This document shows positions 1 to 64,000 of a DNA stretch of 64,000 nucleotides, piece after piece (the first letter of the stretch is position 1; the number at the start of each line of letters is the position of its first letter). Under the pieces are notes generated by a model, which worked only from the letters and a program-made list of their open reading frames with translations, was not told the DNA's origin and ran no database searches. This DNA comes from an uncultured virus (IMG/VR IMGVR_UViG_3300031787_000087). Lineage: Duplodnaviria > Heunggongvirae > Uroviricota > Caudoviricetes. The stretch lies in IMG/VR virus record IMGVR_UViG_3300031787_000087; one strand, 5' to 3'. A program made the translations under genes and the position numbers.

Positions 1-606
1 CTGCTAAAGGTGCGTTAGACCAACTCATTAAGGAAGTTGGGCGCTCTGGCATTCTCAGAAAGAAAGACCAAGTAGATAAGTTCATCGATATCTATAACGA
101 CATGTTTGAATTGTCTAGCCGTGTAGCAGCATATAGATTGTTAAAAGACCAGTACTACCATGAGAATCTAGCAAACAAGATGAACGTGGCTGATGCGCAA
201 GAAGACGCAAGAATCCGTGCCGTAGAGTATGCAAAGAACCTTGCTAACTTTGAGCAGGTCGGTAAGTGGGGCAAGCAGGCTGGTGCGCTATTCATGTTCT
301 TCCGCCCTGCCGCTACTGGTGCAGTACGCGCTATTCAAGCCTTGTCTCCTGCGTTTAGTTTTAACGAAGAGAACTTCCGTAAAGAAGCGCGAGCCGAAGG
401 TCGTACCCCACAGCAAATTGAAAGAGCCGTGGCTATTATGCAGAAGCGTCAATACGCCGCTAGACGCATGATGGTGACGATGACAGGAATTGGTGTTTCC
501 TTATACATGATGGCATTGATGATGGCTGGTGATGATGAAGAAGGGCGCAACCGTGTCGTTACAGATGACATGGCGCGTTGGACTCGTTACGCTCGTTTCT
601 TCATTC
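1..606 (+). repeat. Imperfect terminal direct repeat, copy 1 (copy 2 at 63395-64000)
   Basis: Gap-free manual alignment, roughly 62 mismatches in 606 bp, mostly third codon positions. Confidence 0.95.
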
Positions 607-1484
607 CTGGGTTTGAGAAACCATTACAAATATCTTGGGGCTTCGGACCTGGCGCTTTTGCTGCGGCTGGCGCACAGATTGCATCTATTGGTTCAGGTCG
701 TGTATCAATCGGAGAAGCACTCTCCAACATTGTTACTGTTGGGCTTGATTCATTCTTACCGTTACCATTCTCACGTATTAGCCCAATAGAAAATTTCCCA
801 GCATGGGCTATGGACTCCGTAACCCCATCTGCGTTCCGTCCGTTCTTTGAATATGTGATGAACTTAGATGGTTTAGGTCGTGAGATTTACAACAATCGCC
901 AGACACGTTATGGTGATGCATATACAGGTGGCGATAGCATTCCTGAAGCGTACAAAATGGCAGCCCGCGCACTGTTTGATGCTACCGATGGCGCAATCGA
1001 CTGGAGTCCAAACACAATGTACTTCTTCGCCAGCAACTACTTTGATGGTATGGCAAAGATGGGTACAGCGGCTACTAACTTAAGTTACACAGTCGCGGGC
1101 AACAAAGACTTTGACCCCAAGCACGACTTGCCGTTTATTGGTAGTTTCATCGGCACTAAGTCCAATGTAGACGCACGAGAATTTAGCAAAGTTGAAGACC
1201 AAATCAAGGCAATGGATAAGCGTATTAACTCGTTAAAAGATAAGCCAGAGATGTTAGATAGATATCTTGAGGCTAATCCAAATGCGTACGCTGCCGTTGA
1301 GTTCTACAACGAACAAGTTAACGGACAACTACGTGAAGTGCGTGCAGTAGCAAATCAAATTAGAGCTAACGGTGAGTTAACTCCACGCGAACGCAAGCTG
1401 CAACTGGAAGAGATTAACGGCATATCAAGCACTATAAAGCGTCAACTGTTAAATGTGTTTGAAGAACTAGATATTAAACCCTAG
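1..1484 (+). CDS. C-terminal part of giant polyvalent/ejected protein (LPD38-like C-terminus); continuation of the CDS starting at 57823
   Basis: Frame is open from base 3; bases 1-606 match 63395-64000 in the same frame; GREIY/FxGSF-type motifs resemble LPD38-family C-termini. Confidence 0.75.
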   Translation, partial: AKGALDQLIKEVGRSGILRKKDQVDKFIDIYNDMFELSSRVAAYRLLKDQYYHENLANKMNVADAQEDARIRAVEYAKNLANFEQVGKWGKQAGALFMFFRPAATGAVRAIQALSPAFSFNEENFRKEARAEGRTPQQIERAVAIMQKRQYAARRMMVTMTGIGVSLYMMALMMAGDDEEGRNRVVTDDMARWTRYARFFIPGFEKPLQISWGFGPGAFAAAGAQIASIGSGRVSIGEALSNIVTVGLDSFLPLPFSRISPIENFPAWAMDSVTPSAFRPFFEYVMNLDGLGREIYNNRQTRYGDAYTGGDSIPEAYKMAARALFDATDGAIDWSPNTMYFFASNYFDGMAKMGTAATNLSYTVAGNKDFDPKHDLPFIGSFIGTKSNVDAREFSKVEDQIKAMDKRINSLKDKPEMLDRYLEANPNAYAAVEFYNEQVNGQLREVRAVANQIRANGELTPRERKLQLEEINGISSTIKRQLLNVFEELDIKP

Positions 1485-1705
1485 CTCATACGCCAAGCAC
1501 GGACACCGAGGAAACCTTCCTCGGTTGTCGTAAACACTTTCATAACCACACCAGACTTCTTAGCTGTCGTGTCAATGATGTAAGACATGTATGCTGGCTT
1601 CATTGTTGGCAAGAAGAAGCTATCCCCCACACTCATTCCAGCGTAGGGGAAGACCCATGTCGGTTCATCGAACGGAGTGTCATTCGGAGACGGCTTCTTG
1701 CTCAT
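1481..1705 (-). CDS. Small conserved phage protein (FPY..M.VGDSFF motif, putative DNA-binding)
   Basis: ORF track 1481..1765; likely start MSKKPS at 1705, overlapping the primase stop. Confidence 0.65.
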   Translation of the reverse strand: MSKKPSPNDTPFDEPTWVFPYAGMSVGDSFFLPTMKPAYMSYIIDTTAKKSGVVMKVFTTTEEGFLGVRAWRMS

Positions 1706-4565
1706 CTTGGAATAAGTGACTGATGTCCATGACGATGCGGTATGCCTGAATGTTTGTAGAACCAAACGCAGACTTCCAGCCGCTAGCCATCTGTTTACGG
1801 TCTTTGTGCTTCAAGATGCCCTTGCGAGTCAACTCAGATTCAAACCAAGTGGTGCCTAACTTTACAGTCTTTAGGTATTCTTTCATGGCGGCAGACGAAA
1901 CCCATATAGTGTTCTCATCCACCTCGGCACGGATGTAGAGCGCCTGTTTAGGATCAGCAACTACACGTCCGTCACGGATAACCAAAGTGTTCTGAATGTT
2001 CTTGTTGATAAAGTCACCAAGCACGCTCTCTGCTTTGCTGTCATCTTCTTCCTGTTTGCCATCAATGATCTTCTCGAAGTCAACTCCAACCACAGCGAAG
2101 ATGCGATCTAAGTCAAAATTAGTTAGACCCATGTTGTTGGTGATGTTGCCCGCAACTCTAGTGATAGCAACTAGGTTAGACAGGAAGCGGTACTCTGCGT
2201 TTTTGGTGTACTTCTCACCGACGTTCAGGTATTCTTTGGTAGCGCGACGCTTAACTTCTTCTGTTGTTATTCTAAATAACTCTTGTATGTACAGTGGGCC
2301 CGCGTGACCGAAGTGGGACTTCAACGTCTCAAACATTAACATGCCACGCTCGTCTGTCAACTCATATCCAGCAACATTAGGGCGTTGGATGATTGGCTCA
2401 AGGATACGCATCTCTTCTGGGTTAGTGTCACCTTTGTACTGAGACATTGCATCTCGCAGTCTGGTGTTGGTTGTGATGACCGAGATAAGTTTGGTAATGA
2501 ACGATGCTTCACGCTCTTGGTTAGTAGACGCTTGCATACGTAACTTAGGCTGACCCGATGAGACGTTGTAGGCTACGTGAGACAGAATCTTTCCATCTGT
2601 GTTTGACTGTTCATCCAAACCGAAAGGCAGGTTCTTACAGGCAATCATGCGAGTAATCAACGCGTTCTGTGTTGCATCGAACACGGCAAGGTTCTCAGGG
2701 TGACCCCAAATACTTAGCGCACCGTATAGCGCACCAGTCTTACCAAAGCCAGACTTACCATAGAGAGAAAGTATCACTCCGTTGACATTGGTAAATTCCA
2801 TCAATGGGCTTGCAAATCCGCAAAGCACAGAGAAGGCGTGCCATTCGTATCCTGGGTCCCCGAACATAGAGATTGACTTCTTCCAATCTTCTAACGTGCC
2901 ATTCGGTCTGATGTTACGCACAATGTTCTTCACCAAGGGTGAAGGTGGGCACTGTCTTGTTGTTCCGTCTGCCATGTACTCCGTAGTACCAATAACAAAT
3001 GAATCGCATTTTTCTGAAGTCCAACCTTGTTGCATTCTCATTACCTCCGCTTTCCTTACGTTTGTTAAGTATGTTGACCATTTCATGATGTAACTCGCCA
3101 TCTTGGGTGCGCTAGCTGGCTCGAACTTCAGACCATTACTAAGAAGAATAGTCTTAAGTTTGTCGTACAGGCCAACGTCTTTTAGTGGAAGAATAAATTC
3201 ACGCGACTCGTCTTTTGGAAAGTCGATGCGCATGACCAAGCATTCACCGTCATGCGGGCTGTAAATCCGCTGTATCGGGTATACATCGAAAGGCGATAGC
3301 AGTTCAGGATCATCCTGAATCAACTTACCTTTTTTGTCTCTTCTTGGGGGAGGCATAACGTAGATGCCTCCGTTGACTCCTCTGAAGTAGGGTTGGAGGT
3401 AGTCTGGGAAGAAAATTTCTTTGGTATTCGGCTCTTGCCGAACTGATTCCTCTTGATCTTCTGTTTGTCCGCTTGTGCTTCCATTAGGTTCTCCGTCAAT
3501 TTGTTCATAAGATGTGTGTTCGGCAATCTTGATGACTTTTCCAAGTCCGATAGGCCCAACTTTTCCAAGCCTAGAGCGATGGGGACACCCAACGCATCCG
3601 CTTGGGTTTTCTTTAGCAAAGGCGTCGCAACTGTGAGACCAAGCGGCTTCTCGTTTTGACTGTTCTGCTTTTCGTTCTGTTTCATCCCATGTGTAGTTAG
3701 GATGTTCATCTGACATTCCATGTATGGCAGTAGCGCCATCACGACACCGAGCGGCGACAGATAGTCCAGCGTACCAGAGTGGCTCTGGGCAATCAGCTTG
3801 CTCTTCGAGTATGTATTTAATTTGTGCACAACCATTTCCTTCTAGGCTGTCAACTGCAATCTTTTGAAAGTCGTATTCAAAGTTGCCATTGAGTTTGTCG
3901 TATATGGCTTGTGTATCTTCGTCGAGTCCTTTCTCAACATTACGCAAGTCGAACTTCTCTTCAATCTCGCCCAATGCTGGCGCGAGGCGATCAAAGCTGT
4001 AGGTATAAACATCCGTCAACATCACAGACGGTGTTGGAGGATCATATCTATAGTTGCTTGTCCCAGGCACGCGCATTAAGCGTGCTGAGTCTGCTGGTAC
4101 GTTCTGATCGATGATTAGGTTATGGTCTGTGCAGAGTTGTTTGAACTTCTCAGCATAGGGCACCCACTTTTCAGCGGGCATCTCCTCATCAAATATCCAG
4201 TAAGCATGTATGCCACCACCCGAATCTATTAAGATAGGTTGGGGCCAGTTGATTTCATCACAAAAGCGCTGTAAGTCTTGTAGAGCATCTGCCTTGGAAG
4301 GATAGCGGTCTTTACCGTGTTCAACATCCAAATCAAGGAAGAATGCTTTTACGTATATGCAGTTCTCTTGCTTGCGGCGCAAGCCTTCGTAAGTACCAGG
4401 TGTGAAATAAACATTGTGTTGAATATCAATAAACCTTTGAGCAAGTGCAATAGCGTCTCCAACACTAGTTGCAAATTTTGGTTTAATGATTCCTTCTTTG
4501 TCTATTCCAGCAATACATACGTTACCCTGCGTAGGGAAGATTTTCTCGAAAAATTGTTGGTTCAT
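1680..4565 (-). CDS. Primase-helicase fusion (AEP/RepB-like primase, Cys-rich domain, DUF927/Cch-like helicase)
   Basis: FLDLD and SGGGIHAYW primase motifs, RLMRVPGT, Cys cluster (SC...CVGCPH), Walker A GKSGFGKT, Walker B FGLDE. Confidence 0.85.
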   Translation of the reverse strand: MNQQFFEKIFPTQGNVCIAGIDKEGIIKPKFATSVGDAIALAQRFIDIQHNVYFTPGTYEGLRRKQENCIYVKAFFLDLDVEHGKDRYPSKADALQDLQRFCDEINWPQPILIDSGGGIHAYWIFDEEMPAEKWVPYAEKFKQLCTDHNLIIDQNVPADSARLMRVPGTSNYRYDPPTPSVMLTDVYTYSFDRLAPALGEIEEKFDLRNVEKGLDEDTQAIYDKLNGNFEYDFQKIAVDSLEGNGCAQIKYILEEQADCPEPLWYAGLSVAARCRDGATAIHGMSDEHPNYTWDETERKAEQSKREAAWSHSCDAFAKENPSGCVGCPHRSRLGKVGPIGLGKVIKIAEHTSYEQIDGEPNGSTSGQTEDQEESVRQEPNTKEIFFPDYLQPYFRGVNGGIYVMPPPRRDKKGKLIQDDPELLSPFDVYPIQRIYSPHDGECLVMRIDFPKDESREFILPLKDVGLYDKLKTILLSNGLKFEPASAPKMASYIMKWSTYLTNVRKAEVMRMQQGWTSEKCDSFVIGTTEYMADGTTRQCPPSPLVKNIVRNIRPNGTLEDWKKSISMFGDPGYEWHAFSVLCGFASPLMEFTNVNGVILSLYGKSGFGKTGALYGALSIWGHPENLAVFDATQNALITRMIACKNLPFGLDEQSNTDGKILSHVAYNVSSGQPKLRMQASTNQEREASFITKLISVITTNTRLRDAMSQYKGDTNPEEMRILEPIIQRPNVAGYELTDERGMLMFETLKSHFGHAGPLYIQELFRITTEEVKRRATKEYLNVGEKYTKNAEYRFLSNLVAITRVAGNITNNMGLTNFDLDRIFAVVGVDFEKIIDGKQEEDDSKAESVLGDFINKNIQNTLVIRDGRVVADPKQALYIRAEVDENTIWVSSAAMKEYLKTVKLGTTWFESELTRKGILKHKDRKQMASGWKSAFGSTNIQAYRIVMDISHLFQDEQEAVSE

Positions 4566-4578
4566 GTTCGCAGAGACG

Positions 4579-4600
4579 AAAAAGCGGAAGTTACTCCGCT
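4579..4600 (-). terminator. Terminator-like hairpin just upstream of the primase-helicase start
   Basis: Minus strand AGCGGAG-TAAC-TTCCGCT followed by TTTT. Confidence 0.5.
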
Positions 4601-4631
4601 GTGAAAGATGAACCGACCTAAGTCAGTTCGG

Positions 4632-4961
4632 CTATTTGTGATTCGCGGAAGTTATCGGTTTGCCGACCATATCTTTCAAATACGCACGCGCATCACGCAG
4701 GTTCTTGCAAGGCAAGATACCCTTTGATAAGTCCTCCTCAACTAGTTTGATAAACACTTCTATCTTGGCTCGTTTGGCGTAGCGGATGACCCCGCCCCTG
4801 AACCACGAATGGATAGTCATCCGTGTGGTATCGAACACTTGCGCAACGTATGTAGCAGGCAAGCCTGCTTTAATACATGTACTGGCTAAGTCAATACCTA
4901 GCCTGTATGTTTTAGTGTTCTCTACCGTGTCCAGTAGGTCGGAGCCGTATCCTCTAGCCAT
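4632..4961 (-). CDS. HTH DNA-binding protein (XRE/Cro-like)
   Basis: ATYVAQVFDTTRMTIHSWFRG helix-turn-helix pattern. Confidence 0.7.
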   Translation of the reverse strand: MARGYGSDLLDTVENTKTYRLGIDLASTCIKAGLPATYVAQVFDTTRMTIHSWFRGGVIRYAKRAKIEVFIKLVEEDLSKGILPCKNLRDARAYLKDMVGKPITSANHK

Positions 4962-5809
4962 TACTTCTTAGACCACTTCTTAACAATGTCTGTTACGTCT
5001 TCGCTTTTAGCTGATGCTTTAGCAGTCTTGTTAACAGTTGGTTCAGGCATGGCTTCTTGTGTAGAAGGCTGTGCTTCTTCCTCGTCACCACCATCGGTCT
5101 TATACACAGTCAACTTAACTGCGCTCTCCGCCGCAATAGACTTGCTTTGGTTAAGAATAGTCTCACGCATATCAGGAGGGACAGCGCTGCTTGGAGAGAA
5201 CAACAGACGAGGCACTGGCGAGTTGATATCAAATTGCATCTTTGTAATGATCTTGCCTGCACTCACGTTGTTGTTAGCAAGCATTTGGATATATGGTCTG
5301 AAAGGCCATTTACCGCTATCTTCCTTGCCGAACGCGCTAGTTGCTGGAAGCACTAACTGATACACGTCTCCTGCGGGATCATTCGGAAGAACGACAGCAG
5401 TGCGCCATGAGAGACGACATGCAGTGCCTTGACCGCCTTGACCTGAACCCTTTACAGAGTTAGGGCAGTCAGCGCAAGTAAGCGCGGCTGGCGATTTAAC
5501 CTCTGCGTCAGGAACCTTAGAGTCGTTAGACCAGCAAGCAGGGGACAACTTAACGCCCTTCTTGTAAGACTGGTTGTAGTAAGTGCGCGATGCTTCGTGA
5601 GCCATCTTGACGATGATTACGTTCATCGAGTTGTCAGTGTTGACACTCTGCTCTTTACCGCCAACAATCTTGCGGAACACACGCCCCTCAATAGAGATGC
5701 GCTTATTGCCTTTGGTTGCACCGCCTGCTACTGCAAGGGTGTCTGCATCAAGACCCAGTTCAACAAGGCTGTTATCTGAACTGATGATGTTTGCGAGTTC
5801 GTTACTCAT
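4961..5809 (-). CDS. Putative single-stranded DNA-binding/annealing protein
   Basis: 282 aa in replication cluster; CWS..., C.DCP...KGSG...C motif; acidic low-complexity tail. Confidence 0.5.
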   Translation of the reverse strand: MSNELANIISSDNSLVELGLDADTLAVAGGATKGNKRISIEGRVFRKIVGGKEQSVNTDNSMNVIIVKMAHEASRTYYNQSYKKGVKLSPACWSNDSKVPDAEVKSPAALTCADCPNSVKGSGQGGQGTACRLSWRTAVVLPNDPAGDVYQLVLPATSAFGKEDSGKWPFRPYIQMLANNNVSAGKIITKMQFDINSPVPRLLFSPSSAVPPDMRETILNQSKSIAAESAVKLTVYKTDGGDEEEAQPSTQEAMPEPTVNKTAKASAKSEDVTDIVKKWSKK

Positions 5810-5822
5810 AATACTGTTTTCC

Positions 5823-6236
5823 TTAAACTGTTAATTCACTAGTTGCTGAAGCCTTACGCACGACAATATCGTACTCACGCAAGGCATTCACGCCTGGGGG
5901 CAAGCCATCGCCTACTCTTTCGGACATGAATTCTTTGAAGTTCTTTTGATGGATACGACGCTCCAACAAATCAATCGAGCCTTCTTGCTCGACGAACTCT
6001 TTAAAATGATCCCAATCGGTACAGAAGAACCGCTCTTTCACTGTGCGTGTAACAGTGCCGTGTGATGTGCGGAAACCATTCATGTTGGTCTCGTTACATA
6101 CAGCAAGCATTGCGGCTTGTATTTCTTCCATTGCTTCTTTGAGGTCTGAATCTTGGGAGTCGTATTTTGCCTTCAATTCTTCGCGCATCTTACGAATCTC
6201 AAGATAATCTTTTACTAACGCTTCTCCGTCATTCAT
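5823..6236 (-). CDS. Conserved coiled-coil phage replication-cluster protein
   Basis: 137 aa ORF, strong SD GAAGGAGAG, N-terminal coiled coil, DW..F..F motif. Confidence 0.7.
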   Translation of the reverse strand: MNDGEALVKDYLEIRKMREELKAKYDSQDSDLKEAMEEIQAAMLAVCNETNMNGFRTSHGTVTRTVKERFFCTDWDHFKEFVEQEGSIDLLERRIHQKNFKEFMSERVGDGLPPGVNALREYDIVVRKASATSELTV

Positions 6237-7807
6237 AGTTTCTCTCCTTCGAGTTCATCTTTATACAGGTCTACCAATTTTTCGTGTAGGGACACTTTGT
6301 TTTGCAACATTGCGTACATACGCCGTTCCACCTCAGACCCTTGGAGGTGTATTACTGTCATGCTGTTCTTCTGTCCGACGCGATCGATACGCGCTATACA
6401 CTGTAAGTATGTTTCTACGGACATAACAGGAGACCAAAATATTACTGTGTCAGCCGCAGTTAGGGTAACCCCGTGGGATGCGGCTTGTGGTTGTATCAGC
6501 AGTACTCTTGGGTCTGGGTTCTGCTGAAAGTTTTTAAATACATCTGCACGCTGAAGAGCTGTCACATCGCCAGAGATAATCTCATTAGATACACCAGCGG
6601 ACTCCAAATGCTTCTGCACTAAAGACAGAGTATGTTTGTAGGGTATAAAGATAAGCACCTTATGTAGTGCTTCATCCAATACTTCTTGCAAGACAGACAA
6701 GCGCGGTGTTATATCGAACTCAACGACGTTGCCGTCATCTGTGTAAACAGCCCCGCCTGACAATTGAAGCAAGCGGGTAAGTGAGGCTGCGGCATTAACT
6801 GTGCTGATAGTTTCGCCTGCGGTTTTAATCTGCATCTCTTTGACGAGATCACGATAGTACTTTGATGCTTGTGGTGACAATGGCACTAAGCGTGTTTGAT
6901 AGACCACATCAGGTAGGTCAAGACACTGCGCCTTCTCATAGCGTATAGCGGGTTGCAACGCATCAAACACAGTGACACGCGATTCAGGTTTAGGCGACCA
7001 CTTGAAGCGAGTAACTTGACTCATGACCTTATCGCGCCATGCAGTCTTGTAGCGTGGTACACCATCAGGGTTAACTAGTCTTGCAAGACCAAACGCATCT
7101 TCAGGTGATTGCGCGGCAGGTGTACCAGTCATCATCCACAAGTATGTATCAGGCTTGACTAGTCGTGCTAATGTTTTCCAACGTCTAGTAGCGGTGTTCT
7201 TGTATGCGTTGGCTTCATCAACAATTATCAAATCAAACTTGCCTTCAGCAATAGCTTTCTCAACTACACCTACACCGTCATAGTTGATGATGACAAACTG
7301 ATAGTCACTGCGAATAATTTTTTCACGTTTGGGTGTAGCACCGTGTGCTACGGCACAAGTGCGATGCATTGCAGTCTTGAACAAGTCTGCTTGCCATGCG
7401 CTGTGCATGATTGATAGAGGACAGATAACAAGCGCACGACGCACCTTGCCTTGATTCATCAAGTAGTCTGCCGCCCATATAGCCGCAGATGTTTTGCCTG
7501 TGCCTGCTTCGTTGAAACAGAATGCGCGACGGTGAACGGATAGAAACCGTGAAGTATCTCTTTGATGATCGAAAGGTTGAAACATCCCAGGCCACTCGTA
7601 GTCACGCTCGATTGGCGATGGAACCTTTACGCTATTTGGGAATATACGTGCGAGACGTTGCATCTCGTCAAGACCCCAATACACGATTACGTCTGATACA
7701 CCATCTGTTGTATCAAGCACTTCACTTTTTTCGATGTAGCACTCAATCATCTTTGCTACTTGTGTAGAGCATTGAATCCTAACTGCACTGTTGTCAACTA
7801 TTTCCAT
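6233..7807 (-). CDS. SNF2-family helicase
   Basis: AGTGKT, IVDEA, MTGTP, HGVTLT, QCIARIDRVGQ motifs; start taken at MEIVD. Confidence 0.92.
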   Translation of the reverse strand: MEIVDNSAVRIQCSTQVAKMIECYIEKSEVLDTTDGVSDVIVYWGLDEMQRLARIFPNSVKVPSPIERDYEWPGMFQPFDHQRDTSRFLSVHRRAFCFNEAGTGKTSAAIWAADYLMNQGKVRRALVICPLSIMHSAWQADLFKTAMHRTCAVAHGATPKREKIIRSDYQFVIINYDGVGVVEKAIAEGKFDLIIVDEANAYKNTATRRWKTLARLVKPDTYLWMMTGTPAAQSPEDAFGLARLVNPDGVPRYKTAWRDKVMSQVTRFKWSPKPESRVTVFDALQPAIRYEKAQCLDLPDVVYQTRLVPLSPQASKYYRDLVKEMQIKTAGETISTVNAAASLTRLLQLSGGAVYTDDGNVVEFDITPRLSVLQEVLDEALHKVLIFIPYKHTLSLVQKHLESAGVSNEIISGDVTALQRADVFKNFQQNPDPRVLLIQPQAASHGVTLTAADTVIFWSPVMSVETYLQCIARIDRVGQKNSMTVIHLQGSEVERRMYAMLQNKVSLHEKLVDLYKDELEGEKL

Positions 7808-7824
7808 ACTACCTTTCAAAACTG

Positions 7825-7950
7825 TTCCCCGTCTTTCCGAGGTGTCCGTTAGTCCTGTCGCACGTAGGAGTCAGCCTCGAAAGGATGAAGAAAGCGTGTG
7901 CCGACTAACTGATGCGGTTTTCAATGTCTTGCCCACTCACACCTGACAGC
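7825..7950 (-). ncRNA. Candidate structured 5' leader RNA of the SNF2 operon
   Basis: GTTAGTC/GACTAAC stem enclosing GCAC/GTGC and a CCT-TTCG-AGG hairpin, then CCTCG-GAAAGA-CGGGG. Confidence 0.45.
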
Positions 7951-7959
7951 GTATTTAAT

Positions 7960-7987
7960 ATTATGGGGGCGATTTTTTATTTGTCAA
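7960..7987 (-). promoter_or_regulatory. Sigma70-like promoter
   Basis: TTGACA-16 nt-CATAAT on minus strand, pointing into the SNF2/SSB/primase operon. Confidence 0.6.
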
Positions 7988-8295
7988 GTTCTTTTACGTT
8001 CTTTTTTGCTAGTTTCTGATACGAGGTTTCCCTTAGAGTCGCGTTTGAATGAACGATTAGTAGAAGCACTTTCTATTCGTAGTCCATTTTTGTTTGAACC
8101 ACCCTTGTCGAGTGCTACAACGTGTGCAACATCTTTGCCCTTGCGTTTGGGTGAAGTTTGCATGACCGTACCAGTATCACGCTTGTCGATAGCGCGACGC
8201 CCGCGCTGACGCTCCATACGTCGTTCGTGTTCACCACGCGCCTTCTCTTGCTCGTATTCTTTTTTGTATGGTCTAGGTTTGTTTACGTAGGGCAT
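7984..8295 (-). CDS. Small HNH-like protein
   Basis: KDVAHVVALDKGGSN...LRI...NRS pattern. Confidence 0.7.
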   Translation of the reverse strand: MPYVNKPRPYKKEYEQEKARGEHERRMERQRGRRAIDKRDTGTVMQTSPKRKGKDVAHVVALDKGGSNKNGLRIESASTNRSFKRDSKGNLVSETSKKERKRT

Positions 8296-8304
8296 TACCG
8301 TTCC

Positions 8305-8958
8305 TTATTTATGAAATTGGCAAATCTTTACTGGACACCAACCACAAAGGGGAGTTGGGTTTTCTTGCCATACACCATTTTCGTACGATAGTCGCAATCG
8401 TTCAAGTGTTGGATAGAAATCTGTCCACAATGTATCCAAATCTTTTCTATGGTATTCAGTGGGTATGAAGTGTTCATGCACAACAAAGAGCAAGCCTGCC
8501 TTCACATGTTGGACTTCAGGGTAGTGTGCAAACACCATTAACGCCATGAGTTGTAACTGTTTTAAATCAGGGTACTTATTACTACCCGTCTTATAGTCAA
8601 CCACAAACGCTGTGTCACCATTTATTACTACTAAGTCGGCTATGCCACGCACCCAGTATTCACCCCACTTGCATGGCTCTCGGTCAAAGTTGATTGCCAT
8701 ACGCAACTCAGGATACTTGATACCTTCCATCTCTACGAGTGGGTCAAGTTGGCGTTGAAATTTCTGATAGTTCGGCAATAGGGGTTTTCCCTCGCCTACG
8801 TAGTCCTCTACTGCTTTGTGAACTTCTGTGCCGTAGCGCATCTGTTCAGTAGGGAATTTGGTGTACCTTTTTAGTACCTTCACTTCGTGGTACTGGCGAG
8901 GGCAGTTGTCGTAGTCTTTAAGACCAGAGTAAGACCATTTGACTTCGTGTGTTTGCAT
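8305..8958 (-). CDS. PD-(D/E)XK Cas4/RecB-like exonuclease
   Basis: WSYS...CP, GTEVH, GIAD, VDYKTG, QL.LMA, terminal CGWCP...C. Confidence 0.85.
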   Translation of the reverse strand: MQTHEVKWSYSGLKDYDNCPRQYHEVKVLKRYTKFPTEQMRYGTEVHKAVEDYVGEGKPLLPNYQKFQRQLDPLVEMEGIKYPELRMAINFDREPCKWGEYWVRGIADLVVINGDTAFVVDYKTGSNKYPDLKQLQLMALMVFAHYPEVQHVKAGLLFVVHEHFIPTEYHRKDLDTLWTDFYPTLERLRLSYENGVWQENPTPLCGWCPVKICQFHK

Positions 8959-8966
8959 GACTGTTT

Positions 8967-10019
8967 TTAAACTGAGAGTTTCGAGGAGTGCATATTAGCA
9001 TCTTCAGGGTAATTGCCAATAGCGTAGTCTTTGACTACCTTGCCATTCTCTTCGTCTCCAACAAGCATTGGTGCAACCCAACTGCGCTTACCTGAACGGT
9101 AGCTCCTCCAGTGTCCTCTCCTCCAATGTTGTCTTGGAGATGCGTGTGACCCATGAGGCACGCTTGGCAATTCTCGCTTCTTGCCTGTTACGGTTATTAG
9201 TTTGAACTCAACCAAAGGCGTCTTGCCCTTGCGTATTTTCTTTTGGTTAACTTGTATCTCTCTCGGTGTTGGTACAGACACGCAAACATCACCATCATGA
9301 AATGTCATCATATAGATAGCACTCATAGCCCGATGTATCATCAATTGCATTTCATTTACATCTAACCAACCAATTTGTGATTGTGGTATCAGTGGTCTAA
9401 TTTCTAGTACATGCGATTTAGGGTTTTCCGATACGTACACGCCTAATGTCGCTATGGCTATCTTCCCGTTAGTACCGTCTTGCACGCAAAAATGTACAAG
9501 TATTCCTCTTAGGTCATTCGCGTCTTGTTCTACTACACAAAATACAAATTCATTAACATGACCTTGAGGTATGGCTTTTTCATCGCCTACGCGTACGCTA
9601 CCTGTAATTACCACTATCTTAGGGAATGGTAAAAGTATTTTGCCTTCTTCTATAAACAATTCATGAAAGTTATCGGGCGGGTCAAAAGTATTCTCAATAA
9701 TAATTTTTGGAAAATTTGTCATCCCATCTACCCAAGCCTCTACTGCACCGTCAACACATTCAATCTTAGATTTAGCGTGGATAAGTTTTATAGCGGCTAT
9801 TTGTGAACCAACTGATTTAAAAGCCTTATCCCTGAACTGCTTATCCATGAATGCATCTTTAACGGTTGGAGCGTGGTATCCAACCGCAAACCTCCCAAAA
9901 CTTATAATCTGATAATTGATATTTAATTTTTCTCTTTGTCTTTCAATCGCCTTCTGCCAAGTCTCCTCTGAAAACTCGCGGGTTGGAATAATATTGATTT
10001 TGTCTTTACGCGTCGCCAT
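8967..10019 (-). CDS. Hypothetical protein with C-terminal HxRRGHWR domain
   Basis: 350 aa ORF; HASPRQHWRRGHWR...WV..MLVG. Confidence 0.7.
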   Translation of the reverse strand: MATRKDKINIIPTREFSEETWQKAIERQREKLNINYQIISFGRFAVGYHAPTVKDAFMDKQFRDKAFKSVGSQIAAIKLIHAKSKIECVDGAVEAWVDGMTNFPKIIIENTFDPPDNFHELFIEEGKILLPFPKIVVITGSVRVGDEKAIPQGHVNEFVFCVVEQDANDLRGILVHFCVQDGTNGKIAIATLGVYVSENPKSHVLEIRPLIPQSQIGWLDVNEMQLMIHRAMSAIYMMTFHDGDVCVSVPTPREIQVNQKKIRKGKTPLVEFKLITVTGKKRELPSVPHGSHASPRQHWRRGHWRSYRSGKRSWVAPMLVGDEENGKVVKDYAIGNYPEDANMHSSKLSV

Positions 10020-11877
10020 AAGTTACTCCTACTTTCGCCTCACACGCGACTGGCAATCCTTTCGCCCAGTCAGGTGCTTTGGACATTACACTTGTTACAA
10101 ACTCTATTGCATCATCAACGTCATCCGCGTCTGCCACAACTACTGCGGCATCGTGAACCGTTAAAGCAACTCTGTACTTATTGTTTATCTCGCACATCTG
10201 CGTACCCACGACGATACGCGCCAATGCTTGCACTACGTTCTCAACTACTGCACCGCCCCAAATTGAGACTTCACCCTTGCGTGAATCGTAAACAATCTGT
10301 GTCTTGTCATCCTTGGTGACGCGACGCAAGTTAGGGTATCGGATACGAAAGCCATTGGGTAAGATGATTCCATCTTTGTCGTAGTGAACGCACTCATACT
10401 CACCGAACGCAATAGGCTTTTTAATTTTGCCGTCTATCATGTTCTCCAACATACGGTCGGCTTCTCTCCAAAGCGCGATGATGCTACTGTTGTTGTCCCG
10501 ATAGACACCCACGATACGCTTGCACTCTTCTTCATCAAGTTTGACGCTTACTGGCTGCGAGGTGGCAAGTGTGTGCTGTAACTTCATAGCCCCAGTGCCG
10601 TAGCCAAGACCCAGAATGCATGTCTTACCCACGAACCGTTCGGTCGGGTCTGCTTTAGTGATTGTTTTCCCATACACATTAGATGCAAATATGGAGTACA
10701 CATCTTCGCCCTTGGCAAACTGTTTAACAACATCCTCTTGACCCGCAAGCCAAGCAAGTACCCTCGCTTCAATCTGCGATGAGTCTGAGTTAATCACCAT
10801 GTAGCCGTCAGGTGGCACGATGGCTTTCTTCAATGCCTTCTTCTTGGGGTCACGGCTCGGCAGGTTTTGGAAGTTCACCTTGTCAGTACCCGACCAACGC
10901 CCTGTGTGTGCGCCATAGTATTTCAAGGGAATGGGTAACGCGCCACGATTACGTTTTCCGATATCCATGAAACGCTCTATACGTTTCTCTTCTAAAGTAG
11001 ACTTCGTGCCGAGTCGAACCGCGCACAGTTGTTGAATAAAGGGGTCATCATTCTCAGTTAGGGCAATAAAGCCTTCATCCTTTTTTGCTAGCGCAGGGAT
11101 TTGTTTGCCAGTCGTCACGCTTGTTTTGTACGGTACGTCTATTCCGAAACCAGTTATTACCTCTGCGAACTTCTTATTGCTAGAGAGTTTCTCACGCACC
11201 TCTTCTTCTGTCGCGCACTTGAGTTGCTCCATCAAGCCTTGAAGCAGACGGCTCTTCTCTTCTTGTAACTCTGTTAGACGTTCTTGTAGCGTTGACTGCT
11301 CGACATACAGAACAGGTTCTGTAAACATCTTTATCGTCATGTCAATCAGTTTGAGTTCCTCCTGGGGAAATGAAGGAATCATTAACAGGAATAACTTGTA
11401 TGTAAGGTCAACGTCGTTAACGCAGTACTCACCATACAAAGCCAACTCCTCTGGTGTGAAGTCGACTCGTCTTTTGTTGATTGCTTTAACTACCTCGTCG
11501 CCTTTGACTCCGACGTTGTAGCGCGTAGCGAGTTTGGCGAGTGAACCGCCAACCTCTACGCCATGAAGTGCGCGTGCCATGCAGAGAGTATCTGCAAGCG
11601 CCATAGGTTTAATTCCAAAATGCCATGCCAGTATCGCACCGTCAAACAGTGTGTTGTGGGCTAGTACGAGACTTTCTTTCCAGTTGAACTGGGCAAGCCA
11701 CTTACGTGTCGTTTCACGCTCCCCTGAAAACCAAACTGGGGAACCGTCGTTTACCTGTACAGATACACCGATGACTTCAAACCTAGGGTCACGGATATAT
11801 TCTTCCGTTGTTTGTGTTCTGAACCCTAGGTCTTTGTCGGTATAGTACGTCTCGAAATCAAGCGTTATTAGAGACAT
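10006..11877 (-). CDS. polA: DNA polymerase family A with 3'-5' exonuclease
   Basis: ExoI LDFET, AHN..FD, YC.ND; HTGRWS, NFQNLP, motif A DSSQIEAR, motif B KTCILGLGYG, motif C VHD. Confidence 0.95.
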   Translation of the reverse strand: MSLITLDFETYYTDKDLGFRTQTTEEYIRDPRFEVIGVSVQVNDGSPVWFSGERETTRKWLAQFNWKESLVLAHNTLFDGAILAWHFGIKPMALADTLCMARALHGVEVGGSLAKLATRYNVGVKGDEVVKAINKRRVDFTPEELALYGEYCVNDVDLTYKLFLLMIPSFPQEELKLIDMTIKMFTEPVLYVEQSTLQERLTELQEEKSRLLQGLMEQLKCATEEEVREKLSSNKKFAEVITGFGIDVPYKTSVTTGKQIPALAKKDEGFIALTENDDPFIQQLCAVRLGTKSTLEEKRIERFMDIGKRNRGALPIPLKYYGAHTGRWSGTDKVNFQNLPSRDPKKKALKKAIVPPDGYMVINSDSSQIEARVLAWLAGQEDVVKQFAKGEDVYSIFASNVYGKTITKADPTERFVGKTCILGLGYGTGAMKLQHTLATSQPVSVKLDEEECKRIVGVYRDNNSSIIALWREADRMLENMIDGKIKKPIAFGEYECVHYDKDGIILPNGFRIRYPNLRRVTKDDKTQIVYDSRKGEVSIWGGAVVENVVQALARIVVGTQMCEINNKYRVALTVHDAAVVVADADDVDDAIEFVTSVMSKAPDWAKGLPVACEAKVGVTYGDA

Positions 11878-12370
11878 TAGCAATGGCTCGGTTTAGATAC
11901 CAACGCGCCTTGCATAGGTCTTCGTACTTATCACCTTTGTGGTCTGCGCGTGTGATGTACTTCACCACATTGCCTAAGTTGTAATCTAACTTCTTCGCTT
12001 CAATGAAGTCAATAGTCTCGACACCGCCAGTCTTGTAGTGTGGAGGTTCATTGACCATATCAGTGTGATGTTTAGTCACAATGTCCGCACCGCCTTGCAT
12101 AAGCAGTTTGCCTGTGACTGGGTGAGTTCGTACCATAGGTAACGTGGCTAGTCTATCTCTTATCTCAGCGTTAGAACTTACCTTACCTTTGCTCACATTG
12201 AATGCTAGGGTTGTTAGTGGTACTGAGGACGCTGACTTCCTAGCCGTGTATGTTACGTTGTACACAGTATGTAGTTTCACACCACAAGCATCCGCTACCT
12301 CTTTGGGTTTGGCTTTAGGGTTTTTAGCAATGTAAGCAAGTACTTGTTTTGATTTATTCATCTTTGACAT
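11858..12370 (-). CDS. HTH plus DUF3310-like (SaV/T7 gp1.7-like) protein
   Basis: C-terminal DMVNEPPHY..GGVETIDFI...GNVVKYITRA.HK...EDL.KARWYL; N-terminal HTH-like; start MSKMNK with GGAGAG SD. Confidence 0.8.
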   Translation of the reverse strand: MSKMNKSKQVLAYIAKNPKAKPKEVADACGVKLHTVYNVTYTARKSASSVPLTTLAFNVSKGKVSSNAEIRDRLATLPMVRTHPVTGKLLMQGGADIVTKHHTDMVNEPPHYKTGGVETIDFIEAKKLDYNLGNVVKYITRADHKGDKYEDLCKARWYLNRAIANVSNNA

Positions 12371-12435
12371 TTTGTTCTCTCCGTTAAAAAGGGGCTTCTT
12401 CAATTTGGGTTGATGTTTGTGATTTCAAGTTCTTT

Positions 12436-12669
12436 CTATGTATCCTTTCTAGTAGTTTTCCGTCTACGCGCTCGAATGGATTCCATTCGTTCGCGCATAT
12501 CTTCAAGGTGATTCCTTCGTTCTTCGTCAATTGCCTCTTGCGGGATAAAGACCTCTTTGGTTGTGAATCTATGTTCATTAGCGCACTCTCTCCTTCTAAC
12601 ATGCCCGAATGTGGGCGAGTCTCTTGTTTGTTTTACTGATGACCATGAACCGCATACTGGGCATTTCAT
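12436..12669 (-). CDS. Zinc-ribbon protein (NrdR-N/Ogr-Delta-like)
   Basis: MKCPVCG...V.QTR......RRREC.NEHRFTT.E. Confidence 0.75.
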   Translation of the reverse strand: MKCPVCGSWSSVKQTRDSPTFGHVRRRECANEHRFTTKEVFIPQEAIDEERRNHLEDMRERMESIRARRRKTTRKDT

Positions 12670-12767
12670 TCTTCGCTACTCAACATAAATATTGCCACAG
12701 CGACAGTTACAACAACTATCCCTCCAAGGCACATCAAGAATACTATCCATGCAATTGTTTCAAGCAT
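12666..12767 (-). CDS. Small membrane protein (33 aa), not in ORF track
   Basis: MLETIAWIVFLMCLGGIVVVTVAVAIFMLSSEE, SD AGGAG, overlaps both neighbours. Confidence 0.55.
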   Translation of the reverse strand: MLETIAWIVFLMCLGGIVVVTVAVAIFMLSSEE

Positions 12768-12975
12768 CTTTGTCTCCTAGTTCTAAAAGTTTTTCTTCCA
12801 GTCTACGAATGCGTTGACGGTTGTATTCAACAACGCTCATTGCATACTCAAGCGATTTCTCTGCTTGCATCTTTGATAGGGTTGCATCACGCATTTCAAT
12901 GTCAATGATTTCTTTTAGAGTGCGTGGTCGCAACATATCTTTAATGAATGCCACTATGGTTTCTCGTTTAGTCAT
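12760..12975 (-). CDS. Hypothetical coiled-coil protein
   Basis: 71 aa, AAGGAG SD, coupled to upstream stop. Confidence 0.65.
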   Translation of the reverse strand: MTKRETIVAFIKDMLRPRTLKEIIDIEMRDATLSKMQAEKSLEYAMSVVEYNRQRIRRLEEKLLELGDKDA

Positions 12976-13130
12976 GCGTTCAACTCCTTTAATCTTTTTT
13001 CGGTTGCTCTAACTACGTCAACCCAATAGTAGAGGTCGGGTAGGTTGTGTTTTAGTTCGTTGATGTCTTGTTCAGACAAACCAACCCAAGGTCGTTTGTA
13101 GTCTTGGATGTCATCGTCTTCTTCAATCAT
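12972..13130 (-). CDS. Small protein with RPWVGL motif
   Basis: MIEEDDDIQDYKRPWVGLSEQD...EKRLKELN, GGAGG SD. Confidence 0.6.
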   Translation of the reverse strand: MIEEDDDIQDYKRPWVGLSEQDINELKHNLPDLYYWVDVVRATEKRLKELNA

Positions 13131-13302
13131 GCTTGCCCTCCAACTCTTTAACTCTGCCAGACAAGACACGCACCAACTCAGTTAGCACAGCGACCTCCGC
13201 CATTAGTTGTTCTCTTGATGGTTGCTTAATGTCGCGCACATAGTCTTGCTTGATGCGAGACTCCATCTCTACACGGTTGAACTCTTCATCTTCGGGTGTC
13301 AT
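13123..13302 (-). CDS. Hypothetical protein (59 aa), not in ORF track
   Basis: MTPEDEEFNRVEMESRIK..., GAGGAG SD, ATGA overlap with upstream gene. Confidence 0.6.
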   Translation of the reverse strand: MTPEDEEFNRVEMESRIKQDYVRDIKQPSREQLMAEVAVLTELVRVLSGRVKELEGKHD

Positions 13303-13595
13303 AGGTTAGTCTCCTCAATGATTTGTTTAAGATTAAAAACGCTTGTCTCATCAATCACGATAGCGATACCACCGTTGTTGACAATCTCTTCTAGATTGGA
13401 TTGTTGTAATGCTGTGGGCTTCTTGCCATTCGCCTTGCACTCAATGCCAATAAACTTTCCCTTGTAACAACATACTATGTCAGGGATACCTGAACGACCA
13501 AATCCCCCTGTTGCGGGGAAGAAGATGTACATGCCAAGTTTTTGTAGTTCCGCAATAGCCTTGCGTTTAACTTTGCCTTCGGGTGTCATCGCCAC
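13299..13595 (-). CDS. VRR-NUC domain nuclease (Holliday junction resolvase-like)
   Basis: TPEGKVK, SGIPDI, IECKA, PTALQ. Confidence 0.88.
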   Translation of the reverse strand: MAMTPEGKVKRKAIAELQKLGMYIFFPATGGFGRSGIPDIVCCYKGKFIGIECKANGKKPTALQQSNLEEIVNNGGIAIVIDETSVFNLKQIIEETNL

Positions 13596-13923
13596 CTCCC
13601 TTCATCTCTTGTAGAGTTGAGTTGTCTAGTACTAGTATGTATACAGAATCAGATACGCGCCAGCCAGTCTCGTTGAGACGCGCATCTTGATTGTTGATAT
13701 AAACATCTATGGGTGTTACCTCCCAAGGTTGTCTATCGTTGAACGGCATTGTGTGAATCATTGAGTACAACGCTTTCACTTTGTCAGGCAATGTCTCTTT
13801 GGTGTAGTAGCGATACTCACCCTTGCCTACACAAATGCAATACTCGTCACCTTCTATGAACATAGGAACGCGCAGACTATCAAACAGATAACTGTGCATT
13901 ATCGGTACATAGTTTTCATTCAT
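13567..13923 (-). CDS. Hypothetical protein
   Basis: 118 aa ORF packed in the operon. Confidence 0.65.
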   Translation of the reverse strand: MNENYVPIMHSYLFDSLRVPMFIEGDEYCICVGKGEYRYYTKETLPDKVKALYSMIHTMPFNDRQPWEVTPIDVYINNQDARLNETGWRVSDSVYILVLDNSTLQEMKGGGDDTRRQS

Positions 13924-14854
13924 GTTGCTTGGGGATTAGTACGAACAATTCTCTGTAATTGTTGTAGCCTTGCGCCACATCAATCTCATGATGGAAGTGG
14001 TCATTGCGACGCATACTCAGTTCGTTGTCTTTATCAGGGCTACCCTTACCATCAAGGTATGTTCTGATAATCATTGCATCAGCCGCGACTGAAGTATCAG
14101 CGAGAGTTGAATAGCGTTTCACACCACCATGAATCGTTACTTCATCTTTGTCTAAATCGAATGAAGCCTCACCAATTAGATAATAAACTTTGGTGTGTTC
14201 TAGATTATGGTTGTCACTCATAACGCCTATGAAGGTTGCGCCCTTGGCGAACCTTTCTTTATGAGACTCTAACTGTTTCACTGCATTTAACTTTTTCATG
14301 TACTTGTCGTAACACGCTTGAAGGGATTCGATATTACTCGGAATAATCTCCTTGTCAATACCCAAAATTACCTTAGTTGCTATCAAAGCCAATGAATCAT
14401 CTATCTCGAAACGGTCATGTCCATAGCGTTCTCCTATTGACCTGAAAGCAGAACGAATACCCGCCTTGTATGTGTTAGACAATCCTTCCTCAGTAGGTAT
14501 CTCGCCTTGCTTGCGAATGTTTGCAATCAGAGTAGCAATCTTCTTAGAGTCCCTTGTATCTGCGGAACTATTCGCGCTACCTTTCTGTTTAGAAATCAAT
14601 GGACTGGAGTAGAAGTAAATCGTATCCCCATTACCATTTCTTGAAGCCCATATGTAGCCCGCATTAAGATGGTTCTCCGCAGTCACTAGATGAACTTCTA
14701 ATTGATTCTTGGATATGTCTTTAATTTTCAGATTGAAAGCCGAACATATCTCCACTAGAAGTTTGTTCCTATCCTTCTTGTCGTTAGAAGAGTCATCCGC
14801 AAGAATATTCAGAATATTCGGATGTGTGCAGATAGATGATATAAAGTTTTGCAT
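13916..14854 (-). CDS. Hypothetical protein
   Basis: 312 aa ORF, GGAG SD. Confidence 0.7.
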   Translation of the reverse strand: MQNFISSICTHPNILNILADDSSNDKKDRNKLLVEICSAFNLKIKDISKNQLEVHLVTAENHLNAGYIWASRNGNGDTIYFYSSPLISKQKGSANSSADTRDSKKIATLIANIRKQGEIPTEEGLSNTYKAGIRSAFRSIGERYGHDRFEIDDSLALIATKVILGIDKEIIPSNIESLQACYDKYMKKLNAVKQLESHKERFAKGATFIGVMSDNHNLEHTKVYYLIGEASFDLDKDEVTIHGGVKRYSTLADTSVAADAMIIRTYLDGKGSPDKDNELSMRRNDHFHHEIDVAQGYNNYRELFVLIPKQHE

Positions 14855-14874
14855 TACGCTTTCTCCAGTTAGTT

Positions 14875-15906
14875 TTACAGACGAATTACAGGCGCACCAT
14901 TGGACTCAATGATGTACCCCCACTTGCTCTTAGGAAGGATTGTTCCCGCCTTGAGTTCTTTCAGATTAAAAGCATTGTGTGCTTTGATTACTGATGGTTT
15001 GAACATACCACTCAACGATTGGTTTAGATGAACATTGAATAACTCTACCTCTCGTTCAGGAGAATGGCTACTACCCCAATACCCACCGAGATGGGGTCTC
15101 GTTTCATGGAATGCTGAATAGCCAATATGATGGATATTGTTAGCAAGCATAAAGAGAATCGCAGCATCCACCAGTCGGTGAGACGCAACAAGTCCTTCAA
15201 AGTTAGCCATAGATGATTGAGGGTCACCTCTGTCAAAGGTTTTATCATTAACTAGGTCTTTGATTGTCTCCATGATGCCATCCTTGCTCATCGCTCCAGT
15301 CATCACAGGGGCGACTTTCAAGAACTCTTCGTACTTACCAAGGGCTTCGCTTGCTAGTTTGCGGTTCACCCTCCTCTGAAAGACTGTGTAAGGAGTTACT
15401 GTCTCTCCTAGTGCTTTCTTAGCGGGGTCAAGATGAAGTCTCATACCTTTGAAGATTGGGTGCATATGCCCCGCTCTGTTCCATGCAATCGTGCCACCTC
15501 TTGCACCGCACGACTGAAACCAGTAACCGAACGCTTCACTCATATAGGTCGAGTCACCTTGTCCAAGATGCTGACGAATCTCAAATGTATTGTCAGGATA
15601 CACAGTAGCAAGATGCTGTCTGTCAACCCACTTCGTAAGAGATTCTTTATCCCACCCCTCCTTGAAGTTACCACTCTCTACAACATCTACCGATTCACGG
15701 TTCTTGTAATAGATAGAGAACGAACCATCCTTGTTAGCGCGGAAGTGTCTGCGTGAATACTCACGCCACCCCATCGGGTAAGCATTGTTCAACCCACCGC
15801 GATAAGGCTTGATGGTCTTGGTGCGCTCAACCATCTTGTCATAGGTGAGTCCACCCGCCCATACCTGACTTACATCATTGAAGATGCCACCGTATCCGTA
15901 ACTCAT
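14875..15906 (-). CDS. Hypothetical protein
   Basis: 343 aa ORF, GGAGG SD, ATGA overlap. Confidence 0.7.
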   Translation of the reverse strand: MSYGYGGIFNDVSQVWAGGLTYDKMVERTKTIKPYRGGLNNAYPMGWREYSRRHFRANKDGSFSIYYKNRESVDVVESGNFKEGWDKESLTKWVDRQHLATVYPDNTFEIRQHLGQGDSTYMSEAFGYWFQSCGARGGTIAWNRAGHMHPIFKGMRLHLDPAKKALGETVTPYTVFQRRVNRKLASEALGKYEEFLKVAPVMTGAMSKDGIMETIKDLVNDKTFDRGDPQSSMANFEGLVASHRLVDAAILFMLANNIHHIGYSAFHETRPHLGGYWGSSHSPEREVELFNVHLNQSLSGMFKPSVIKAHNAFNLKELKAGTILPKSKWGYIIESNGAPVIRL

Positions 15907-16106
15907 ACTGCTTCCTCCATTTTCTCTTGCAACGCTTTTGCTTCATCAACCTTGGTGAAGATAGTCTCACGCAATTCGGGTCGCTCAAACAATGCTGATA
16001 TAAAGTTGTGAGTAGAGCGTGCCTCCTCACGGTACTTCAATGAGAACGCTAGTCCTATAACAGATGTACAGAACAAGAACAATTCGAGATATGTATATTC
16101 AACCAT
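15903..16106 (-). CDS. Small membrane-anchored protein
   Basis: 67 aa with N-terminal hydrophobic segment. Confidence 0.6.
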   Translation of the reverse strand: MVEYTYLELFLFCTSVIGLAFSLKYREEARSTHNFISALFERPELRETIFTKVDEAKALQEKMEEAV

Positions 16107-17336
16107 TTAGTTCACCATTACTTTCTTCCCTGTTGGGGGAGTCCATTGTTTATTACAAGTTACCAACCATAGAGTTGGCATCGATATGTCCCACTTGACA
16201 TCGTTTTCCAAGTAGCCGTCTGTGAAGATGACCACACACTCTGCCTTGAGATTCTTTTTATTTATATGTTCACTGACACATGAAACCCTAGTTCCACCGC
16301 CCCCCATCGGTTTCAATAGAGAACCTATCTCCTGATACTGTGCGGGTTCAAACACTTGTTCACCATGAACCTTGGTGTCCCACCACAGAACGCGAATCTT
16401 CTCAGGGCATACGGCTTCCGCACCCTTGACAATCTCTGCCGCGAATTCGTTTATCTGTTGCTGTGAGATAGACCCCGATGTATCTATGCCATAGATGACC
16501 TCGCCAATAGTCTCTGTCTCCGCAGATGGTAGGAACAAATCACTTGGCAATAATCTTCTGTTGAACTTACGCCATGTGTATTCATCCTTACCGCGAGCGA
16601 ACGATGAGACATACTCTGCGAACTCTTTCTTCCAATCAACATCACCTTCGAGCATCTCTGTGATTGCTCTTGGCAAGTCAATACCTAAGCGACCAGCGAG
16701 GATTGCACCTTCTCGTATTGCTCTATCTATACGCTCGTTGATATCCTTGGCTTGCTCTGCATCCATCTTGCCAAAGTCATGCTCGTCGAACGAATACTCA
16801 TCACCCTCCTCGCTATCTTGCTGTTCACCACCCCCTGAACCTTTAGATGGTTGACCCTTCTTCTTAGGTTTGTATCCGCTACCCCCGCCCTTGCACTCTT
16901 CCTTGAGTAAGCGATACACCTCACGCATATTCATGTTGTGAAAGCGTTCCTCGTAACACCCACCCGCAGGTAGTTTTACAAGGTTGGGGTCTTCCTTGTG
17001 TATCTCCATGATGATGTCATTGACCACCATGTCAGCCGCGACATTGGCGAGTTTGGCATTCTCTACCCATAGGTCACGGTTGAGTATCCCTTGACGCAGA
17101 CCGATGTGTAAGTTCTCATGCAAGACAAGACCCGCCACCTCTGCATCCTCCTTGCAGACGCCTGTGAGGAATGCTCTGCCGTAGACTTTGTTGATACCAT
17201 CTGTGTATGCGGTAAGTCCTCCCTTATCGCTCACTTCAGATGTACCCATCATCATCACCCCACCCCACCATACGGTGTGCTTAGACTTCATTAGCGCAAT
17301 GTGCGCCTTCTTAACACGCTGTTCTTGAGTTAACAT
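16107..17336 (-). CDS. Metallopeptidase-VWA protein (DUF2201-like)
   Basis: TAYTDG, HENLH (HExxH), NVAAD..VN, MIDAS IDTSGS, GGGGT, FTDG. Confidence 0.88.
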   Translation of the reverse strand: MLTQEQRVKKAHIALMKSKHTVWWGGVMMMGTSEVSDKGGLTAYTDGINKVYGRAFLTGVCKEDAEVAGLVLHENLHIGLRQGILNRDLWVENAKLANVAADMVVNDIIMEIHKEDPNLVKLPAGGCYEERFHNMNMREVYRLLKEECKGGGSGYKPKKKGQPSKGSGGGEQQDSEEGDEYSFDEHDFGKMDAEQAKDINERIDRAIREGAILAGRLGIDLPRAITEMLEGDVDWKKEFAEYVSSFARGKDEYTWRKFNRRLLPSDLFLPSAETETIGEVIYGIDTSGSISQQQINEFAAEIVKGAEAVCPEKIRVLWWDTKVHGEQVFEPAQYQEIGSLLKPMGGGGTRVSCVSEHINKKNLKAECVVIFTDGYLENDVKWDISMPTLWLVTCNKQWTPPTGKKVMVN

Positions 17337-17680
17337 TTTGATTCCTCCTTAAGTTTGTTTTCTTTAAGTCGCTCTTGCCTATACCACCATGACCATGTTG
17401 TTTCGTCTTCGTCTTCCAATGCAACTTCAAATGCCCATTGCACATTCCGCATTAAACTCAACATTTGGTCATGGCGTAACACTTGGAACTCTCCGTTGTT
17501 AGAAGAAATGTGTTCCTCTGCGGCCTTATATACTTTCTTCCAACCTTCATCCCAATCATTCATGTCGAACCACCCAAGGTAGCCGAACACATCGTCATCA
17601 ATACCAACAAGATAAAACCGTACGTGTCCGTTCTTGTGTGGTATTCCATTTTCTTCTTCTGTCCAATGTTTGTCTGTCAT
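17330..17680 (-). CDS. Hypothetical acidic protein
   Basis: 116 aa, AAGGA SD. Confidence 0.65.
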   Translation of the reverse strand: MTDKHWTEEENGIPHKNGHVRFYLVGIDDDVFGYLGWFDMNDWDEGWKKVYKAAEEHISSNNGEFQVLRHDQMLSLMRNVQWAFEVALEDEDETTWSWWYRQERLKENKLKEESKC

Positions 17681-17689
17681 ATCGTTTCC

Positions 17690-18793
17690 TTACATAATCA
17701 TGTGGTTGTCAGTTGCCCACTTGCTAATCTCTGTGTTGTAGCGGGCAATCTTTGGCTTGTTGCGGAATATCATGGTGAAGAAGATTGATTGAATCTCGCT
17801 CGACTTCATACGATTCACGAACTGCATATACTTGTTCAGGTCATCGTGAGATGCTAATGTGTCGACCGCCTCAAGAATCATCATCACTTGGGTTGCCACA
17901 TCTTCAGGAACTTTCACAGTTGTTGGGTTCGCAAGCACATCGTTGAACTTAATCATGCTCTTCTCAACCGATATGAATGTCGCTATGGATTTCGCGGCAC
18001 TCTCACCGACCGTACCCGCAAGTGCCACAGTCAATGCGTTCTCTGTGTACTTGTCTCGCTTATCCACGATGGGAGAGGCTTTCGCCAATGAGCGAGGAGA
18101 CACGAACGACTTCGCAGTTGATGATGGTTTGAAGATGTATGGGTTATCGTTTTGGTCTGAGTCAAGATAAGACTTGAATGCCTTCGGTGTCATCGCTGCC
18201 CATGCTCTCAGAGGTCTAGATATATTGTTCTTAGTAGCCCACTGCAACCACTCGTCATGCGTTGGCTTTTGCATATTCACAATGGTGATGCGGTTTGCCA
18301 CATGACCCGCGAATGTATCGCCCACACCGTCAGTTGCGTTGTTACTTGTAATGAAGATGTGCGAACCCTCGGGTAGCGGTTCATCGCCCACCGTCTTCTC
18401 AAGCATCAATCGGGTATAGATAATCTGCATGAGTTTGGGGGACTTGAACGCCTCGTCAAGCATGATGTACTTGGGCTTGCCACTTCCCATCTTGAAGAGA
18501 GACGCGACATAGTATTCAAGAGTCTTGCTTGCATGGTTGGGAATAGATGCCGCGACATCCATCATGTCTTTCACGGGGCAATCGACATAGATGTAGTCAT
18601 ACTTGTCAGTAGGGAAGTCATCGCCCACCTTACGCCATTGGTCACCGTTGTCTTCAGCAAGCATCGCTAGAAGTGATGACTTGCCAACTCCAGGTTCAGA
18701 GATGACTGCAATAGTATTTGTATCGCCAATCTCACGGATGAGGTCTTTGACCTCGTTGATAGATGCTGTCAGGGAAAAGTTGATTTTGCTCAT
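17690..18793 (-). CDS. AAA+ ATPase (MoxR-like), partner of the VWA protein
   Basis: Walker A SEPGVGKS, Walker B IMLDE, TSN sensor, SPRS. Confidence 0.88.
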   Translation of the reverse strand: MSKINFSLTASINEVKDLIREIGDTNTIAVISEPGVGKSSLLAMLAEDNGDQWRKVGDDFPTDKYDYIYVDCPVKDMMDVAASIPNHASKTLEYYVASLFKMGSGKPKYIMLDEAFKSPKLMQIIYTRLMLEKTVGDEPLPEGSHIFITSNNATDGVGDTFAGHVANRITIVNMQKPTHDEWLQWATKNNISRPLRAWAAMTPKAFKSYLDSDQNDNPYIFKPSSTAKSFVSPRSLAKASPIVDKRDKYTENALTVALAGTVGESAAKSIATFISVEKSMIKFNDVLANPTTVKVPEDVATQVMMILEAVDTLASHDDLNKYMQFVNRMKSSEIQSIFFTMIFRNKPKIARYNTEISKWATDNHMIM

Positions 18794-18819
18794 ATACGCT
18801 TTCAGGGGTTAGTGAATGA

Positions 18820-19728
18820 TTAGTTAAGGGTTAGGGGTTTGAACTTGTTCAGCATATCGTCTACACCGTGTTTAACAGTTGAACGAACATACGAACTCTC
18901 GCGTAAGTCTTCGAGCGTGACACCCGATAGCGCATCCTCCAGTTGCGCCCTAGCAGACTCTAAATGTTGATTATTTGTCAAGTTAAAGTGTTTCAATGTC
19001 TCGCAAATGTCCCGCGCTTGGCTGATAGTTGTCTCATATACCTTCTTGCGCTTGACCTTGCCGTCTTCGTCAGCAGTGACCTCTGTACATGCATTACTGA
19101 TGCGGGAGGCGATTTCCACCAGTCGCTCAGATGCGTCTTCCATTGACCGATTCACAATCTCTTCGATTTGGTTGTTGTAATGTTGTTCCAAGTCATCTGC
19201 GATAGCCGTTGCAATACCGCCCGAACGGAAATCGTTCTCAGGTACTTTTGTTACAAACAACTTCAAGCGGAAGCGTCTACGGATATCTTCGGGTTCAGGG
19301 TACTCTGAACGATTAAACATATCGCCTTGTTTGAATGCCGAATCGCTGACGATGGTCGGATACTTGTCAATGAAGTTGTCCAATAACTTGTTGAACTCAA
19401 CCTCATGCGCTGACCACTCCTTCATGAATTTTTCAATGCTGAATGTTGGTAGCAATCTAACCGAACCCGCCCAGTCGTAGGTGCAACGCTGAAGCCAGTT
19501 ATAGACGGTCTGCCGATAGTTGAGCAATGCTTTGTGGTCAGGCGAGTTAGACAATAAGTTCTTGGTGAACTTGCCTGCCTCAGTAGATGCGTTCTTAGAA
19601 GAAGTCACCTCGTTGCTGATTTGTTTGTCTTGCTTGGTCGCAGTCCACACATTGACCTCCACAGTTACAAGTTGCGCAGAACTTGCAAGCGAGATGAGGT
19701 GATTAGGTTTTTGGATTTCAAAGTTCAT
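18820..19728 (-). CDS. DUF3150-like protein
   Basis: Helical ~302 aa protein upstream of AAA/VWA; W......LLP, F...YP, FN.SEYP pattern. Confidence 0.55.
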   Translation of the reverse strand: MNFEIQKPNHLISLASSAQLVTVEVNVWTATKQDKQISNEVTSSKNASTEAGKFTKNLLSNSPDHKALLNYRQTVYNWLQRCTYDWAGSVRLLPTFSIEKFMKEWSAHEVEFNKLLDNFIDKYPTIVSDSAFKQGDMFNRSEYPEPEDIRRRFRLKLFVTKVPENDFRSGGIATAIADDLEQHYNNQIEEIVNRSMEDASERLVEIASRISNACTEVTADEDGKVKRKKVYETTISQARDICETLKHFNLTNNQHLESARAQLEDALSGVTLEDLRESSYVRSTVKHGVDDMLNKFKPLTLN

Positions 19729-19747
19729 TTCAGTATCCTGTGAATGG

Positions 19748-20017
19748 TTAAATAGAAGAAGGGTTGTAGCGTGGGTATCCACGGCAAGGTGCATCGCCAT
19801 CCATATAGATGGCTACATAGTCGAAAGGTTCATTGGCTTTGGCTTTCGCATCAATGAATGTAGAGTAGTCGCAGTCTTCCTCCAAGTAGACTAGACCATT
19901 GTTGGCATATGAATAAGACGTTATGTCTTTGTCGATACCGAGTCGTTGTAACTCAGTCAGAGGGACTTCTAGAAATCCATGTCCCGAATCACTAAAGAAT
20001 TTATATTTAGAAGTCAT
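19748..20017 (-). CDS. Conserved small phage protein (D.GHG.L.V / YLEEDCD motifs)
   Basis: 89 aa ORF with these motifs. Confidence 0.7.
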   Translation of the reverse strand: MTSKYKFFSDSGHGFLEVPLTELQRLGIDKDITSYSYANNGLVYLEEDCDYSTFIDAKAKANEPFDYVAIYMDGDAPCRGYPRYNPSSI

Positions 20018-20226
20018 CGGAACAATCCCCCTTTGTTGTTGATACCCTTGAGGTCATCAAGGTTTGTGATAAGCATGTAATTACTCTTGTGCATTGGCGC
20101 AATGGTGCGTACACGCGACCGCGCATCTTCCTCACCGCATAGCAGACAGATGGGGTAACCCGCCTTGGCACGCTTTGCAGAAAAGATGTCACCACACCGT
20201 GAACAGATAGGTCTGAGTTTAGACAT
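20014..20226 (-). CDS. Small zinc-finger protein
   Basis: CSRC...CLLC, PMHKSNY. Confidence 0.7.
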   Translation of the reverse strand: MSKLRPICSRCGDIFSAKRAKAGYPICLLCGEEDARSRVRTIAPMHKSNYMLITNLDDLKGINNKGGLFR

Positions 20227-20231
20227 AACTA

Positions 20232-20456
20232 TTACATAGTATGGAAGTTGATGTCCATCTCGCGGATGCGGTAGACATGATGCTCGTCGAGTTCATCATC
20301 TGCCTGTTGACAGAGACGCATCTCGTACTCGGCTGTGTCCTTGCTTGCGTAGGCTTCGATAGACTTGCCATCGACTACGAGCAGATACACCTTGGGAGTG
20401 ATGTTTATTACAGACAGCCCCTCAATGGCGGACTGATACGCTGACTTCATTTTCAT
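20232..20456 (-). CDS. Hypothetical protein
   Basis: Start MKMKSA with GGAG SD downstream of a strong promoter. Confidence 0.55.
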   Translation of the reverse strand: MKMKSAYQSAIEGLSVINITPKVYLLVVDGKSIEAYASKDTAEYEMRLCQQADDELDEHHVYRIREMDINFHTM

Positions 20457-20554
20457 ACACTTTCTCCAAAAAGATTTCATTACCCTGTGAAACGCTAGAT
20501 AGCATCTCACCCCGTTAGAGTCTGTTGAACAGTTCCAATCCCGACTCAGAATAC

Positions 20555-20583
20555 ATTGTATCATAACTTTACAATTAAGTCAA
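20555..20583 (-). promoter_or_regulatory. Strong sigma70-like early promoter
   Basis: TTGACT-17 nt-TACAAT. Confidence 0.8.
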
Positions 20584-20618
20584 CTACATATGTAACTTTT
20601 TTACATGAGAGGTTACCC

Positions 20619-20813
20619 CTAGTCCCCATGCTTTGAGATTGGCTCGAACTTCTCGGCAGTCCATGCATGGTCTACGCTCTCAGTCACGATGTAGCCTTGG
20701 CTCTTGGCTAACTCCTCAAGTGCGGGCAGACACACCATGTATGTTGCTTCTTCGTCAAACTGTGCAACCATGTGCGCACCCGCCTTCGCTTCGAAATAGA
20801 CTGTAACTTTCAT
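20619..20813 (-). CDS. Hypothetical protein
   Basis: MKVTVYFEAK..., follows upstream stop. Confidence 0.55.
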   Translation of the reverse strand: MKVTVYFEAKAGAHMVAQFDEEATYMVCLPALEELAKSQGYIVTESVDHAWTAEKFEPISKHGD

Positions 20814-20814
20814 T

Positions 20815-21108
20815 TCACAGCCCCCTGACATCGTTGTTGATGCAGTACTCCATGAACTCAGAGAAGTCTGAGAACTTGTTCTTGCGTGTCTCGTCGTGGA
20901 AGTCAGACTCTTGCAACGCGGGTAGTTCCGTCGCCTTGCGCATCATGTCCAAGACATTTAATACATCTTCCAATGACTCGCTACCGACAGACACATCGCT
21001 ATGCCCTTCGAGTTTGCCGTTCTCGTCGTAGAAGACTTCGCGTACACAGTACCAATCCTCACCGCAATTCTCAGACCTGAGATTCACAATTCGATAGTTC
21101 CAAAACAT
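20815..21108 (-). CDS. Conserved phage protein (WNYRI...EVFYD motif)
   Basis: AAGGAG SD, start MFWNYRIV. Confidence 0.7.
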   Translation of the reverse strand: MFWNYRIVNLRSENCGEDWYCVREVFYDENGKLEGHSDVSVGSESLEDVLNVLDMMRKATELPALQESDFHDETRKNKFSDFSEFMEYCINNDVRGL

Positions 21109-21118
21109 ATTTATCTCC

Positions 21119-21283
21119 TTATGCATACCATTTGCTTATGTCGTGGTAAGCCTTTACCACATCTTCATATCCCAGTGCAGATAGCAGTTGACACAGAACA
21201 CCGTCTGCATCTGCGTGCGCTACTTCTGTATCTTTGCTAAGTCTCAACTCAGCCAGTTCAGCAAGTGCTTCTTCTCTTGTCAT
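21119..21283 (-). CDS. Small protein (54 aa), not in ORF track
   Basis: MTREEALAELAEL...ADGVLCQLL.ALGY.DVV.AY..I.KWYA, AAGGA SD. Confidence 0.6.
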   Translation of the reverse strand: MTREEALAELAELRLSKDTEVAHADADGVLCQLLSALGYEDVVKAYHDISKWYA

Positions 21284-21354
21284 ATTGATTCCTTTGAAGT
21301 TGAATAGCGTTTCACGGTGTCATGAAACGCCATTTGTATTGTTGATTGTTTAGA

Positions 21355-21696
21355 TTAAAGTGTGTTGTAGCCAGTGCAGAACTCGTAGAGTTCCACCTCG
21401 TTCTCAGGCTCGAATACAGTTAAACCCTCGAACTCGTTGTCAATGTCGTTGAACTCGTCATAGCCGTAATCTCTTGCTAAGAACTCTAAGTTCTGATTGT
21501 GATAGTCATCTGTGCGAAAGTCTGTGCGCAGATAGTGGTCAACGCCCTGATGCGTATTGCATACTGCCTTCGGGGTTGTAACGCGCAATGCTTTGCGCAT
21601 TGGGCGGGGCAGATAGTGATATGGTCGTTCGAGGACTTTTGGTTGTCTTACTACGACCCGTGTTGTGTTGATGTTATAGACGAAAGATGCTTTCAT
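21355..21696 (-). CDS. Hypothetical early protein with acidic C-terminus
   Basis: Start MKASFV with GGAG SD downstream of promoter. Confidence 0.6.
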   Translation of the reverse strand: MKASFVYNINTTRVVVRQPKVLERPYHYLPRPMRKALRVTTPKAVCNTHQGVDHYLRTDFRTDDYHNQNLEFLARDYGYDEFNDIDNEFEGLTVFEPENEVELYEFCTGYNTL

Positions 21697-21779
21697 TACG
21701 CTCTCCATTGATTGAAATTTCATGACCCCGTGAAATGTTATTTAGCGGGTGAGTCAGGCTACCTCCCGACTCAATTCAG

Positions 21780-21808
21780 ATTTTAACACAGTTACTTCTT
21801 TAAAGCAA
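21780..21808 (-). promoter_or_regulatory. Sigma70-like early promoter
   Basis: TTGCTT-17 nt-TAAAAT. Confidence 0.7.
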
Positions 21809-21889
21809 GTCTTTATACAACTATTTTATATCGCTCTGGTGGGTGTGATTACGTTTTTGAAAACGCGTTTTTTAGTTATTTGTAAAGTG

Positions 21890-22400
21890 GTGTTGGAACT
21901 TTGGAACTGGGTTGGAATCACAAAAAAGAGGGGTAAGTATAGTTAAAGTACTAGTAGTAGTAGTAGTATATATAATATATTTATATAATAGTATTATAGT
22001 TTTGTGAGTGAGTACTACATGATTCCAAAGTTCCAAAATTCCAAGAGTTTTGCGTTATGGCTGGCAGTTACCTATCTGCTTAATAAATGGGCAATGTATT
22101 GTTTGTTTAGCACAATGCTTACACTCGCAGGCGATGATGAACGAACGAGATGATGCTCCAAAGTCCGTTGTCCTCAAAAAAAACTGGAATTTTGGAATAT
22201 CCACAGGTTATCCACATTTAGCCGCGTGTAAGTCGTTGATTTCATTAGGTATTTAAAAGTTATCCACGGTTCCAATTTGGTTTTTCAGGTTGGAATTTTG
22301 TTGGAACATTGTTCCGACAAATTGGAACGACTTTGCTCAGTTCCAAAATTCCAGTCCGATTCCAACCCGCTTGGAACTGAGTTGGAATTTTGGAACAAAT
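21890..22400. repeat. Origin-like non-coding region: TTGGAA/TTCCAA hexamer field around an AT-rich (TAG)n/TA core
   Basis: About 15 or more hexamer copies in both orientations; AT-rich core at ~21940-22002. Confidence 0.7.
22197..22268. promoter_or_regulatory. DnaA-box cluster with IHF consensus site
   Basis: ATATCCACA 22197-22205, perfect TTATCCACA 22208-22216, TTATCCACG 22260-22268; AATCAACGACTTA (WATCAAN4TTR) on minus strand 22229-22241. Confidence 0.6.
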
Positions 22401-22513
22401 TTCATGACCCCGTGAAACGCTATTTAAGACGCTTGCCCACGCTCGCGCAGGGACATATAACTGGTCTCAGGGGCAAACAAAAAAGCCCAACCAACCTTGC
22501 GGTCGGCTGGGCT
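22400..22513. repeat. Intergenic module copy 1 (palindromic box + 26-bp conserved block + terminator)
   Basis: TTTCATGACCCCGTGAAA; GACATATAACTGGTCTCAGGGGCAAA 22452-22477; minus-strand hairpin with T-tract 22478-22513. Confidence 0.85.
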
Positions 22514-22527
22514 AGGCTAATCAAGTA

Positions 22528-23142
22528 TTACTTGATTGATTTCAGGAAGGCATCTATTGCCACCCTTGTCTTAACTTCGTCGGCTGTTGTGTCACCCCTA
22601 GCCTTCGCGTTCTTACATCTAGTTTTAATTGTATCCATAACTTTTCCAACATAAGTTGCGAAGTCATCAGTAGTTCCTCTCTCCCTTGTCTCAGGGTTGA
22701 GGTCACGGATAGCCTTGAGCAAAGCCTTCATCTTGTTGAATGCATACTTGTTGAATGGCGTTCTTACGTTACCAATCACGCCATGCTTAATAGGCTCGGC
22801 TTGTCGTAGTTGCCCAAATTGTTGTTGCGAGAACGACAAGGCATAGGCAAGGGTTACTTCGTTGCCACCCTTGGCATCGGGTATCCATTCCGTGTTGTAA
22901 CGCTTGGCTGGGTTTAGTTCTTGCCAACGAAGCGCCCAACCTTCCGTTAGTTGCGCTTTCACTTCCGCAGGGACATCTTCTAAGATGTTAGGGCAAGCAT
23001 CTAGGACATACTTGGCAACAAGGCTAAGATGTTCAACGGCTAATGCCGACTGGTAACCCGCGTTCTTGAGGTTATCGATAGAGAGAAATGTAACTTGCGT
23101 TACGCTAGGGGTAGCGGATGCTACGAGGGTTTTTGCTTTCAT
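22528..23142 (-). CDS. Early protein, paralog A
   Basis: GGAG SD; shares SFSQQ.FGQL, TRERG.T..F, NA..RGD.TA with 23344-24021. Confidence 0.8.
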   Translation of the reverse strand: MKAKTLVASATPSVTQVTFLSIDNLKNAGYQSALAVEHLSLVAKYVLDACPNILEDVPAEVKAQLTEGWALRWQELNPAKRYNTEWIPDAKGGNEVTLAYALSFSQQQFGQLRQAEPIKHGVIGNVRTPFNKYAFNKMKALLKAIRDLNPETRERGTTDDFATYVGKVMDTIKTRCKNAKARGDTTADEVKTRVAIDAFLKSIK

Positions 23143-23225
23143 GGTTTCTCCGTTAAAAGCGTTTATGCGACTGACAACCGTCAACCGCTAGATGTTTATT
23201 AGCACAACCTAGCGGAAACCACAAA

Positions 23226-23335
23226 TTTCACGACCCCGTGAAACGCTAAATAGCGCACACGCATACACGCGCAACGACATATAACTGGTCTCAGGGGCAA
23301 AACAAAAACCCCGCAAACCTTTCGGTCTGCAGGGT
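23226..23335. repeat. Intergenic module copy 2
   Basis: TTTCACGACCCCGTGAAA; identical 26-bp block 23276-23301; minus-strand hairpin with T-tract. Confidence 0.85.
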
Positions 23336-23343
23336 CAGGCTAA

Positions 23344-24021
23344 TTACTTAGCGTTGTAAGCTTTCCAGAACGCGTCTCTTGCTGTTCTGAACTTAGCGGG
23401 GTTCGCTGTATCGTCTCCACGATTCTCAGCGTTCTTGACTCGCTTGTCATAGTCAGCAAACATTTCAGTCACAGACTCAGTAAAGGCTTTTGTTGCACCG
23501 CGTTCGCGGGTCTTACCTTCATTCAGTAGGTTGTTAGCTGACCGCCTGAGTGCTGACAAGTTGTTTGACGCATACTTGCTGAACTTGTCGCGCATTATTT
23601 TGACTAGTCCATGTAGCTGTGGGTCTTTGTTTTTCAGTTGACCAAACTCTTGCTGACTGAATGAGTAGCAGTAGTGGAGACTGAGTGTCGTTGACCCTTT
23701 CGGATATTCGGCTTGACCATCAAGCGAGTTACCCGCTTTGATGAGCACACCGCTTTCACCGCGAGTGAAGTAGTCCTGACCCCACAGTTCATGTGCGCGA
23801 GTCATAAAACCCGCAAACAAATCCGCTTTGAGTTCAGCGCTTGTCTCAGCGGGAAACTCAGGGGCAGAGTCCATAATGAACCGAGCGAGTCCAGTAGCAG
23901 TTTCACCAATACGAGCGAAGCGGTAAGCCGCGTCTTTAATGCTGGATGGTGGTGTAAAGGTATCCGCGATAGCTTTGTTGATTGTGGTCATATCGACAGA
24001 AGCTGTAGCTTTAGCTTTCAT
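23344..24021 (-). CDS. Early protein, paralog B
   Basis: GGAG SD; clear similarity to paralog A. Confidence 0.8.
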   Translation of the reverse strand: MKAKATASVDMTTINKAIADTFTPPSSIKDAAYRFARIGETATGLARFIMDSAPEFPAETSAELKADLFAGFMTRAHELWGQDYFTRGESGVLIKAGNSLDGQAEYPKGSTTLSLHYCYSFSQQEFGQLKNKDPQLHGLVKIMRDKFSKYASNNLSALRRSANNLLNEGKTRERGATKAFTESVTEMFADYDKRVKNAENRGDDTANPAKFRTARDAFWKAYNAK

Positions 24022-24121
24022 GTTTAACTCCAAGAAAAACGCGGTGTGACTGACACCGCAAACAGTACCGAACTGAACTGTCCGATAGTTATATATAGCT
24101 GACTCTGAAAAAAGTTTCCAG

Positions 24122-24231
24122 TTTCCTTACCCCGTGAAACTCTATATAGCTCGCACGCATAGACGCACGCGACGACAAATAACTGGTATCAAAAACTCGA
24201 GGCGCAAAAAAAGGGAGCCGAGGCTCCCTTT
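24122..24231. repeat. Intergenic module copy 3 (degenerate) including terminator 24206-24231
   Basis: TTTCCTTACCCCGTGAAA; GACAAATAACTGGTATCA; AAAGGGAGC-CGAG-GCTCCCTTT. Confidence 0.75.
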
Positions 24232-24234
24232 GTG

Positions 24235-24699
24235 TTACTCACATACAAACTTGTATGTCGGCACTTCTTTCACTTCCATGCCTGTCATGATCTTCTTGCA
24301 TGTCGGACTGTCTTCTTTGACATAGGCTGTTATGCACAAATTTACATCGTCTGTATTGATGTAATACTCTTTGTGGTCGTATTGAGCATAGTCTTTTTCT
24401 CTAACAGAATCACTGATTGTTTCCATTGCAGTGTTCAAGATGGAGAGCAAACGCTCGTCTTTGAAACTATCGAGTTCACGCATATACACATTAAAGTGGA
24501 TACGATCTCCAAACATGGAAACAAAGAGTTGATCATCTCTGGTGAAGTTAACAAACAGTGGGGCATACAGTGCGCGAATCAACATACGATCCTTGGTTAG
24601 TTGAGTTGCTTTCTGGTGGAAGGTGTTTGCATCTCGTTTGTAGGTTTTGATCTGATCGTTGATTGCAGTGATCAGTGGGTTTGCTTTGCGTGCTTTCAT
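24235..24699 (-). CDS. Early hypothetical protein
   Basis: 154 aa, GGAG SD, C-terminal S.TCKK..TG..V.EVP.YKFVC motif. Confidence 0.75.
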   Translation of the reverse strand: MKARKANPLITAINDQIKTYKRDANTFHQKATQLTKDRMLIRALYAPLFVNFTRDDQLFVSMFGDRIHFNVYMRELDSFKDERLLSILNTAMETISDSVREKDYAQYDHKEYYINTDDVNLCITAYVKEDSPTCKKIMTGMEVKEVPTYKFVCE

Positions 24700-24761
24700 T
24701 TGGATATCTCCAAGTAGTTGAACATGACTGCATCACTGCAGTTTCGTCTATTAAAGACTCA

Positions 24762-25049
24762 TCAGATGTTCTTATTCTTCAGTAGATAGTTGAGTGACAA
24801 GATACGTTTCTCTTCTTCTTGCGCTTCGTCATCTGCTGGTGTAGTAGGTCTGGCAATGATGCGGACACGCTTGCGATCGATAGCATCACGCGCTACTTCA
24901 CGCTCTACTTCTTGGTAGCAGTAGTTCATTGCTAACATCATGATCTGCCACGCTTCTGCTTTGTTTGTCATACTGTCTGCGGTATCAATCAGTTGCTCTG
25001 CAGTTGGTGTGATAAACATTTGGTTGTGCTTCAATGGGTTAATGAACAT
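24762..25049 (-). CDS. First early gene, hypothetical
   Basis: Start MFINPL with GGAG SD. Confidence 0.55.
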   Translation of the reverse strand: MFINPLKHNQMFITPTAEQLIDTADSMTNKAEAWQIMMLAMNYCYQEVEREVARDAIDRKRVRIIARPTTPADDEAQEEEKRILSLNYLLKNKNI

Positions 25050-25250
25050 AATCAATCTCCAATGTAATGCGACACAACATCGTGTCGTATTTATATATAG
25101 GCATAAATTGGGAGAGAATGCAATTTTTCCTGCCATGCCCGACCCCTATACCCCCAGCCCCCTCTTTTGGCGCTTGGGACTCCCGCACCTCTCTACTCTA
25201 AGATATGCACAAACAACACAGCAAAATCCCAAATCTTGCTATACTGAACC

Positions 25251-25308
25251 CGCAACGCAGTTGCATTTTGTCTCTCCTTCTTTAGGCCCCCCAGTGGGGT
25301 CTTTTTTT
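25251..25308 (+). ncRNA. Candidate ~58 nt anti-SD small RNA
   Basis: Extended -10 TGcTATACT at 25237-25245; GCAAC/GTTGC hairpin; unpaired ATTTTGTCTCTCCTTC; terminator AGGCCCC/GGGGTCT + T-tract. Confidence 0.6.
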
Positions 25309-25404
25309 CTGCCCTACTACTGTATATAGGTGTTTTCCCTAACACCCCCCGGGTAGGAGTCCCAAGTTTGTTTTGGGGGTATATATTTTTTGGTAGAGTT
25401 GGTT

Positions 25405-25504
25405 TGTTGGTGACACGTAGTACGGGTTAGCGCCGTATTTACTGGAATTGTGCAAATACCTAGTAAGTTGAACGCCACTGCTTTATGTGAACGTGTTGCC
25501 AACA
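25405..25504 (+). ncRNA. Candidate multi-stem structured RNA
   Basis: 14-bp closing stem with G-U pairs enclosing two hairpins. Confidence 0.55.
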
Positions 25505-25523
25505 CCTATTTTTCTGGTATAGT
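25496..25523 (+). promoter_or_regulatory. Candidate promoter of the packaging/structural operon
   Basis: TTGCCA-16 nt-TATAGT with extended TGn. Confidence 0.55.
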
Positions 25524-25555
25524 CGCGCCACCATAACTGGAGTGCCACTTCCTCC

Positions 25556-26125
25556 ATGCAAGAACTCGTTCCTGACATCGAAAGCGATGTCCCATTACCA
25601 GTCTCCGCGACAGAGGCTATGCCAGACCTGTCTCCAAAAGAAGAGTTGGAGATGCGGGCTAGGACGGTAAAGCTGATTTCTGACCTATCGGGTAAACCCG
25701 TAGAACCGGGTCAAGAACACAAGGATCAGGCTAAAGATATAGTACAAACCCTAATGTCTCAGCCCCAAAATGCTGTAAATTTAGCCCAATATCCCAACGA
25801 AACCGTTGCTTATTTGGCTGGAATGGTTGCCCAACACGACGTTATGGTCGTAAAAGAGCTGGCTGACCTTAAGAAATACGTAGTAAATAAGCTGGTTGCT
25901 GAGACCGAACACCCAGATGCCAAGATTCGACTAACAGCACTGCGTGCTTTAGGTGAAGTTGATGGCGTGGATGCATTCAAGAAGCGCTCTGAGGTCACCC
26001 ATAAGCAACAATCTATGGAAGAAGTCGAGAAAGAGCTGCTCGAGACCCTTGCTAAGTTGGAAAAACGCACGATTGACGTGGAAGTTATAGAAATCAAGCA
26101 TGAAAATAACGCCACAACAGATTGA
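25556..26125 (+). CDS. terS: Putative terminase small subunit
   Basis: Helical 189 aa protein directly upstream of and overlapping TerL; RL.AL..LG motif. Confidence 0.55.
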   Translation: MQELVPDIESDVPLPVSATEAMPDLSPKEELEMRARTVKLISDLSGKPVEPGQEHKDQAKDIVQTLMSQPQNAVNLAQYPNETVAYLAGMVAQHDVMVVKELADLKKYVVNKLVAETEHPDAKIRLTALRALGEVDGVDAFKKRSEVTHKQQSMEEVEKELLETLAKLEKRTIDVEVIEIKHENNATTD

Positions 26126-27617
26126 AAAGCTGAAAAGTCTGCTGCCCACGGCCTCGCCAGACGAAAAACGCAAGATTCTTGAGCTAATCAAGGTCTGGGA
26201 CAGCGAATCTGTCCAGATTGTAGGTAAAGATTCACTATTAGACTTCGCTGATCATGTATATCCCGGTTACAAAGTTGGTCCTCACCATCGTAGACTCGCT
26301 AAAATCTTTGAAGATATCGCCGCAGGAAAGAAAAAGCGTGTCATCGTTAATATTGCGCCTCGACACGGTAAATCTGAGCTCATTTCCTATCTTGCGCCAG
26401 CGTGGTTTCTGGGCAAATTCCCCCATAAGAAGGTCATTATGGCATCTCACACTGCTGATTTGGCAGTTAACTTTGGTCGCCGCGTTCGTAACCTTGTGGG
26501 TTCAGATTCGTATAAAGACATTTTTCCGCAGGTAGAACTGCAATCTGACTCTAAGTCAGCATCACGATGGGGGACTAACTTTAATGGTGAATACTTTGCT
26601 ATTGGTGTCGGAGGTGCTCTTGCTGGTCGCGGGGCTGACTTGTTTATTATTGATGATCCTCATTCGGAACAAGACGCTAAAACTGGGCGAGCAGATGTAT
26701 TTCTTCCTGCTTGGGAGTGGTTCCAGTCTGGTCCTATCCAGCGTCTTATGCCCGGTGGTGCGATCATTATCGTGATGACTAGATGGTCTAAATTAGACCT
26801 AACTGGACAAATACTGAGTCAGATGGAGCGCGAAGAGGACGTTGACCCTTGGGAAGTGGTTGAGTTCCCAGCCATCCTGAACGAGAAGCCCCTATGGGGC
26901 GACTTCTGGTCTATTGAGGAATTGCTGTCTAAAAAGGCTGGTATGGACGTGCGGTATTGGGAAGCCCAGTACATGCAGAACCCTGTATCAGAAGAGGGCG
27001 CACTAATAAAGAAGGAGTGGTGGCGCATCTGGGACAAAGAAGACGCTCCGCAGTGTGAGTTCATTATCATGAGTCTGGACGCAGCTCAAGAAGCCAACAC
27101 CCGTGCCGACTACAACGCCTTGACTACATGGGGGGTCTTCTATAACGAGGAAACCAACAACCACAGCATCATCTTACTCAATGCTATTAAGAAACGTATG
27201 GAGTACCCAGACCTCAAGAAGCTCGTTCTCGAGGAATATAAAGAGTGGGAGCCAGACGCGTTCATGGTCGAGAAGAAGTCCAACGGCTCTGTGCTTTACC
27301 AAGAGTTCAGACGCATGGGGATACCGGTGGGGGAGTTCACCCCGGGCAAAGGACAAGACAAGATAGCGCGTGTGAATGCAGTGTCGTCACTGTTTCAAGG
27401 TGGGATTGTTTATGCACCAGATCGTAGATGGGCTAAAGAAGTTATTGAGGAATGCAATGACTTCCCGTCCGGAGCTAACGATGACTTGGTGGACTCCACT
27501 ACCCTTGCGCTGTTAAGATTCAGGAATGGTGGGTTTATCCGTCTTGACACGGATGAACCAGAAGACATCACATGGTTTAAAGGTCGCCGCGCCAAAGAGC
27601 GGTTCTACACTGTCTAA
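26100..27617 (+). CDS. terL: Terminase large subunit
   Basis: APRHGKS Walker A, IIDDPH Walker B, MTRW, YMQNP, SLD, VEKK, NDDLVDS nuclease motifs. Confidence 0.96.
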   Translation: MKITPQQIEKLKSLLPTASPDEKRKILELIKVWDSESVQIVGKDSLLDFADHVYPGYKVGPHHRRLAKIFEDIAAGKKKRVIVNIAPRHGKSELISYLAPAWFLGKFPHKKVIMASHTADLAVNFGRRVRNLVGSDSYKDIFPQVELQSDSKSASRWGTNFNGEYFAIGVGGALAGRGADLFIIDDPHSEQDAKTGRADVFLPAWEWFQSGPIQRLMPGGAIIIVMTRWSKLDLTGQILSQMEREEDVDPWEVVEFPAILNEKPLWGDFWSIEELLSKKAGMDVRYWEAQYMQNPVSEEGALIKKEWWRIWDKEDAPQCEFIIMSLDAAQEANTRADYNALTTWGVFYNEETNNHSIILLNAIKKRMEYPDLKKLVLEEYKEWEPDAFMVEKKSNGSVLYQEFRRMGIPVGEFTPGKGQDKIARVNAVSSLFQGGIVYAPDRRWAKEVIEECNDFPSGANDDLVDSTTLALLRFRNGGFIRLDTDEPEDITWFKGRRAKERFYTV

Positions 27618-27626
27618 GGATTTAAT

Positions 27627-30131
27627 ATGGCAACAGGCATGATGGACAAAGGTTTGTATCAGGCACCGATGGGGCTTGCTGATATGGTGGACGAAGAACC
27701 AATCGAGATCGAGATTGAAGACCCAGAGTCTATAGATATCCACGTAGGCGATATAGAAATTCAGATTAAACCTGAAAAAGAAACAGCAGAATCTTTTGAT
27801 GCCAACCTTGCCGAGTACATGGACGAGGGTGACTTGTCTGGACTAGCAAATGATTTAGTAAGCGACTTTGATAAAGACATCATGGATCGCAGAGACTGGA
27901 TCAAGACGTATGTCGATGGTCTGAAGTTGCTTGGTTTGAACTATGAAGAAAGAACTGAACCTTGGCAGGGTGCGTGTGGCGTGTTCCACCCGATGCTTAC
28001 CGAGTCAGTCGTACGTTTCCAATCAGAAGCCATGATGGAGACATTTCCAGCACAAGGTCCTGTGAAGACCCAGATTGTTGGCGCTATCAATAAGTTACGC
28101 GAAGAAGCCGCCGAGCGCGTGCGTGACGACATGAACTATCAGCTCACAGATGTGATGACTGAGTACAGACCTGAACACGAGAAAATGCTGTGGTCGCTAC
28201 CACTAGCAGGTAGCGCATTCAAGAAAGTTTACTTCGATCCGGCTAAGGGTCGTCAAGTTGCTGTGTTTATCCCAGCAGAAGACATTGTTGTTCCGTACGG
28301 AAGCTCAAATATTGAAGATTCTGAGCGTGTTACTCATGTCATGCGCAAGACTGAACAAGAAGTGGTCAGGTTGCAAGAAGCTGGGTTCTACGCAGATGTT
28401 GATCTAGGCGAGCCGGGCTATGAGTTAGACGACATTGAGAAGCAGAAGGCTGAAGAGACAGGGATGAACGCGACCCAAGATGATCGCTTCCGCATCCTTG
28501 AAATGCATGTTAATTTAGACCTAAAAGGGTTTGAGCATACAGATAAAAAAGGTCGTGAGACTGGGATTGCGCTACCGTATGTAGTTACCATAGAGAAAGG
28601 CACGCGCACTATCTTAGCTATTAGGAGAAATTGGTATGAAGACGACATCCTCCACACAAAGCGACAGCACTTTGTCCACTACCAATACATCCCCGGTTTT
28701 GGCTTCTATGGTTACGGTCTTATCCACCTTATCGGAGGCTACGCGAAATCAGCAACGATGCTCATCCGCCAACTTGTTGACGCGGGCACTCTATCTAATC
28801 TCCCCGGCGGACTTAAATCAAGAGGACTTCGGATTAAAGGTGATGACACGCCGATCCAACCCGGAGAATTCAGGGACGTAGATGTCCCTTCCGGAAGCAT
28901 CCGTGACAACATATTACCACTCCCGTACAAGGAGCCATCACAAGTTTTAATGGCTCTGTTTCAGCAGATTGTCCAAGAAGGCCGGGCATTTGCTTCATCA
29001 GGGGATATGAATGTCTCAGACATGAGCAATGAAGCTCCTGTAGGCACGACGTTAGCAATATTAGAGCGCACTCTTAAAGTAGTTACTGCGGTGCAAGCCC
29101 GTCTGCACTACACAATGAAACAAGAGTTCAAGCTCTTAAAAGTGATTATTGCGGATTACACACCAGAAGAGTACGACTACGAGCCAGAAGACGCTAATCG
29201 TAAGGCTAAGAAATCGGATTATGACTCGACAGACGTCATTCCAGTCAGTGATCCTAATGCTGCGACTATGGCGCAGAAAATTGTTACGTATCAGGCCGTG
29301 TTGCAGCTAGCGCAACAAGCACCACAGTTGTATGACTTAGCACTTTTACATCGTCAGATGATTGAGGTGTTAGGCGTGAAAAACGCTGATAAGTTAGTCA
29401 AGACTGAGGATGACGCAGAACCTACCGACCCAATCCAAGAGAACCAAGACATTCTTACTCACAAGCCTGTCAAAGCGTTTATGGAGCAAAACCATCAAGC
29501 ACACATTGCTGTACATATGGCTGCAATCCAAGACCCTAAGATTCAACAGTTGATGCAGATGAACCCACAAGCTCAAGTGATTATGGCTGCGGCTATGGCT
29601 CACGTAAACGAGCACATTGCGTTTGAGTATCGTCGTACGATGGAAGAAGCAATGGGCATCGTCTTGCCGGGTAAAGAAGAAAATGGCGAGAAGAAAAAAC
29701 GTGTACCACCAGAAATGGCGGATCAGATTGCTATTAAGGCCGCACAAGCCGCACAGCAGTTACTGCAACAAAACCAGCAAGAAGCTCAACAACAAGCCGC
29801 GCAACAGAAACTGCAAGACCCGATTGTCCAGATGCAAATGCAGGAGTTGCAACTCAAACAGCAAGACCTACAACTCAAAGCACAGAAGCAACAAGTCGAT
29901 GCTGCTGAGAAAGCTGACCGTATACGTGTTGAAGAATCACGCATCCAAGCGCAGATGCAAATTGCTGCGATGCAAGTCGGTGCTCAATCTGCTGCCGCTA
30001 AAGATAAAGCTCAGAAACAGCAACAGGCTGAAGGTTTACGCATGGGTATTGATGCAGCTAAACATAAAGCGCAGATGGCTGTGCAGATGGCTCAACAGCG
30101 TTCACAACAAAATAAAAAGGGAGATAAATGA
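27627..30131 (+). CDS. Portal protein (P22-like, Gln-rich barrel tail)
   Basis: 834 aa after TerL; LAGSAFKKVY, FYGYGL; long Q-rich coiled-coil C-terminus. Confidence 0.88.
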   Translation: MATGMMDKGLYQAPMGLADMVDEEPIEIEIEDPESIDIHVGDIEIQIKPEKETAESFDANLAEYMDEGDLSGLANDLVSDFDKDIMDRRDWIKTYVDGLKLLGLNYEERTEPWQGACGVFHPMLTESVVRFQSEAMMETFPAQGPVKTQIVGAINKLREEAAERVRDDMNYQLTDVMTEYRPEHEKMLWSLPLAGSAFKKVYFDPAKGRQVAVFIPAEDIVVPYGSSNIEDSERVTHVMRKTEQEVVRLQEAGFYADVDLGEPGYELDDIEKQKAEETGMNATQDDRFRILEMHVNLDLKGFEHTDKKGRETGIALPYVVTIEKGTRTILAIRRNWYEDDILHTKRQHFVHYQYIPGFGFYGYGLIHLIGGYAKSATMLIRQLVDAGTLSNLPGGLKSRGLRIKGDDTPIQPGEFRDVDVPSGSIRDNILPLPYKEPSQVLMALFQQIVQEGRAFASSGDMNVSDMSNEAPVGTTLAILERTLKVVTAVQARLHYTMKQEFKLLKVIIADYTPEEYDYEPEDANRKAKKSDYDSTDVIPVSDPNAATMAQKIVTYQAVLQLAQQAPQLYDLALLHRQMIEVLGVKNADKLVKTEDDAEPTDPIQENQDILTHKPVKAFMEQNHQAHIAVHMAAIQDPKIQQLMQMNPQAQVIMAAAMAHVNEHIAFEYRRTMEEAMGIVLPGKEENGEKKKRVPPEMADQIAIKAAQAAQQLLQQNQQEAQQQAAQQKLQDPIVQMQMQELQLKQQDLQLKAQKQQVDAAEKADRIRVEESRIQAQMQIAAMQVGAQSAAAKDKAQKQQQAEGLRMGIDAAKHKAQMAVQMAQQRSQQNKKGDK

Positions 30132-30322
30132 GCAACCAAACATTTGGTTATTTAGCTTCGGAGATTGACAAGCTCCGTCGTGATCAAGTTACCTTCCTCG
30201 CAGGAGGAGGTGCAAAAGATTTCGCCGAGTATCGGCATGTCTGCGGTGTCATCCGGGGTCTGACACATGCAGAACAACTTGTCAAAGACCTTGTGCAAAA
30301 AATGGAGTATTCCGATGAGTGA
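30128..30322 (+). CDS. Small conserved head-region protein
   Basis: 64 aa, D..EYR...G.IRGL motif, coupled to portal. Confidence 0.7.
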   Translation: MSNQTFGYLASEIDKLRRDQVTFLAGGGAKDFAEYRHVCGVIRGLTHAEQLVKDLVQKMEYSDE

Positions 30323-30725
30323 GTTTGATGTTTCCGCTGTGGACTTGTCCGGCATTTTGAATGCTAGTAACGAAGACAAGGCTAAACAGTTGCCCGATCC
30401 ATCTACCTATTACATGTTGACTGTCGTTCCTGAAGCGATAGAAGAATATGCTGATAGTGAGGTTGGATTGATTAAAGACAGCAAAACCATGTACTACGAA
30501 GAAGTGCTGACCCCAGTATTGTTTGTAGTGAAGATGGGACCTGACTGTTACAAAGACGCTACCCGCTTTCCAAGTGGTTCTAGCTGCAAAGTTGGCGACT
30601 TCGTTGTCGTCCGCCCCAATTCAGGCACCCGCCTGAAAATTCATGGTCGTGAGTTTCGCATCATTGCGGATACCTCAGTCGAGGCCATTGTTGAAGACCC
30701 ACGCGGAATTAGTCGCGCTGCTTAA
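30315..30725 (+). CDS. groES: GroES-like co-chaperonin
   Basis: LPDP..Y.ML, VVKMGPDCY, CKVGDFVV, SGTRLKIHGREFRII.D..V.AIV. Confidence 0.82.
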   Translation: MSEFDVSAVDLSGILNASNEDKAKQLPDPSTYYMLTVVPEAIEEYADSEVGLIKDSKTMYYEEVLTPVLFVVKMGPDCYKDATRFPSGSSCKVGDFVVVRPNSGTRLKIHGREFRIIADTSVEAIVEDPRGISRAA

Positions 30726-30737
30726 AAAGGATAAATC

Positions 30738-31718
30738 ATGGCATTACCTGAATTTGAATTACCCGATCCTGATAAACAGGATGTTGCTGCTGAAGACGAA
30801 AAGTTTGAAGTAGAAATCGAAGACGATACCCCCGTAGAGGACAGGGGCCGTAAACCCGCTAAGGAACCTGTAGATGAAGTAACAGACGAAGAATTGTCAA
30901 GTTATGACGAAAAGGTTCAAAAACGAATAAAAAAGTTTACACGCGGATATCATGACGAGCGTCGTGCCAAGGAAGAGGCACAGCGTGAGCGTGAGGCGGC
31001 TGAGACCTTTGCACGTCAAGTATTTGAGGAAAATAAACGCCTTCAACAGCAGCTTTCCACAGGAAGCCAAGCTTATATTGAGACGTCTAAAAGCGCTGCT
31101 GAAGCTGAGTTGGTATCAGCTAAACAACGTTATAAGAAGGCTTACGAAGAAGCCGACGTAGATGCACTAACTGAAGCGCAGGCAGAGATTGCTCAAGCCA
31201 CATTGAAGTTAGATAAGGCTCAAGGTTTAAAACCCATCGAGGTTGAAGAACGTGAGATGCCTACTCCTCAACGTGCAGAGCCTGAGAAAAAGCAGACTCC
31301 ACGCACCCAAAAGTGGTTGGATAACAACAATGATTGGTTCGGAGTGGACGATGAGATGACTATGACTGCGGTAGGACTTGACAGAAAGCTCCAACGCGAG
31401 TATGGTGCGGACTATATAGGTACTGAAGAGTACTTTAAAACCATCGATAAAACGATGCGCAAAAGATTTCCTGAACATTTCGATGATCAGAGCCAAGAGG
31501 ATGACGAGCCGCCTCCAAGAAAAAGAGCTGAACCGGTTTACGAGGAAGATGAACCTCCACGCCGTGCTCAAAAAATCACTAATGTTGTAGCTCCGGCTTC
31601 ACGTAGTACTCCACCCAATCGTATTCGGTTAAAGGCATCCGAAGCCGCGATCGCTCGCAGGCTTGGGGTTCCGATTGAAGAATATGCTAAACAGGTTGCA
31701 CAACTTAAAAGAGGTTAA
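30738..31718 (+). CDS. Capsid scaffolding protein
   Basis: Acidic coiled coil, W...N.WFG motif, C-terminal IARRLGV..EEYAK, upstream of capsid. Confidence 0.7.
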   Translation: MALPEFELPDPDKQDVAAEDEKFEVEIEDDTPVEDRGRKPAKEPVDEVTDEELSSYDEKVQKRIKKFTRGYHDERRAKEEAQREREAAETFARQVFEENKRLQQQLSTGSQAYIETSKSAAEAELVSAKQRYKKAYEEADVDALTEAQAEIAQATLKLDKAQGLKPIEVEEREMPTPQRAEPEKKQTPRTQKWLDNNNDWFGVDDEMTMTAVGLDRKLQREYGADYIGTEEYFKTIDKTMRKRFPEHFDDQSQEDDEPPPRKRAEPVYEEDEPPRRAQKITNVVAPASRSTPPNRIRLKASEAAIARRLGVPIEEYAKQVAQLKRG

Positions 31719-31720
31719 AT

Positions 31721-32194
31721 ATGGATCAGGTTAAAACTGCCGAAAAGGCACAAAATCGTTTGTCTCGTGAACTCGATACGCGTGCAGCAATGCAGCGTCC
31801 CACTTCGTGGAGAGCTCCCGAAACTTTACCGTCACCTAATCCGCGTGAAGGCATCACACACCGCTGGGTAAGAGCCAGCATGATGGGACAGCCTGACGTA
31901 CAAAACATCTCTGGCAAGTTGAGAGAAGGATATGAACCCTGCAAAGCAGAAGATTATCCTGAAATGATGATGCACGCTTCTACTGAAGGTCGCTTTAAAG
32001 GCAACATTGAGGTGGGAGGTTTGGTTCTCTGTAGCATTCCAACGGAGTTTTTGAAACAACGAGAGGCTCACTTCTCGAAGATCAACAAAGACACGATGGA
32101 GTCTGTAGATAACAATTTCATGAAAGACAGTCACCCAACCATGTCGAAGTTTTCCGAAAAGTCGACAAAGGTGACGTTTGGTTCTGGCACTTAA
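31721..32194 (+). CDS. Conserved head-region protein
   Basis: 157 aa; RWVR, LREGYEP, GGLVLC. Confidence 0.7.
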   Translation: MDQVKTAEKAQNRLSRELDTRAAMQRPTSWRAPETLPSPNPREGITHRWVRASMMGQPDVQNISGKLREGYEPCKAEDYPEMMMHASTEGRFKGNIEVGGLVLCSIPTEFLKQREAHFSKINKDTMESVDNNFMKDSHPTMSKFSEKSTKVTFGSGT

Positions 32195-32213
32195 ATTTTT
32201 AAAGGAGTCTTAA

Positions 32214-33044
32214 ATGGCTTACCCCGTTGTTAACGCCCCATATGGGCTAAAGCCGATCAATCTGATCGGTGGTCAGGTATTTGCAGGTTCTACCCGCGAA
32301 TATCCGATCCCATACGGATACGCGACTAGCATTTTCTACGGTGATCTCGTTGGATTGACCCGTGGCAATGTACAGCGCTTGTCTGTTTCTACTGGTACTC
32401 TTGGTACTGTTACAGGTGTCTTCTTGGGTTGTTCTTATACAAACCCAACCACCAAACAAAAGCAATTTGCTCAATACTGGCCCGCTTCAACAACGGCTGG
32501 TGACGCAGTTGCTATTGTTTGTGATGATCCTGACACAGTGTTCAAGGCTGTCGTTTGTAATACCGGTACTACTGTTGCTTCAGGCGCTCGCGCCATGATT
32601 GGTCAAAACTTGGCTATGATTAACAACACTGGTAACGTGAATACTGGCGACTCTGCTAACGCTTTGTTGGCTCCTAGCGATACACCCGCTACTACCGATG
32701 CGTTGCCAATCCGTGTTTTGGGCTTAGTGCCTGACACCGTTGTCACCTTGGGTTCTGTTACCTACACTAGCATTTCTACCGCTACTGTTACCTGCTCTGC
32801 TTTGCCTTTTGCATTGCCTGTTGGTACAGACGTTGGTTCACTTGCTTCTAACGGTCAGTACATCCCTTCGGGTTCGTTTGTTGATACAGCAGCTTCTGCT
32901 GGCGCAACATCGTTTATCTTGAACCAAGCGCCTGTAGCTGCTTTTGCTAGTAGCTCCACCATTGTGTTCGCACAGTACCCAGAGTTGCTGGTTAAGTTGA
33001 ACTTCGGTCAACACCAGTATTACGCTGCCACAAGCATTGCTTAA
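32214..33044 (+). CDS. Capsid decoration/cement protein
   Basis: APYGLKP, IFYGDLV, GVFLGC.Y, DDPD..F; directly upstream of MCP. Confidence 0.6.
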   Translation: MAYPVVNAPYGLKPINLIGGQVFAGSTREYPIPYGYATSIFYGDLVGLTRGNVQRLSVSTGTLGTVTGVFLGCSYTNPTTKQKQFAQYWPASTTAGDAVAIVCDDPDTVFKAVVCNTGTTVASGARAMIGQNLAMINNTGNVNTGDSANALLAPSDTPATTDALPIRVLGLVPDTVVTLGSVTYTSISTATVTCSALPFALPVGTDVGSLASNGQYIPSGSFVDTAASAGATSFILNQAPVAAFASSSTIVFAQYPELLVKLNFGQHQYYAATSIA

Positions 33045-33057
33045 GGAGTAATTTAAA

Positions 33058-33969
33058 ATGGCTATTTCACGCGCACAACTACTTAAAGAACTCCTTCCCG
33101 GCTTAAATGCTTTGTTCGGCCTCGAGTACGCCCGTTATGGTGAGGAACATAAAGAGATTTATGAAACCGAAACCTCAGAGCGTTCTTTTGAAGAAGAGAC
33201 CAAACTGTCTGGCTTCTCTGCCGCACCAGTCAAAAACGAAGGTTCTGCCATCGCTTATGACAATGCTCAAGAGGCATGGACAACTCGCTACAACCACGAA
33301 ACCATTGCTTTGGGTTTCTCAATCACTGAAGAAGCGATTGAAGATAACTTGTACGACAGCTTGTCTGCTCGCTACACCAAAGGTTTGGCTCGTGCTATGG
33401 CTTACACCAAGCAGATCAAAGCTGCTGCCGTGTTGAACAATGGCTTCTCTCCCCTGTATACAGGCGGCGACGGTCAACCTTTGTTCTCTACTGCTCATCC
33501 TTTGGTTGCTGGCGGTGTCAACTCCAACACTCCATCTACCCAAACTGACTTGAACGAGACTTCTCTTGAAGCCGCCGTTATTCAAATCGCTGCTTGGACT
33601 GATGAGCGTGGACTGTTGATCGCTGCTAAGCCTAAGAAGTTGATCATCCCACCAGCACTGCAATTCGTTGCTACTCGTCTGTTAGAAACCAGCCTCCGCG
33701 TTGGCACTAACAACAACGACATCAACGCGATCAAGAATAATGGCGCGATCCCAGAGGGATACACCATTAACCATTACTTGACCGACACCAGCGCTTGGTT
33801 CTTGACAACTGACGTACCTAACGGTTTGAAGCATTTCATCCGCACTCCGCTGCAAAACAGCATGGACGGTGACTTCGATACCGGTAACGTTCGTTACAAG
33901 GCTCGTGAGCGTTACAGCTTCGGCTGGTCTGATCCTTTAGGCATGTTTGCCTCTTCAGGTTCATACTAA
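33058..33969 (+). CDS. Major capsid protein
   Basis: MAISRAQLLKELLPGLNALFG, DGQPLFSTAHP, KLIIPP, DFDTGNVRYKARERYSFGWSD; followed by terminator. Confidence 0.92.
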   Translation: MAISRAQLLKELLPGLNALFGLEYARYGEEHKEIYETETSERSFEEETKLSGFSAAPVKNEGSAIAYDNAQEAWTTRYNHETIALGFSITEEAIEDNLYDSLSARYTKGLARAMAYTKQIKAAAVLNNGFSPLYTGGDGQPLFSTAHPLVAGGVNSNTPSTQTDLNETSLEAAVIQIAAWTDERGLLIAAKPKKLIIPPALQFVATRLLETSLRVGTNNNDINAIKNNGAIPEGYTINHYLTDTSAWFLTTDVPNGLKHFIRTPLQNSMDGDFDTGNVRYKARERYSFGWSDPLGMFASSGSY

Positions 33970-33972
33970 AAG

Positions 33973-33998
33973 AAAGGGGGTCACAAGCCCCCTTTTTT
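33973..33998 (+). terminator. Intrinsic terminator after MCP
   Basis: AAAGGGGG-TCACAAG-CCCCCTTTTTT. Confidence 0.8.
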
Positions 33999-33999
33999 A

Positions 34000-34027
34000 T
34001 TGACATCATAGAAATATGGTGTATATT
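34000..34027 (+). promoter_or_regulatory. Sigma70-like promoter
   Basis: TTGACA-16 nt-TATATT. Confidence 0.6.
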
Positions 34028-34035
34028 TCAAACAT

Positions 34036-34107
34036 CTGGGTGATTGACTCTACCGGACTGCCCCAGCAGACGATGCAACGATTGGTAGAGTTACTTTTGC
34101 ATAAGGA
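34036..34107 (+). ncRNA. Candidate double-pseudoknot leader RNA
   Basis: Three crossing helices: 34036-40/34062-66, 34045-56/34082-93, 34073-78/34097-102, ending at SD AAGGA. Confidence 0.55.
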
Positions 34108-34115
34108 CTTTTGTC

Positions 34116-34805
34116 ATGGCACGTTCCACATTTGAAGGCCCAGTTCTATCTGGCACACAGCGTTTTGGTAATTTCCGTAACGTAGGCTACGCAAGCCTCG
34201 TTCAATCAGCGACTTTAAACATCGCTAACACCACAGCAAACACTGCTGGTTTTGGTGGCTCTTCTGGTCAATTTGTTGACTCAAACAACATCCCTAACGG
34301 CATAACAACCGTTTACACACCTAGCACTTCTACTACATACACTGCAACCAGCATCCCTGCTGACTCTGCTACCGTGTACCGTGGCTTTGTGGCATACCTC
34401 CCAGCAGGTAGCCGCATCAACGACATCTTCGTTGATATTGGTGTTATCACTACCTTCACCAGCGGTTCTTTGACCTCTATCCAAGTTAACGTCAGCAATG
34501 ATTATGTTGCCGCTACAGGTACTTGCACATACGCACAGACAGCAGTATTAACTTCTCCAGCAGTGGGTCGTCAATCATTCAATGCGTTTACTGCAACTCA
34601 GTTGGCTAACCAGCAATCTACTTCTACCGATATCATCCAGATAAATGGCGAACCACCTTTGTCTCAAGTGGTGTTTACAGTAGCGTCTATCAACGGCACT
34701 AACGTAGCGATTACAGGTGGTACTTACTACTTCACAATCCGCTACACACAGCCTGATGGCAACATCGGTACAACTACTACTTACCCATACGGTAACTTTG
34801 ACTAA
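34116..34805 (+). CDS. Virion structural protein (head spike/decoration-like)
   Basis: MARSTFEGPV start, LPAGS.I.DI..D jelly-roll-like pattern, Thr/Ser rich. Confidence 0.6.
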   Translation: MARSTFEGPVLSGTQRFGNFRNVGYASLVQSATLNIANTTANTAGFGGSSGQFVDSNNIPNGITTVYTPSTSTTYTATSIPADSATVYRGFVAYLPAGSRINDIFVDIGVITTFTSGSLTSIQVNVSNDYVAATGTCTYAQTAVLTSPAVGRQSFNAFTATQLANQQSTSTDIIQINGEPPLSQVVFTVASINGTNVAITGGTYYFTIRYTQPDGNIGTTTTYPYGNFD

Positions 34806-34814
34806 TCAGTCCTA

Positions 34815-34836
34815 GGGGCTTCGGCCCCTTGTTTTT
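34815..34836 (+). terminator. Intrinsic terminator
   Basis: AGGGGC-TTCG-GCCCCT then TGTTTTT. Confidence 0.8.
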
Positions 34837-34853
34837 AAACAAGGAGATTGATT

Positions 34854-35138
34854 ATGATGCAAACTGACGTAAAAGCCGTCCATCTAGACGCAAGCGGTGT
34901 GGGATATGCTGGTCGAACCAGAGTTCGTGGTTATCAAGTAGCCCCCGGTGGCACGGCTGGAGAAATTCAGTTTTACGATAACGCTACTACAAATGCTGGT
35001 AGGAACTCTTTAACCCTGCACGTCACAACTAACACCGCCGTTATTGCTACGTTAATTCCCGCAGAAGGCATTTTGTTTGAAAACGGGTTTTATGTAGTCC
35101 TACCAACCAGCGCATCTATTACGGTGTTTTATGGCTAG
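34854..35138 (+). CDS. Small virion protein
   Basis: MMQTDVKA...IP.EGILF..G......TVFYG; AGGAG SD. Confidence 0.65.
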   Translation: MMQTDVKAVHLDASGVGYAGRTRVRGYQVAPGGTAGEIQFYDNATTNAGRNSLTLHVTTNTAVIATLIPAEGILFENGFYVVLPTSASITVFYG

Positions 35139-35442
35139 CCCCGCATGGACACGCAAAGAAGGCAAGAACCCCAACGGCGGGCTGAACGCCAAGGGGCGAG
35201 CCTCCGCGAAAAAGCAAGGGATGAACTTGAAACCGCCGCAACCCGAGGGCGGCTCAAGGCGCGACTCTTTCTGCGCTCGTATGAGTGGGATGAAAAAGAA
35301 ATTGACATCCGCAAAAACAGCGAACGACCCGAACTCTAGGATTAACAAGAGTCTTAGAGCGTGGAACTGCGCTGAAGGCGGGTATGTAAATTCAGCAGAT
35401 GGAATTGCCCAGAAGGGCAAGACCAAAGGAAGGATATGCTAA
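35131..35442 (+). CDS. Small basic protein with C-terminal GKTKG tag
   Basis: GGLNAKGR, RR.SFCARM, SLRAWNC then AEGG...ADGIAQKGKTKGRIC. Confidence 0.75.
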   Translation: MASPAWTRKEGKNPNGGLNAKGRASAKKQGMNLKPPQPEGGSRRDSFCARMSGMKKKLTSAKTANDPNSRINKSLRAWNCAEGGYVNSADGIAQKGKTKGRIC

Positions 35443-35630
35443 TGTCTGATCTTGAATTGACCGACCGCGAACGATTGATCGCTAAAGAAGCGGCAAAGCT
35501 TGCTATCGAAGAGATGTCTTCAGAGTTTTACAAAAAGATTGGTAAGACTGTTGTGGAGAAGTTTCTGATCGGAGTAGGTTTATTGGTCGTTGGCTTCTTT
35601 GTTGGCAAGGGCTGGATTGTTAAGGTCTAA
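35436..35630 (+). CDS. Small membrane protein
   Basis: 64 aa with C-terminal hydrophobic helix. Confidence 0.6.
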   Translation: MLMSDLELTDRERLIAKEAAKLAIEEMSSEFYKKIGKTVVEKFLIGVGLLVVGFFVGKGWIVKV

Positions 35631-35631
35631 C

Positions 35632-36108
35632 ATGCCAAGCACAAGCAAAAAACAACACAATTTCATGGCGGCGGTGGCTAACAACCCTAAGTTTGCCAAG
35701 AAAGCAGGAGTACCACAGTCTGTTGGCAAAGAATTTGAGTCAGCAGATAAGGGTATGAAATTTGGTTCTAGTGGCACTAGAGCTGATCGTCAGGGTGTAA
35801 ACAAGCCGAAAACCAATCACGGTAATGCGGCACTTTTTAAACAAGGTGGAACTATGGCTACAAAAATGGGTAAACCAACAATGAAGGCTGGCATGAGCAC
35901 GGCTAAAGATGGCATGAAAAAGCCTACTCCTATGGCTAAAACCGACATGGCAGGTAGCATGATGGGTATGAAAAAAGGCGGTATGCCCATGAAGATGAAA
36001 GATGGCAAAAAAGTGCCTATTTTCGCGGCTAAAGGTGGTGGCATTGAGTCCAAGGGTAAAACCAAAGGCAAGATGATTACTATGAACAAGGGCGGCAAAG
36101 CCTGCTAA
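35632..36108 (+). CDS. Lys/Met/Gly-rich basic protein
   Basis: MPSTSKKQHNFMAAVANNPKFAKK; repeated xKxGG; GIESKGKTKGKM. Confidence 0.75.
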   Translation: MPSTSKKQHNFMAAVANNPKFAKKAGVPQSVGKEFESADKGMKFGSSGTRADRQGVNKPKTNHGNAALFKQGGTMATKMGKPTMKAGMSTAKDGMKKPTPMAKTDMAGSMMGMKKGGMPMKMKDGKKVPIFAAKGGGIESKGKTKGKMITMNKGGKAC

Positions 36109-36117
36109 GGAACGGTC

Positions 36118-36330
36118 ATGGCAGATGTTAAATACCCAGACTACACCCCAGTAGACGAACCTGTTCGCACAGGCCCTAAACCCGCAGAACCCGGTAGTGG
36201 CATTAGGGTTGAAAAAGAACCCGCGCCTAAACCTGCTCCAAAGGTAGTCAAAAAAGCTGCTGGTGGCTCTGCCTCTTCTCGTGCAGACGGATGTTGCACT
36301 AAGGGTAAAACCCGTGGGAAGATGATGTAA
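36118..36330 (+). CDS. Small Pro-rich protein with GKTRG tag
   Basis: AAGGSASSRADGCCTKGKTRGKMM; AAGGA SD. Confidence 0.7.
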   Translation: MADVKYPDYTPVDEPVRTGPKPAEPGSGIRVEKEPAPKPAPKVVKKAAGGSASSRADGCCTKGKTRGKMM

Positions 36331-36332
36331 CT

Positions 36333-36608
36333 ATGATGTCAAGTCGCGGTATGGGCGCTATCAGCCCCTCCAAGATGCCCAAGGGTAAAAGAACTGCCCG
36401 AAGGGATGACACCGACTTCACACAATATGCTGAGGGCGGGAAAGTTAACGCCGCTGGCAACTACACAAAACCCAGTCTGCGCAAGCGGATTGTGTCTCAG
36501 GTGAAGGCCGCAGCAACGCAGGGCACAGGTGCAGGACAATGGTCAGCACGTAAAAGCCAATTAGTTGCTAAAAAATATAAAGCAGCGGGCGGGGGCTACC
36601 GTGACTGA
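36333..36608 (+). CDS. Small basic protein
   Basis: SRGMGAI, YAEGG, NYTKP.LR, GQWSARK.Q....YK..GGGY. Confidence 0.75.
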   Translation: MMSSRGMGAISPSKMPKGKRTARRDDTDFTQYAEGGKVNAAGNYTKPSLRKRIVSQVKAAATQGTGAGQWSARKSQLVAKKYKAAGGGYRD

Positions 36609-37059
36609 GGCCACTAAGACTTGTACGGATTGTGGAGAAACAAAACAGCTATCTGCTTTTCGCAGCCGTGGCGGTCAACTGGCGCATCTGTACAAAAGTC
36701 ATTGCAATACTTGTCTATACAAACGACATAAAGATTGGGCTGAAGATAACCAACATCGAATCGCAGATTACCGAGAAAAAGACCCGTGGACATTGGCTAA
36801 GAGATGTAGTCGCCGTGGAATAACTCCAGAACAGCTTGTTGAGCGGTATGAACGGCAAGAAGGTTGTTGCGCAATTTGTAAGGTAGAAATTACGTTAATT
36901 GACAGCGCAATAGATCACAACCACGATACCGGAGAGTTTCGCGGTGTATTGTGTAAGCAGTGTAATCGTGCTTTGGGCATGTTTAAAGACGATCCCGCAG
37001 TACTACATAACGCATTAGAATATTTAGAAGCGTTTGGGAGCTATGGAAATGGCACTTAA
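36601..37059 (+). CDS. Endonuclease VII-family (His-Me finger) putative homing endonuclease
   Basis: N-terminal CTDC...C..C; Q.G.CAIC...IDHNHDTGEFRGVLCKQCNRALG; overlaps both neighbours. Confidence 0.85.
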   Translation: MTEATKTCTDCGETKQLSAFRSRGGQLAHLYKSHCNTCLYKRHKDWAEDNQHRIADYREKDPWTLAKRCSRRGITPEQLVERYERQEGCCAICKVEITLIDSAIDHNHDTGEFRGVLCKQCNRALGMFKDDPAVLHNALEYLEAFGSYGNGT

Positions 37060-37288
37060 AGCGCCACAGCAGTCCTTAAAAAACTGGGGTGACCAAAAAT
37101 GGAGAACCAAAAGTGGAAAACCGTCTAGTAAAACAGGTGAGCGATACCTTCCAGAAGCTGCGATCAAAAGTCTCAGCCCTGCTGAGTACGCTGCAACAAC
37201 GCGTGCGAAACGCGCTGGCAAAAAAGCCGGAAAACAATTCGTAGCACAGCCTAAAGGCATAGCAAAGAAAACAGCAGGCTTTAGATAA
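37049..37288 (+). CDS. Small basic protein
   Basis: QQSLKNW..QKWRTKSGKPS..TGERYLP. Confidence 0.7.
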   Translation: MALKAPQQSLKNWGDQKWRTKSGKPSSKTGERYLPEAAIKSLSPAEYAATTRAKRAGKKAGKQFVAQPKGIAKKTAGFR

Positions 37289-38232
37289 TGGCTAATACAT
37301 CTGGCGCATATGGCTTTAACCTTGACCTCACCGAGTTGGTCGAGGAGGCGTTTGAACGCGCCGGTAGTGAACTGCGTACTGGATACGACCTGCGTACTGC
37401 ACGTCGTAGCCTCAACATCATGTTTGCTGATTGGGCAAACCGTGGCATCAATATGTGGACTATTGAGACGGGGTCTATCACTCTCGTTCCCGGTCAGAAC
37501 ACATACCCCCTGCCAAACGATACGATTGACTTGCTTGAGCATCTGATTCGTACAGATGCAAACAACACGGCTAACCAAGCCGACCTGACAATCACGCGGA
37601 TTAGCGTTTCTACCTACGCTACGATCCCGAACAAGTTAACCCAAGCCAGACCTATTCAGGTTTGGATTCAGCGCTACAACGGGCAGACTAGCCCTGTTTC
37701 TTCTACGCTAACCACAACAATTACAGATACATCAGACACAATCGTGTTGAGCGATGTTACGGGTTTACCCGCATCTGGGTTTGTAAAGATTGATGATGAG
37801 ATTATCAATTACGGGTATATAACTCAAAATACAAACGCTGTCAGCGGTACGTTGTACAACTGTTTCCGTGGTCAGCAAAACACGATCGCTACAGGGCACA
37901 GCGCTGCGGCTACTGTGTACTGGCAACAAGTGCCAGCCATAACTGTTTGGCCTACCCCTGACAACTCGCAACCATATACATTTGTGTATTGGCGTCTACG
38001 CCGCACGCAGGACGCAGGTGGCGGTGTGAACATCATGGACGTGCCGTTTAGATTCATTCCTTGTATGGCGGCTGGTCTGTCGTACTACATCGCTGGCAAG
38101 ATTCCGCAGGGCATGGAGCGGATTGGCTTATTGAAGCAACAGTATGACGAGGCATGGGAATTGGCAGCATACGAAGATCATGAGAAGGCAGCATTGCGTT
38201 TGGTTCCTAGACAGACCTACATCGGGAGGTAG
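37288..38232 (+). CDS. Head-tail adaptor (tail tubular A-like) with inserted beta domain
   Basis: EEAFER.G, ARRSLN....WANRG.N.W, WPTPD, RF.PC..AGL.YY. Confidence 0.65.
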   Translation: MANTSGAYGFNLDLTELVEEAFERAGSELRTGYDLRTARRSLNIMFADWANRGINMWTIETGSITLVPGQNTYPLPNDTIDLLEHLIRTDANNTANQADLTITRISVSTYATIPNKLTQARPIQVWIQRYNGQTSPVSSTLTTTITDTSDTIVLSDVTGLPASGFVKIDDEIINYGYITQNTNAVSGTLYNCFRGQQNTIATGHSAAATVYWQQVPAITVWPTPDNSQPYTFVYWRLRRTQDAGGGVNIMDVPFRFIPCMAAGLSYYIAGKIPQGMERIGLLKQQYDEAWELAAYEDHEKAALRLVPRQTYIGR

Positions 38233-38234
38233 TC

Positions 38235-38648
38235 GTGGCAACTGGATTAAAACAGTTTAGCGGGGATGAAGGGTTAGCTCCTTATGGGCTTCGTCATTCT
38301 GGTGAAGGTGTAAAAGGTAAAGGGTATTTTGGCGGCTTGTCAACTAAAAGTGGGCGCACTGCAACTGAAATATCCTCTGAAAATGACGAGGGAGAATATC
38401 CACTTGTTGTTCCAACGCTAACAAAGAAAGAACTTGACCATCTTTTAGCAGACAAAAAGCCTACGGATGAGATATACGATAAAGCGGAATCGTGGGCACG
38501 CACAAGAAAAAAGAGTGGGAAAAGTCCTTTTGCCGGGTCAACGGAGTTGAGAATGCCAACCCCTAAGAAAAAAGGCGGTAAAGTAACTGCTTCTAGCCGT
38601 GCGGATGGGGTTGCTGCAAGAGGTAGAACGAGAGGCAGGGTTATCTAA
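38235..38648 (+). CDS. Accessory protein with C-terminal GRTRG tag
   Basis: KG.GYFG, TEIS, PL.VPTL, GKSPF globular part then KKGGKVTASSRADGVAARGRTRGRVI. Confidence 0.7.
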   Translation: MATGLKQFSGDEGLAPYGLRHSGEGVKGKGYFGGLSTKSGRTATEISSENDEGEYPLVVPTLTKKELDHLLADKKPTDEIYDKAESWARTRKKSGKSPFAGSTELRMPTPKKKGGKVTASSRADGVAARGRTRGRVI

Positions 38649-39037
38649 TGGGTAATCGTTTTGCTTCCGGCAAGAATGCAATTTCGGAGTGTGACCGTTG
38701 TGGTCAGCGGTTTAAGTTGAAGGTTCTGAAGACTGAGATTATCAAGTTAAAGAACTACAACTTGTTGGTGTGCCCAGAGTGCTGGGACCCAGACCATCCG
38801 CAGTTGCAGTTGGGTATGTTCCCCGTGGACGACCCACAGGCGTTGAGAAATCCACGCCCTGATCGGAGTTATGTGATTTCTGGTCTGTTAGCAGATGGGT
38901 ATTCTGGTGGTGGTAGCCGAATCTTTCAATGGGGTTGGGCACCAGTAGGCGGGGCGAGTAGTTTTGATGCGTCATTGACGCCAAACAATTTGAATTTGGT
39001 TGTACAACTTGGTACAGTTACGATAGCAACAACTTAG
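38648..39037 (+). CDS. Zinc-finger virion-region protein
   Basis: CDRCG...VCPECWD.DHPQL, DPQALRNPRPD. Confidence 0.75.
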   Translation: MGNRFASGKNAISECDRCGQRFKLKVLKTEIIKLKNYNLLVCPECWDPDHPQLQLGMFPVDDPQALRNPRPDRSYVISGLLADGYSGGGSRIFQWGWAPVGGASSFDASLTPNNLNLVVQLGTVTIATT

Positions 39038-39046
39038 GAGTTGAAT

Positions 39047-39226
39047 ATGGATAAAGCAGACTTAAAGCAAGACAAGAAAATGATCGCAGGTGCCGTGCAC
39101 AAGCACGAGAAGAAACTGCATCCCGGCAAGCCTATGACTAAGCTCAAAAAGGGCGGAGTGACAGGCGAGATGATGAAGTCTATGGGTCGTAACATGGCTC
39201 GCGTTGCGAACCAAAGGGGCAAATAA
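39047..39226 (+). CDS. Small basic protein
   Basis: AGGAG SD; HKHEKKLHPGKP, LKKGG, GRNMAR. Confidence 0.65.
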   Translation: MDKADLKQDKKMIAGAVHKHEKKLHPGKPMTKLKKGGVTGEMMKSMGRNMARVANQRGK

Positions 39227-39492
39227 TGGCTACTTTTAGCATGAAAAAAGGCGGTAAAGAGATTGGCTCCGCCAGTGTCTACGCTGAACCACACAACATG
39301 TCTGGTAAAGGCGTTAAGGTTCAAGAGAACCCCGGCAAAGAGCCAAACCGTAGCAGATTAGACACGTCTGATGCAAGCGTTGGACAGTACAGTATTTCTG
39401 CTGGTAACGAGCCAACAAAGACCGACGGCATCAAAGTCCGTGGTACTGGCGCGGCTACTAAAGGCTTGATGGCACGGGGTCCGATGGCATGA
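39226..39492 (+). CDS. Small protein with RGTGAATKG tail
   Basis: 88 aa, MKKGG, DGIKVRGTGAATKG. Confidence 0.65.
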   Translation: MATFSMKKGGKEIGSASVYAEPHNMSGKGVKVQENPGKEPNRSRLDTSDASVGQYSISAGNEPTKTDGIKVRGTGAATKGLMARGPMA

Positions 39493-40409
39493 ACTACAGC
39501 CAGCTTGTAACTGCGATCTCCGATTACACGGAGAATACTTTTGACGTTGCGGATATGAATACGTTCATTACGCAGGCAGAGCAGCGCATTTACAACACGG
39601 TTCAGTTTCCATCGTTACGCAAAAACGTAACAGGTACTTTGACTTCTGCAAGCCCGTATTTGTCAGCCCCAAACGACTATCTAGCTACCTATTCAATGGC
39701 TGTGATTGACGCCAGCGGTAACTACGAGTACCTGCTAAACAAAGATGTGAACTTCATACGTCAGGCGTACCCAAACCCAACTACCGACGTGGGCGCTCCT
39801 AAGTACTACGGATTGTTTGGCCCAACTATTAGTGGGGGCGAAATCACTAATGAGTTGTCTTTCATTCTTGGGCCGACTCCAAATGCCGCATATGACGTAG
39901 AACTGCACTATTACTACTATCCAGCAACCATTGTTCAAGGTGTGATCACCTTGGTATCGCTCGTAACTCCGGGTGGTAGTTTGACGGCTGGAACTTATTA
40001 CAACGTGCCGTTGACTGGTGGTTCTGGTAGCAGTGCGTTAGCCACTATTGTGGTATCTGGTGGTTTCGTGACCACTGTAACTATTACGCAGGGTGGCTCA
40101 TCCTATGTGGTTGGCGATGCCATAAGCGCGGCTGTGGCAAATATCGGCGGCACGGGCACTACTTTTACTGGTACGGTATATTCAGTTTCTAACAGCACAG
40201 GGCAGACTTGGCTGGGGGATAACTTTGATAGTGTCTTACTCTATGGCTCATTGGTTGAGGCGTACACATATCTAAAAGGCGAACAGGATATGATGGCTCT
40301 ATATGATGGTAAGTACAAGGAAGCACTAGCACTTGCTAAACGCCTTGGCGACGGTATGGAGCGTCAGGATGCGTATCGTTCTGGTCAATATAGACAGGCG
40401 GTGACCTGA
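39489..40409 (+). CDS. Tail/neck connector protein with inserted Gly/Thr-rich domain
   Basis: MNYSQL..AI.DY.E, FI.QAEQRI, PTP...Y.VELHYY, TWL.DN...LLYGSLVEA. Confidence 0.65.
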   Translation: MNYSQLVTAISDYTENTFDVADMNTFITQAEQRIYNTVQFPSLRKNVTGTLTSASPYLSAPNDYLATYSMAVIDASGNYEYLLNKDVNFIRQAYPNPTTDVGAPKYYGLFGPTISGGEITNELSFILGPTPNAAYDVELHYYYYPATIVQGVITLVSLVTPGGSLTAGTYYNVPLTGGSGSSALATIVVSGGFVTTVTITQGGSSYVVGDAISAAVANIGGTGTTFTGTVYSVSNSTGQTWLGDNFDSVLLYGSLVEAYTYLKGEQDMMALYDGKYKEALALAKRLGDGMERQDAYRSGQYRQAVT

Positions 40410-40410
40410 G

Positions 40411-40842
40411 ATGGCTTTTACAGGAAATTGGACATGCAATACGTTTAAGACGGGCTTGATGAATGGCTCGTTTGACTTTACAAGTGGCACGTTCTATATC
40501 GCTTTGTACACCAACGCGGCAACGCTTGATGCAACTACCACTACTTACACAGGAACAACTGGTGAAGTGGTGGCTACAGGCTATACGCCCGGTGGAAATC
40601 TTTTGACCATATCGCAGGCCCCAACTACGGGCAATCAGACTGGCGCGGCTACCTCGTACATATCGTTCAGCAACGCCTCATGGTCTGGAGCTATCACCGC
40701 AAGGGGCGCTTTGATTTATAAAACCGGTGCTGATGGGGCAGTTTGTGTGTTAGATTTTGGTGCGGATAAGACCAGCACTACCACATTTACCGTACAATTC
40801 CCCGCAGTCACTGATACATCTGCGATTATTCGTATTTCTTAA
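40411..40842 (+). CDS. Tail-associated structural protein
   Basis: FK..L, FYIALYT, GY..GG..L, TARGALIY, VLDFG.DK. Confidence 0.65.
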   Translation: MAFTGNWTCNTFKTGLMNGSFDFTSGTFYIALYTNAATLDATTTTYTGTTGEVVATGYTPGGNLLTISQAPTTGNQTGAATSYISFSNASWSGAITARGALIYKTGADGAVCVLDFGADKTSTTTFTVQFPAVTDTSAIIRIS

Positions 40843-40852
40843 AAGGGAACGC

Positions 40853-42277
40853 ATGACTTTCTTCTCCTCTGTTCTTTCTGACCCACCAGAAGTAAAAATC
40901 ACTAACGATCGCCCGTTAGAAAAAGATTTATACAAGATGATGTGGAGTCGTCCAGAATACAGAGTTGTAGCCCCCGGAGAGCAGATTGCCCAAGAGTTTT
41001 TAGCGCAAGCCAAGCCTCCAAAAGGCGCGTCAGTTATTGACCTTGGTTGTGGTACAGGGCGTGGGGCCTTGAATTTAGCGTTCTTTGGTGGGTTAAATGT
41101 CACTATGGTTGACTTTGCCGACAACTGCTTAGATGAAGACATTGTCCCCATGCTTAAAACACAAAGCCACGCTATGCGTTTTGTGGAAGCAGATTTAAGC
41201 CAGCCATTACCAGTATCCGCCGCCTATGGGTTCTGTACAGATGTTATGGAGCATATCCGCCCACATCATGTAGACCGTGTGCTAGATAACTGCTTGGCCG
41301 CTTGTCAACACGTTTTCTTCCAGATTGCCACAGAAGACGACATCATGGGTAAGTTGGTTGGGCATAAGTTGCATCTAACCGTACAACCCTATTCGTGGTG
41401 GTTGCAGAAGTTTAATGACCGCAAGTGCATCATTCATTGGTCTGAAGAGCGTGATGGATACTGTTTGTTCTATGTAACAGCATGGGCTTCTGGTGCTGAC
41501 ATTGTAGATATTGGCGTCATCAACTTGGATGATGAAAAAGTTAAAGCGAATGTCAAACACAACATTTCTCTGGGCTTTCAGCAAGTACAGCCTTACCCAA
41601 CAAATGATGTTGAAGTAATGATTGTGGGAGGCGGGCCGTCTCTTGCTGAGAATATGGACAAGATTAAAGAACTCCGTGCAAACGGCGTTAAGTTGGTTGC
41701 AATCAACAATGCCTACCAATATTGCTTGGATAACGGCGTTACACCTTCTGCTTTTGTAATGGTAGACGGCAGGGACTTTAATAAGCGATTTGTTGAGAAT
41801 GTCGTTGATGACTGCAAGTATTTCATTGCATCCCAGTGTGACCCATCTGTGTTTGAGAAGTTACCAAAAGAACGTACTTACATTTGGCACACAAGTGCTG
41901 AGATGGTTAACAACATTCTTGCGGAACAATACGACAAATGGTTCCCCATTCCGGGCGGCTCTACGGTATTGCTTAGAGCGATCCCTTTGTTTAGAATGCT
42001 AGGGTTCAAGCGATTTCACCTATTTGGATGCGATTCATGTTTAGAAGATGGCAAACACCATGCTTATGAACAAGAGGAAAATGACGGACAACTAGTCGCC
42101 CCAGTAAATGTGGGCGGAAAGATTTTCTACTGCAACCCTTGGATGATTTCGCAAGCACAAGAATTTATCGACCTTATCCGCATGATGGGCGATGAGATTG
42201 AGTTGGAAGTGTATGGTGGGCTTCTCCGCCATATTTTAGAAACTGGCGCATCATACGCTGACATTAAGGAGATTTAA
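40853..42277 (+). CDS. Class I SAM methyltransferase fused to Maf/DUF115-like (glycosyltransferase-like) domain
   Basis: IDLGCGTGR and CTDVMEHI; IVGGGPSL, AINNA, P.AFVMVD, GGST, LGFKRFHLFGCDS. Confidence 0.8.
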   Translation: MTFFSSVLSDPPEVKITNDRPLEKDLYKMMWSRPEYRVVAPGEQIAQEFLAQAKPPKGASVIDLGCGTGRGALNLAFFGGLNVTMVDFADNCLDEDIVPMLKTQSHAMRFVEADLSQPLPVSAAYGFCTDVMEHIRPHHVDRVLDNCLAACQHVFFQIATEDDIMGKLVGHKLHLTVQPYSWWLQKFNDRKCIIHWSEERDGYCLFYVTAWASGADIVDIGVINLDDEKVKANVKHNISLGFQQVQPYPTNDVEVMIVGGGPSLAENMDKIKELRANGVKLVAINNAYQYCLDNGVTPSAFVMVDGRDFNKRFVENVVDDCKYFIASQCDPSVFEKLPKERTYIWHTSAEMVNNILAEQYDKWFPIPGGSTVLLRAIPLFRMLGFKRFHLFGCDSCLEDGKHHAYEQEENDGQLVAPVNVGGKIFYCNPWMISQAQEFIDLIRMMGDEIELEVYGGLLRHILETGASYADIKEI

Positions 42278-42278
42278 C

Positions 42279-42737
42279 ATGGCTGCAAGTGCATGGCAAC
42301 TTTACAACTACGCCAAGAGATACATTGGCAACGGGACAATTACGCTCGGTGCGGGTGTAGTGAAGATGGTGTTAGCTCGTACATCGAGCAATGCTTCAAC
42401 ATTTACGCTTAGTACGTACGCGCAAATTACGGCGGAGATTTCTGCTACTGGTGGTTATGTTGCTGGAGGACGTAACCTTGTCCCTGCAACGGCGCAATGG
42501 ACTGTTGGCGCATCTGCAAAACAGATGAAGTTCACGATGTCTACTATTGGCTTAACCTTCACGGCATCTGGCGCTTCTCTAACTAACATACGTTATGCGA
42601 TTCTCCGTAACTCTACTGGTGCTGGCGCTGGTAAATTATTGTGCTGGTGTGCGTTGTCTACCGTCCAGTTTACAGTTACTTCACCAAACACGTTAACTAT
42701 CCTTCCAGCCGCTACTGGCATATTTACCTTAACCTAA
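42279..42737 (+). CDS. Structural protein, probable paralog of 40411-40842
   Basis: EI...GGYVAGG..L, F.ASG, RYA.L; AAGGAG SD. Confidence 0.6.
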   Translation: MAASAWQLYNYAKRYIGNGTITLGAGVVKMVLARTSSNASTFTLSTYAQITAEISATGGYVAGGRNLVPATAQWTVGASAKQMKFTMSTIGLTFTASGASLTNIRYAILRNSTGAGAGKLLCWCALSTVQFTVTSPNTLTILPAATGIFTLT

Positions 42738-42806
42738 TAAGGTAGTGCTCGTATACTTGGGGGAACGGCTTCTGTCCTTCCCCCTGTTGGGCATTGAGAG
42801 GTAACT

Positions 42807-44774
42807 ATGTTTTCACAAGCACCGTTCTCAGGCGCACCGTTTTCGGGGCTTGGTGGTGCTTCGGTTGCAAATACCAACATAACGCCTTTAGTAGGCGCAT
42901 TAACGCTTACTGGCGTTGCGCCATCCCTACGTAGACAAACGATTATTACGCCCGCTGCTGGGGCGTTGACTATTACTGGTGCCGCACCCACGGACATAGT
43001 ACAGACAATAATCACACCGGCTGTTAGAGCGCTGACTATTACCGGTGTCGCTCCTACAGACATAGTTCAGACAATCATCACACCCGCTGTTAGGGCGCTG
43101 ACTATTACTGGTGTAGCACCGACAGACATAGTTCAAACAATCATCACGCCGAGCGTAGGTGCGTTAACGCTTACCGGCGCAGCCCCGACCGATATTGTTC
43201 AAACAATAATCACCCCAAGCGTAGGCTCACTGACACTTGCGGGCGCGGCTCCTACAGACATAGTTCAGACAATCATCACACCCGCTGTTAGGGCGTTAAC
43301 GCTTACAGGTGCCGCACCGACAGACATAGTTCAAACCATCATTACGCCAAGCGTAGGAGCACTAACGCTTGCTGGTGCTGCACCCACGGACATAGTTCAG
43401 ACAATTATTACCCCAAGCGTAGGCTCGCTGACCGTTGCTGGTGTTGCACCTACGGTTGTTAGAGGGACAATAATCACTCCTGCTGTTAGGGCACTGACTC
43501 TTACAGGTATAGCGCCAACTGCTGTTACAGGGCCAGTCATAACGCCGTCTGTGGGGTCGCTGACTCTTACGGGCGTAGCGCCGACTGTTGTTAGGGGGAC
43601 AGTAATTACCCCAAGCGTTGGTTCTTTGACTGTTACGGGCGCGGCCCCAACAGATGTAATTCAGACCATCATTACCCCAAGCGTTGGCTCTTTAACTACC
43701 GCAGGTGCTGCGCCTTCTCTCTTAAGACAGACCATCATTACGCCAAGCGTAGGTGCATTGACACTTACTGGCGCTGCTCCGATAGACATAGTTCAGACGA
43801 TTATTACGCCATCCGTTGGAGCGTTGACTGCTACAGGCGTTGCTCCTTCGTTACTAAGACAGACAATCATTACGCCTAGTGTTGGCTCGCTGACACTTGC
43901 GGGCATAGCGCCTTCCGTTGTTAGTGCAAAAGTTATTACACCAAGCGCAGGCGCTTTAACGCTTACTGGTGCTGCACCCACAGACATAGTTCAGACAATT
44001 ATTACGCCCGCTGTTAGGGCACTAACGCTTACTGGTATAGCTCCATCGCTATTTAAAACAACTTCTATAACGCCGAGCGTTGGCTCGTTGACTGCTACGG
44101 GCGTAGCACCATCTGTTGTTAGTGCCAAAGTTATAACTCCTGCGGTACAAAACTTAACTATCGCTGGGGCGGCTCCGTTGGCTGTTACTGGGACAGTCCT
44201 TACGCCTAGCGGTGGCGCAGAAATAATCGGCTCCGTACCTGTCGTTGTTGTTACGGGCAAGGTGATGACCCCTGCGGCGGCGACACTGACTTTAGTTGGT
44301 AACGCCCCATCAACGATTGAAAACAAGATAATCACACCGAGCACCGGTAATTTAACCTTAGCGTATAGCGCTCCAACGGTTAGACAAGATTCCTTCGTAA
44401 CGCCAAGTAGCGGGGCAGTTTTAGTTGCAGGTGTGCAACCAGATGTAATAACTGCGGTATCAATTACCCCAGCAGTGGGGGCTGTAGACATAGCTGGTTA
44501 TGCCCCGTCTGTCACTCAGACTAATGCGGTACAACCTGACGGAGTTGCGTTATCTTTGGTTGGGGTAGCCCCAAGTGTGTCTAGAAACACACTTATTACG
44601 CCGCCATGCGGGGTTTTGACTTTGGTTGGACATGCACCGACTAGGGGTGGTCCAAATTGGCAAATCATCAACGATGCTCAAAGTTCTACATGGGTATTGG
44701 TCAATGACAATCAGTCCACAACATGGGATAATGTTGATAATTCTCAAGGTACAACTTGGGCGTTGGTCGCTTAA
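42807..44774 (+). CDS. Repeat fibre protein: ~27 x 22 aa TIITPxVxxLTxxGxAP repeats
   Basis: Counted in translation; N-terminal F..APFS motif; C-terminal W..V.D.Q..TW repeats. Confidence 0.85.
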   Translation: MFSQAPFSGAPFSGLGGASVANTNITPLVGALTLTGVAPSLRRQTIITPAAGALTITGAAPTDIVQTIITPAVRALTITGVAPTDIVQTIITPAVRALTITGVAPTDIVQTIITPSVGALTLTGAAPTDIVQTIITPSVGSLTLAGAAPTDIVQTIITPAVRALTLTGAAPTDIVQTIITPSVGALTLAGAAPTDIVQTIITPSVGSLTVAGVAPTVVRGTIITPAVRALTLTGIAPTAVTGPVITPSVGSLTLTGVAPTVVRGTVITPSVGSLTVTGAAPTDVIQTIITPSVGSLTTAGAAPSLLRQTIITPSVGALTLTGAAPIDIVQTIITPSVGALTATGVAPSLLRQTIITPSVGSLTLAGIAPSVVSAKVITPSAGALTLTGAAPTDIVQTIITPAVRALTLTGIAPSLFKTTSITPSVGSLTATGVAPSVVSAKVITPAVQNLTIAGAAPLAVTGTVLTPSGGAEIIGSVPVVVVTGKVMTPAAATLTLVGNAPSTIENKIITPSTGNLTLAYSAPTVRQDSFVTPSSGAVLVAGVQPDVITAVSITPAVGAVDIAGYAPSVTQTNAVQPDGVALSLVGVAPSVSRNTLITPPCGVLTLVGHAPTRGGPNWQIINDAQSSTWVLVNDNQSTTWDNVDNSQGTTWALVA

Positions 44775-44783
44775 AGGATAGAT

Positions 44784-45236
44784 ATGGCTTTTGTACTTGC
44801 AGACCGTGTTAAAGAAACCACTACCGTAACAGGTACGGGTCCAGCGACTTTGCTTGGCGCGGCTACAGGCTTTCAATCTTTTTCTGCAATAGGCAACGCC
44901 AATACAACTTATTACACGATCCAAGGGACTACCGAATGGGAAGTTGGGATTGGCACGTACACTTCGTCAGGTACATCCTTAAGTCGGGATACGGTGCTGG
45001 CTTCTAGCAACTCAGGCTCTTTGGTTAACTTTAGCGCTGGTACAAAAGATGTTTGGTGTGACTACCCCGCTAAACGGGCGGTCATAGGTGGTGAAGGGTA
45101 TATCGAGAACGCTGGGACTGTTAACACAAGCTCTACCCTAAATACAGGTAATAACGCTATCAGTGGTGGCCCAGTAACGATTGCCAGCGGCGCTGTTGTA
45201 ACGGTTCCAAGTGGTTCGGTATGGACTGTTGTCTAA
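44784..45236 (+). CDS. Tail fibre adaptor protein
   Basis: LADRVKETTT.TGTG, EWEVGIGTY, LSRDTVL.SSN; C-terminal GPVTI...VTVP.GSVWTVV. Confidence 0.7.
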   Translation: MAFVLADRVKETTTVTGTGPATLLGAATGFQSFSAIGNANTTYYTIQGTTEWEVGIGTYTSSGTSLSRDTVLASSNSGSLVNFSAGTKDVWCDYPAKRAVIGGEGYIENAGTVNTSSTLNTGNNAISGGPVTIASGAVVTVPSGSVWTVV

Positions 45237-45268
45237 TAAACCAATACAATGAATAAAGGAGCGTAAAC

Positions 45269-45880
45269 GTGGCATCATCATATACCGACCTACTTAAATT
45301 AGTACTGCCTGTCACGGGAGAACTCACGAACGTCTGGGGTAGCACCGTCAATACTGATTTGACCCAGTTCGTGGAAAACGCTATTGCTGGCACACAAACA
45401 AACTCTGTTGCCGCTGGAAACTGGACACTTACAACTGAACAGCCGGGCAATACCAATGCTTCGTCTACTAATTCTGCTCGATACGCTATCCTGATTGCCA
45501 CAGGCGCACCGGGTGTAACACGCTATATTTACGCACCAAAACAAAGTAAGACGTACATAGTTATCAATAACTGCTCAGATAGCAGTCTGGTTTATATCAG
45601 TGGTGGCCCAACGTCTCCAACTACTGGGGTATCCATAGCCGCTGGTAGTTCAGCTTTGGTTGCATGGGACTCTACAACAAGTGATTTTGTTAAGATTGCT
45701 GGCGGCGGTGCAGGTGCTACAGGTGGTGGAACTGACCAAATCTTCTATCAAAACGGCTTAAATGTCACAACAGATTACACAATCACCACGAACAATAACG
45801 CCGGTACATTTGGCCCAGTAACGATTGATGCTGGCGTAACAGTAACGGTTCCAGACGGTAGTGTCTGGACTGTGGTCTAA
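45269..45880 (+). CDS. Tail fibre adaptor protein
   Basis: SSYT..L.L...TGE..WG..VN; same C-terminal motif as upstream gene. Confidence 0.7.
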   Translation: MASSYTDLLKLVLPVTGELTNVWGSTVNTDLTQFVENAIAGTQTNSVAAGNWTLTTEQPGNTNASSTNSARYAILIATGAPGVTRYIYAPKQSKTYIVINNCSDSSLVYISGGPTSPTTGVSIAAGSSALVAWDSTTSDFVKIAGGGAGATGGGTDQIFYQNGLNVTTDYTITTNNNAGTFGPVTIDAGVTVTVPDGSVWTVV

Positions 45881-45890
45881 AGGGGAAACG

Positions 45891-46610
45891 ATGTCTCAAG
45901 TCAAATTATCAGGTAATGCAAGCGGATCGGGTTCAGTCACGATAGCTTCGCCTAACACTAATAGCGCATTTACAGTCACGCTTCCAACGCTTACAGGTAC
46001 TGCTTCTTTAGCAACTAGAACTGTTCAAGTCTTTACTTCTAGTTCTGGCACATACACAACCCCTACTGGATGCACATCTATTTTTGTTCGTATGGTTGGT
46101 GGTGGTGGCGGAGGCGGGGCTTCTTCAGCTAATAGTGGATCGGCTGGAGGAACTACAACCTTTGGGGCTTCTTTATCGGCAACAGGTGGTAACGGCGGTC
46201 AACATGGTGCTGGCTACGGTGGCAATGCTGGCACGGGTGGTGTGGCAACAGGCGGGGATTTAATTATTACTGGTTCAACGGGGGGTGCTGGCGCAAAAGA
46301 CACAGGTAATCCAACTGGAGGTATGGGTGGTAATAGTGTTTTTGGTGGCGCATCTACTGGGGGTCTAACTAGCACTGCGGGTTCAAACGCGCTGGGATAT
46401 GGTTCTGGCGGCGGCGGTGCTGGCGGGCTTTTAGCTAATTTAAATTCTGCTGGTGGCGGCGGTGCTGGCGGATATCTTGAAAAAACAATTTCTTCTCCAT
46501 CTGCGACTTATTCTTATGCTGTTGGTGCTGGCGGTAATGGGGGTACAGCAGGAAGTTATGCTGGTGGAAATGGTTATGTTGGTGTAATTATTGTTCAGGA
46601 GTTTTACTAA
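45891..46610 (+). CDS. Glycine-rich tail fibre/receptor-binding protein
   Basis: FTSSSGTYT.P.G, VGGGGGG, GGGGAGGY, G..GVIIVQEF. Confidence 0.75.
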   Translation: MSQVKLSGNASGSGSVTIASPNTNSAFTVTLPTLTGTASLATRTVQVFTSSSGTYTTPTGCTSIFVRMVGGGGGGGASSANSGSAGGTTTFGASLSATGGNGGQHGAGYGGNAGTGGVATGGDLIITGSTGGAGAKDTGNPTGGMGGNSVFGGASTGGLTSTAGSNALGYGSGGGGAGGLLANLNSAGGGGAGGYLEKTISSPSATYSYAVGAGGNGGTAGSYAGGNGYVGVIIVQEFY

Positions 46611-46876
46611 TGAAATATGCAATCGTTAAAGATGGCGTTGTTATCAACGTCATTGAGTACGCAGAACAACCTACAACACCACCTCCCGGTTTTGAAGATG
46701 GTCATGTGGCTATTCAAGCGGATAGAGTTAATCCGGGTTGGCATTACGCCAACGGTCAATTTACTGACCCTAACCCACCCGTAGTTGTTGAAATGCCAGC
46801 ACCTATGTCATTAACCGACATGATTCTTGCTGACCCAACAGAGTTGGCAAAACTTAAACAAGCGTTAGGAATCTAA
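46610..46876 (+). CDS. Tail fibre assembly chaperone-like
   Basis: YAIVKDGVVINVI, GW.Y.NG.F..P. Confidence 0.6.
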   Translation: MKYAIVKDGVVINVIEYAEQPTTPPPGFEDGHVAIQADRVNPGWHYANGQFTDPNPPVVVEMPAPMSLTDMILADPTELAKLKQALGI

Positions 46877-46877
46877 C

Positions 46878-47666
46878 ATGGCAAAACTCGACGGAACAAA
46901 CGGACTGATTCAACAGTACGACTACCAAGTCCTAACAACGGCGTTTAGTTATACCTTTGCGGCTGGAACGCAGACTCTGATAATTAACCCTGCCGGTACT
47001 TTAGCCACTGGAACGGTCACGATGCCCGCCGCCCCTGCGGATGGTATGGTCATATGGATTACCACAACGAAGCAGATTGTTGCTTTGACCATAAACGGCA
47101 ACACAGGACAAACGCTTACAAGCGGAGTAACGTCACTAGCGCCAAATCAATCGGTGGCTTATATATACCGTGTGACCAACACAACATGGTATCCGTTTGA
47201 GACACAGATGGCTCAAGGCAATGGGCCAGCGTTTAGTGCTTACCAGTCTACACAACAATCAACTTTAACCGCTAATGTGGCAACGCTTCTTGTATTTCAA
47301 ACTGAAGAGTTTGATACTAATGGTTGTTTTAATAATACAGCAAGTACTGTTACGCTTAATGGTGTTTCTGCCCCTCAATATTCATTTGCACCAAATGTTG
47401 CTGGATACTATCAAATAGGCGGTTCTGCGGCAGTAGCAGCTTCTGTTGCAACTAGTCTTGTATACATATATAAAAATGGTTCTTCGTTTAAAAGGCTTAT
47501 AAACACTAATTCTGCAAGTATTACTCAGGGTGGTGGTTCAGCGTTAGTATATTTAAATGGCACATCTGACTATGTTCAACTTTATTTGTCTCAAAATGCA
47601 AATCAGCAATTAAATAACTCGGCTGAAACAGTATATTTTCAAGCAGTAATGGTAAGGAGCGCATAA
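46878..47666 (+). CDS. Tail fibre with C1q/TNF-like C-terminal domain
   Basis: GPAFSAY, F.TEEFDT, P.VAGYYQI, LVYLNG.SDYV.LY. Confidence 0.75.
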   Translation: MAKLDGTNGLIQQYDYQVLTTAFSYTFAAGTQTLIINPAGTLATGTVTMPAAPADGMVIWITTTKQIVALTINGNTGQTLTSGVTSLAPNQSVAYIYRVTNTTWYPFETQMAQGNGPAFSAYQSTQQSTLTANVATLLVFQTEEFDTNGCFNNTASTVTLNGVSAPQYSFAPNVAGYYQIGGSAAVAASVATSLVYIYKNGSSFKRLINTNSASITQGGGSALVYLNGTSDYVQLYLSQNANQQLNNSAETVYFQAVMVRSA

Positions 47667-47667
47667 C

Positions 47668-47829
47668 ATGACACTACCAGAAAAAATTAAAGCCCTATAC
47701 CCAGAACTAACAGACCGTGATTTAACAACTGTAATTACATTACAAAACGATTTAGACGGTAGAGGCGATTACATAGCCAAGTGGGAACACCCAACATTGC
47801 CACGCCCAACTGAGGAGCAACTCAAATGA
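47668..47829 (+). CDS. XkdW-like small chaperone (53 aa), not in ORF track
   Basis: MTLPEKIKALYPEL...LQND.DGRGDYIAKWEHPTLPRPTEEQL; AAGGAG SD. Confidence 0.65.
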   Translation: MTLPEKIKALYPELTDRDLTTVITLQNDLDGRGDYIAKWEHPTLPRPTEEQLK

Positions 47830-48959
47830 CAATCACACTAAACGGCACTACAGGTATCGTTAACACAGGTAGCGAGACAATCACAGGAGCCCTGACAGCA
47901 GCTAATTTCAACGGCGCTAGTACATTTGGCTTTAAGAACCGCATCATCAATGGTGCGATGATGTTTTCACAGAGAAACGGCACAACTGCAACAGCAAACG
48001 GCAGTAATGCTTACACTTTAGATAGATGGGCGGCATACGGCAATGTGGTTTCTAAATACACCACAACGCAATCCACAACTGCACCTGATGGATTTTCAAA
48101 TTCGTTGTTGGTAACTTCATCTTCAGCGTATTCAGTTGCTTCTGGTGATTATTTCTTTTTAATACAAAGAATAGAAGCAAACAATGTTTTTGACTTTAGT
48201 TTGGGAACTGCCAATGCAAAAACATTTACCTTGTCTTTTTGGGTTCGTTCTAGCCTAACTGGTACTTTTGGTGGGTCTTTTCTTAACTCCGCAGAAAACT
48301 ACAGTTACCCATTTACTTACACAATTTCATCTGCAAATACTTGGGAGCAAAAAACATTAACTGTTGCTGGCCCAACAGCGGGGACTTGGGCTACTGGCAC
48401 TTCAGCAGGGTTAGAAGTTAGTTTTGGGTTAGGTGTTGGTTCTAGCCTTAGTGGTACTGCTGGTTCATGGGCTGGTTCGCAATATTATTCAGCCACTGGT
48501 GGTACATCTGTAGTCGGCACAAACGGGGCAACCTTCTACATAACAGGCGTACAACTAGAAACGGGCACAGTAGCAACGAGCTTTGATTACAGGCCTTATG
48601 GGACTGAAATGCAGTTATGTTTGCGTTACTTTGCAAAAAGCTATGAATACTCAACAGCCAATGGAACGGCTACATATACAGGCATGGTTGGCGGTGCAAT
48701 AGGCTTATCAACTTGTGGAGGCTCTATGGCTACTCCATTCCCAGTTTTAATGAGAATTGCACCGACTATGGCTTTTTGGGATGGGGCTGGAAATGCTTCA
48801 AAAATAACAGGAATACAAGGTGGAACAACTGGCGCGGATAATGCAACTACTACACCTAATGGGCCATTTAATATAACGGCAAAGAATTTTTGGCTTACTG
48901 GAAATGGTATAGCCAACTACACAACTTTCTGCCATTACACAGCAACAGCGGAGTTATAA
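47826..48959 (+). CDS. Tail fibre with carbohydrate-binding-like domain
   Basis: FKNRIINGAM..QR, DRW, TLSFWV, TGVQLE.G..AT.F.YR..GTE..LC.RY. Confidence 0.75.
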   Translation: MTITLNGTTGIVNTGSETITGALTAANFNGASTFGFKNRIINGAMMFSQRNGTTATANGSNAYTLDRWAAYGNVVSKYTTTQSTTAPDGFSNSLLVTSSSAYSVASGDYFFLIQRIEANNVFDFSLGTANAKTFTLSFWVRSSLTGTFGGSFLNSAENYSYPFTYTISSANTWEQKTLTVAGPTAGTWATGTSAGLEVSFGLGVGSSLSGTAGSWAGSQYYSATGGTSVVGTNGATFYITGVQLETGTVATSFDYRPYGTEMQLCLRYFAKSYEYSTANGTATYTGMVGGAIGLSTCGGSMATPFPVLMRIAPTMAFWDGAGNASKITGIQGGTTGADNATTTPNGPFNITAKNFWLTGNGIANYTTFCHYTATAEL

Positions 48960-48962
48960 ACC

Positions 48963-49157
48963 ATGTATAAATTAAACGGACTTTACAGTTTTGATTACGC
49001 AACAAGCACAAAAACTTATGTTGGCGTTGACGATCAGTTAATCATAAGAGTGTCTGATGGCGCACTTATACCAATGGTAGAGGGCAATACCGACTACCAA
49101 GCCTACCTAAAGTGGCTGGCTGAAGGCAATACACCAGAACCCGCAGACCCTCAATAA
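48963..49157 (+). CDS. Small fibre-associated chaperone
   Basis: DGA.IP....[18 protein letters not shown]. Confidence 0.65.
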
Positions 49158-49160
49158 AAT

Positions 49161-49883
49161 GTGGACCCTTTCACCCTACTTATGGCGGCTCAGACCGCCG
49201 TTGGCTTTATTAAGCAAGGGTGTGCTCTCCTACATGAAGGGCGTATGGAGTTGGAAGGGGCTAAGAAGACAGCCGAGCAGGTCATTGGTGATGTCAAGGC
49301 AATCAAGGGCATTTTTGATTGGTTCATTGGTCTATTCACTAGTAAACCAGCCAAGCCAGACGAAGCGCCCAAGCCTGTGGCAAAAGCGAAAGCCAAAGCC
49401 GCAACCAAACAGCAACAGTCTTACGAGGAACTTGAACTCAAACTCATCAAGGACATCGGAGACAACATTGGTGTCCTCTTTGATACACAACAACAGATTA
49501 CAAACTTCTATCTTGAACTAGAGGAAACATCAAAGACCGACTACGACCCAACGCAAAACACTAGCAAAAAAGCCATAGAGCGGGCGCTGATTGAGTTGCA
49601 GTTGGAGAAGTTGATGGAGCAGACAAGGGAAGCGATGGTCTATGCGCCGCCTGAGTTGAAGGACTTGTATAGCCGATTCCTCAAGATGCACGCCCGAATA
49701 GAACAAGAACAAGCGTGGGCAAGGTCAGAACTGATACGCAGGAATAGGCTGGCAAGGTGGCAGAAGGAACAAGACGAGATTCGGACTATTGAAACAACAA
49801 CTGGAGTAATTGCCGTGATGTTCATATCAATGTTTTTTGGGTGGCTAATGTGGCAACTACGCGCCTTGTCTGGTGGATACTGA
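49161..49883 (+). CDS. Membrane-anchored coiled-coil protein of lysis region
   Basis: DP.T...AA N-terminus, helical body, C-terminal TM segment. Confidence 0.65.
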   Translation: MDPFTLLMAAQTAVGFIKQGCALLHEGRMELEGAKKTAEQVIGDVKAIKGIFDWFIGLFTSKPAKPDEAPKPVAKAKAKAATKQQQSYEELELKLIKDIGDNIGVLFDTQQQITNFYLELEETSKTDYDPTQNTSKKAIERALIELQLEKLMEQTREAMVYAPPELKDLYSRFLKMHARIEQEQAWARSELIRRNRLARWQKEQDEIRTIETTTGVIAVMFISMFFGWLMWQLRALSGGY

Positions 49884-50017
49884 TAGGAGTAGCGATATGC
49901 GTAATTGTTGGAGTAACCTCAATGGCATACGTAGAAACCCTATACATGCGAGCACAACTTAAACAAGAGATTAAAGAGTTGCGCAAACTGAAACGTGAAT
50001 TAAAGGAAAACAAATGA
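49841..50017 (+). CDS. Small TM + coiled-coil protein (58 aa), not in ORF track
   Basis: ...LVWWILIGVAICVIVGVTSMAY...LKQEIKELRKLKRELKENK, ATGA overlap with holin; start uncertain. Confidence 0.5.
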   Translation: MANVATTRLVWWILIGVAICVIVGVTSMAYVETLYMRAQLKQEIKELRKLKRELKENK

Positions 50018-50412
50018 TACCTATTGGCGCACTTCTAGACATTGGTGGAAAGATACTTGATAAGGTATTTCCTGACCCTGCACAGGCAGAGCAAGCCAAA
50101 CTCAAGCTGTTAGAGATGCAGCAAAGTGGCGAGTTAGCCAAACTCAATGCAGATGTTTCTGAGCAACATGAACTGACTGAACGCCTCAAAGCTGACATGG
50201 GTAGCGACTCTTGGCTGTCCAAGAACATTCGTCCTATGACCTTAGTGTTTATTCTGCTTACCTACACAACCTTTGCCATGATGAGCGCTTGGGACATTGA
50301 GGTAAACAACAACTATGTGGAACTGCTAGGTCAATGGGGTATGTTGATTATGTCGTTTTACTTCGGTGGTAGGACGCTAGAAAAAATCATGGATATGAAG
50401 GCCAAGAAATGA
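50014..50412 (+). CDS. Holin (3TM/GTA-like family)
   Basis: LDK.FPDP, SDSWLSKNIRP, FYFGGRTLEK, two hydrophobic helices. Confidence 0.8.
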   Translation: MIPIGALLDIGGKILDKVFPDPAQAEQAKLKLLEMQQSGELAKLNADVSEQHELTERLKADMGSDSWLSKNIRPMTLVFILLTYTTFAMMSAWDIEVNNNYVELLGQWGMLIMSFYFGGRTLEKIMDMKAKK

Positions 50413-50861
50413 ACCTTTCCGATCACTTCACCCTAGAAGAAGGCACCTATAGCGAGACTGCTATACGCCTTGGCATCAGCAACCAGCCCGATGAGCGCCA
50501 ACTGGCAAACATGAAGTCGGCTGCTGAACAACTGGAGGCAGTCCGAAATGTCACAGGCGCTCTTCGTGTTAATTCTTGGCTACGCTTGCCTGATGTCAAC
50601 GTGGCTGTTGGCGGTTCTAAGGTATCCAGCCACATGGATGGTTGGGCTATTGACTGCTCTTCTTCTACTCACACTCCTTATGAAGTATGTCAGCTTGTTC
50701 TAGGCGCTGGCATCAAGTTTGACCAGATGATTCACGAGTATGGTCGGTGGATGCACATATCCTTTGCGCCTGAGATGCGTCAGCAAGAGTTGACAATTTA
50801 CAAGCCAGAGGGAAAATACAAACTTGGCATCTTGACAGAAGCCCAATACCACACAAAGTAA
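50409..50861 (+). CDS. Endolysin, peptidase M15A family
   Basis: LS.HFTLEE, NS..R...N.AVGG...S.H..G.A.D, FDQ.I.E...W.HIS. Confidence 0.88.
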   Translation: MNLSDHFTLEEGTYSETAIRLGISNQPDERQLANMKSAAEQLEAVRNVTGALRVNSWLRLPDVNVAVGGSKVSSHMDGWAIDCSSSTHTPYEVCQLVLGAGIKFDQMIHEYGRWMHISFAPEMRQQELTIYKPEGKYKLGILTEAQYHTK

Positions 50862-50862
50862 T

Positions 50863-53457
50863 ATGCCATTACAAAAACTACTGCTCAAACCCGGTGTGAA
50901 CAAGGAAAACACCCGTTACACCAACGAGGGTGGGTGGTATGACTGCGACAAAATTCGCTTTCGCCAAGGCACGCCTGAGAAGATCGGTGGTTGGTCACAG
51001 ATTTCTGGTTATACATACGAAGGCACATGCCGCTCCCTCTGGTCATGGGCTTCTCTAAACGGGATAGTCTATGTTGGGGTTGGCACGTATCTAAAGTTCT
51101 ATGTAGAGCAAGGTGGGGCGTATAACGACATTACGCCGATTCGGTCTTATGTAACGCTGAGTGGTCCGTTCGCTGCAACAACAGGCTCAACCACAGTTAC
51201 TGTTACTAGCGCATCACATGGTGCATCTACAGGCGACTACGTTAACTTCCTTGGTGCAGTGGCACTAAGCACGCAGACTTTTACTCGGTCTACAGCAACT
51301 AACTTTGTGTTGGCTACAACGGCTTTTGCAACGAATACGCCAGTAACGCTTACTGTGTCTTCTGGTGGTGCTCTACCTACTGGTCTGGCTGAGAACGTAC
51401 AGTACTACATATTGGTTGTGTCTGGCACAACTGTTAGCTTTACAAACGTGCCCGGTGGTGCGGCTATCTCTACATCATCTGCTGGTTCTGGTACTTTTTC
51501 CATTGCCGCTACTACAGGAATTACCGCCGACGTTTTAAACAGTAGTTTTGCTATCACTAAGATTAACGCTAACTCATTTACTATCACTACCTCAGTTGCA
51601 GCTACGGCTTATGATGTTGGCAGTGGTGGTACAACGGTTAACACCAACTACGAAATACCTGTCGGATATGACTCATCACAGCCATTAACTGGTTGGGGCG
51701 CAGGTTCTTGGGGTTCTGGCTCTTGGGGTTCAGGGCAGGCTAGTGTTGCCCCTGCTCGTATCTGGTATCAGAACAACTTCGGTCAGGATTTAATCTTTGG
51801 CTACCGTGGTGGCCCACTCTATTATTGGAACGCTTACGTTACCCCCAACGGGCTTAATGTCACTATAACTATTAACTCCCAGACTGTTTCTGCTGTTGAT
51901 ACTGCTACGGAGTACATCACGTTCTCCACGGCTATTGCTACCGGAACGCCTGTTAAATTTACTTCAACCACTTCTCTGCCCGCGCCTTTGGTGGCTGGCA
52001 CTGTCTATTACATAGTTAACCCTGTTGCAGCTACAGCGCAACTTGCGACGACCGTTGGTGGGGCGGCTATTAACTTGACTACTGCAGGTTCTGGGACTAT
52101 CACGATCTACACCCCAGCGACGTTTACGACCATCAGCACTTTGACTAATGCTACGGCTATTCAGATAGTTAGTACTGGCACTGTGCCGACTGGAATGACT
52201 ATTGGCACAACATACTATGTAAACAACTTTGCGTCTAATACGTTCAACATCTCTGCTACATACGGTGGGGACTTAATCGTATTGACTGGAACGCAGACAG
52301 GTACGCAGACTATCTACCAACACGGCATTCCTGTAACTTCTCTGAACGGGGCGTCGGCTGTGCCAGCCCTTGTAAACAACATGATGGTGTCGGATGCTAG
52401 TAGATTTACTATTGCGTTTGGCTGTACGCCTTTTGGCGGCGGTGACTTAGACCCCATGTTGATTCGCTGGTCTGACCAAGAATCCGTAACTAACTGGACA
52501 CCCGCAGTAACTAACCAAGCGGGCTTTATCCGCCTATCGCACGGTTCTGAAATCGTTGCTGCAGTACAGACTCGCCAAGAGATTGTTGTGTTTACGGATA
52601 CATCGCTGTACTCTATGCAGTATCTTGGTGCGCCGTTTATCTGGGGCACACAACTCTTAGGTGACAACGTCTCCCTAGCAGGATACAACACAGCCATCAT
52701 TGCATCTGGTGTTGTTTATTGGATGGGTGTGGACAAGTTCTATAAATACGACGGTAGAACCCAAACTCTGCGTTGTGACTTACTACGACACGTTTATAGC
52801 GACATCAATCTTGACCAACAAGCGCAGTTCTTTGCCGGAACTAACGAAGGCTTTAATGAGGTCTGGTGGTTCTACTGCTCCTCTGGTTCTACAACTATTG
52901 ACCGCTACGTGACGTATAACTACACCGAAGATTTGTGGGCTTACGGTAATATGGCTAGAACAGCATGGCTGGATTCTGGTTTGATTACTAACCCTATTGC
53001 GGCTACTTACGTAAACAATCTTGTCTACCATGAGTACGGTGTTGACGATAACACTACAGGCACTGCACTTCCTATTGAGGCATACATCACTTCGTCCGAG
53101 TTTGATATTGGCGATGGGCACAACTTTGGGTTTATTTGGCGTTTACTCCCTGACCTTACATTCCGTGGATCGTCTACTACTGGGGCTACTCCGCAAGTTA
53201 CGTTCTATCTGCTACCCATGCAGAACTCTGGTTCTGGGTATAACGATACCAATGAAGCAGCGAACCAATCGGTTGGCGGTACAAGTTATGCCAATGTAGC
53301 CCGTATCGGTACATACACGGTGGATCAGTTTACTGGTCAGGTCTACACACGGGTGCGCGGACGGCAGATGGCTATGAAGATTTCTTCTAATCAAGTTGGA
53401 ACCCAGTGGCAGTTGGGTGCCCCGCGTATTGACATCAGACCAGATGGACGTCGCTAA
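50863..53457 (+). CDS. Tail nozzle/stabilisation protein (P22 gp10/tubular B-like) with inserted repeated domains
   Basis: KPG.N.E.T, RFR.G.PEKIGGW, IRWSDQE, NEVWWFY, RTAW.D, R.RGRQ, DGRR end. Confidence 0.75.
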   Translation: MPLQKLLLKPGVNKENTRYTNEGGWYDCDKIRFRQGTPEKIGGWSQISGYTYEGTCRSLWSWASLNGIVYVGVGTYLKFYVEQGGAYNDITPIRSYVTLSGPFAATTGSTTVTVTSASHGASTGDYVNFLGAVALSTQTFTRSTATNFVLATTAFATNTPVTLTVSSGGALPTGLAENVQYYILVVSGTTVSFTNVPGGAAISTSSAGSGTFSIAATTGITADVLNSSFAITKINANSFTITTSVAATAYDVGSGGTTVNTNYEIPVGYDSSQPLTGWGAGSWGSGSWGSGQASVAPARIWYQNNFGQDLIFGYRGGPLYYWNAYVTPNGLNVTITINSQTVSAVDTATEYITFSTAIATGTPVKFTSTTSLPAPLVAGTVYYIVNPVAATAQLATTVGGAAINLTTAGSGTITIYTPATFTTISTLTNATAIQIVSTGTVPTGMTIGTTYYVNNFASNTFNISATYGGDLIVLTGTQTGTQTIYQHGIPVTSLNGASAVPALVNNMMVSDASRFTIAFGCTPFGGGDLDPMLIRWSDQESVTNWTPAVTNQAGFIRLSHGSEIVAAVQTRQEIVVFTDTSLYSMQYLGAPFIWGTQLLGDNVSLAGYNTAIIASGVVYWMGVDKFYKYDGRTQTLRCDLLRHVYSDINLDQQAQFFAGTNEGFNEVWWFYCSSGSTTIDRYVTYNYTEDLWAYGNMARTAWLDSGLITNPIAATYVNNLVYHEYGVDDNTTGTALPIEAYITSSEFDIGDGHNFGFIWRLLPDLTFRGSSTTGATPQVTFYLLPMQNSGSGYNDTNEAANQSVGGTSYANVARIGTYTVDQFTGQVYTRVRGRQMAMKISSNQVGTQWQLGAPRIDIRPDGRR

Positions 53458-53720
53458 TGTCACAAATAAACGTAACCCCACCAAACCTGCCATTAGCCCC
53501 AGAGCAATATCAACGGCAGTTTCAAGATCAACTGAACAACATTTTGCGATTGTTTTTTGCACAACTAACTAACCCCGGACCGATCGGCGCTACTTCTATC
53601 AATTTAGATTTGCGATACATGCCAACAGATGCTGATTTTGCTGATTTGCGCTCTGGTGACGTCTACTACGATACGTCTGGTGGCGTAGCATCAAGCTACC
53701 CATTAAGAGTTAAGGCATGA
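53457..53720 (+). CDS. Small tail protein
   Basis: P.LP.AP.QY....DQL..ILRLFF. Confidence 0.65.
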   Translation: MSQINVTPPNLPLAPEQYQRQFQDQLNNILRLFFAQLTNPGPIGATSINLDLRYMPTDADFADLRSGDVYYDTSGGVASSYPLRVKA

Positions 53721-53754
53721 TAAACTCGATTAACCCCCTACACGCGAGGCAAAA

Positions 53755-55194
53755 ATGAGCCTACAACTTGCTGCCAAACATCTATCTAATCAAGGTCGAG
53801 GACCTGACGATACGCTCGTCCACATGTCCCAAGATGAGGTCAGCAGCCTCAATGACTTGGCTATGGCGCATGGGGGTCAGTTAACAATCAATCCTGAGAC
53901 TGGACTACCCGAAGCGGGCTTCTTGTCTTCAATGCTACCAATGATTGCTGGTATGGCGCTAGCCCCTGCGACTGGTGGTGCTTCATTGGGTCTAACTTCA
54001 GCTTTTCAAACTGCGGCGTTAGTTGGTGCTGGTAGTTATTTATTGAACCCTAAAGCAGGTTTGATGGGTGGCTTGATGGCTGGACTTGGCGCATATGGTG
54101 GCGCTGGATTGGCTGGCGGATTAGAAGGTCTCGCTACTTCAGAGGCTGGTTCTACTGCGGCTAATGAAGCGACGTTATCCAGTGACATTGGTCTAAAAGA
54201 AGAAATAGCTAGAAACAATGCTGTTGTACAACAGCAAGCTGAACAAGCCGCCCAAGCAAAGGCTCAAACACTTGAAAGCGCGAAGTACTTAACGGACTAT
54301 GGTGCCCCTGTAAACGAATTTGCACAGGTAGGTTCCGGGTTGCCTACTAGCCCCGGTGGTATAGAAGTCGCAGCTCCAACACCTACTACAGCACAGCCAT
54401 ATACAGCAGCGGGAGAAGCCGAGATGCGAGAGAATCTGGCTAATCAAGTTGGCATGAAAACTTCTCAGGCCAACCCATACGCTGTACCACTTAGTAAACC
54501 AATCCCTACAGGGCTTGACGCTGTGTATAAAGGCGCTGAATCTTTAGTCTCTAACCCAACAGCGGATAAATTTAAAACAGTCGGTGGCGGAAGCTACATG
54601 GGGCTAGCCAAACAGGGTTTAGCGGCTGCGGCTCCTGTGGCTTCTGAAGGTTTAAAACCAGACGGATTAAATGTGCCAAAAACTCAACAAAAAGCACAGG
54701 TTGTACCCCACTACAGATTTAGTCCCGGTATGGTGTCGCCGACTCCAGCGGCAGGTGCTACTGGCACAGAGAACACTTACTTCAACCCATCCTACACAGC
54801 GCTTTCAGATCAAGAGTCTCAGCAGTTGTATCCGGGTTATCCCGCAGCGCAGGCAGCGGATGGCGGTTTGATGGGCTACGCTACAGGGGGGCTATCCGAT
54901 GCACATTACAACCTTGGTGGCTATTCTGATGGTGGTCGCCTCCTCCGTGGTCCCGGTGATGGTGTATCTGATTCGATACCTGCTGTAATAGGTAAAAAAC
55001 AGCCTGCTCGTTTGGCTGATGGCGAGTTCGTTGTTCCCGCAAGAATTGTCTCTGAAATTGGCAACGGCTCAACTGAGGCTGGCGCACGCAAGCTATACGC
55101 AATGATGGACAGAATTCAAGCCGCCCGTGGTAAAACCGTGGGTAAAGGGAAAGTTGCTAAGAACACTAGGGCAGATAAGTATTTGCCCGCATGA
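53755..55194 (+). CDS. Internal virion/ejection protein
   Basis: GR..D..LVHM, TINPETGLPEA, Gly/Ala hydrophobic segment, GPGDGVSDSIPA...LADGEFVVP domain. Confidence 0.65.
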   Translation: MSLQLAAKHLSNQGRGPDDTLVHMSQDEVSSLNDLAMAHGGQLTINPETGLPEAGFLSSMLPMIAGMALAPATGGASLGLTSAFQTAALVGAGSYLLNPKAGLMGGLMAGLGAYGGAGLAGGLEGLATSEAGSTAANEATLSSDIGLKEEIARNNAVVQQQAEQAAQAKAQTLESAKYLTDYGAPVNEFAQVGSGLPTSPGGIEVAAPTPTTAQPYTAAGEAEMRENLANQVGMKTSQANPYAVPLSKPIPTGLDAVYKGAESLVSNPTADKFKTVGGGSYMGLAKQGLAAAAPVASEGLKPDGLNVPKTQQKAQVVPHYRFSPGMVSPTPAAGATGTENTYFNPSYTALSDQESQQLYPGYPAAQAADGGLMGYATGGLSDAHYNLGGYSDGGRLLRGPGDGVSDSIPAVIGKKQPARLADGEFVVPARIVSEIGNGSTEAGARKLYAMMDRIQAARGKTVGKGKVAKNTRADKYLPA

Positions 55195-55616
55195 AGATAA
55201 ATTTAGTACCCGTTGGGCAAATCTCTGGAGTGCTTCCAGCGTTGTTGCCTTATCTAGCTAAGTCTGGGGAATGGACAAGAGGTAGGGCGGTTGTTGATGA
55301 TATTTTGCGGTTTGTCTTAAATGGACAAATGCAGTTGTGGGTGGCGCATCAAGATGGGCAGATTTATGGTCACGTAATCACGGAGATCAAAGATTACCCA
55401 AGATGCAAAATGCTGACTGTGCAATATTGCGCTGGTGAAGAAGACCATATGCAGTACGCAGAAGACGAAATGTTCGACCTACTAGATAGGTTTGCTAAGG
55501 ACGCTGGATGCGCTGGTGTTGAGTTTGTTGGTCGCCCCGGATGGCGCAAGCAAGCCAATAAGTATGGATATTCCATACAAAGCGTAATGTATCAAAAGTT
55601 TTTTAAAGAGGTCTGA
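55191..55616 (+). CDS. GNAT-like acetyltransferase-fold protein
   Basis: QLWV, TEI..YP, FAK..GC..VE..GR.GW; position among ejection genes. Confidence 0.55.
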   Translation: MKINLVPVGQISGVLPALLPYLAKSGEWTRGRAVVDDILRFVLNGQMQLWVAHQDGQIYGHVITEIKDYPRCKMLTVQYCAGEEDHMQYAEDEMFDLLDRFAKDAGCAGVEFVGRPGWRKQANKYGYSIQSVMYQKFFKEV

Positions 55617-55617
55617 G

Positions 55618-57810
55618 ATGGACTTATTAGCATTAAAAAGAAGCCTTATGCCCATGAGCGGGCCTCAAGACAGTGGCGGTGGCGGTGGTGGCGGCGGTGC
55701 CCCAGCGGATACTACGTCTGTTCAAACCCAAGACTTACCTGATTGGGCGAAACCTTATGCACAAGATGTACTGTCCAAGGGTAAGGCAGTAACAGACGTT
55801 AGTCAAAATCCATATCAAGCATACGGTGGCGAGCGCGTAGCAGGGTTTACCCCACTACAACAACAGGCACAAACTGGCGCGGCTAATATTCAAACCGGGC
55901 CAGCAGGATTCCAACAAGACGTCGGCGGGTACATGAACCCGTACATGAACCAGATTTTGGCTCCACGACTTGCCGAAGCCAATCGTCAATATGACATTAG
56001 CGGTATGCAGGCTAACACACAGGCTACTCAGGCAGGTGCATTTGGTGGTGGACGTCAGGCTTTGATGCAAGCTGAGAACGAGCGCAACCGCAACATGGGG
56101 TTACAGAGTATCTATGGTCAAGGTCTGGATACTGCATTTGGTAATGCGCAAAACCAATACAACCAAGGTTTTAACCAAAACGTACAGACGCTTGGGTTGC
56201 AAAATCAATTAGGTGCGCAACAACAGGCACAGACACAAAAAGGTTTAGATGTTGGGTATCAAGACTTCTTGACTCAGAAGAACTACCCATATCAGCAACT
56301 CAGTTACATGGCTAACTTAGTTCGTGGTACTCCGATGGGAATGAACACACAATCTCAGGTCTATCAAGCGCCTCCTAATACGTTGGGACAACTTGGCGGT
56401 TTGGGTATGGGCGCTTACGGCTTAAGCAAAATGATGGCTGAAGGTGGCGAAGTCCATTCATATGCGGATGGTGGGGCAGTTCAAGGCTACAAATTGGGTG
56501 GAGATATACCTGATCCAATGAACGACCCATATGAGATGGCGTCTGCTGTTGATAAATTAACTGATGAGCAGTTACAAGGCATTTTACGTAACCCATCTTC
56601 TCCAGCAGAGTTCCGTGCTGCACAAGATGAAATGGCTATGCGTGCTTCTGAGCAACGCGGGGTAGCCAGCGGCATTACGCCTGAGATGGCTAACAGAATG
56701 GCTGGTGGCGGTGTAGTTGCTTTTGCTGATGGAGACCTAATTACAGACCCACAATTTGGTGGTTCAACTAGCACATATGAGCCTCCTGAAAAATTATCTA
56801 TGAGTGAAGTGCAAAAAATAGTTGATAGCGCAAGAAATCGAGGAGAAACTATAGGACTCTCACAAATACAAGATATTATGGATGGCAGAGGCAGTTATGC
56901 TAAAGAACAAATAAAAGCAGCTAAAGAAAATTTAAGGCTTGCCAACATACAAAACCAACCAGACTCTGGTTCTACATTAAACGCTGTTTCTACTAGTAAC
57001 AAGATAGCCACTGCTCCCGTAAAAGATAAATTAAACCAACAGAAAGTTACAAAACCCGGTATTACTGCTGGCGCTGGTTCTACCCCATCTAAAGAACCGT
57101 CTTTTATAGACGACCTTAAAACAGCGCAAGAATTTTTGAGAGACCCAGAGAGTGAAGCTCGTGCTAAAAAAGTTGAAGCTTCTATTGAGGCACTCAAGAA
57201 ACAACCTGAAGAAATTAAAAAGCAAGGGTTAGCTAACCTTCTTACCGTTGGCGGGTTTGGTATGGCTCAAGCTGCTTCGCAACCCGGAACACGGCGTGGT
57301 CTTGCAGGAGTTATCCAAAGTGCTTCTAGAGCAGGTCCCGGTGTGGCTCAAGCTGCGATGGATCAACAGAAACTTGTACGCGCTTCACAAGATAACGCAG
57401 CCAAACTGGATATTGAATATCAGAAGTACAGAATTGCTGAAAGCAGGGGCAATAAACAAGGCATGATATCTGCTGCTTCTAATATTCGCATGATGCGTCA
57501 ACAGCAAGCTCAGTTGGATGAAACAAGACGCAGCAATATAGCTAAAGAAGGTCTAGAAGGTCAACGTTACGCACTATTAAAGAGTCAATACGCTAACAAG
57601 TCTATGACTCCGTACATAAATGCATATAGTAAAGCCGAAGATCGTGCTATACAAGCAGCAAATGGTTACATGAAAAGTCGTTCTGGCATGATGGATAAAC
57701 GCCCATATCCAGAAATAGTTGAAGAATTTGCTAAAAAATACCGCAAAAATGCAGGTGCTTCTATAGGGTTTGGCCCAACAGGTAACACGTACGATACTGA
57801 CGAAGATTAA
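55618..57810 (+). CDS. Internal virion/ejection (DNA transfer) protein
   Basis: Gln/Gly-rich, YMNPY, AGAFGG.RQ, YP.QQL; multiple xAxGG motifs. Confidence 0.7.
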   Translation: MDLLALKRSLMPMSGPQDSGGGGGGGGAPADTTSVQTQDLPDWAKPYAQDVLSKGKAVTDVSQNPYQAYGGERVAGFTPLQQQAQTGAANIQTGPAGFQQDVGGYMNPYMNQILAPRLAEANRQYDISGMQANTQATQAGAFGGGRQALMQAENERNRNMGLQSIYGQGLDTAFGNAQNQYNQGFNQNVQTLGLQNQLGAQQQAQTQKGLDVGYQDFLTQKNYPYQQLSYMANLVRGTPMGMNTQSQVYQAPPNTLGQLGGLGMGAYGLSKMMAEGGEVHSYADGGAVQGYKLGGDIPDPMNDPYEMASAVDKLTDEQLQGILRNPSSPAEFRAAQDEMAMRASEQRGVASGITPEMANRMAGGGVVAFADGDLITDPQFGGSTSTYEPPEKLSMSEVQKIVDSARNRGETIGLSQIQDIMDGRGSYAKEQIKAAKENLRLANIQNQPDSGSTLNAVSTSNKIATAPVKDKLNQQKVTKPGITAGAGSTPSKEPSFIDDLKTAQEFLRDPESEARAKKVEASIEALKKQPEEIKKQGLANLLTVGGFGMAQAASQPGTRRGLAGVIQSASRAGPGVAQAAMDQQKLVRASQDNAAKLDIEYQKYRIAESRGNKQGMISAASNIRMMRQQQAQLDETRRSNIAKEGLEGQRYALLKSQYANKSMTPYINAYSKAEDRAIQAANGYMKSRSGMMDKRPYPEIVEEFAKKYRKNAGASIGFGPTGNTYDTDED

Positions 57811-57822
57811 TAAAGGGCTACT

Positions 57823-60800
57823 ATGGCGTTGTATAAAGTCCGAGGACCTGGTGGCAAACTTCATGAGTTCAAAGGGCCTGAAGGTTTATCGCAAAACTTC
57901 GTTAATTCGATGGCGCAAGATTACTTTGAAGCGCCAGCTCCTGTTGTCGCTCCAATAGAAGAAAAGGGCGCAACTGGTTTCATTCCGTCCGTCATGCGTG
58001 GCGGTCGTGGCATCTCCTCTTTATTGGGTGATGTTGCTCCAGCCATGATTGGCAAAGCGTTTGGCGCTGATGAGTACGCTAAGAAACAAATGCAGGAAGC
58101 TGCTGCATATCAACAAGAAACTCAAAAACTTTATCCCGCAGAAGTTGCGTCATACAAAGATATTGATAGTGTTGGCAAAGCGCTAACGTATATCAAGGAA
58201 TCTATTGGCGAAGCCATACCGTCCATCCTGCCTAGTATTCTTACTGGTGGTGCGGCGGCAATGATAGGTCGCCCTGCTATTGTGGCGGCAGAAAAAGCAG
58301 CGCAAGACTTTGCAGCTAAAGAAGTTGCACGCGCTGCCGCTAAGAATATTCTTACGCAAGAAAGTATTGAGGGGATCAAGAAAGCCGCACTAGATGTAGG
58401 CATGAAGGAAGCCCAAAAAATTGCGCTTAAATATCAAGCCGCTGGTGCATTGACTGGTTCTGCAGCACAGAACATCCCTGATGTTTATCAAAACATTTAT
58501 GAGGCGACAGGTAAAGAAGACCTTGGCGCGGCTCTAGCGTTTGGTTCATTCAATGCTGCACTAGATGCAATTACGCCTGTCGCCTTGTTACGCAAGATGA
58601 GTAAGGCTGGCCTCAAGCCAGAAGAAGTTGCAGCCGCATGGTACAAGCGTGCTGGTAAAGGTGCAGCGCAAGGCTTCGTCACTGAAGGTGGTACTGAGGC
58701 ATTACAAGAAGTATCGTCCGCCGCTGCTGAAAAGTTTGTTGATAAGAATCAGCAGTTTTTCTCTGAGAAGAACTTTGAGCGCTTTATTAACGCTGGCCTT
58801 AAAGGTGGATTTGGTGGCGCAGGTATAACTGCGGCTACTGATGTGGCGTTCGGTAAAGGGCCAGAAGCACCTATTACTCAAACTGGTGAAGATCAGACTC
58901 AGCAACAAGAACAAGTTGAACCACCACCCCCACCGCCCGGTACTAAGACTGCCCCTGCATTCACTGGCGATGAAGAATTTAAGATTCATCCAGAAGGTTT
59001 TAATCCCCCTCAAGCCCCAGCACCTCCTGCTGGCGCGGTTACATCACTGCCTACTAATCCTGACATCGATGAAAAGCAAAAGCAGTACGACAAACGTGAA
59101 GCAGAAATTGCAGAACTAAAAGCTAAGAACGGTGCGCCACAGCATATTCAAAGCAAGATAAATAAGAACCTTAAATTAAAGGCGCAGATAGATGCAGCAC
59201 GTACCGCGCTTGCCCAAGCGCCTACAACAGGAGAAGAAAATGTTGGACAACCTATCACTCAAACAGGTGGAGAAGGCGCTGGCATATCTGGCGCAGCCAG
59301 TGCAAACGCACCCGCCGGAGGGCTTGGAGGAGCTGAACCCCCAGGAATGGTTCGTACTGGAGAGGATGCTACAGGCGCTGATCTCGGAGAAACTGCACAG
59401 CCCACTCCAGTAAATGAATTAACACCAGAACAAGTAGCTCAAAAGTTAAATGACGACCAAGCAGCGATGGCGGCTGCCAGAGAATCTATTGGGAAAAAAG
59501 CGACACCAGCGGGACCACAAGTAAAGTCTGTTCAAAAAGACTTAGATGAACTCAATAGTTTGTTTGGTGATGACGGCTTGCCATCTAAAGGTACTGCACG
59601 TCGTACTAAAGCACAGATCGCGGAAGATGAAGACCGCGATGCTAAATTAAATGAGATAGGTCAAAACTACGGATTAACTCGTAAAAAAGACGAGACTCAA
59701 CGTGAGTATGCCGCACGTATTAAAGACGCTGGCAAATATGAAATAAAGCGTCAAGCTGAAGCAACCGAAGGGATGCCTGATACTCAGATTCCAGAAACGG
59801 AAACAGCCAAGCAAGAACTTAAAAAGCCAACACTGTATAAAAATTCCATCACGGATGAGCAACGTCAGATGTATGACGATATGGTGGAAGAGTACAACGG
59901 CGCTATTGAGACAGCAAGAAGAGAAGCCGAAGAAGCGTTAAAAGATAAAGCTGCGTTAGGGTCTACTGAAGCTATAAAAAAGAATGTTGAAAAAGCGCAG
60001 GCTAATAGCGTAGATCAAGAGCTTCCAATATTTGACAACCTGACCGATGATGAAGTACGTAAGTATTTTGGTGAGCATATTGTTCGCAATAGTTACGATG
60101 AGCATTTAAAAGCTGCGCAAGCTTTGTCAGATTACATGTCTGATAAACGGTTTGAGAGTCGTGCTGCTGGTAAAGAAACTCAAACCAAAGAACAGAATGA
60201 TGCTGATAAAGCAGCGGCTGTTGCAGAAGTAGTAGCGCAAGACAACTACATGAGCGTCAGAGATGCGTATGGTAGAAAGACTGGGCTATCTTATAGATTC
60301 CCTGCATGGAATGCTCTATCGCAAGCAAGCAAAGATTTATATCAAGCAATTAATGATGTCAATTCTGCGATGGAGCAGGATATGGCATTTCGTGCCATAA
60401 AGAAACAAATCCAGAAAGAACTGCTAGATAAGCAGACTGAAGAAAATATCAAGGAAGCAAAGCAGCAGTCTTACAGAGAGATGCTGGTAGCCGCAGAACG
60501 AGCACGTAAAGGTCAACCGGCTGGTAAAGGCGTACTTCTTCCAGACAATATTCTCAAGAAACTACTATCTGGCGATATAGCTGGTGTACTTAAATACCTT
60601 AATGAAGAAGGTAAGGGCGTCAAGGCTCAAACTAAATTTGGCAATATGTTCTCGCGCCAGATTTTCCGTCTGTTGGCGGGCGCATTACAAAACATAGAAG
60701 ACTTTAAAGTTAACGTCGTATACGACGAGAACATGATCTATGACGATCTTGGTACATATGATGCCAATAGCAATACGTTTTATTTCGGTCCTAACGGTAT

Positions 60801-63800
60801 GGACGAAGCTACCGTCCTGCATGAATTAACCCATGCTGCTACTGTAAAACTTATCCATCAATACTACACTGATAAGAGCAAACTAGATGCTCGCACAGTC
60901 AAGGCAGTTGAACATCTAATCAATGTAGCTAACCTAGCTAAAGCTGAACTGGGTAGTAAATATAAAAACGCATTTGAAAATATTTACGAGTTCATTGCTT
61001 ATGCAATGACTGACTTAGATTTCCAACATGATTTAGCGCAGATACAAGTAGAGAGTGCAGCAACTGTTACAGGGCAAGTTAAACGCACTCCATACTCTCA
61101 GCGTGAACAACGCCAAGTAAGCATTACTGGCTATGACACCATGCTTGACAACTTGTGGAACTACTTCACAGGTACGTTGGCATACATGTATCGTCTCTTC
61201 TATCCAAGACAGCAAAAACAAGCGATCTTGATGCCTACTGAGTTGACGGGCAGACCGCGTGGTACTAAGAAAGAGGCGGTCTCTGAAGCAGAAAATATAA
61301 AAGCGCTAGATAAGATAAACAGAAAGCTTCGTAAAAAAGGTGACCTCAATGAGCAAGATGTTGAAGAAAGCACGACTGGATTAAAACCCGGTGACGTTGT
61401 ACCAGTAAATGAAGACACAGCCGCTAGGTCACCAGATGAAGCTTCAGCTGAATTCAAAGCCGCATTTGATCAAGAGAAAAAAGAGAGGCGTGATGAACTA
61501 GCGCCTATCTATGGTGATCTTGTAGACAAAGGTGGTGTCACTAATCTCAAGCGCGAAATATTACGTGAACCAGGATTCAAGGGTAACTTGCTTCTTGAAG
61601 CTGCGGATGTAATTCAACAACTATTTGCTGCGCCTGTAGGTGGCATTGAACAGTTAGGTGGCAAGGGAGGCTTTGGTTCAGTACTGCAATCCAAAGGTAC
61701 AGCTAAAACTACAAAGCAGGCAACAACTCCTCCCGCACAAACAGATGCGCAGATTACGCAAAAGGCTTTAGGCATCGTATCAATCAAAGAACGTAGCGCT
61801 AAATCATTGTTACGTAACATATTTTCTAAAGCTGGATACGATACTGCAGTTGAATACTTTCAAAGTGACCGTCATCCATTAAAAATGGTGTTTGATCGTG
61901 GGCGTATATTTGGTGTTGTAGATGTAATTGGTAAAAAAGCAAATGATGTTTACACCGAAGTAAGTCTTTCTATTGGTAAAGCTACAGATATATACGCAAG
62001 GCAAATGAAACCGCTTGCGGACGATGTCAATTCTGCTGTAGAAGCGTACGCTAAAAAACTTAACATTTCTGTTAAAGATGCGTTAGCTAACTTGCATCTG
62101 ATACTTCAAGCACGTCATGAGCCAGAGCGTCGCCATATCAAGTTTTTACTAGATGTGCCGCTTGACGATACACCATCTAATAAACGATTCCAACTTGGTA
62201 ACGAGTATTATTCTGCGGCTGGTTTACGGCAAGCAATTCTTGACATACTTGCTGAACCTGCTCCTGGACTTAGCGATCAACAACGCACTGCCCGCGCTCA
62301 AAAGTTACGGCAGATGCTCGAAACAGTTGTAGCTGATCCTTCGTCACATCAAAAAATAAATGCTAAAGGTGAGCTTACAAAAGCGATTGAATTTGACGAG
62401 CAAGCTGAAATGTACAGCGTGATTGCTGGTCGTTCACCTAATGAGATTCAAGCATTCCGCAACACGTTAGATATCAGGGCAAACAAAGCTGAGATAGATG
62501 CTGTATCAGACGCATTGAGAAAGGTGCATAAACAGACTATTGCACTAAACAAGGAGGCCAATTATTGGTCTGAGCCTGTTGCTAACATCGTAGACTTCTA
62601 CGGTTTCAATGATTACGTACCATTTAAAGGTAGACCAGATCAACGTACGATTGACGAAGAATTTAACTTTGAAACTAAACGTATTGGCGGTGATTATCAA
62701 GATGCGCAAGATAGATTTGAAGGGCGCGAGTCTGAATCTGAAAACCCGGTATTGCAATCTCTTGCTGATGGTGCAACTGCTTCCCTACGCGCTGGTCGTA
62801 AAGATACGCCCCAGACAATCGTAAACGCAATAAACGCAAAGATTATTCGTGGGCACAAAGTTGATACCATAACATTCGCCGATCGTTTTTCTGGGCGCAC
62901 AACTAAAAAAGATATTACAGGTACAAACAAAATCTTTTTATATAAAAAAGATGGAACTATTGACGTTTACCAGATTGACGATAACAAAATAGCGCAATCC
63001 ATCAAGCGTAGTTATAGAACTTCTAACCCTATATGGGATAGAGCCGACATGATTACTAGCGGTATTGGTCAGACTCACACACGCTACAACCCCGCCTTCG
63101 CTCCAATGAACTTTGTGCGTGATGCATTCACCAACGCTGGAATAATTGGCGCTGAGTTTGACCCAATCACAGGCGGTAAGTTGCTGACTGGTATGGCATC
63201 TGATGTTGCTAACAACGGTCTTGCTAGATCATTAAATTTTGCAAAACTCTATGCCGAAGGTAAGTTTGATCAAATAGAAAAGCTTGCTGGGGCTGGCAAA
63301 CCTTACGAAAGCCTGAGTAGTAAAGAGCGTTACTACCGTGATTTAGACTATTATGTAAAGAAGGGTGGTCGCGTTTCTTATCTGCAGGGTGTGGCTGCTA
63401 AAGGTGCGTTAGATCAACTTATTAAAGAAGTTGGACGCTCTGGCATTCTAAGAACTAAAGACCAAATAGATAAGTTCATTGATATCTATAACGATATGTT
63501 TGAATTATCTAGCCGTGTAGCGGCGTATAGATTGTTGAAAGACCAGTACTACCATGAGAATCTAGCAAACAAAATGAGCGTGGCTGATGCGCAAGAAGAT
63601 GCAAAAATTCGTGCAGTTACATATGCAAAGAACCTTGCTAACTTTGAGCAGGTCGGTAAGTGGGGCAAGCAGGCTGGTGCGCTATTCATGTTCTTCCGTC
63701 CTGCCGCTACTGGTGCAGTACGCGCTATTGAGGCGTTGGCTCCAGCATTTAGTTTTAATGAAGAAAACTTCCGTAAAGAAGCGATAGCCGAAGGTCGTAC

Positions 63801-64000
63801 CCCACAGCAGATCGAGAGAGCCGTGGCTATTATGCAGAAGCGTCAGTATGGTGCCAGACGCATGATGGTGACGATGACAGGAATTGGCGTAGCGTTCTAT
63901 ACGATGGCGTTGATGATGGCTGGTGACGATGAAGAGGGTCGCAACCGTGTTGCTACAGATGACATGGCACGTTGGACTCGTTACGTTAGAATCTTTATTC
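57823..64000 (+). CDS. Giant polyvalent/ejected protein with zincin-like metallopeptidase motif (runs off the window; ~2351 aa if joined to 607-1484)
   Basis: ATG 57823; absent from ORF track, consistent with no stop before window end (frame spot-checked); VLHELTH at ~60814-60834, downstream EFIAY, NPAF..NFVRD. Confidence 0.8.
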   Translation, partial: MALYKVRGPGGKLHEFKGPEGLSQNFVNSMAQDYFEAPAPVVAPIEEKGATGFIPSVMRGGRGISSLLGDVAPAMIGKAFGADEYAKKQMQEAAAYQQETQKLYPAEVASYKDIDSVGKALTYIKESIGEAIPSILPSILTGGAAAMIGRPAIVAAEKAAQDFAAKEVARAAAKNILTQESIEGIKKAALDVGMKEAQKIALKYQAAGALTGSAAQNIPDVYQNIYEATGKEDLGAALAFGSFNAALDAITPVALLRKMSKAGLKPEEVAAAWYKRAGKGAAQGFVTEGGTEALQEVSSAAAEKFVDKNQQFFSEKNFERFINAGLKGGFGGAGITAATDVAFGKGPEAPITQTGEDQTQQQEQVEPPPPPPGTKTAPAFTGDEEFKIHPEGFNPPQAPAPPAGAVTSLPTNPDIDEKQKQYDKREAEIAELKAKNGAPQHIQSKINKNLKLKAQIDAARTALAQAPTTGEENVGQPITQTGGEGAGISGAASANAPAGGLGGAEPPGMVRTGEDATGADLGETAQPTPVNELTPEQVAQKLNDDQAAMAAARESIGKKATPAGPQVKSVQKDLDELNSLFGDDGLPSKGTARRTKAQIAEDEDRDAKLNEIGQNYGLTRKKDETQREYAARIKDAGKYEIKRQAEATEGMPDTQIPETETAKQELKKPTLYKNSITDEQRQMYDDMVEEYNGAIETARREAEEALKDKAALGSTEAIKKNVEKAQANSVDQELPIFDNLTDDEVRKYFGEHIVRNSYDEHLKAAQALSDYMSDKRFESRAAGKETQTKEQNDADKAAAVAEVVAQDNYMSVRDAYGRKTGLSYRFPAWNALSQASKDLYQAINDVNSAMEQDMAFRAIKKQIQKELLDKQTEENIKEAKQQSYREMLVAAERARKGQPAGKGVLLPDNILKKLLSGDIAGVLKYLNEEGKGVKAQTKFGNMFSRQIFRLLAGALQNIEDFKVNVVYDENMIYDDLGTYDANSNTFYFGPNGMDEATVLHELTHAATVKLIHQYYTDKSKLDARTVKAVEHLINVANLAKAELGSKYKNAFENIYEFIAYAMTDLDFQHDLAQIQVESAATVTGQVKRTPYSQREQRQVSITGYDTMLDNLWNYFTGTLAYMYRLFYPRQQKQAILMPTELTGRPRGTKKEAVSEAENIKALDKINRKLRKKGDLNEQDVEESTTGLKPGDVVPVNEDTAARSPDEASAEFKAAFDQEKKERRDELAPIYGDLVDKGGVTNLKREILREPGFKGNLLLEAADVIQQLFAAPVGGIEQLGGKGGFGSVLQSKGTAKTTKQATTPPAQTDAQITQKALGIVSIKERSAKSLLRNIFSKAGYDTAVEYFQSDRHPLKMVFDRGRIFGVVDVIGKKANDVYTEVSLSIGKATDIYARQMKPLADDVNSAVEAYAKKLNISVKDALANLHLILQARHEPERRHIKFLLDVPLDDTPSNKRFQLGNEYYSAAGLRQAILDILAEPAPGLSDQQRTARAQKLRQMLETVVADPSSHQKINAKGELTKAIEFDEQAEMYSVIAGRSPNEIQAFRNTLDIRANKAEIDAVSDALRKVHKQTIALNKEANYWSEPVANIVDFYGFNDYVPFKGRPDQRTIDEEFNFETKRIGGDYQDAQDRFEGRESESENPVLQSLADGATASLRAGRKDTPQTIVNAINAKIIRGHKVDTITFADRFSGRTTKKDITGTNKIFLYKKDGTIDVYQIDDNKIAQSIKRSYRTSNPIWDRADMITSGIGQTHTRYNPAFAPMNFVRDAFTNAGIIGAEFDPITGGKLLTGMASDVANNGLARSLNFAKLYAEGKFDQIEKLAGAGKPYESLSSKERYYRDLDYYVKKGGRVSYLQGVAAKGALDQLIKEVGRSGILRTKDQIDKFIDIYNDMFELSSRVAAYRLLKDQYYHENLANKMSVADAQEDAKIRAVTYAKNLANFEQVGKWGKQAGALFMFFRPAATGAVRAIEALAPAFSFNEENFRKEAIAEGRTPQQIERAVAIMQKRQYGARRMMVTMTGIGVAFYTMALMMAGDDEEGRNRVATDDMARWTRYVRIFI
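59240..59413 (+). CDS. Candidate nested gene (57 aa) in alternative frame of the giant gene
   Basis: AGGAG SD before ATG; amphipathic helical product. Confidence 0.45.
   Translation: MLDNLSLKQVEKALAYLAQPVQTHPPEGLEELNPQEWFVLERMLQALISEKLHSPLQ
63395..64000 (+). repeat. Imperfect terminal direct repeat, copy 2
   Basis: Collinear with 1-606, about 90% identity. Confidence 0.95.

Follow-up and report, generated by a model that had tools for sequence, protein, structure and literature searches.

An uncultured phage of the Caudoviricetes appears to encode a 57-nt trans-acting RNA with two seeds that share one anti-Shine-Dalgarno (anti-SD) tract, and this RNA would block translation of a histone-H1-like protein of the host and of the phage's own HTH-DUF3310 protein. 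On the sequence comparisons presented here we lean, if only slightly, towards this reading as a whole.

The RNA unit and its genomic setting

The window, that is, the 64,000-nt stretch of record IMGVR_UViG_3300031787_000087 that was analysed, covers most of a phage genome of about 63.4 kb (within the record the sequence recurs with an offset of 63,394). By capsid and terminase the nearest relatives are HTVC023P, DSL-LC04, Pag-Yong1/MinM2 and CRP-901, and the cultured relatives are distant (at most 71% for MCP and at most 51% for terL). Replication genes occupy the minus strand and end at about 25,050, packaging genes run on the plus strand from 25,556, and the RNA unit sits between the two arms (Table 1). 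No integrase was found among the 62 proteins scanned and no tRNA in the window; endolysin homologues, searched for a clue to the host, yielded no host name.

Table 1 Features of the RNA unit, its neighbours and its predicted phage target sites (positions in the window)
Feature	Position	Strand	Basis or remark
Extended −10, TG-n-TATACT, without −35 box	25237..25245	+	TG at 25237-38, TATACT at 25240-45; read directly
Predicted sRNA, about 57 nt	25252..25308	+	Folding, locus comparison, alignment
Weak 5′ hairpin, GCAAC-GCA-GTTGC	25252..25264	+	Loop and 3′ arm make up seed 1
Seed 1, GCAGUUGC	25257..25264	+	Best-conserved element
Pyrimidine tract, CATTTTGTCTCTCCTTC	25264-80	+	Read directly
Variable middle (seed 2)	25264..25272	+	Predicted pairing with start codon and spacer of HTH-DUF3310
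Anti-Shine-Dalgarno tract, UCUCCUU	25273..25279	+	Part of both predicted duplexes
Intrinsic terminator, 7-bp stem (25284-25302) then T/U tract	25284..25308	+	Terminator scan
Promoter-like site directly 5′ of putative terS, 3′ of the sRNA terminator	25496..25523	+	Sequence scan
Putative terS gene	25556-26125	+	
HTH-DUF3310 gene, 170 aa	11858..12370	−	N-terminal three-helix HTH-like domain, C-terminal DUF3310
Predicted target site: SD, spacer and AUG of HTH-DUF3310	12368..12382	−	Match with one extra base, co-variation
Weaker predicted target site: SD of gene 5823-6236	6241..6250	−	Match, weaker co-variation

The extended −10 box, the 5′ hairpin, the pyrimidine tract and the terminator named in the initial annotation were all read directly from the sequence at their proposed places. 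The promoter scan requires a −35 box and thus lists the terminator, not the extended −10. The 59-nt RNA is predicted to form both hairpins and to leave the stretch between them unpaired (z −2.8; an equally good fold arose in 2 of 200 shuffles), and five of the eight bases of seed 1 lie in the hairpin arm. The annotation had recognized the hairpin but overlooked GCAGUUGC within it, which would point to a specific host mRNA. Its statement that the unit holds no ORF is right in that no ORF is conserved; mechanical ORFs, however, do overlap the unit, and an SD with an ATG on the minus strand opens a 22-codon frame. We rejected a minus-strand peptide because 12 members lack this frame and its length varies among the 9 that have the ATG (9, 16, 22, 61 or 64 codons).

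The unit recurs in related phages. Out of 33 terS loci, 5 had no upstream DNA and were excluded; the unit was found in 22 of the other 28 (3 of the 22 being identical to the window) and was missing in 6, which indicates a gain/loss module. A TAnnnT −10 box lies 9-15 nt 5′ of the seed in 17 of the 21 members listed. Among near-complete DUF3310 phages the unit was found in only 2 of 5. Pattern scans and a model, R1, added further members, and these take three formats. In format A the unit has its own promoter and stands ahead of terS. In format B it follows the stop codon of a 360-630-aa late gene by at most about 20 nt, at a convergent junction. Format C, which belongs to a third clade, has a promoter, a longer 5′ hairpin of different sequence that displays the same seed, and a U-rich middle.

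An alignment of 33 members, on which the search pattern imposes a bias, shows no variation at GUUG and the terminator and most variation in the middle; most members lack an anti-AUG CAT, and seed 1 is better conserved than the anti-SD tract. Seed 1 is itself altered in some members (TCAGTTG, TAAGTTG, CGTTG). The terminator stem is paired in 95% of cells, and 3 of its 6 pairs are changed on both sides, in members that were chosen with a stem-containing pattern. As a test independent of the search pattern, we took 106 distinct phage matches to CTCCT plus terminator, collected without using seed 1. AGTTG lay at most 22 nt upstream in 19 of them, versus 132 of 5621 control windows (2.3%); the conservation of seed 1 is therefore more than a search effect. 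In other phages (L300, L375 and L379) a CTCCT tract and terminator stand right 3′ of a gene ending ..YFSKLA.ED, which we take to be gp32-like; these belong to about 430 viral stretches in which CTCCT precedes a GC terminator.

The conserved promoter-terminator unit, known from sequence alone, supports the earlier proposal of a self-contained trans-acting sRNA gene, and it is very probable that the unit encodes a real sRNA. Four sequencing runs considered for a transcript are probably DNA. A cis-acting leader, in which promoter and terminator would gate the late operon with the short RNA as a by-product, would agree with the position of the unit on the late strand 250 nt 5′ of putative terS, and with the host unit described below, which likewise precedes a gene. 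Lambda pR′-tR′ is such a gate. We nevertheless regard this explanation as highly improbable: terS has its own promoter-like site 3′ of the terminator, with similar −10 boxes at related loci, terS remains intact in the 6 of 28 loci that lost the unit, and in format B the last late gene is followed, past its stop codon, by seed and terminator, and no gene lies further downstream on that strand.

The intergenic regions of the early genes hold features of other kinds. A complete hammerhead ribozyme core (24720-24771, minus strand) stands between two early genes, about 20 nt 5′ of the ATG at 24699. It is a known kind of phage feature and scores under the Rfam cut-off; 18 matches with compensatory stems were found in 15 of the 34 sources scanned. 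Repeated modules on the minus strand (21696-21730, 22300-22480, 23200-23305 and 24060-24230) consist of a terminator followed by GAGACCAGTTATATGTC-like and TTTCACGGGGTC-like motifs, and are probably regulator sites or processing signals. At locus L011 (1150-1330), a ATAAATCCCAAACTTGCACAAC-like unit forms tandem repeats just 5′ of the promoter of the sRNA, which may be signals for packaging or for an origin.

A phage gene as predicted target

The initial annotation had proposed that the tract pairs near-perfectly over the start of the HTH-DUF3310 gene and also with the SD of gene 5823-6236. Both matches lie where it had placed them (−19.0 and −19.4 kcal/mol), and no other site in the genome is as good for the tract, its own antisense strand aside. 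In this genome alone, however, the near-perfect match is within chance, as 26% of 500 tracts with a shuffled middle reach an equally good start site (among 77). HTH-DUF3310 as a target is supported by co-variation, not by the 14-nt match.

We compared own with swapped RNA-mRNA pairs, with row and column means removed and 5000 permutations, for 46 gene groups that each occur in at least 5 of 17 sRNA-bearing contigs. HTH-DUF3310 was the best of the 46 (z −4.5 over 10 lineages; 0 of 5000 permutations), its own-phage pairs beating swapped pairs by 4.7 kcal/mol. The signal survived every leave-one-out and a permutation within clades (p=0.0017; 9 lineages, with the near-duplicate G741 left out), so that the check by seed-target covariation in related phages, suggested in the annotation, came out in favour of this gene. 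Gene 5823-6236, DUF7307-like at a score under the Pfam cut-off, came second (z −3.0, p=0.0014) but was not significant within clades (p=0.11), and the support for its proposed role as a target is weaker; the third-ranked group had p=0.02. The predicted duplex with HTH-DUF3310 in the window joins CAUUUUGU and ACAAAAUG. G753 has a different sequence on either side, yet the two still pair, as CAUGGU/ACCAUG at the start codon and UCCUUGG/CCAAGGA at the SD. We conclude from these comparisons that the HTH-DUF3310 mRNA is probably a target of the RNA.

A general silencer of middle genes, as the annotation had suggested, does not emerge. The other 44 groups lack a comparable signal, and the best site in the phage's own genome is no better than in foreign ones: in a best-site-per-genome test the own genome came 9th of 14 for the window RNA, no general advantage was seen over 11 seeds, and the first rank of G016 was its own antisense strand. 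In G014, a format-B phage, a further gene of the phage itself has a start region (31080, minus strand) to which the seed pairs over about 14 nt (−26.7 kcal/mol); judging from this pairing, the gene addressed by the second module may differ between clades.

Could the RNA regulate the host alone, repressing the H1-like mRNA discussed below, with the DUF3310 fit a by-product of start-region style or phage-sequence origin? The chance-level match in the single genome would agree with this, as would the low rank of DUF3310 among own genes in 4 of 10 lineages (18/25, 32/79, 14/33 and 7/15), the changed DUF3310 site opposite an unchanged seed in G001, and two members (L016, L023) with almost no middle. 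The lack of a comparable signal in 44 gene groups of the same genomes, and the persistence of the DUF3310 signal within clades and in every leave-one-out, make this explanation improbable in our view.

The DUF3310 domain is labelled nucleotide kinase by PHROG. The HTH-DUF3310 protein has no sequence match in PDB, and a structure model of low confidence (pLDDT 62) gave no fold match at E≤0.001, all matches to HTH domains being at E>0.3.

A host histone-H1-like mRNA as predicted target

GCAGUUGC is complementary to host histone-H1-like mRNAs at nt +4 to +11. Together with UCUCCUU it is exactly complementary to AAGGAGA..AUG-GCAACUGC, which occurs in H1-like genes of the GTDB family that includes Roseateles; we take this family to correspond roughly to Comamonadaceae/Sphaerotilaceae. 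These genes start AAGGAGA..AUGGCAACUGC, the AAGGAGA being usual in H1-like genes of that family, and from the seed match we infer that the host of the phage belongs to it. An SD followed by ATGGCAACYGC occurs in 56 of 61 Roseateles-family genomes (in 53 with the exact T), and the reversed control in 2 genomes. The exact-T start pattern is present in 20 of 121 genomes across the order and in 21 of 201 across the phylum; a looser host pattern was too permissive for counting. Among 30 loci read, 24 encode MATAKK-type PAKK-repeat H1-like proteins, 3 with a SWIB tail. Above the Pfam cut-offs, HC2 was found in 2 and SWIB in 3 of the 8 tested. The function of PAKK proteins in this family is assumed, by analogy with Hc2-type proteins of Chlamydia.

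The codons opposite the seed appear fixed at silent positions. A codon-blind search returned GCA-ACT in 115 of 138 matches, by a hand count in which not all matches were confirmed as gene starts. From the start-codon frequencies of genome G066 about 9% would be expected, and 1 of 12 MAT genes has it there. The first wobble base outside the seed varies (GCG, GCA, GCT, GCC). An alternative role of GUUG as a wobble anti-AUG is less favoured, as the exact 8-mer match accounts better for the family.

We also ranked the H1 gene among 1170 host start regions, which were called by a purpose-written script in 1.18 of the 2.6 Mb of G066, a sample chosen to include the H1 gene. It was 5th for the window RNA, 5th in the median over 27 members (range 1-48), and 2nd, well clear of the 3rd, when members were combined; for format C it was only 9th to 426th. 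Raw duplexes were stronger at the host H1 sites (median −27.1, n=35, versus −21.3), and after opening costs host and DUF3310 sites were about equal (medians −14.2, n=35, and −13.5), energies that are partly circular since the host sites were found using the seed complement. Taken on its own, the host H1-like mRNA is rather likely to be a target, judging from these sequence matches; that both it and the HTH-DUF3310 mRNA are targets has, we estimate, an even chance.

In two Roseateles-family genomes (L565, L586) a 503-aa transporter-like gene likewise starts with SD-ATGGCAACTGC; the seed may target this gene too.

A host unit with the same seed

When 151 Roseateles-family genomes were searched with R1, 12 had matches, of which 6 are one degP-lepA intergenic unit. 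It comprises a −10 box, a hairpin bearing an invariant GCAGUUGCC, and a terminator (for example, L478:1501-1567), and it carries the seed of the phage RNA in the hairpin loop. A strict pattern finds the unit in 46 of 71 genomes (control 0). The remaining 25 include 22 readable lepA loci, 10 with the seed, 1 with a variant and 11 without it, so that the unit with the seed is present in 56 of the 71 genomes. All 56 have the canonical H1 start, versus 7 of the 11 seed-less genomes (Fisher p=4e-4, from a hand tally uncorrected for kinship or incomplete genomes, with the gene of G072 not read). G046 and G059 have lost the host seed, and both carry the H1-like start only with drifted codons.

RNAalifold pairs GUUG of the seed with an upstream CAAC, whereas single folds mostly put the seed in the loop; because the two disagree, the RNA modelled upstream of lepA could possibly adopt two folds. 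The unit has no Rfam match. In other families the seed was absent at lepA in four genomes and the unit was absent by pattern in five, and R1 gave weak matches only on five genomes of mixed families. A strict pattern run across GTDB gave 63 matches, none of which had the phage-unit terminator when read; the lepA unit escaped it because its 3′ half differs. We regard the unit as an uncatalogued sRNA-like RNA and, from its seed, as a predicted repressor of histone-H1-like mRNAs.

A second host unit with the same seed (L467:1501-1560, genome G155) lies behind CTGT-N8-ACAG, which we take to be LexA-box-like, and TATACT. This SOS-box version of the seed occurs in 8 of 201 genomes, versus 6 control matches, and is sporadic in the family.

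The phage RNA might instead regulate phage genes only, HTH-DUF3310 and perhaps 5823-6236, with GCAGUUGC serving a structural, processing or protein-binding role and no pairing with host mRNA. Such a regulator would suit the co-variation test, which singles out exactly these two genes, and the partial pairing of seed 1 in the window RNA. JA04, an Rfam family unrelated to the phage unit, has the same 5′ hairpin, and the host unit, 59-199 nt 5′ of lepA, could be a lepA leader. We consider this reading unlikely, as it leaves unexplained why H1-like genes of two architectures keep silent codon positions fixed to the complement of the seed, why the codons drifted in the two genomes that lost the host seed, and why the H1 gene ranks as it does across the 27 members.

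Discussion

Pairing over the SD and start codon blocks translation initiation. In the mechanism that we propose, host RNA polymerase would transcribe the sRNA soon after phage entry, the 5′ hairpin would open on contact with the host mRNA, and seed 1 and the anti-SD tract would clamp both sides of the H1-like start codon, the phage thereby reusing the host's own riboregulatory site. This would lower the synthesis of a lysine-rich, DNA-compacting host protein that would otherwise coat the phage DNA, and the middle would cap the phage DNA-binding/nucleotide-kinase-like protein, HTH-DUF3310. A broader reading is tentative and, by our estimate, falls somewhat short of an even chance: freshwater podophages would have adopted the seed of a so far undescribed, family-wide host sRNA that controls H1-like nucleoid proteins, remodelling it into no fewer than three formats. 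In its other half, held with the same reserve, a fixed module would strip the host nucleoid protein and an evolvable module would track the phage DNA-binding gene.

If these readings are true, one 57-nt RNA couples host chromatin with the phage's own programme, and RNA mimicry of a host riboregulator is an anti-nucleoid strategy in which phages without a visible integrase use an HnrS-like trick by copying a host seed. A major freshwater family would then share a new, conserved sRNA-histone circuit, from the lepA-upstream RNA to the H1-like mRNA. It would become possible to test directly what PAKK-repeat proteins do during phage infection, and the seed would be a sequence tag that assigns uncultured phages to hosts.

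Neither the phage RNA nor the lepA-upstream unit was found in the literature searched; supplementary motif tables lay outside the search, and an earlier description is possible. In the portion covered of a 2025 review of phage sRNAs (PMC12197685), the word 'histone' does not occur. By sequence, the phage RNA would share its mode of action with IhtA and HnrS and is similar to suhB, RF02278 and JA04, at scores below every family cut-off. No Rfam family reached its cut-off for the window or related phage loci, and at the gathering cut-off neither the window nor 16 related loci gave a match.

The likeness to suhB/MmgR (RF00519) consists, in the source excerpts, in a short length, a 5′ GUUG motif and a C/U-rich anti-SD tract followed by an intrinsic terminator; SuhB is described there as blocking SD regions (PMC3346310, bioRxiv 10.64898/2025.12.09.693200). 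RF00519 is, however, alphaproteobacterial, the internal hairpin of its model is absent from the phage RNA, and the window scores 17.6 bits versus a cut-off of 41 (27.5 for the best of 20 related loci). JA04 (RF02732) is described in part of its source as a family of Aggregatibacter/Pasteurellaceae with an A-rich middle and unknown function (PMC4144887). Its consensus begins with 14 nt identical to the 5′ hairpin of two phage members (L005, L006), which score 33.4 and 28.9 bits versus a cut-off of 81, the window not being among the matches listed; this likeness may be convergence.

RF02278, the toxic or double-hairpin sRNAs, comes from the same bacterial order as the inferred host. Excerpts describe RNAs of 57-92 nt with CU-rich unpaired tracts predicted to lie over ribosome-binding sites (PMC5688073, PMC4603805). 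In the comparison with the phage RNA only the 3′ half aligns (21.1 bits for the window and 31.7 for the best related locus, versus a cut-off of 50), and RF02278 is without the GCAGUUGC seed. A double hairpin with a CU-rich first loop was not found; the phage CU tract is single-stranded between hairpins and the loop is GCA. That the phage RNA is a generic anti-SD RNA damping many mRNAs, like such betaproteobacterial toxic small RNAs, seems hardly credible to us. The weak RF02278 match, the exposed CU-rich tract and the occurrence of CTCCT before a GC terminator in about 430 viral stretches would be in line with it, but conservation is lower in the anti-SD tract than in seed 1 and the specificity signals indicate one host gene and one phage gene.

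The closest parallels in predicted action are two RNAs already known to control, respectively, a bacterial H1-like gene and, from a phage, a nucleoid protein. The seed in a hairpin loop of Chlamydia IhtA is described, in the part of PMC4355289 covered, as pairing over about 7 nt at the AUG of hctA and blocking its translation; hctA is histone-H1-like, with first codons conserved at the nucleotide level. HnrS is, in the part of PMC13502914 covered, a 66-nt prophage sRNA of EHEC that pairs with the ribosome-binding site of hha and represses it, and its authors call it the first phage sRNA against a nucleoid protein. Like these RNAs, the phage unit runs from promoter to terminator without a conserved ORF, and its conserved seed is complementary to conserved or co-varying start regions. 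It shares with IhtA the pairing, here predicted from sequence, with the start region of a histone-H1-like gene, and with HnrS the short, phage-encoded form and a predicted target mRNA for a host nucleoid-associated protein. IhtA, as far as the same excerpts go, differs in being chromosomal, 107 nt long, of other sequence and dependent on loop 1 only, whereas in the phage RNA an anti-SD clamp and a further seed aimed at the phage would be added. HnrS is carried by lambdoid prophages and acts on Hha, the partner of H-NS (PMC13502914, in part). In contrast, the RNA described here belongs to an HTVC023P/CRP-901-related phage with no integrase among the 62 proteins scanned, its predicted target is an H1-like PAKK protein, its seed is that of a host unit, and a phage gene would be targeted along with the host one.
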